The notes under the pieces: model-generated
The model's database searches: none
The model's input: only the letters and a program-made list of their open reading frames with translations
Told to the model about the DNA's origin: nothing
Assembly (NCBI GenBank): GCA_038850285.1
Contig: JAWCMA010000019.1
Span: forward strand, 1 to 22,583
Length of the DNA: 22,583 nt
Source: Methanocellales archaeon
Lineage (GTDB): Archaea > Halobacteriota > JAWCLZ01
Direction: 5' to 3'
Shown here: positions 1-22,583 of the stretch, piece by piece
Layout: each line of letters starts with the position of its first letter
Position numbering within the stretch: the first letter of the stretch is position 1
Translations under genes and position numbers: made by a program

Positions 1-1
1 A

Positions 2-418
2 AAAAAACTATGCCTTGGGAAAAAAATCGATGCAATTTTCCTAGACATCAAAGCTCCGCTATCAAATGCAGAACTATATCGCGAGATAACAGGTGTAGCC
101 TCAGCTGAAACCATTGAGAGAATAAAGAGAACCATTGAAATTTGCAGAAATAGCAAAGTTGAATTCGAGGTTAGAACCACTGTATTCAAAGGGTTAAACG
201 CTGATAAAGAGCAAATAGTGGAAATCGCTAGATCAATTTTAGGCTGCAATTGCTATGCAATTCAACAAGGCAGACCCGAGCTTGCTTGGAGCGAGGAAAT
301 CCAGCGAAGCTCTCCTCCATCTAGAGAAGAACTAATTGAACTCGCAAGAGCAGCCAAGCAATATTTAAAAGAAGTGAGAATTAGAACTAAAGAAAAAGGC
401 AATGAGAGGATAGGATGA
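2..418 (+). CDS. nrdG: Anaerobic ribonucleoside-triphosphate reductase activating protein (radical SAM), 5'-truncated by window edge
   Basis: The frame of ORF 218..418 is open from base 2: KKLCLGKKIDAIFLDIKAPL...VEFEVRTTVFKG...YAIQQGRP. The LDIKAP, EVRTT and YxxQQ motifs fit the C-terminal half of NrdG2-type activases. The CxxxCxxC motif would lie upstream of the window. Confidence 0.75.
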   Translation, partial: KKLCLGKKIDAIFLDIKAPLSNAELYREITGVASAETIERIKRTIEICRNSKVEFEVRTTVFKGLNADKEQIVEIARSILGCNCYAIQQGRPELAWSEEIQRSSPPSREELIELARAAKQYLKEVRIRTKEKGNERIG

Positions 419-963
419 AAGCAATTGGCTTAGTGGGCAGACAAGCAGCTGGAAAAACACTTGCCTCAGAAATCGGCGAAGCAATGGGAATGAAGGTAAT
501 TCGAATGGGTGATTTAGTTAGAGAGGAAATCCTAAGTAAGGGAATGAAGATAAATGAAGAAACCATTTCAAGATTCGCAACCATGCTCAGAGAAAGGGAG
601 GGAATGCAAGCCATAGCAAAACGCACAATTAAGCGATTAAAAGAGCTGAATAAACAAAGCACGGTAATAATAGATGGCATACGCAGCCAAGAAGAGGTAA
701 ACCTCTTTAAAAAAGAATTTGGAGATAACTTCAAATTGATAGCCATCATCGCACCTCAGAGAATTAGATATGAAAGAGTGAGAAATAGAAAAAGAGAAGA
801 CGACGCCAGCGAGATGGAGATATTCATTAAAAAAGACGAACGCGAAACCAACTGGGGAATAGAAGAGGCAATGAAACTAGCTGACTACACCATTAAAAAC
901 GAAGGAACCAAGGAAGAATTCAAAGCTAATGTGAAGAAGATCTTCGAAGAGGTTAAAGGATGA
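415..963 (+). CDS. UPF0200 family P-loop nucleoside monophosphate kinase (dephospho-CoA kinase-like)
   Basis: N-terminal P-loop GRQAAGKT, MGDLVREE, IDGIRS, R..R.R.DD and ADYTIKNEGT. It sits next to UPF0201, the usual archaeal gene pair. Confidence 0.85.
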   Translation: MKAIGLVGRQAAGKTLASEIGEAMGMKVIRMGDLVREEILSKGMKINEETISRFATMLREREGMQAIAKRTIKRLKELNKQSTVIIDGIRSQEEVNLFKKEFGDNFKLIAIIAPQRIRYERVRNRKREDDASEMEIFIKKDERETNWGIEEAMKLADYTIKNEGTKEEFKANVKKIFEEVKG

Positions 964-1385
964 AAATAAATCTAACCATCTCCACACCTATATACCCAAC
1001 CGAGAGCCAAGATAAAGTTGAAGCCGCGATAAAAAAGCTCTTCCCAAATATAGAGCTCCAAGTTGAAAAGGGATCTGGAACTGCTAAGCACTTAACTGGA
1101 AGCACTATAGGTATTGAGAGTTTGAAAAAAATGCATGAATTACTTAGAAAGCAGAGAATATTAGACACCGCGAGAAGCACTTTTTTGAAGAACAAGCGTG
1201 GCAATGCAATTGAATTCGAGCTCAATAAGCAAGTGGCATATATTGGGAAAATTAACTTCGTGGAGGAAGCAATGGCACTTGGTTCAATCCACGTTAAAAT
1301 AGAAGCTGGAGAAATAGATCAGCTGATAGACTGGCTAGCGCCAGCGACAAAAGATGGCAAGCCAATTCAAGAAATAGAACTATAG
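960..1385 (+). CDS. UPF0201 (DUF54) putative RNA-binding protein
   Basis: P.YPTES.DKV..AI..LFP, LRKQRILDTAR, LNKQVAY.GKINF and IDWLAP.T motifs; ATGA overlap with the upstream gene. Confidence 0.88.
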   Translation: MKINLTISTPIYPTESQDKVEAAIKKLFPNIELQVEKGSGTAKHLTGSTIGIESLKKMHELLRKQRILDTARSTFLKNKRGNAIEFELNKQVAYIGKINFVEEAMALGSIHVKIEAGEIDQLIDWLAPATKDGKPIQEIEL

Positions 1386-1510
1386 AATTTTGAATTCAAT
1401 TCAATAGACCTACCCAAACCTAAACCTAAGAAATAAAAATAAAATAGGCAAAGCCTTAAAAATATAGAATTTTATATTAGCCAACGCCCTTAAAAGAGAG
1501 TGATACGTTA

Positions 1511-4285
1511 ATGATGGAAGAAGAATATCAGCTGGATTATTTTCATAGAAATGGATTCGTGCGAAAGCAGTGCAAGAAATGCGAGAGCTATTTCTGGACG
1601 AGAGATACAAATCGCGAGATCTGCGGCGATGCCCCATGCGTGCCCTACAACTTCATAGGCAACCCAGTTTTCAAGCCGCATACCTTGAATGAAATGCGTG
1701 AAGCCTATCTTTCATTCTTCGAGAAACACGGTCACGCAAGGGTTAATCGATATCCTGTAGTTGCACGTTGGCGCGATGACATTTATCTCACAATAGCAAG
1801 CATCGCTGACTTCCAACCTTGGGTTACCTCGGGCAAAATACCTCCCCCAGCGAATCCCCTTACAATTTCCCAGCCTTGTATACGCTTGGACGATTTAGAT
1901 TCAGTTGGCAGAAGCGGGAGACATCTCACCACCTTTGAAATGATGGCACATCACGTCTTTAACTACCCAGGTAGAGAGATCTACTGGAAAGACCGCACCG
2001 TAGAACTCTGCAGTTTACTGCTCCAAGAATTAGGAGCAAATCTAGATGAAGTAACATTTAAGGAAAATCCCTGGATGGGAGGAGGCAACGCTGGGCCAGC
2101 AGTGGAAGTTTTAGTTAGAGGTTTAGAAGTAGCAACCCTGGTTTTTATGAACCTAGTGGCAGATAAAAATGGAAACATCGAGCTTAAAGGCGAGCGCTAT
2201 AAAAAAATGGATCTATACATCGTGGATACTGGCTATGGCCTTGAGAGATTTACATGGGGCTCAAATGGCGCTCCAACGATTTACGATGCAATTTTCCCGG
2301 AAGTAGTGAATGAACTCATGGCAATTGCTGGCATAGAGCACTCCCTAAGAGACCCTGAGTATTCCAAAATATTAGCTATGAATGCCAAGCTCGCTGGCTA
2401 TATGGATGTGAGCAGTAAAGCGAATTTAATGCTGCTGAGGAAGCAAATTGCAAGTGAAATTGGCTTAAACGTGGATAAGCTGAATGAAATTCTAGAACCA
2501 GTTGAAGCAATATATGCAATTGCCGATCACTCCCGCTGCCTAGCATTCATGCTCGGGGACGGAATAATACCATCCAATGTAAAAGCAGGCTATTTAGCTA
2601 GACTTGTGATTCGAAGAACGCTGCGCTTCATGCACGCATTAAAGTTAAAGCAAAAACTCTCAGAAATAGTGCGCATTCAAATTGAAAAACACCTCAGCAA
2701 GAGCTACCCCGAATACCTCAGGAAAATGGATACAATTGCAGAAATCCTCGATCTAGAGGAGGAGAAATATGGTGAAACAATCGCCAGGGGCACGAGACTT
2801 GTGGAGAAAACCGCGCAATATCATAAGGCTAGAAATGAAAAAATCCCTCTTGAAGCGCTAATTCAACTTTATGATACCCACGGCATTCCCCCTGAAGTCG
2901 CGCGAAGCATTTCCAGTGAAATTGGCGTGGAAGTGGAGCTGCCTGATAACTTTTATTCAATCGTTGCTAAAAGTCATAGCAAGCTCGTGGGGGAGGAAAG
3001 AGAGGCTTTATATAAAGAGCGCCTTAAAATTCTGCCACCTACAAAGCCGCTTTACTATGAGCAGCCATCTAATAAAAGATTTAAAGCCAGAGTCCTCGAT
3101 GTATTCGATGATTATGTAGTGCTTGATCAAACTCTTTTCTACCCAGAGGGGGGTGGGCAGCCAGCGGATACTGGTTTTATTAAAATTGGCAATATTAAAA
3201 AGGAAGTAATAGATGTACAGCTGCAAGATGGCGTGATACTACATAAAGTAGCTGGCTGCAGTGAAATTAAAGTGGGAGCTGAAGTAGTTGGAATGATAGA
3301 CTATCAAAAACGCATTGCTCACGCGAGGCATCATTCAGCTACGCATATAGTTGCACTTTCAGCTAGAAAAGTACTTGGAGAACACATCTGGCAAGCTGGA
3401 GCGCAAAAGGAAGTGGATAAAGCAAGACTAGATCTCTCCCACTACAAGCGCATATCCGATGAAGAGCTTAAAGAGATAGAAGCGCTTGCAAATAGGATTG
3501 TGATGAAAAATGCTAGAATTGAAATCCTCTGGATGGATAGAAATGAAGCGGAGAGGAAATTTGGCTTCACACTCTATCAAGGCGGCGTGCCAACTGGAGA
3601 TAAAATAAGAGTGGTAAAAGTAGACGAAGATGTAGAAGCATGCGGAGGAACGCATTGCAGATCAACTGGAATGATAGGTCCAATTAAAATCCTGCGAACT
3701 GAGCGCGTGCAAGATGGCGTTGAGCGACTGGAATTCGCAGCTGGAGAGGCAGCGATTGCAAAGAATTTGGAGAGGGAAGATCTCTTGAGGAGAAGCTCTG
3801 AAATACTTCGAGTTCCACCATCTCAGCTTCCCGAAACTGTGGAGCGTTTCTTTGAAGAATGGAAGCGCCAGCGAAAGGAAATAGAAGCATTGAAGGAAAA
3901 GCTTGCCGAGCTGCAGGTAAAGGGTTTGCTTGAAAGCGCTGAAACCCTAAGTGGAATTAAAGTGATGGTGAGTAAAATTCCAGATGCAGATATGGAAACT
4001 CTGATTAAAATCGCAGCTGCATTGAGCAGAAGCAATGCTGTTGCACTTCTAGCTAGCATATCAAATGGGGTGAAAATCGTTTCAATAGCAGGAGAGGAGG
4101 CTGTTAAAAGAGGGTTAACTGCGGATTTAATTGCAAGCGAGGCAAGTAAAGCAGTTGGCGGAGGAGGGGGTGGCGAATCAAATCTCGCTCAAGGCGGTGG
4201 CCCTATATCTGAAAATATCGATGAAGCACTTAGGGTGGGAAAAGAGTTAATTAAAGCGAGGCTTAAAAATGCGAATGTTCCTTAG
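1511..4285 (+). CDS. alaS: Alanine--tRNA ligase (archaeal type)
   Basis: YPVVARWRDD, SQPCIR, HLTTFEMMAHH, VDTGYGLER, IADHSR, LYDTHGIP, editing motifs HSATH and CGGTH, and a C-terminal GGGGG/AQGGG DHHA1 domain. Confidence 0.98.
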   Translation: MMEEEYQLDYFHRNGFVRKQCKKCESYFWTRDTNREICGDAPCVPYNFIGNPVFKPHTLNEMREAYLSFFEKHGHARVNRYPVVARWRDDIYLTIASIADFQPWVTSGKIPPPANPLTISQPCIRLDDLDSVGRSGRHLTTFEMMAHHVFNYPGREIYWKDRTVELCSLLLQELGANLDEVTFKENPWMGGGNAGPAVEVLVRGLEVATLVFMNLVADKNGNIELKGERYKKMDLYIVDTGYGLERFTWGSNGAPTIYDAIFPEVVNELMAIAGIEHSLRDPEYSKILAMNAKLAGYMDVSSKANLMLLRKQIASEIGLNVDKLNEILEPVEAIYAIADHSRCLAFMLGDGIIPSNVKAGYLARLVIRRTLRFMHALKLKQKLSEIVRIQIEKHLSKSYPEYLRKMDTIAEILDLEEEKYGETIARGTRLVEKTAQYHKARNEKIPLEALIQLYDTHGIPPEVARSISSEIGVEVELPDNFYSIVAKSHSKLVGEEREALYKERLKILPPTKPLYYEQPSNKRFKARVLDVFDDYVVLDQTLFYPEGGGQPADTGFIKIGNIKKEVIDVQLQDGVILHKVAGCSEIKVGAEVVGMIDYQKRIAHARHHSATHIVALSARKVLGEHIWQAGAQKEVDKARLDLSHYKRISDEELKEIEALANRIVMKNARIEILWMDRNEAERKFGFTLYQGGVPTGDKIRVVKVDEDVEACGGTHCRSTGMIGPIKILRTERVQDGVERLEFAAGEAAIAKNLEREDLLRRSSEILRVPPSQLPETVERFFEEWKRQRKEIEALKEKLAELQVKGLLESAETLSGIKVMVSKIPDADMETLIKIAAALSRSNAVALLASISNGVKIVSIAGEEAVKRGLTADLIASEASKAVGGGGGGESNLAQGGGPISENIDEALRVGKELIKARLKNANVP

Positions 4286-5471
4286 ATGTATGGAATGTGG
4301 CACTGAATATCCCCATACAGATGTAATTTATACCTGCGGCAGCTGCGGAGGATTGCTTGATGTAATCTATGATTACTCCCAAATTGAATTCAAAATAGAC
4401 AATAGCCCCCTTAGTGTTTGGAAATATCGCGCTTTACTCCCAATTGAAAGAGAACCCATTACATTGAAAGAGGGGGGAACTCCTCTTTATAAATGCGATC
4501 GCTTGGCTAAGGAAATTGGAATAAAAGAGCTTTATGTAAAACACGAGGGAATGAATCCAACTGGGTCTTTCAAAGATCGAGGCATGACAGTTGGGGTAAC
4601 TAAAGCGCTTGAAATGGGAATGCCGACAGTAGCCTGCGCTTCAACCGGTAATACCTCTGCATCCCTCGCTATATATGCAGCTAAAGCAGGTATACCTGCT
4701 GTTGTACTGCTTCCAAGCGGGAAAGTGGCACTTGGAAAAGTTGCTCAAGCACTAATGCACGGTGCAAAGGTGATAACCATAAAGGGCAACTTCGATAGAG
4801 CACTCCGCTTAGTGCGCGACCTATGTCGAGAGCAGCGCTTTTATCTGCTGAATAGCGTTAATCCATTCAGACTGGAGGGACAGAAAACAATTGGCTTTGA
4901 AATGGCAGATCAACTAGGATTAAGAGCACCTGATCGAGTGATACTTCCAGTGGGAAATGCAGGCAATATCTCTGCAGTTTACAAAGGCTTCAAGGAATTG
5001 AAGCTCTATGGCTTAATCTCAAAATTGCCTAAAATGATTGGAATTCAAGCTGAGGGGGCTAGTCCCATTGTTAAAGCAATTAAAAGCGGTGCTAGAGAAA
5101 TTGAAAGGGAATCAAAGCCTGATACAATTGCCACTGCAATTAGAATAGGCGATCCAGTTAATGCTCCTAAGGCATTAAAAGCGATTCGCGAATCAAAAGG
5201 CACAGCTGAAACAGTTACCGATGATGAAATTACCAAAGCCCAGAAAGACCTCGCTAGACTAGAGGGAATAGGCGTTGAACCCGCAAGTGCTGCGGCTATC
5301 GCTGGACTTCGAAAGCTGGTAAACCTAGGGGTTATAGATTATGATGAATGCATCATATGCGTTGCAACCGGTCACTTATTGAAAGATCCTGAAACAGTGA
5401 TAAAGATATGCGGCAGGCTAATTGAAGTAGAGGCAAATATGGATGCAGTTAAAAAAGCGCTTGAGGCTTGA
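4269..5471 (+). CDS. thrC: Threonine synthase (PLP-dependent, N-terminal Zn ribbon)
   Basis: CxxC...CxxC N-terminus, PLP lysine in NPTGSFKDRG, ASTGNTSAS, PVGNAGN, EPASAA and TGHLLKD. The start could be ATG 4275; the gene overlaps the alaS stop. Confidence 0.96.
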   Translation: MRMFLRCMECGTEYPHTDVIYTCGSCGGLLDVIYDYSQIEFKIDNSPLSVWKYRALLPIEREPITLKEGGTPLYKCDRLAKEIGIKELYVKHEGMNPTGSFKDRGMTVGVTKALEMGMPTVACASTGNTSASLAIYAAKAGIPAVVLLPSGKVALGKVAQALMHGAKVITIKGNFDRALRLVRDLCREQRFYLLNSVNPFRLEGQKTIGFEMADQLGLRAPDRVILPVGNAGNISAVYKGFKELKLYGLISKLPKMIGIQAEGASPIVKAIKSGAREIERESKPDTIATAIRIGDPVNAPKALKAIRESKGTAETVTDDEITKAQKDLARLEGIGVEPASAAAIAGLRKLVNLGVIDYDECIICVATGHLLKDPETVIKICGRLIEVEANMDAVKKALEA

Positions 5472-5474
5472 AAA

Positions 5475-6668
5475 ATGGGAATTTCAATAGCAATAGCCGG
5501 CAAGCCAAATTCTGGTAAAACTACGCTTTTTAAAGCGCTTACACTTGCCAATGTAGAAATCGCTAGCTATCCCTTTACCACTATTAAGGCTAATCACGGT
5601 ATTAGCTACCTCCGAGTGCCATGTGTATGTAGAGAGCTTAAAGTGAAATGCGAGAAATGCATAGATGGCAATAGATTTATTCCAGTGGCAGTGGTGGATG
5701 TAGCTGGCTTAGTGCCAGATGCGCATAAAGGAAGAGGGCTTGGAAATGCATTTCTAGATGAGATGAGACAGAGTGAAGCGATCATTCACGTGGTTGACGC
5801 CAGCGGGAGTACAGATATAGAGGGGAATCAAGTTGGAGTGAGCAATCATGATCCTCTAGATGATATTGACTTCTTTGAGAAGGAAGTAACCATGTGGATC
5901 TTTGGAATAATTAAGAAAAATTGGGATCGCATTTCAAGAAAGGCACAGCTTGAGGAAATGAGAATTGAGCGATTCATACACGATCAGCTCACTGGTCTAG
6001 GGATTTCTGAAGGGAATATAAAAAATGCTTTAGGTAGAGCAGAACTTGACCCGGAGAAGCCTGCGGATTGGAGCGATGGGGATTTGATAAAATTCGCTGA
6101 TGAAATACGCAGAATAAGCAAGCCTTTGATATTGGCGGCAAATAAAATTGACATAGCCCCTGAAGAAAATCTCTCTGGGCTTAAAGCGCTTGAGAAAAAA
6201 GGCTATATGGTAATTCCAACCTGCGCTGCTGCTGAAGTTGCCCTTAGGTTAGCTGAAAAAAGTGGTTTGATTAAATATCTCCCTGGAGATAGCGATTTCC
6301 AGGTTTTAAAGCCTGAGAAGCTCACTAATGCGCAGAGAAATGCTCTTGAGAAACTATCCCTGCTTTTGAAAAAATTCGGCAGCACAGGGGTGCAGCAATG
6401 TTTAAATACAGTGGTTTTTAAGCTTTTGAATATGATAGTTGTCTACCCGGTTGAGGATGAAAATAAATATTGTGATAAAAATGGCAATATACTTCCTGAT
6501 GCATTTTTGGTGAAAAGGGGCAGCACTGCTAGAGACCTCGCCTATTTGGTGCATAGCGATCTAGGCGAGGGCTTCCTCTACGCTATTGATGCCAAGACCA
6601 AGCGCAGGCTTGGCGAGAAAACTGCGCTGGAGCATAATAGCGTGGTGAAAATTGTCTCAGCAAGATAG
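5475..6668 (+). CDS. ychF: Obg-family translation-associated NTPase YchF (archaeal), C-terminal TGS domain
   Basis: GKPNSGKTT, YPFTT, DVAGLVPDAH.GRGLGN.FL, NKID and HSDL...F.YAID. Confidence 0.93.
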   Translation: MGISIAIAGKPNSGKTTLFKALTLANVEIASYPFTTIKANHGISYLRVPCVCRELKVKCEKCIDGNRFIPVAVVDVAGLVPDAHKGRGLGNAFLDEMRQSEAIIHVVDASGSTDIEGNQVGVSNHDPLDDIDFFEKEVTMWIFGIIKKNWDRISRKAQLEEMRIERFIHDQLTGLGISEGNIKNALGRAELDPEKPADWSDGDLIKFADEIRRISKPLILAANKIDIAPEENLSGLKALEKKGYMVIPTCAAAEVALRLAEKSGLIKYLPGDSDFQVLKPEKLTNAQRNALEKLSLLLKKFGSTGVQQCLNTVVFKLLNMIVVYPVEDENKYCDKNGNILPDAFLVKRGSTARDLAYLVHSDLGEGFLYAIDAKTKRRLGEKTALEHNSVVKIVSAR

Positions 6669-6679
6669 TGCTCTATTCT

Positions 6680-8134
6680 CTATTCGATTCTAAATCCTCT
6701 GATTAAAGCTCTAAATAATAGGAGCACTGGGATTATCTCAAGGCGGCCAATCCACATATTGAAAATAAGCAAAACCTTCGCAGCTGTTGGCATGGCTGCA
6801 TTTATAACGCCTGAGCTTAAGCCTACGTTGCTCTGGGCAGAGCTTACTTCGAAGAGTATTTTTTCCACAGGGAATTGAGGCATTAGATGGAGAAGGGAAA
6901 TTGTACTAAATCCTAGGAAAACAAGCCAGAGGAATATAATGAGCATGGCTTCGGAGATTTCCCGAGTTATTTTATCTTCTGTCAAGCGCTTGCCGCCAAA
7001 TTTAATTGCAGTGATGCCGTGTTTTGGCATCAAAGTGCGCTTGAACCACCATTGTATGCCTGCGAAGAATAACAATACGCGCACGGTTTTAATGCCACCT
7101 CCAGTTGAGCCTGTGGGTGCACCTAGGATCATTGCAATGGAGAGAATTATAAGTGCAGTTGCTGACCAATTGCTCATGTCTGAGTTTTGAAGTCCGCATG
7201 TGCTCAATCCAGATATCAATTGAAAGCTAGAGTAGCGAATGGAGGTAAATAACTCTAGGTGTGCAAAATAAAAGTTCTCAAAGACTAGCAGCGCTACGCC
7301 TGCTAATATCATTAAGAGGAAGGTTTTGATTTGAAGATCTTGAAGAACTGCTTTCAAGTTGCCTTTTATAATCTTGTAGTATAGAAGAAAGGGAGTGCAG
7401 CCTAGGAGCATGATAACCATAGAAACAATTTCTATATAAATATTATTATATTCACCTATGCTTCCATCTTTAATGCTAAAACCGCCAGTACCAAGAGTTA
7501 CCATCGCATGGTTAATCGAGTCCCAGAGGGGCATTCCAGCAGCAAAGAACAGAGCTATACCAAAAAGGGTGATCCCCACATATATCCCCCAAATCGTTCT
7601 CACCGTAGAAATAATACTTGGATGAATCCGCTCCTCCCGACCTTCAGCCTTATATAGTGCAAATGCCCCTGTGCCAGGCCTAGCTAGAATGCTAACCATT
7701 AGCACAATCACACCTATGCCGCCTACCCACTGCATAGTGCTTCTCCAGAATTGAATTGTATGCGAGAGCGCACTTGGCTTAGCAAACATAGTTAAACCAG
7801 TCCCAGTCCAGCCTGACATCGCCTCAAAAAAGCCATCGATAAAACTGGAGTGCCCAATTATCATAAAGGGAATTGCACTAATAACTGCAATCAATAGCCA
7901 GCCAATTGCGGCAATTATAATCGCATGCTTCAACTCAGGCTCATCTGCTTTTATACCAAATCGCAAAGCAAGCCCTAGAATTATGCAAATTATGGAAAGG
8001 GTGAAGAAATCCGAGATTCCTTCATTTTCCTTGAAATAAAGAGCTGGGAGCATTGCAAAATCCATTACAACACCAAGTATAGCCATCAATCCCCCTAGGT
8101 CTCGCAAAATTATCTTCAAATCCGCTATTCCCAA
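6680..8134 (-). CDS. trkH: TrkH/KtrB family potassium uptake membrane subunit
   Basis: Multi-TM protein with four pore-loop motifs (MSGWTGTGL, LGTGGFS, LSTCGL, QSNVGLS), GSTGGGIK and WIGRLE. TTG start has GGAG upstream. Confidence 0.95.
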   Translation of the reverse strand: MGIADLKIILRDLGGLMAILGVVMDFAMLPALYFKENEGISDFFTLSIICIILGLALRFGIKADEPELKHAIIIAAIGWLLIAVISAIPFMIIGHSSFIDGFFEAMSGWTGTGLTMFAKPSALSHTIQFWRSTMQWVGGIGVIVLMVSILARPGTGAFALYKAEGREERIHPSIISTVRTIWGIYVGITLFGIALFFAAGMPLWDSINHAMVTLGTGGFSIKDGSIGEYNNIYIEIVSMVIMLLGCTPFLLYYKIIKGNLKAVLQDLQIKTFLLMILAGVALLVFENFYFAHLELFTSIRYSSFQLISGLSTCGLQNSDMSNWSATALIILSIAMILGAPTGSTGGGIKTVRVLLFFAGIQWWFKRTLMPKHGITAIKFGGKRLTEDKITREISEAMLIIFLWLVFLGFSTISLLHLMPQFPVEKILFEVSSAQSNVGLSSGVINAAMPTAAKVLLIFNMWIGRLEIIPVLLLFRALIRGFRIE

Positions 8135-8144
8135 ATCGATCTCC

Positions 8145-8795
8145 TCAACTGGTTAAAATCTGCCTAATTTTTTCCAACTCATCAATTCGAGCGAATACAT
8201 GAAGCACATCTTCACTTTCAATCTGAATATCGCCTTTTGGAACTATGAGATCCCCTTGGCGCTCAATGGCTACAATTAAAGCAGTTTTAGGCAGCGAGAG
8301 CTCCGATAAGGTTTTACCCACGATATTAGAGTTATGCTCTGCAACTACCTTGAAAATCTCAGCCTTCCCCTCGGCTAAAGTGACGAAGTCCTTGATACCA
8401 GGATGCCTAATGGCACTGTAGAGATATCGCGCAACAATGGCATCTGGATTCTCAAGCACTTGGATACCTGCGTTTTTAAACATCTGCACGTGCTCCTTTT
8501 CATTAACAATCGCCACTATTTGCTTAATCCCGAGTTCCTTAGCCATTAAAACAGTCATGAGATTAACTGCATCATCACTTGTGGTAGCTATAATTGCATC
8601 CGCTCTATCTCCCCCTGCTTCAATTAACGTGGACTTAGAAGTAGCATCGCCGCATACTGCAAGCACATCATATTTAGTTGCTATCTCCTTGCAGCGCTCC
8701 TCATTTAAGTCTATAATTACAACATTATTCCTCTTGATTGAAATATCAACCAGATTTCTGCCAATGCCACCAAGGCCCACGATTATTATATACAT
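8145..8795 (-). CDS. trkA: TrkA family potassium uptake regulatory subunit (RCK N+C)
   Basis: Rossmann IIVGLGGIG, GDAT, T.DDAVN and a C-terminal TrkA-C domain. ATG 8795 is preferred over TTG 8798. Directly upstream of trkH. Confidence 0.93.
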   Translation of the reverse strand: MYIIIVGLGGIGRNLVDISIKRNNVVIIDLNEERCKEIATKYDVLAVCGDATSKSTLIEAGGDRADAIIATTSDDAVNLMTVLMAKELGIKQIVAIVNEKEHVQMFKNAGIQVLENPDAIVARYLYSAIRHPGIKDFVTLAEGKAEIFKVVAEHNSNIVGKTLSELSLPKTALIVAIERQGDLIVPKGDIQIESEDVLHVFARIDELEKIRQILTS

Positions 8796-8886
8796 CAAAT
8801 ATAAAAAATAAGTCCAGCCTCATATCCTTTTTGCTCCTTAAGAGAAAAATAAAAATTTGCCTACATAAACAAAGACTGGAGCTAAA

Positions 8887-9060
8887 ATGGCAAAGGCTCA
8901 TTGCTACCAGTATCCCTCGATGAAGCTGAGAGACTTAGCTAGAGCGAGTTGGATGTGATAATCGTAACTGGCGATGCATATTAACCATATGAGCTTTAAC
9001 GGCAGTAATTGGCAGAGTACTTGAGGAGGGCTTTCGATTGGCATAATAGCACACGCTGCA
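8887..9060 (+). pseudogene. Decayed N-terminal fragment of a YgiQ/UPF0313 radical SAM gene
   Basis: Joining frames gives LLPVSLDEAERLS*SELDVIIVTGDAY / NHMSF / AVIGRVLEEGF / IGIIA, matching the YgiQ start FLP.S..E...LGW.ELD.I.VTGDAYVDHPSFG.A.IGR.LE..GF.VGIIAQP. TAG falls at the conserved Trp, there are several frameshifts, and the rest of the gene is absent. Confidence 0.8.
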
Positions 9061-9132
9061 TTTATGATCCTGCTTTATATATAAATGCCAGCATATTTTA
9101 TCCTAGACCTTGATACTTGATACTTCCTCAAA

Positions 9133-9147
9133 ACTCGGGATTTCAAC
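9133..9147 (+). repeat. 15-bp exact direct repeat ACTCGGGATTTCAAC, copy 1 (copy 2 at 10802-10816)
   Basis: The identical 15-mer occurs at both intergenic positions, each downstream of a TATA-like box. Confidence 0.8.
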
Positions 9148-9312
9148 GTAATCCTTAAATTGCTTATTTCTCTTACTTTATATACTTCTTGTTCAAATTA
9201 GCACTTAGGCAGGTAGGACGGAGGATTTAATCGGTAATAAACAAAAGTGCATGATTTCCGAGCAAAAAAGATTCACCATAAGCTGAGGAGAGAAGAAATT
9301 TCTTGGGATTAG

Positions 9313-9468
9313 CTAGGCATTGAGCTCTAGGAGCTGTTTGCTTACCAGCGTGTAATGTTTGTTGGGCTTAACGCTTTTCAAGCGGTGGCTTTGATAGGAA
9401 TGCTCGTCAAATTTTTCATAGGAAGCAAATACCTTGCCGCACATTGCACATTTAATTCTCTTCCTCAT
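9313..9468 (-). CDS. 51-aa C2H2 zinc-finger microprotein (not in ORF track)
   Basis: MRKRIKCAMCGKVFASYEKFDEHSYQSHRLKSVKPNKHYTLVSKQLLELNA has C-x2-C-x3-F-x8-H-x4-H. RBS GAGGTGA lies 6 nt before the ATG. Confidence 0.85.
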   Translation of the reverse strand: MRKRIKCAMCGKVFASYEKFDEHSYQSHRLKSVKPNKHYTLVSKQLLELNA

Positions 9469-9491
9469 TTTATTTCACCTCTTTTTTATTA

Positions 9492-9594
9492 TGCGACTTG
9501 GCTCTATACTTTAAGGAGGTTAAGGGGGCTGAAAAATTTTCAAAAAATTTTTCGATAGGGAGGAGCCTTCCTTAAATCTGTATGCCAAGTCGCA
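9492..9594 (-). other. Bulge-helix-bulge hairpin enclosing a putative 74-nt intron (9504-9577) in an mRNA leader
   Basis: Minus strand: outer 11-bp helix TGCGACTTGGC/GCCAAGTCGCA, central 4-bp ATAC/GTAT, two 3-nt AGA bulges each 3' of the central helix, inner helix TTTAAGG/CCTTAAA and apical GAAAAATTT/AAATTTTTC. Confidence 0.75.
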
Positions 9595-9720
9595 GTTCTT
9601 AATTGAATTTAAATGCAACTGCACCAAATCCATCCCCTCCTAGACCCACCCCTTTATTTCCACTGGAAGGTTTCTTCATTTTTTTCATTCAATTTTTTTC
9701 AAAATAACATGATCATTTCT

Positions 9721-9738
9721 TATATATAAAGTTTTCTA
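9721..9738 (-). promoter_or_regulatory. BRE/TATA promoter for the BHB leader and C2H2 transcript
   Basis: Minus strand reads AGAAAAC TTTATATATA; transcription start predicted near 9700. Confidence 0.6.
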
Positions 9739-9879
9739 TTTAAAAATTAGAATTTTATTATAAATTTAAAAAATTTTTTATTTAACTTAAAAATTAGGGA
9801 AGATAGGGTATAATCAAAAACCAAGGCAAAGCAAAAAATAAAAAAGAATAATTCGGTTTTGTTTATTTATATAATTTTT

Positions 9880-10308
9880 TTATAAAATTCTCAATAGTTG
9901 AATATCGAAGGTCAAGTCTTTCCCGGCTAATGGATGATTGGCATCTAATGTAATAGTCGACTCAGTAACCTCCACCACATATACAAAAGCTATGCTGCCA
10001 TTCGCTTGGCGAATTTGTAACCTCTGGCCTTTTCTTGGTTGAAAGTATAGAGGAAGTTTGCCCCTCTCAACTGTTAATATCAATTCCTTGCGATATGGCC
10101 CATATGCTTCAGCTGCAGGTATTTTAATGGTTTTGGTTTCACCCTCATTCATTCCAATTACAGCTTGTTCAAAGCTCGGGATCAGCTGCTCCTCACCTAT
10201 TGTGAACTGCAAAGGCTCCCGGGAAGCAGAGGTATCAAATACAGTACCATCATCCAGTTTACCTGTATAGTGAACGAGTACAGTATCACCATTTTTCGCC
10301 TGCACCAT
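9880..10308 (-). CDS. FKBP-type peptidyl-prolyl cis-trans isomerase (SlyD-like, insert-in-flap, no His-rich tail)
   Basis: VLVHYTGKLDDGTVFDTS, IP.FE.A..GM, AEAYG and LDANHPLAGKDLTFDI; RBS AGGAGG. Confidence 0.95.
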   Translation of the reverse strand: MVQAKNGDTVLVHYTGKLDDGTVFDTSASREPLQFTIGEEQLIPSFEQAVIGMNEGETKTIKIPAAEAYGPYRKELILTVERGKLPLYFQPRKGQRLQIRQANGSIAFVYVVEVTESTITLDANHPLAGKDLTFDIQLLRIL

Positions 10309-10443
10309 TTCTATCCTCCTTTATAGCTTATAATACTTCGAATAACATCTTGCAGAAATATGAAATTGCTAAGGGCAATTACTTGCACCGAAGCAAGGTC
10401 ATATAACCAAGGTGTTTAGCTTTTTTGTGTGAATATGTAAGAT

Positions 10444-10690
10444 GCGAACTACCGCCTTTCGCAGGTGGCTTCCTGCTTCTGCGACCAGACTCGATCCCCG
10501 CACATTCACAGCGGAGGCCTCGGCAAATGAGACCGTTTCCACGCAGCCCGCGTAAATGGTGGGTTACGGAGGTATGATCTCCACAGGCGTAACTTCGGCT
10601 TATCCATGCCTAGTTGAGGATAAATATGACAAATAAAAAGATAAGAGTTTCGCTCTCATTCCCCAGCTTACGCAGAGAGCTTTCTCGCTT
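10444..10690 (-). mobile_element. Non-autonomous IS200/IS605-family element (~250 bp) retaining a TnpB omega-RNA-like right end
   Basis: Minus strand: left-end-like AAGCGAGAAAGC-hairpin-ATGAGAGCG; the tnpB 3' signature GAAGTTACGCCTGTGGAG (EVTPVE); right end GAAGCAGGAAGCC-hairpin-GGTAGTTCGC. It is a GC-rich island in AT-rich DNA with no transposase ORF. Confidence 0.75.
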
Positions 10691-10761
10691 GAAAGTTAAA
10701 GAGATTGGATTAGGATTAATTTCATTTATTTTATTTGATAATTGACCTAAACATAGGGTAG

Positions 10762-10777
10762 CATAACTTTAAATATA
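10762..10777 (+). promoter_or_regulatory. TATA box upstream of the CxxC-x17-CxxC gene
   Basis: CATAAC TTTAAATATA lies about 100 bp before the ATG, implying a ~75-nt 5' UTR. Confidence 0.55.
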
Positions 10778-10801
10778 ATCAAAGCAATTTCAATTTGGTA
10801 T

Positions 10802-10816
10802 ACTCGGGATTTCAAC
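10802..10816 (+). repeat. 15-bp exact direct repeat ACTCGGGATTTCAAC, copy 2
   Basis: Identical to 9133-9147; lies at the predicted 5' end of the CxxC-x17-CxxC transcript. Confidence 0.8.
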
Positions 10817-10875
10817 TTATTTTTTATAATAAGTTATAGAATCTCTTGTATAACTAAAGAAAAAAGGTGAAATAA

Positions 10876-11034
10876 ATGGCATTTAGAGGTTTTTCAGGAC
10901 CGAGAGAGATGTACAAAGTTATATGCGCAGATTGCCATGTGGAAACAGAAGTTCCATTCAAGCCTGATGGCAATAGACCCGTTTACTGCAGAGAATGCTA
11001 TCAGAAACATAGAAAATCAAGAAGGAGATTCTAG
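10876..11034 (+). CDS. 52-aa CxxC-x17-CxxC domain zinc-binding microprotein (not in ORF track)
   Basis: MAFRGFSGPREMYKVICADCHVETEVPFKPDGNRPVYCRECYQKHRKSRRRF has the family signature C..C.....VPF.P...RPVYC..C; RBS AGGTGA. Confidence 0.93.
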   Translation: MAFRGFSGPREMYKVICADCHVETEVPFKPDGNRPVYCRECYQKHRKSRRRF

Positions 11035-11103
11035 TAATGCATCAACCTTAATTTTTATTATTTAATTTATTTAATTTTTAATTTACAATTATTTTATTCG
11101 AAG

Positions 11104-12066
11104 GTGGAGCTGTTGACAAGGGAAGTTGAAAGAGCAAAATACAAGCTGGAAGAGGAAGATAAATTAATATGCTCTGAGTGTGGCAGTAGATTGCTTATTC
11201 ACGATTATGAAAGAGCAGAACTAGTATGCTCCAACTGCGGCTTGGTTATCGACGAGGCTTTTATCGATCTAGGCCGTGAATGGCGAGCTTTCGATCACGA
11301 CCAAAGAATGAGGCGCTCAAGAGTAGGCGCTCCCATGACCTACACCATTCACGATAAAGGTTTATCTACAACTATTGACTGGAGAAATCGCGATGCCCAT
11401 GGCAAGCCGATTTCCCCTAAATATCGAGCGCAGCTCTATCGCTTGAGGAAGTGGCAGAGAAGAATAAGAGTGAGCAATGCCACAGATCGCAATCTTGCTT
11501 TTGCACTCTCTGAAATCGATAGAATAGCAAGCGCACTTGGACTCCCGAGAAATATTAGGGAGAACGCTGCCATCATTTATCGCAAAGCAGTGGATAGAAA
11601 TCTCATTAGAGGTAGAAGTATAGAGGGAGTTGCAGCTGGGGCGCTGTATGCATCCTGCAGACAGAGCAATGTACCCAGAACGCTTGATGAAATAGCACAG
11701 GTTTCTAGGGTAAGCAGAAAAGAAGTCGGCAGAACATATAGATTCATCTCAAGGGAGCTTGCACTTATGCTCGTGCCAACTTCACCCATAGATTATATCC
11801 CTAGATTTTGCTCAGGCTTGAATTTAAGAGGCGAGGTACAATCCAAGGCAGCTGAGATCATTAGACAAGCCGCGGCAAAAGAGTTAACAAGCGGTAGAGG
11901 CCCAACTGGTTTAGCAGCGGCCGCGATCTACATCTCCACAATTCTATGTGGAGAGCGCAGGACTCAGCGAGAGGTGGCAGAGATAGCTGGGGTTACTGAG
12001 GTTACCATTCGCAATCGCTATAAAGAACTCGCGGAAGAGCTTGATATTGAAATTGTAATTCAATAA
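11104..12066 (+). CDS. tfb: Transcription initiation factor IIB
   Basis: Zn ribbon CSEC...CSNC, EWRAF, RSRVGAP, HDKGLST, two cyclin repeats ([34 protein letters not shown]). TTG 11113 with an AGGTGG RBS is a plausible alternative start. Confidence 0.98.
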
Positions 12067-12310
12067 GCAAGATTACAAATAGGCCGGGCAAGAGGTTAAC
12101 CGCCACAACCTTTCAAATATTTCTGCTCTAAGGAGATCTTGCCGAGAAATCAAGCGAATTTTCGCTAGAGAATCGCCTAACACAGCATATATAATTTGCT
12201 TCCTTCACCCAAATTGCCTTCAGCAACTTTTTTTATGCAACGCATAGCGACATTGATTAATCTAATCTTTAATTAATTATTAACATATAAAGGTACAAAA
12301 AAGCACAATA

Positions 12311-12396
12311 CGGGCCGGAAGGGATTTGAACCCCTGACCAATGGGTTTCTCCACTTGCTAAGAGCCCATCGCTCTACCTGACTAAGCCACCGGCCC
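12311..12396 (-). tRNA. tRNA-Lys(CTT) with 12-nt intron at 37/38 (12347-12358)
   Basis: GGGCCGG/CCGGCCC acceptor stem, ATGGG/CCCAT anticodon stem, loop CT-CTT-A-[GCAAGTGGAGAA]-A, T arm AGGGG-TTCAAAT-CCCTT, discriminator G; CCA not encoded. Confidence 0.96.
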
Positions 12397-12447
12397 ATTT
12401 CTGAGGTAGGAATATATATCACATCCTTGCTATATATGTTGCGATTG

Positions 12448-13890
12448 ATGAAAAACCGAGCAAAGACAGTTTGTGCGCTATTAGGCGCAGCTGATGTGGT
12501 TTCTGGAATTGCAAGAAAGCTCCAGGCACAGGATAAAACAGTGGTGCTTGTAGAAGAGGATGAAAAGCGCATTGAATCGCTGAAAGCAAGTAATTTCGAG
12601 GTAATTAAAGGCAGAACGGCAATGGTTTTAGAAGCAATTGGCAAACTTGGCGTGGATTGCGCGCTTATTCTCGATAGAAATTTCAAATTGAATAGAAAAG
12701 CGGTGAAATATTTCAAAAGAAGATATCCATTGATTCACATAGTTGCTAGAGCTTCCACTGTAAAGCAAAAAGAGGTGCTTGAGAAACTAGGAGCGGATTT
12801 AGTAATCCATACCCCATCACTTGTTGAAAATATGATTTTATGGCATCTGGAGAAGATTGATTCCATCAAGCGAGCTAAGGAACTGCTGAGTATAATCGCC
12901 GAAACAAGAAATAAAAAACTCGCCATAGTTCTGCACGATAACCCAGATCCAGATGCACTTGCCAGTGCTATGGCTTTAAAGGCAATTGCCGCTAGCATAG
13001 GCGTTGATTCAGAAGTGCTGTATAATGGTGAGATTACTCAAAGGGAGAATAGAGCTTTTGTGGATTTTTTGAAAATAAAGCTAAGTAGACTGAATAAATC
13101 CAAGTTGAAGCAATATGGTAAAATTGCACTTGTCGACAATTCAATACCCTCTATTTACAATGCCCTTCCCGAGGGATATAAAGTTGATATAGTGATCGAC
13201 CACCATCCTGCTGAAGCTGGAGAAGTACGCGCTAGCTTCATAGATATTAGATCAAATATTGGTTCAACTTCAACGATCATGACAAAATATCTACAGGAGC
13301 TTGATATTCAAATCAACAAAGAGCTTGCAGCTGCATTGCTGCACGGCATTCGAATTGATACCATGGACTTTAGAAGAGATACCCATCCCGCTGATCTAGC
13401 CGCAGCTGGTTTTTTATATCCAATTGCAGACCACGAGCTGCTTGAGAAGATAGAAACAACCTCTATTTCGCTTGAATATGTAGATGCCTTTGCAAATTCA
13501 ATTCGCAATAAGCGAATAATCCACTCATGTCTTTTTTCAAATGTAGGCTTTCTTAACGAAAGAGATGCACTACCTCAGGCTGCAGATTTCCTCCTTTATT
13601 TAGAGGGAATAACCACAACCGTGGTCTATGGTATTATTGAAAATAATTTACATATTTGCGCTAGGTCTAGGAATCGCAGGATCTATCTGGGTAAAATGCT
13701 AAGGGAGGCTTTTGCTGACATTGGCTCAGCTGGAGGGCATCATAACGTAGCAGCTGCTTTGATTCCATTGAGTATTTTCCCCAAGCAAAGTTATGGGCAA
13801 AAGCTGCTTAAACTCGCTGATGAACTAGTGGTGGAAAGATTTCTAGCTGCTCTTAAAAAGCAATCCTCTGTCAACTATGATTTACAGTAA
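12448..13890 (+). CDS. DHH family phosphoesterase with N-terminal TrkA-N/RCK-like domain
   Basis: HDNPDPDA, LVD, IDHH, GIRIDT and GSAGGH motifs; N-terminal Rossmann-like domain (LGADLVI.P). Start uncertain (12427, 12436 or 12448). Confidence 0.9.
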   Translation: MKNRAKTVCALLGAADVVSGIARKLQAQDKTVVLVEEDEKRIESLKASNFEVIKGRTAMVLEAIGKLGVDCALILDRNFKLNRKAVKYFKRRYPLIHIVARASTVKQKEVLEKLGADLVIHTPSLVENMILWHLEKIDSIKRAKELLSIIAETRNKKLAIVLHDNPDPDALASAMALKAIAASIGVDSEVLYNGEITQRENRAFVDFLKIKLSRLNKSKLKQYGKIALVDNSIPSIYNALPEGYKVDIVIDHHPAEAGEVRASFIDIRSNIGSTSTIMTKYLQELDIQINKELAAALLHGIRIDTMDFRRDTHPADLAAAGFLYPIADHELLEKIETTSISLEYVDAFANSIRNKRIIHSCLFSNVGFLNERDALPQAADFLLYLEGITTTVVYGIIENNLHICARSRNRRIYLGKMLREAFADIGSAGGHHNVAAALIPLSIFPKQSYGQKLLKLADELVVERFLAALKKQSSVNYDLQ

Positions 13891-14157
13891 ATAGGATTTT
13901 TGATATTGATAAATGATAGATACAAATAACCTCTTCTGCTGGGTGCAAGGAAGGGGGCATGAGGATATGAAATACGAGGCAATGGATACCAAGCATACTC
14001 ATTAACTCTAGAGAACTCTCGCATCTCTATAGTCTATTGTCTTCGAGCATGGTGAATATAGTTTTTAGTTTTTTCTTCCAAATGATGGCGATAACTTCAA
14101 ACAATTTCGAAGCTATCAATATATTTTTATCCCACTCGAAACAACTATATCGCAAGT

Positions 14158-15414
14158 ATGAAATGGAAAGTTATAACATTTGCAATTATAACAATTGCTC
14201 TTGCCACTATTGCAAATGTTTTATTATTATATAATTCCCCCGAAAATATATCCAACAGAGCAAACGATACAAGTGCAACCTCCGAAGGTATAAGCAGTAT
14301 TGTAAATGCTAATAATCAATTTGCTTTAGACCTCTACTCTGAACTTAATAATGAAACGGGTAATCTCTTTTTCTCACCCCTCAGTATTTCAACGGCTTTT
14401 GCGATGATTTATGAAGGTGCACGTGGACAAACGGCAGAGGAAATACAATCTATATTTCATTTTCCAGAAGACAATACCACGCGCAGGTCGTCATTTGCAG
14501 CAATCTATAATCAGCTAAATAAGGAGAGTGGTAGATGTAAGCTTCATACAGCAAATGCATTATGGATTCAAAAAAATTATCCAACATTGGATGAATTCAC
14601 AACCCTTATTCTAAGATATTATGCAGGAAATGCTACAAATCTTGATTTCGAAGGAGCTACTGAAGAAGCACGCTTGACGATTAATAATTGGGTGGATGAT
14701 AAAACAAATGGCAAAATAAAAGATTTATTTCCACAGGGTTCTTTGAATAGCTTGACCCGTCTGGTACTAACAAATGCAATTTACTTCAAAGGAAACTGGG
14801 TTAAACAATTTGACAAAAATGGAACCATACCAGAAGCATTCAGAGTAAGTCCAAATAATACTGTGCAAGTTGATATGATGAGACGTACCGATGAAGAATC
14901 AAAGTTTAATTATACGGAAACAGAAGAACTGCAAATCCTTGAAATGCTCTACGAGGGCAAAGACTTATCTATGCTTATTCTTCTCCCGAAGAATGATGAT
15001 ATAAAAACTCTTGAAAAGTCACTTACACTAGAGAAATTGAAAGAATGGAAGAATAGTTTGAAAGAACAACGAGTTAATGTCTTCATACCTAAATTCACTT
15101 TTAACCGCAAATATATTCTAAATGAAAACCTTAAAGCAATGGGTATGCCTTCAGCCTTCACACCTGGAAGTGCAGACCTCTCTGGAATAGATGGCACGAG
15201 AAATCTTTTTATTCAAATCGTAATTCACCAGTCTTTTGTGGATGTTAATGAAGAAGGCACAGAAGCAGCAGCTTCAACAGGCGTTGGAATTGGACTCACA
15301 TCAATTACTCCAAAAGTTCCAATATTTAGAGCAGACCATCCATTCATATTCTTAATTCAAGAGAAAAAAACCGGAAATATCTTATTCTTAGGCAAAGTGG
15401 TTGATCCCAGATAA
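14158..15414 (+). CDS. Secreted or membrane-anchored serpin (serine protease inhibitor)
   Basis: NLFFSPLSI, GARGQT, INNWV...TNGKI, LVLTNAIYFKGNW, IPKF, hinge EEGTEAAAST, FRADHPFIFLI and ILFLGKVVDP; hydrophobic N-terminal segment. Confidence 0.97.
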   Translation: MKWKVITFAIITIALATIANVLLLYNSPENISNRANDTSATSEGISSIVNANNQFALDLYSELNNETGNLFFSPLSISTAFAMIYEGARGQTAEEIQSIFHFPEDNTTRRSSFAAIYNQLNKESGRCKLHTANALWIQKNYPTLDEFTTLILRYYAGNATNLDFEGATEEARLTINNWVDDKTNGKIKDLFPQGSLNSLTRLVLTNAIYFKGNWVKQFDKNGTIPEAFRVSPNNTVQVDMMRRTDEESKFNYTETEELQILEMLYEGKDLSMLILLPKNDDIKTLEKSLTLEKLKEWKNSLKEQRVNVFIPKFTFNRKYILNENLKAMGMPSAFTPGSADLSGIDGTRNLFIQIVIHQSFVDVNEEGTEAAASTGVGIGLTSITPKVPIFRADHPFIFLIQEKKTGNILFLGKVVDPR

Positions 15415-15729
15415 AAAAGCTCGCCACTTCCAATTTTCTTATTCAATTCAATATATTCTCGGCCTATTTGTTAGTCTTATTTACCTGCACAAATAATTCC
15501 ATGTCATATATGTGAGATTGGAGATGGGGGGCTTAAAAGAAATATTATTATCCAATTTTTGGAGAATAGTTTTTGGCAATGAAGATTTGATTAAACTCTC
15601 TATAAGGCTATCGAACTATGGTGAGGCAAATATACCCCTGCTGCCAGTGGTAAAATAGCTATCTCAGCTTATTTTTCTATGGCAATCAGCGAAATTATCG
15701 AGGCTTCAAAAGCAATAAAACTTATAATT

Positions 15730-15987
15730 TCAGCTCTTGAGTCCTCGATATCCAATGTATATTAAAGCCAGTGCAAATAAAAATCCAGCGATTTTAGGAT
15801 CAAGCTGCAGCTGTTTAAACATCGCAATGATCAATCCCTCGAGGGGTGGATATATATATCTCATAAGCTCGAGAGCTATCGATCCAAGGGGGGTGAATAT
15901 CAAGAAAATGAATATTCCTAGGAGCATGGTTAAAAGATAAAAAATCCTTTTGCGAAGCGATGGCTTCTCTGGGCTTTCTTTATTCAT
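15730..15987 (-). CDS. Small hypothetical membrane protein (2 TM)
   Basis: 85-aa ATG-initiated ORF with a basic N-terminus and two hydrophobic helices; family not recognised. Confidence 0.65.
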   Translation of the reverse strand: MNKESPEKPSLRKRIFYLLTMLLGIFIFLIFTPLGSIALELMRYIYPPLEGLIIAMFKQLQLDPKIAGFLFALALIYIGYRGLKS

Positions 15988-16078
15988 TTCAGATCCCTAT
16001 TTTCCAACAATACACTAAAGCCTTCAGCACGTTAAATTTAAATAGTTCTTATATTTATATTTTAAATAAAATTTGGGG

Positions 16079-17035
16079 ATGGATAATTTGGAAGAGCTTT
16101 GGATTACATTCTCAGGAGCCATTTTGATCCTTGCTGTTGGAATATATTTGCTGCTTAAAATCAGATATAGCACACCCTATAATCAAGCTAGCGATATCTC
16201 AATCCCAAAAGCACTGCCTATATCTAAATCTATCCTTGGCAAAAAAGGCCTGCTCTACGGTGCTTTCATTCTCTTTGCAATATCAGCAGCATTCCTAGCA
16301 AGCAATAACCCCACAGACTCAAGCCATGGCCCTGCTTCTGCATTTTCAGCTGGAACTCCTCCGGAACAGGTCTCAGTAGAGGTAAGCTCTCCAGTGGTAT
16401 ATGGAAAAGAAAACTCAGCTGTGCCAGTGAAGGTAAAAATAATGAATAATGGCAATGCAGTGATTCAAGATGTACATTTTGAGGAACAGAGTGAAAGAAT
16501 TGCAATTCCACCAAATAGTACTAGTATGCTTATTGTAAATACAATTATCAAAAGCTTTACCTCCCATAAAAATATGAATATAACTTTATATTATTCTTCC
16601 AGTGGCAATAAATATTCAAAGGCCATAGAGACATGTATTTATCCAGTTCCAAATGTTGAAATTAAAGAGCTTGAAATAAAGCGCGAAGCCCATAATTTCA
16701 TCTTCCCCGACCAGCTTGAGCCTGGGGAAAATTTAACACTGCGATTAAAGGTGGTAAATAAAGGAACTAGCAAGCTCCCCCCTAGCTCTATAAAGATACT
16801 GGGATTTATGGAGGACTTTGAAGCTGCCGCGAATATCTCAAAAGAAATCAACGTAGGGCTGAATCAAAATGGTGAATATCCCTGTGAAATCACCTTCAAA
16901 ATCAATGAAAATCCACCTTATGGTGAGACCAGAGCTAATGTAGCATTGATATACAACGATACCTTTAAAGGCGAACTTACCCTTGATCAGCGCTTCCTTC
17001 AAATAAAAATCGTTACCAAGGGTACATTTTTTTAA
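16079..17035 (+). CDS. Membrane-anchored hypothetical protein with two Ig-like (CARDB/COG1361-like) domains
   Basis: Two N-terminal TM segments, a Ser/Pro linker, then beta-rich repeats VKIMNNGN...IPPNS and LEPGENLTLRLKVVNKGT. Confidence 0.7.
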   Translation: MDNLEELWITFSGAILILAVGIYLLLKIRYSTPYNQASDISIPKALPISKSILGKKGLLYGAFILFAISAAFLASNNPTDSSHGPASAFSAGTPPEQVSVEVSSPVVYGKENSAVPVKVKIMNNGNAVIQDVHFEEQSERIAIPPNSTSMLIVNTIIKSFTSHKNMNITLYYSSSGNKYSKAIETCIYPVPNVEIKELEIKREAHNFIFPDQLEPGENLTLRLKVVNKGTSKLPPSSIKILGFMEDFEAAANISKEINVGLNQNGEYPCEITFKINENPPYGETRANVALIYNDTFKGELTLDQRFLQIKIVTKGTFF

Positions 17036-17075
17036 TCGATTGCTTTAAGCCCTTTCACACTTAAATTCCTTGAAT

Positions 17076-18023
17076 ATGCCATTCAAGCAAAGTGCTCAAA
17101 ATACATTGAAAAACTGCTTGAGAGTTAAACCAGGGGAGAGCGTTTTAGTGGTAACAGATATAAAGAAGTTTTTCATCGGCAGAGCTTTTTTTGAAGCAGC
17201 ATTAGAGCTAAATTGCGAGGCAATCCTTATGACGATGAAGCCTCGAAATAGAAGTGGTGAAGAACCACCTCCAGCGATCGCTCAAGCCATGAAAAATGCA
17301 AGTGTAGTAATAGCTCCCACAACTTATTCAATTACACATACTCAAGCGAGAAAGAATGCATGTGCCGCTGGAGCTAGAATTGCCACCATACCAATTCAAA
17401 CCAATAATTGGAAGCTGCTTCGAGAAATGTTCACTAAGGGCGGGATAACCGCTGATTATACCGAGGTTGAGGCTAGAGCTAAGAAATTAATTCAAAAGCT
17501 GAAGCATAGAAGCAAGCTTAGAATAAAGTCCGACCTCGGCACCGATGCAACTTTTGAACTCAGCGGTAGGGAATGGCAGCTAGATACTGGAATATGCATA
17601 GAGCCAGGGAGCTTTATAAACCTCCCTAGTGGCGAGGTATTTATAGCTCCAGCGAATTCAAATGGCAAAATAGTAATCGATGGCTCCTTTGGAGACATAG
17701 GTATATTGAAGTCTCCACTTGAATTTTACATCCGCAATAATTATGTAGTTGAAATTCAAGGTAGAAATGCAGCCCAGTTAATAAGAAAACTCGATGCCAT
17801 TGGAAAAGAAGCTAGAAATCTTGCAGAACTAGGTATAGGTTTGAATCCAAAGGCAAAGCTGCTAGGTATTGTACTTGAAGATGAAAAAGTAGCTGGAACA
17901 GCCCATATTGCTCTAGGAGACAACTCCACTTTCGGAGGAACAGTTAAAGCTGGGATTCACTGGGATGGAATAATCAAGTATCCTACAATACACATCAATG
18001 GCGAGGAATTGAAATTAGATTAA
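17076..18023 (+). CDS. Aminopeptidase, M29/aminopeptidase T-like
   Basis: L.VKPGE.VLVVTD, GEEPP, S.THT.AR, GTD, NLPSGEVFIAP, AELGIGLNP, LEDEK..GTAHIALGDN and HWD metal-ligand motifs. Confidence 0.88.
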   Translation: MPFKQSAQNTLKNCLRVKPGESVLVVTDIKKFFIGRAFFEAALELNCEAILMTMKPRNRSGEEPPPAIAQAMKNASVVIAPTTYSITHTQARKNACAAGARIATIPIQTNNWKLLREMFTKGGITADYTEVEARAKKLIQKLKHRSKLRIKSDLGTDATFELSGREWQLDTGICIEPGSFINLPSGEVFIAPANSNGKIVIDGSFGDIGILKSPLEFYIRNNYVVEIQGRNAAQLIRKLDAIGKEARNLAELGIGLNPKAKLLGIVLEDEKVAGTAHIALGDNSTFGGTVKAGIHWDGIIKYPTIHINGEELKLD

Positions 18024-18029
18024 GGAGGT

Positions 18030-19628
18030 TTGACTGCGATTAAAGCGATTCAGCAAAATAAAATTTTAAAGCTAAGCTGCATTTTACTTTTAATTTCACT
18101 ATTCACCTCAAGCTGCCTTGAAGAAAAACCTCAGATCAAGAATCCAGAGGTATTGATCGACCTCTCCATAGCTGATGCAATTACCCTCGATCCAGCTGAT
18201 GCCTATGAAGCTTCCTCTATAAATCTCATTCAGAATATCTACGACCGCCTTGTTGCATATAATGGCTCAGACATCTCAAAAGTCACACCCATGCTCGCTG
18301 AGTCTTGGAATATATCTGAGGATGGATTGAAGTATACTTTTAAAATTCGCCAAGGTATTAAGTTCACAAATGGCAATCCTTTGAATGCCCACGCAGTTAA
18401 ATTTTCTCTGGATAGAGCAATAATAATGAACCGCCCTCCTGCTTGGAAGTTAATTGAACTCATGGATATCAATAGCACTCGGGTAATTGATGATTATACC
18501 CTAGAGATAAAACTCAAGAGAGCATATCCTGCTTTTCTAAAAGTACTTGCATTTTCAGTAGCCTCAATAGTAGACCCTGAGGTAGTAAATGCACATGGTG
18601 GGGTGAAGGCTAATGAAATAAACGAATTCATGGCGAGTAATGCAATTGGCTCAGGGCCCTATAAATTAGTTTCTTGGGAAAGAGGCCAGCAAATTGTTTT
18701 AGAAGCCAATGAGGATTACTGGAGAGGCAAGCCCAAGATCAAGCGCTATATCTATAAAATAGTGCCTGAGCCAGCGACTCAAACGATGATCCTAGAGAAG
18801 GGAGACGCGGATCTAGCATATATACCGCTTGCGAATCTAAAGCACTTGGAGAATAAATCAGGTATAGTTGTTGAATCCAGAGGTCTCTCGCTGCAGATTG
18901 ATTATATTGTTTTCAATAATAACTCTAAGCCCTTCGACAGCAAGTTAGTTAGGCAGGCTATTTGCTATGCATTTGACTATAAAGCTGCAATTGACAATGT
19001 TTACTACAACCAAGCTGAAATCGCTCGAGGACCAATTCCCAAGGGGATGTTTGGACACGATGATTCCCTAGAGTGGTATACAAGAGACCTAGCAAGGGCA
19101 AAAGCGCTGCTTAAACAAGCTGGCTATGAAGATGGATTTACAGCTGAGACTGAGATCATCTATTTAGAGGGCAATGATGAAATGAGAAAAACAGCCATTC
19201 TGCTGCAGAATAACTTGAAGGAAATAGGAATTAAGCTCAAGGTTCAGCCTCTATCTTACAGTGCATATATTACTAAAATCTTCAATAAAGATTTCCAACT
19301 TGCCTTCGCAGGCTGGGCTCCTGATTTTCCAGATCCAGATGTAAATGTGGCACCCTTGCTTCATCCAAATTCAGAGGTCAACTATGCCTCCTATAGCAAT
19401 CCAGTTGTCACAGAGTTAATCGAGGAGGGAGCGAGGGAATTGAATGAAACAACTCGCCTTCAAATATATAGCCAGATTCAACGCTTAGCGAAAGAAGATG
19501 CCCCTTATCTCTGGATAGCGCAATATAAAATTGTAGGAGTATACAGAACATGGGTAAAGGGCTATTACTATAACCCAGTGACAACAGCAAGCGGAATAAG
19601 AGATTTATTCGCTCTATATAAAGAATAA
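18030..19628 (+). CDS. ABC transporter substrate-binding lipoprotein, family 5 (DppA/OppA-like)
   Basis: Lipobox-like LFTSSC, TLDPA, IYDRLV, PMLAESW.ISEDG..YTF.IR, GSGPYKL, N.DYW, VRQAI.YAFD and GWAPDFPDP; AAGGAGG lies immediately upstream. Confidence 0.95.
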   Translation: MTAIKAIQQNKILKLSCILLLISLFTSSCLEEKPQIKNPEVLIDLSIADAITLDPADAYEASSINLIQNIYDRLVAYNGSDISKVTPMLAESWNISEDGLKYTFKIRQGIKFTNGNPLNAHAVKFSLDRAIIMNRPPAWKLIELMDINSTRVIDDYTLEIKLKRAYPAFLKVLAFSVASIVDPEVVNAHGGVKANEINEFMASNAIGSGPYKLVSWERGQQIVLEANEDYWRGKPKIKRYIYKIVPEPATQTMILEKGDADLAYIPLANLKHLENKSGIVVESRGLSLQIDYIVFNNNSKPFDSKLVRQAICYAFDYKAAIDNVYYNQAEIARGPIPKGMFGHDDSLEWYTRDLARAKALLKQAGYEDGFTAETEIIYLEGNDEMRKTAILLQNNLKEIGIKLKVQPLSYSAYITKIFNKDFQLAFAGWAPDFPDPDVNVAPLLHPNSEVNYASYSNPVVTELIEEGARELNETTRLQIYSQIQRLAKEDAPYLWIAQYKIVGVYRTWVKGYYYNPVTTASGIRDLFALYKE

Positions 19629-19969
19629 GAATGGCCAGTAAAGAACTTCTACTGCTCCATCCTTTGGTGTATAGCCCTCTCTTCCAAATTGTTCTCTACC
19701 CCGATAGTTGAGACTCCAAATTGAGAAAATGTAAAACCAAAATAAGACATGAAAAAATAAGAAGCAGGGTGTTAGAAATACTGAACCTAGAAAAAAAATC
19801 CAAATGGAGTCAGGTACTCTTGATTTAGTCAGAAAAATAGTGAAGCATTTCCAGAAATTCCGATAAGACAATTCTGGATTTGGACAAAAAAATTCTAGAT
19901 AAATTTAAATTTAAAAATAAAAATAAAAACAAAAAACTAAATTAACAAATTAACTAAATAAAATTAAAG

Positions 19970-20143
19970 ATGGTTGCAACTTGCAATTACTGCGGTAGAG
20001 AATTTCATGCATCTTTAATTTCCATTTGCGATTATTGCTTGGGGAATTTCTGCCCTGACCATCGCTTGCCCCCTAATCACAGCTGTATTAAAATCGAATT
20101 CTGGGATTTTTATCCGCCTTCCACTGGAAGTTTAAAACTATGA
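19970..20143 (+). CDS. 57-aa stand-alone AN1-type zinc-finger microprotein (not in ORF track)
   Basis: MVATCNYCGREFHASLISICDYCLGNFCPDHRLPPNHSCIKIEFWDFYPPSTGSLKL has the full AN1 ligand set C-x2-C-x11-C-x2-C-x4-C-x2-H-x5-H-x-C. Confidence 0.9.
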   Translation: MVATCNYCGREFHASLISICDYCLGNFCPDHRLPPNHSCIKIEFWDFYPPSTGSLKL

Positions 20144-20185
20144 AGCTTTGCGATAATACTTATTTTGAGAGGAGCGGGGGCATAG

Positions 20186-20214
20186 TTTATAGATTTATAG
20201 ATTTATAGATTTAT
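20186..20214. repeat. Tandem repeat (TTTATAGA)x3.6
   Basis: TTTATAGA TTTATAGA TTTATAGA TTTAT, flanked by inverted GCGGGGGC (20174-20181) and GCCCCCGC (20237-20244). Confidence 0.85.
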
Positions 20215-20285
20215 GGCACCAAATTTTTAACTAGAAGCCCCCGCATATTTTTTACTCATGTGGGTAGTAATATATAGATTTTTTT

Positions 20286-20302
20286 CAATAAGTTTATATT
20301 AT
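20286..20302 (+). promoter_or_regulatory. BRE/TATA promoter of cdhA
   Basis: CAATAAG TTTATATT lies about 40 bp upstream of ATG 20336; GGAG RBS-like sequence at 20323. Confidence 0.6.
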
Positions 20303-20335
20303 ACCACACAAATTATTCGTTTGGAGAAGGAAACT

Positions 20336-22583
20336 ATGGCTAAGGAAGTAATCAAACCAATGAAATACGAAGTTGAGGGAATGCAAAACGTGGAGATAAG
20401 AATAGGCAAAATCGAGGAGGAGGAAAAACCCTGGGAGCCAATGGGACCAACTCCAAAGCCAGGTATTTTAACACTCAGGAACTGGGATCATTTCTTGCTG
20501 AATAGATATAAGCCATTCTATGCCCCCCACCAAGACTTCTGCAATCTCTGCACCCAAGGACCATGTGATTTAACCGGAAATAAAGAAGGCGCCTGTGGCA
20601 TCGACTTAAGAACTCAGAAATCTAGAATAGTGCTCGCCGCAGTTTGCTTGGGACACGCCGCGCATGCATCTCACGCTAGGCATATATATCATTCTCTAGT
20701 GCATAAATTTGGAAAAGATACACCCATAGACCTAGGTGTGAATGTAAACGTAGAAGCACCTATAACTAGACTAATAACAGGCATAAGGCCCAGAACCCTA
20801 GGCGACTTCGATGAAGTGCTGAGCTATATCGAAGAGCAATTCGAAGCCCTGGTGGCAGCACTCCACACAGGTCAAGAGGGCAGCTACTTAGACTTCGAAT
20901 CCAAGAGCTTTCACTGCGGTATGTTAGATCAACTTTCAATGGAGGTAGCTGATATCCTGCAGATCTCCGCTTTAAACTTCCCCAAGGCAGATCCCAATGC
21001 ACCTTTAATTGAATATGGCTTCGGCACAATTGATAGCACCAAGCCAGTGATCATAGGAATAGGCCACAATGTTATGCCAAGCACAGGTATAATTGATTAC
21101 ATGGAGAGAAACAACCTCTGGGATAAAATCGAATTCGCCGCTTGCTGCTGCACCGCTCATGATAACACCAGATATAACAAAAAAGCAAAGTACGCTGGCA
21201 CGCTTGCTCAGCAGCTGCGAGTTATAAGAAGCGGCTTAGCAGATGTCATAGTTACAGATGAGCAATGCGTGCGCACAGATGTTTTAAGAGAATGCAAGCG
21301 CTTGGGAATACCAGTGATAGCCACCAATGAAAAGATCTGCTACGGCTTGCCAGACCGCACGAAGGACAAGCCCGAGACTATAATAAAGGATATCTTAGCA
21401 GGCGCTCCAGGTGCACTAATAACAGATCCAGATGTAGTAGGCCCAGTTGTTGTACAGCTTGCCATAGAAGTAGCGAAGGTGAGGAAGACAAAGAATCAAA
21501 TCATGAGCGATGAGGAATTCAAAAAGTGGGTCTCGGAGTGCACCCAGTGCAACAGCTGTACCTTAGTATGCCATCATGGCTTGAGACCTGGCTTAGCAAT
21601 GGAGGCAGCTGAAAAAGGAGATAACTCGCTTTTGATTAAACTCCTTCAAACCACGTGCATCTCCTGCGGTAAATGCGAGTGGGAATGCCCCAAGAATATT
21701 CCAATCGTAGATGTCATGATAAAAGCAGGTATCAACGAACTAAGAAATGAAAAGGGCAAAGTTCGCTCAGGTAGAGGAGCAATTGATGACTCTGAAATCA
21801 GAACAGTAGGCGCTCCTATAGTGCTGGGTACAATTCCAGGTATAATAGCGCCTATTGGCTGCGCAAATTATCCAGATGATGCAAAGGTGGTATATGATGT
21901 ATGCGAGGAGTTCTTGAAAAGAGGATTTATAGTCACGGTTTCAGGCTGCCACGCTATAGATATTGGTAAATATAAGAATGAAGAGGGACTCACCCTTTAC
22001 GAGAGATTCCCAGGGGTATTCAATGCAGGTGGACTAGTAAATGTAGGTAGCTGCGTTGCAAATGCCCACATCGCTGGAGCAGCTGTGAAAGTGGCAAATA
22101 TATTTGCCAAATTACCCTTGAGAGCAAACTACGAGCAAATTGCAGACTACATTTTAAATCGCGTGGGTGCAGTGGGCTTATCTTGGGGGGCAATGTCCCA
22201 GAAAGCCGCATCAATTGCAACCGGCTTCAATCGCCTAGGCGTGCCAGCAGTAGTAGGCCCCCAGGGAGCGAAGTATAGAAGAAGTTTCATGGGCAGAAAG
22301 GATAAACCAGAGGACTGGATTATGTACGATGCCAAGGATTCCTCGATAATTCAAGTAGAACCTGGACCTGAGCATTTGCTCTATATAGCTGAGACCAAGG
22401 AAGAAGCAATTGTGAAAATGGCAAGACTTGTGATGAGACCAAATGACACTGATCGAGGGCGAGCAATAAAACTAAGCCACTACTTAGACTTGAGTGAGAA
22501 ATACTATGGCAAGCTACCGGATGACTTCCATCTCTTCGTGCGCTGTCCAACGGATCTACCAGTTGCTAGGAGAAAAGAATTAC
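20336..22583 (+). CDS. cdhA: CO dehydrogenase/acetyl-CoA synthase (ACDS) alpha subunit, 3'-truncated by window edge; absent from ORF track
   Basis: Own translation: WEPMGPTPKPG, CNLCTQGPCDLTGNKEGACGID, HASHARH, HTGQEG, GHNV, CCTAHD, DEQCVR, two ferredoxin motifs (CTQCNSCTLVC, CISCGKCEWECP), IGCANY, SGC, GSCV, MSQKA and GRAIKL.HY. The frame is open to the window end. Confidence 0.97.
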   Translation, partial: MAKEVIKPMKYEVEGMQNVEIRIGKIEEEEKPWEPMGPTPKPGILTLRNWDHFLLNRYKPFYAPHQDFCNLCTQGPCDLTGNKEGACGIDLRTQKSRIVLAAVCLGHAAHASHARHIYHSLVHKFGKDTPIDLGVNVNVEAPITRLITGIRPRTLGDFDEVLSYIEEQFEALVAALHTGQEGSYLDFESKSFHCGMLDQLSMEVADILQISALNFPKADPNAPLIEYGFGTIDSTKPVIIGIGHNVMPSTGIIDYMERNNLWDKIEFAACCCTAHDNTRYNKKAKYAGTLAQQLRVIRSGLADVIVTDEQCVRTDVLRECKRLGIPVIATNEKICYGLPDRTKDKPETIIKDILAGAPGALITDPDVVGPVVVQLAIEVAKVRKTKNQIMSDEEFKKWVSECTQCNSCTLVCHHGLRPGLAMEAAEKGDNSLLIKLLQTTCISCGKCEWECPKNIPIVDVMIKAGINELRNEKGKVRSGRGAIDDSEIRTVGAPIVLGTIPGIIAPIGCANYPDDAKVVYDVCEEFLKRGFIVTVSGCHAIDIGKYKNEEGLTLYERFPGVFNAGGLVNVGSCVANAHIAGAAVKVANIFAKLPLRANYEQIADYILNRVGAVGLSWGAMSQKAASIATGFNRLGVPAVVGPQGAKYRRSFMGRKDKPEDWIMYDAKDSSIIQVEPGPEHLLYIAETKEEAIVKMARLVMRPNDTDRGRAIKLSHYLDLSEKYYGKLPDDFHLFVRCPTDLPVARRKEL

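Follow-up and report, generated by a model that had tools for sequence, protein, structure and literature searches.

A canonical bulge-helix-bulge motif in the leader of a small archaeal zinc-finger gene, a probable mRNA substrate of the tRNA splicing endonuclease

Substrates of the archaeal splicing endonuclease EndA outside tRNA and rRNA are few, and the available parts of two papers (PMC7714728, PMC6379350) name only two of them, i.e. the transcripts of cbf5 and of Haloferax volcanii HVO_1309. The intron in the cbf5 pre-mRNA was described in Crenarchaeota (Watanabe 2002; Yokobori 2009; as cited in PMC7714728, PMC6379350 and PMC2738675) and was, according to the available text of PMC7714728, the sole known archaeal case before HVO_1309, which has in its 5'-UTR a bulge-helix-bulge (BHB) intron of 46 nt that is excised as a circle (Schwarz et al. 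2020, PMC7714728). The HVO_1309 intron was established by circRNA-seq and in-vitro cleavage with EndA, and the level of the mRNA falls upon EndA knock-down (PMC7714728). An excised intron can be an RNA in its own right: the tRNA-Trp intron carries a C/D-box sRNA (PMC12558985) and the metazoan tricRNAs are circularised, BHB-excised introns (PMC4536317). In a circRNA survey from 2025, as far as its text is accessible, all BHB circles derive from introns of rRNA and tRNA (PMC12558985). Linear small RNAs are known from Methanosarcina mazei, where the C-rich/anti-RBS tracts of sRNA154 and sRNA41 mask ribosome binding sites (PMC5867862).

Here we describe a BHB motif, denoted E1, in a window of 22,583 nt, i.e. 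the whole stretch of DNA that was analysed (contig JAWCMA010000019.1 of the Methanocellales archaeon assembly GCA_038850285.1). The motif precedes a gene for a C2H2 zinc-finger protein of 51 aa. On balance we favour the reading that E1 is a 5'-leader intron spliced by EndA and RtcB, of which the excised RNA, probably a circle, is what selection maintains, and as such it would probably add to a very small known kind. The initial annotation went further and presented the locus as the best candidate for an undescribed system, which overstated its novelty given that the 5'-UTR BHB intron of HVO_1309 had already been published (PMC7714728).

As far as the consulted descriptions go, E1 would share with HVO_1309 a BHB in an mRNA leader and the removal of the insert as a circular RNA; both are from the same GTDB phylum, and the lineage of E1 likewise has an EndA of the homodimer type. 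It differs in length (74 nt as compared to 46 nt), in its host (a 51-aa C2H2 protein as compared to an M24 peptidase), in being known from DNA alone whereas the Haloferax circle was seen, and also in its C-rich intron core, which is under selection. With cbf5 it has in common a protein-coding transcript with a BHB for the tRNA splicing endonuclease (predicted in the case of E1), but the cbf5 intron lies within the coding sequence and is served by a hetero-oligomeric EndA of broad specificity, whereas E1 lies in a leader and in a lineage with an EndA of the alpha2 type. The tRNA-Trp intron and the tricRNAs resemble what we propose for E1 in that the excised circle itself is the stable or functional RNA and the host transcript its vehicle. 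Unlike the tRNA-Trp intron with its tRNA host and box C/D guide, as described in the accessible text, the insert of E1 has no box pair and no Rfam match: reading positions 9504-9577 by eye revealed no C (RUGAUGA) and D (CUGA) box pair, and the locus matched no Rfam family at the gathering threshold or at E-values up to 10.

The class to which the organism belongs holds four genomes, namely the one that contains the window (G000; 1.28 Mb in 39 contigs, 41% GC, 93% complete) and its relatives G001, G002 and G003. The features of the locus, all on the minus strand and given in the order of the presumed transcript, are as follows.

9723..9730, minus strand: TATA-like box TTTATATA, the putative promoter; unchanged in G002, retained in G001
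9605..9670, minus strand: conserved, non-coding G-rich leader segment (beginning with AAAGGGGTGGGTCTAGGAGGGGATGGATTTGGTGCAGTT)
9584..9594, minus strand: outer helix h, 5' strand TGCGACTTGGC (9594-9584), part of the predicted 5' exon; among the relatives, two pairs show compensatory change and three changes give G.U
9580..9583, minus strand: central 4-bp helix H, 5' strand ATAC; invariant in 4/4 genomes
9577..9579, minus strand: 5' bulge AGA with predicted cut at 9578/9577; length fixed at 3 nt, sequence AGA, AAA, ACA or AAT among the genomes
9504..9577, minus strand: predicted intron of 74 nt, candidate circular RNA with conserved core; lengths 74, 75, 75 and 73 nt across the genomes
9576-9569 with 9517-9510, minus strand: inner helix h' of 8 bp (TTTAAGGA with TCCTTAAA) in the predicted intron
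9565-9558, minus strand: C-rich tract CTCCTCCC of the predicted intron, predicted to be unpaired in the circular fold
9553-9531, minus strand: A/U hairpin in the predicted intron
9528-9515, minus strand: C-rich tract CCCCCTTAACCTCC of the predicted intron, predicted to be unpaired in the circular fold
9506..9509, minus strand: central helix H, 3' strand GTAT; invariant in 4/4 genomes
9503..9505, minus strand: 3' bulge AGA with predicted cut at 9504/9503; AGA in three genomes, AAA in G003
9492..9502, minus strand: outer helix h, 3' strand GCCAAGTCGCA, part of the predicted 3' exon
9475..9481, minus strand: Shine-Dalgarno (SD) sequence GAGGTGA of the C2H2 gene; GGTG core in 4/4 orthologues
9313..9468, minus strand: C2H2 zinc-finger ORF of 51 aa (C-X2-C-X12-H-X4-H), the presumed cargo of the downstream exon
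9264..9269, minus strand: T6 run past the ORF, which probably acts as an archaeal terminator

Read on the minus strand from 9594 to 9492, E1 consists of a helix of 11 bp, a bulge of 3 nt, a helix of 4 bp, a second bulge of 3 nt and a helix of 8 bp, with both bulges located 3' of the central 4-bp helix, and thus has the strict hBHBh' form that is canonical for EndA substrates. The lengths of the outer and central helices had been given correctly in the initial annotation, which counted the inner helix as 7 instead of 8 bp; its description of the pairing as entirely Watson-Crick agrees with the window sequence (23/23 pairs). When the 116-nt stretch of E1 was folded on its own, it reached -35.3 kcal/mol (z = -5.76), and none of 200 shuffled sequences was as stable. 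ARAGORN found no tRNA at the locus and, as mentioned, no Rfam family was matched, in line with the earlier remark that the motif is surrounded by neither tRNA nor rRNA.

To place the cuts we applied the rule that EndA cleaves after the second nucleotide of each bulge. On tRNA-Gly(CCC) of G000, the sole tRNA of this genome with a clean BHB and hence the only control, the rule reproduced the intron called by ARAGORN (position 38, 16 nt); the other ARAGORN intron calls in G000 were mostly without a clean motif in relaxed BHB scans. On E1 the same rule yields a predicted intron of 74 nt at 9504-9577, exactly as had been proposed, with GGCAUACAG joined to AGCCAAGUC at the predicted exon junction and AAAGUAUAG to AUUUAAGG at the predicted circle junction. 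The predicted spliced leader keeps a hairpin of 11 bp with a loop of 7 nt, located 10 nt upstream of the SD sequence GAGGTGA, and here too the earlier description holds.

In a scan of the complete G000 assembly for BHB motifs on both strands, E1 ranked first among 4261 loose matches. As a control, 27 bulge/helix geometries (bulges of 2-4 nt, central helix of 3-5 bp) were searched for with one and the same scoring scheme. The 3-4-3 geometry returned three intergenic scores of at least 45, namely 56 (E1), 50 and 47, as compared to a best intergenic score of at most 43 for 25 of the 26 decoy geometries; the 26th (3-3-3) merely re-finds the loci with scores 50 and 47 through register slippage. E1 is a single-copy sequence in G000, the next BLAST matches being stretches of 14-63 nt with E-values of 0.006 and above.

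The distribution of E1 is narrow. A DNA search among 40 relatives recovered the locus only in the three further genomes of its own family. A covariance model derived from the four genomes of the class matched all four of these, with one locus each, and the same 4 genomes out of 151 in a sample of the phylum, all within the class. A pattern scan of genome contigs yielded nothing beyond the three known relatives, and a pattern scan of metagenomes yielded seven loci, all of them unrelated, GC-rich chance matches. Dispersed copies, as expected for a MITE, had been put forward as an observation that would speak against splicing; the element was found to be single-copy, with one locus per genome.

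Within the class the 3-4-3 register, whose conservation the initial annotation had proposed to check, is exact in 4/4 genomes. In the outer helix of G003, 4 of the 11 pairs differ (A-U to G-C, U-A to C-G, one G.U pair and one C-A mismatch), and the BHB helices of G002 contain two G.U pairs. Over the 23 pairs in four sequences, a reading of the minus strand gives 87 Watson-Crick pairs, 4 G.U pairs and 1 mismatch, as opposed to 87, 1 and 4, respectively, for the plus strand, and these G.U substitutions identify the minus strand as the one that is read as RNA. The strand had been assigned likewise before, and the register of the bulges, the TATA-like box, the SD sequence, the ORF and the G.U substitutions all fit it. 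The two compensatory double changes are both in the outer helix, and helices H and h' are invariant in the four genomes and hence uninformative on covariation; with four sequences only, the covariation is statistically weak, its score being equalled in 64 of 500 shuffles of the columns. The RNAalifold consensus of the four genomes retains the BHB, and the sequences of the bulges drift at a constant length of 3 nt.

Among sequencing runs, the five listed for the locus were all of DNA and none of RNA, and they are labelled as hot-springs and sediment metagenomes. A contig of run X5 shows 24 differences and 3 gaps over some 530 nt with unchanged BHB helices, and in contigs of X4 and X5 a change at 9539 turns one pair of the inner A/U hairpin into U.G. 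Short contigs of X1 and X4 match just 9497-9535/45 and then diverge. None of the metagenome contigs lacks the insert, and no joints were seen in four of the DNA runs.

Upstream of E1 lies the gene for an FKBP protein, with its end at 9880 and T-runs behind it. The nearest good TATA lies some 130 nt upstream of the hairpin, and the promoter segment is identical at 45/45 positions in G002 and at 40/45 in G001; judged from the TATA-like box, the transcript would start near 9700. Downstream, the distance from hairpin to ATG is 23 nt, the predicted end of the intron (9504) lies 36 nt before the ATG (9468), and the stretch from the BHB to the ORF is free of T-runs. The predicted intron does carry runs of T5-T7, at which some transcripts could terminate without reaching the 3' half of the BHB. 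In that 3' half the sequence AAAGTATAGAG is weakly TATA-like. A small ORF within the leader was considered as well and ruled out, in view of a 1-nt deletion in G002 and an ATA in place of the candidate ATG in G003.

The C2H2 ORF matches Pfam zf-C2H2_4 weakly (E = 0.0035). Compared to G003, its first and second codon positions are identical in 97 of 102 cases and its third positions in 26 of 51. The 51-aa protein is lineage-restricted: it was recovered from 4 of 401 sampled genomes of the phylum and from two clusters in an index of 5.8 billion proteins. A more distant orthologue (P0002) was also noted. Paralogues at 57-59% identity are found in G000 (C17:5233-5370), G001 and G003, of which the one in G000 is preceded by a long conserved leader that begins with a G-rich motif homologous to that of the C2H2 leader. 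The three paralogue leaders (G000, G001:C20 and G003:C20) share a different conserved hairpin, TTGCAA-N-GCCC...GGGC-CNC-TTGCAA, and none of them contains a canonical BHB; the insert is therefore confined to a single lineage of paralogues, in which it dates back to the ancestor of the class.

With respect to the machinery, G000 encodes RtcB (PF01139, E = 9.6e-181, C10:9244-10542), and a search for EndA (PF01974) in this 93% complete assembly was negative. The simplest view is that EndA falls in an assembly gap, because the ORFs that flank the EndA gene of G001 are likewise without a match in G000. In 3/3 relatives EndA is a single ORF of 357-409 aa with two PF01974 domains, which is the architecture of the homodimeric, alpha2-type enzyme. 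According to the available text of PMC6379350, relaxed motifs are processed efficiently only by the (alpha-beta)2 and epsilon2 forms of EndA, and therefore the strict form is what the alpha2 enzyme of this class needs.

The conservation of the separate segments, each relative to G000 and with the borders of the 3' half one base off, to negligible effect, was found to be as follows.

Intron core: 94% identity in G002, 98% in G001, 74% in G003
G-rich leader: 92% in G002, 94% in G001, 76% in G003
Third codon positions of the C2H2 ORF: 82% in G002, 73% in G001, 51% in G003
Variable 5' leader: 56% in G002, 50% in G001, 47% in G003
Spacer and SD: 65% in G002, 70% in G001, 22% in G003

Both the intron core and the G-rich leader thus exceed the third codon positions of the C2H2 ORF in identity. 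Because the core does so, it is under purifying selection and the insert is no neutral spacer.

The data show the motif and its top rank among the BHB hits of the genome, together with its conservation, the strand-specific substitutions and the enzymes encoded in the lineage, whereas the start of transcription, the cutting and joining of the RNA, the circular form of the intron and any role of the circle are proposed as follows. Transcription would begin some 25 nt past the TATA-like box (9730), and the transcript would comprise, in this order, the G-rich leader, the hBHBh' motif and the 51-aa C2H2 ORF. An alpha2-type EndA would cut past the second nucleotide of each bulge (9578/9577 and 9504/9503), after which RtcB would join the exons, leaving the 11-bp hairpin with its 7-nt loop 10 nt upstream of the SD sequence, and would likewise circularise the intron of 74 nt. 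The product would then be a stable circle with unpaired C-rich tracts, for which the mRNA leader acts as host in the way that tRNA-Trp introns do for C/D-box RNAs. A prediction of the circular fold of the 74-nt insert indeed leaves CUCCUCCCUAUC and CAGCCCCCUUAACC largely unpaired.

We take the excised RNA to be the product because its core is under purifying selection and because its removal leaves the predicted ribosome access unchanged. Unmasking of the ribosome binding site through splicing was ruled out on the latter ground, the predicted accessibility of the SD/AUG region (ViennaRNA) in the unspliced and spliced leaders of the four orthologues being 0.90/0.91, 0.53/0.53, 0.77/0.77 and 0.70/0.71.

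A convincing target for the insert was found neither in the G-rich leader, nor among start regions, nor by cis pairing. The C-rich tracts of E1 did not favour start regions over internal ORF controls (p = 0.98 for E1a, p = 0.09 for E1b; 1089 of each), and an anti-SD character of the insert was rejected accordingly. A specific complementarity between the G-rich leader and C-rich RNAs was also considered and attributed to base composition, with shuffled C-rich RNAs pairing about as well; in the control for pairing of the leader with the element E3 (see below), the shuffled sRNAs were as good in 24, 6, 67 and 212 of 300 trials. Read by eye, the leader sequence GGAGGGG could pair in cis with CUCCUCC in the intron, and G003 retains this pairing as GGAGGAG/UUCCUCC, by way of wobble changes only. 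A 16S gene was not found among the assembled contigs of G000, in which the single match to GGATCACCTCC is not rRNA.

Is splicing required to explain these observations? E1 could instead be a structured hairpin with a C-rich loop that stays unspliced and acts in cis, by binding a protein or sRNA or by affecting stability, with a fortuitous BHB register. Such hairpins do exist in this genome, two of them being promoter-driven and without BHB (C1:94335-94377 and C3:45941-45995), and the canonical register of the BHB-like elements E2 and E3 is kept in only 1/3 and 3/4 genomes, respectively. The register of E1, in contrast, is 3-4-3 in 4/4 genomes in spite of the differences in 4/11 pairs of the G003 outer helix, the decoy geometries yield no comparable intergenic hairpin, and purine bulges of constant length and varying sequence suit an enzyme that acts as a ruler rather than a sequence-specific binder. 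We therefore regard the unspliced hairpin as rather unlikely. More doubtful still is a processed BHB cassette that is no 5'-UTR intron, be it a small-RNA gene of its own or a site where cleavage without exon ligation frees the G-rich RNA. Stand-alone cassettes seem to exist, as E2 has its own TATA and no conserved downstream gene, and GTATAG in the 3' half of E1, where AAAGTATAGAG is weakly TATA-like, might serve as a weak proximal TATA for the C2H2 gene. Yet the hairpin and the ATG are only 23 nt apart, with no T-run in between, the closest good TATA is the distant one upstream of the hairpin, and the paralogue at C17:5233-5370 likewise has a long conserved leader with the homologous G-rich 5' motif, here without the BHB.

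Splicing as such can also be granted and given a different purpose, i.e. as a regulated switch that, like HAC1/XBP1, controls how the zinc-finger regulator is expressed. The splicing of HAC1/XBP1 is non-spliceosomal, with a protein endonuclease that cuts and, in metazoa, an RtcB-type ligase that joins; it involves Ire1, twin stem-loops, an intron in the coding region, a change of reading frame and regulation by stress. E1, unlike HAC1/XBP1, uses a BHB and has its intron outside the ORF, and none of the distinguishing features of HAC1/XBP1 is seen. A switch of this kind might be read from the drop of Haloferax HVO_1309 mRNA upon EndA knock-down (PMC7714728), which shows that expression can depend on a UTR intron, and from the possible GGAGGGG/CUCCUCC pairing of leader and intron that is kept in G003. 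It is nevertheless improbable: the ORF is the same before and after splicing, the predicted SD/AUG accessibility does not change in any of the four orthologues, EndA is constitutive tRNA machinery and a sensor is not evident, and the complementarity of leader and C-rich RNA is accounted for by base composition. The HAC1/XBP1-like control that was suggested in the initial annotation thus finds no support, with the intron outside the ORF and the predicted RBS access unaltered. Finally, a long inverted repeat in AT-rich intergenic DNA might betray an element that acts at the level of DNA, such as a MITE, a dispersed repeat or a palindromic operator. This we consider hardly credible for a locus that is single-copy in G000 and is found once per genome by the covariance model, whose two arms are unequal owing to a pair of offset indels of 3 nt, whose substitutions make G.U pairs that are A-C mismatches in terms of the other strand or of duplex symmetry, and whose insert-lacking form appears nowhere in the metagenome contigs. 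Splicing of a leader intron by EndA and RtcB, with the excised RNA as product, hence remains the reading that we prefer.

E1 is accompanied in G000 by the following elements.

C1:126664-126749, plus strand: E2, intergenic, G-poor and C-rich, carries UCACCUCCUU; a canonical 3-4-3 outlier
C2:104072-104154, minus strand: E3, intergenic, G-poor and C-rich, carries CCCCCUUAA and CCCCCUU, followed by a T-run; the other canonical 3-4-3 outlier
C1:94335-94377: E4, a promoter-driven hairpin with a C-rich loop and without BHB; conserved in four genomes with a compensatory change, and having AACCTCCTTAAA in common with the insert in the window
C3:45941-45995: a promoter-driven hairpin with a C-rich loop and without BHB

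In E2 a TATA (TTTAATAT) precedes the outer helix by 23 nt, and there is no conserved gene downstream. Of the three genomes with E2 one has the canonical register, the last pair of H being G-A in G001 and G002, and a search of G003 did not find the element; E3 is canonical in three of the four genomes. The conservation of E2 and E3 is weaker than that of E1. A preference for start regions, as compared to internal ORF controls, was obtained for E3 (p = 6e-12) and E4 (p = 5e-5). By appearance E2, E3 and E4 (UCACCUCCUU; CCUCC twice) resemble the anti-RBS sRNAs of M. mazei as available from PMC5867862, whereas the latter are linear, intergenic and without BHB, and the insert of E1 shows no preference for start regions.

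Taken together, E1-E3 and the C-rich hairpins suggest that the class may circularise some of its small RNAs by means of BHB cassettes; the predicted circles of the three BHB loci E1, E2 and E3 measure 74, 61 and 64 nt. One of these loci has a promoter of its own, so positioned that its transcript would comprise hardly more than the cassette. The more general notion that the BHB serves this hot-spring archaeal class as a cassette for circular small RNAs, with the C2H2 leader as one host among several, is a tentative extension that we think doubtful at present. A full-text search of the open-access literature did not retrieve a description of BHB-flanked, C-rich small RNAs. If the extension were true, the circles would be exonuclease- and heat-resistant regulators, some of them anti-RBS in character (UCACCUCCUU, CCCCCUUAA), and would form a prokaryotic counterpart of tricRNA-type circle production, for regulators that act in trans.

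For E1 itself, the implication of splicing would be a third EndA substrate beyond tRNA and rRNA, in an uncultured, thermophilic, methanogen-related class. The splicing of archaeal mRNA by protein enzymes would then be no one-off, with an intron under selection beside two sister cassettes. As a small and strictly canonical substrate, E1 could be used to probe the production of circles, the remodelling of leaders and the coupling of a regulator to tRNA splicing.

Besides the bulge-helix-bulge (BHB) in the leader of the window's C2H2 zinc-finger gene, the genome that holds the window (G000) carries a second and a third canonical BHB:

C1:126664-126749 (L049:265-350), plus strand: second canonical BHB
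C2:104072-104154 (L048:273-355), minus strand: third canonical BHB

The second element reads GTAGGGCTC TGGT AAG TGCAAA ... TTTGCA ACCA ATA GAGCCCTGC and encloses a C-rich insert of 61 nt with UCACCUCCUU; a TTTAATAT box is located 23 nt 5' of the outer helix. The element is kept in the related genomes G001 and G002 (same class), but with a G-A mismatch in the central 4-bp helix, and it was not found in the third relative, G003. The third element, which sits between convergent genes and is followed by a T-run, reads GGAGAC CGCG AGA CTCGCCTTGCA ... TGTAGGGCGAG CGCG AAG GTCTTT, and its 64-nt insert carries CCCCCUUAA and CCCCCUU. Its canonical 3-4-3 register is present in three of the four genomes, G003 having kept the hairpin and lost the register.

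Strong hairpins with C-rich loops also occur in G000 without a BHB:

C1:94335-94377 (L059), plus strand: loop with CCUCC twice
C3:45941-45995 (L060), plus strand: loop with CCCUCC and CACCUCC

The hairpin on C1, which has a promoter-like TTTAATAT box and a T-run, is conserved in four genomes and shows a compensatory change of A-U to G-C. By appearance, both hairpins look like anti-RBS small RNAs.

The window's C2H2 protein has a paralogue in the same genome:

C17:5233-5370 (L046, L052), plus strand: C2H2 paralogue, 59% identity, leader at about 5145-5232

The paralogue's leader lacks a canonical BHB and has a conserved hairpin of its own (TTGCAA C GCCC, 12 nt, GGGC CTC TTGCAA); its 5' motif GAAATAAGGGTGG resembles the leader of the window gene. 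The EndA gene on contig C24 of G001 (L034) and both its neighbours are without counterpart in the G000 assembly, from which the 16S gene is likewise missing, and absences from this MAG should not be taken as real.

Two neighbouring features of the window are as follows:

10876-11034, plus strand: 52-aa treble-clef zinc-finger ORF (PF23477, E = 3e-20)
12310-12397, minus strand: 88-nt tRNA (Rfam, 59 bits)

This ORF immediately precedes the TFB gene (11104-12066); with it, the neighbourhood contains two very small zinc-finger genes, the C2H2 gene being the other. ARAGORN assigns the tRNA to Lys(CTT) by default; when introns are allowed, it calls Ser(AGA) and an intron of 12 nt. By eye, CTCTTA in the anticodon loop precedes an insert of roughly 12 nt, so the tRNA is probably a tRNA-Lys(CUU) with a mini-intron.

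As for the window insert itself, the DNA metagenome runs X1 and X4 contain short contigs (366 nt and 156 nt) whose similarity is confined to its 3' part and the start of the outer helix (within 9497-9545, with 5-7 differences per 39-49 nt), beyond which they diverge. Their origin may be a sister cassette or a relative at greater distance. The insert further contains:

9531-9553, minus strand: A/U hairpin with T6 and T5 runs

The corresponding runs are T7 in G001 and G002, and T4 and T5 in G003. These T-runs could be archaeal termination signals within the predicted intron.
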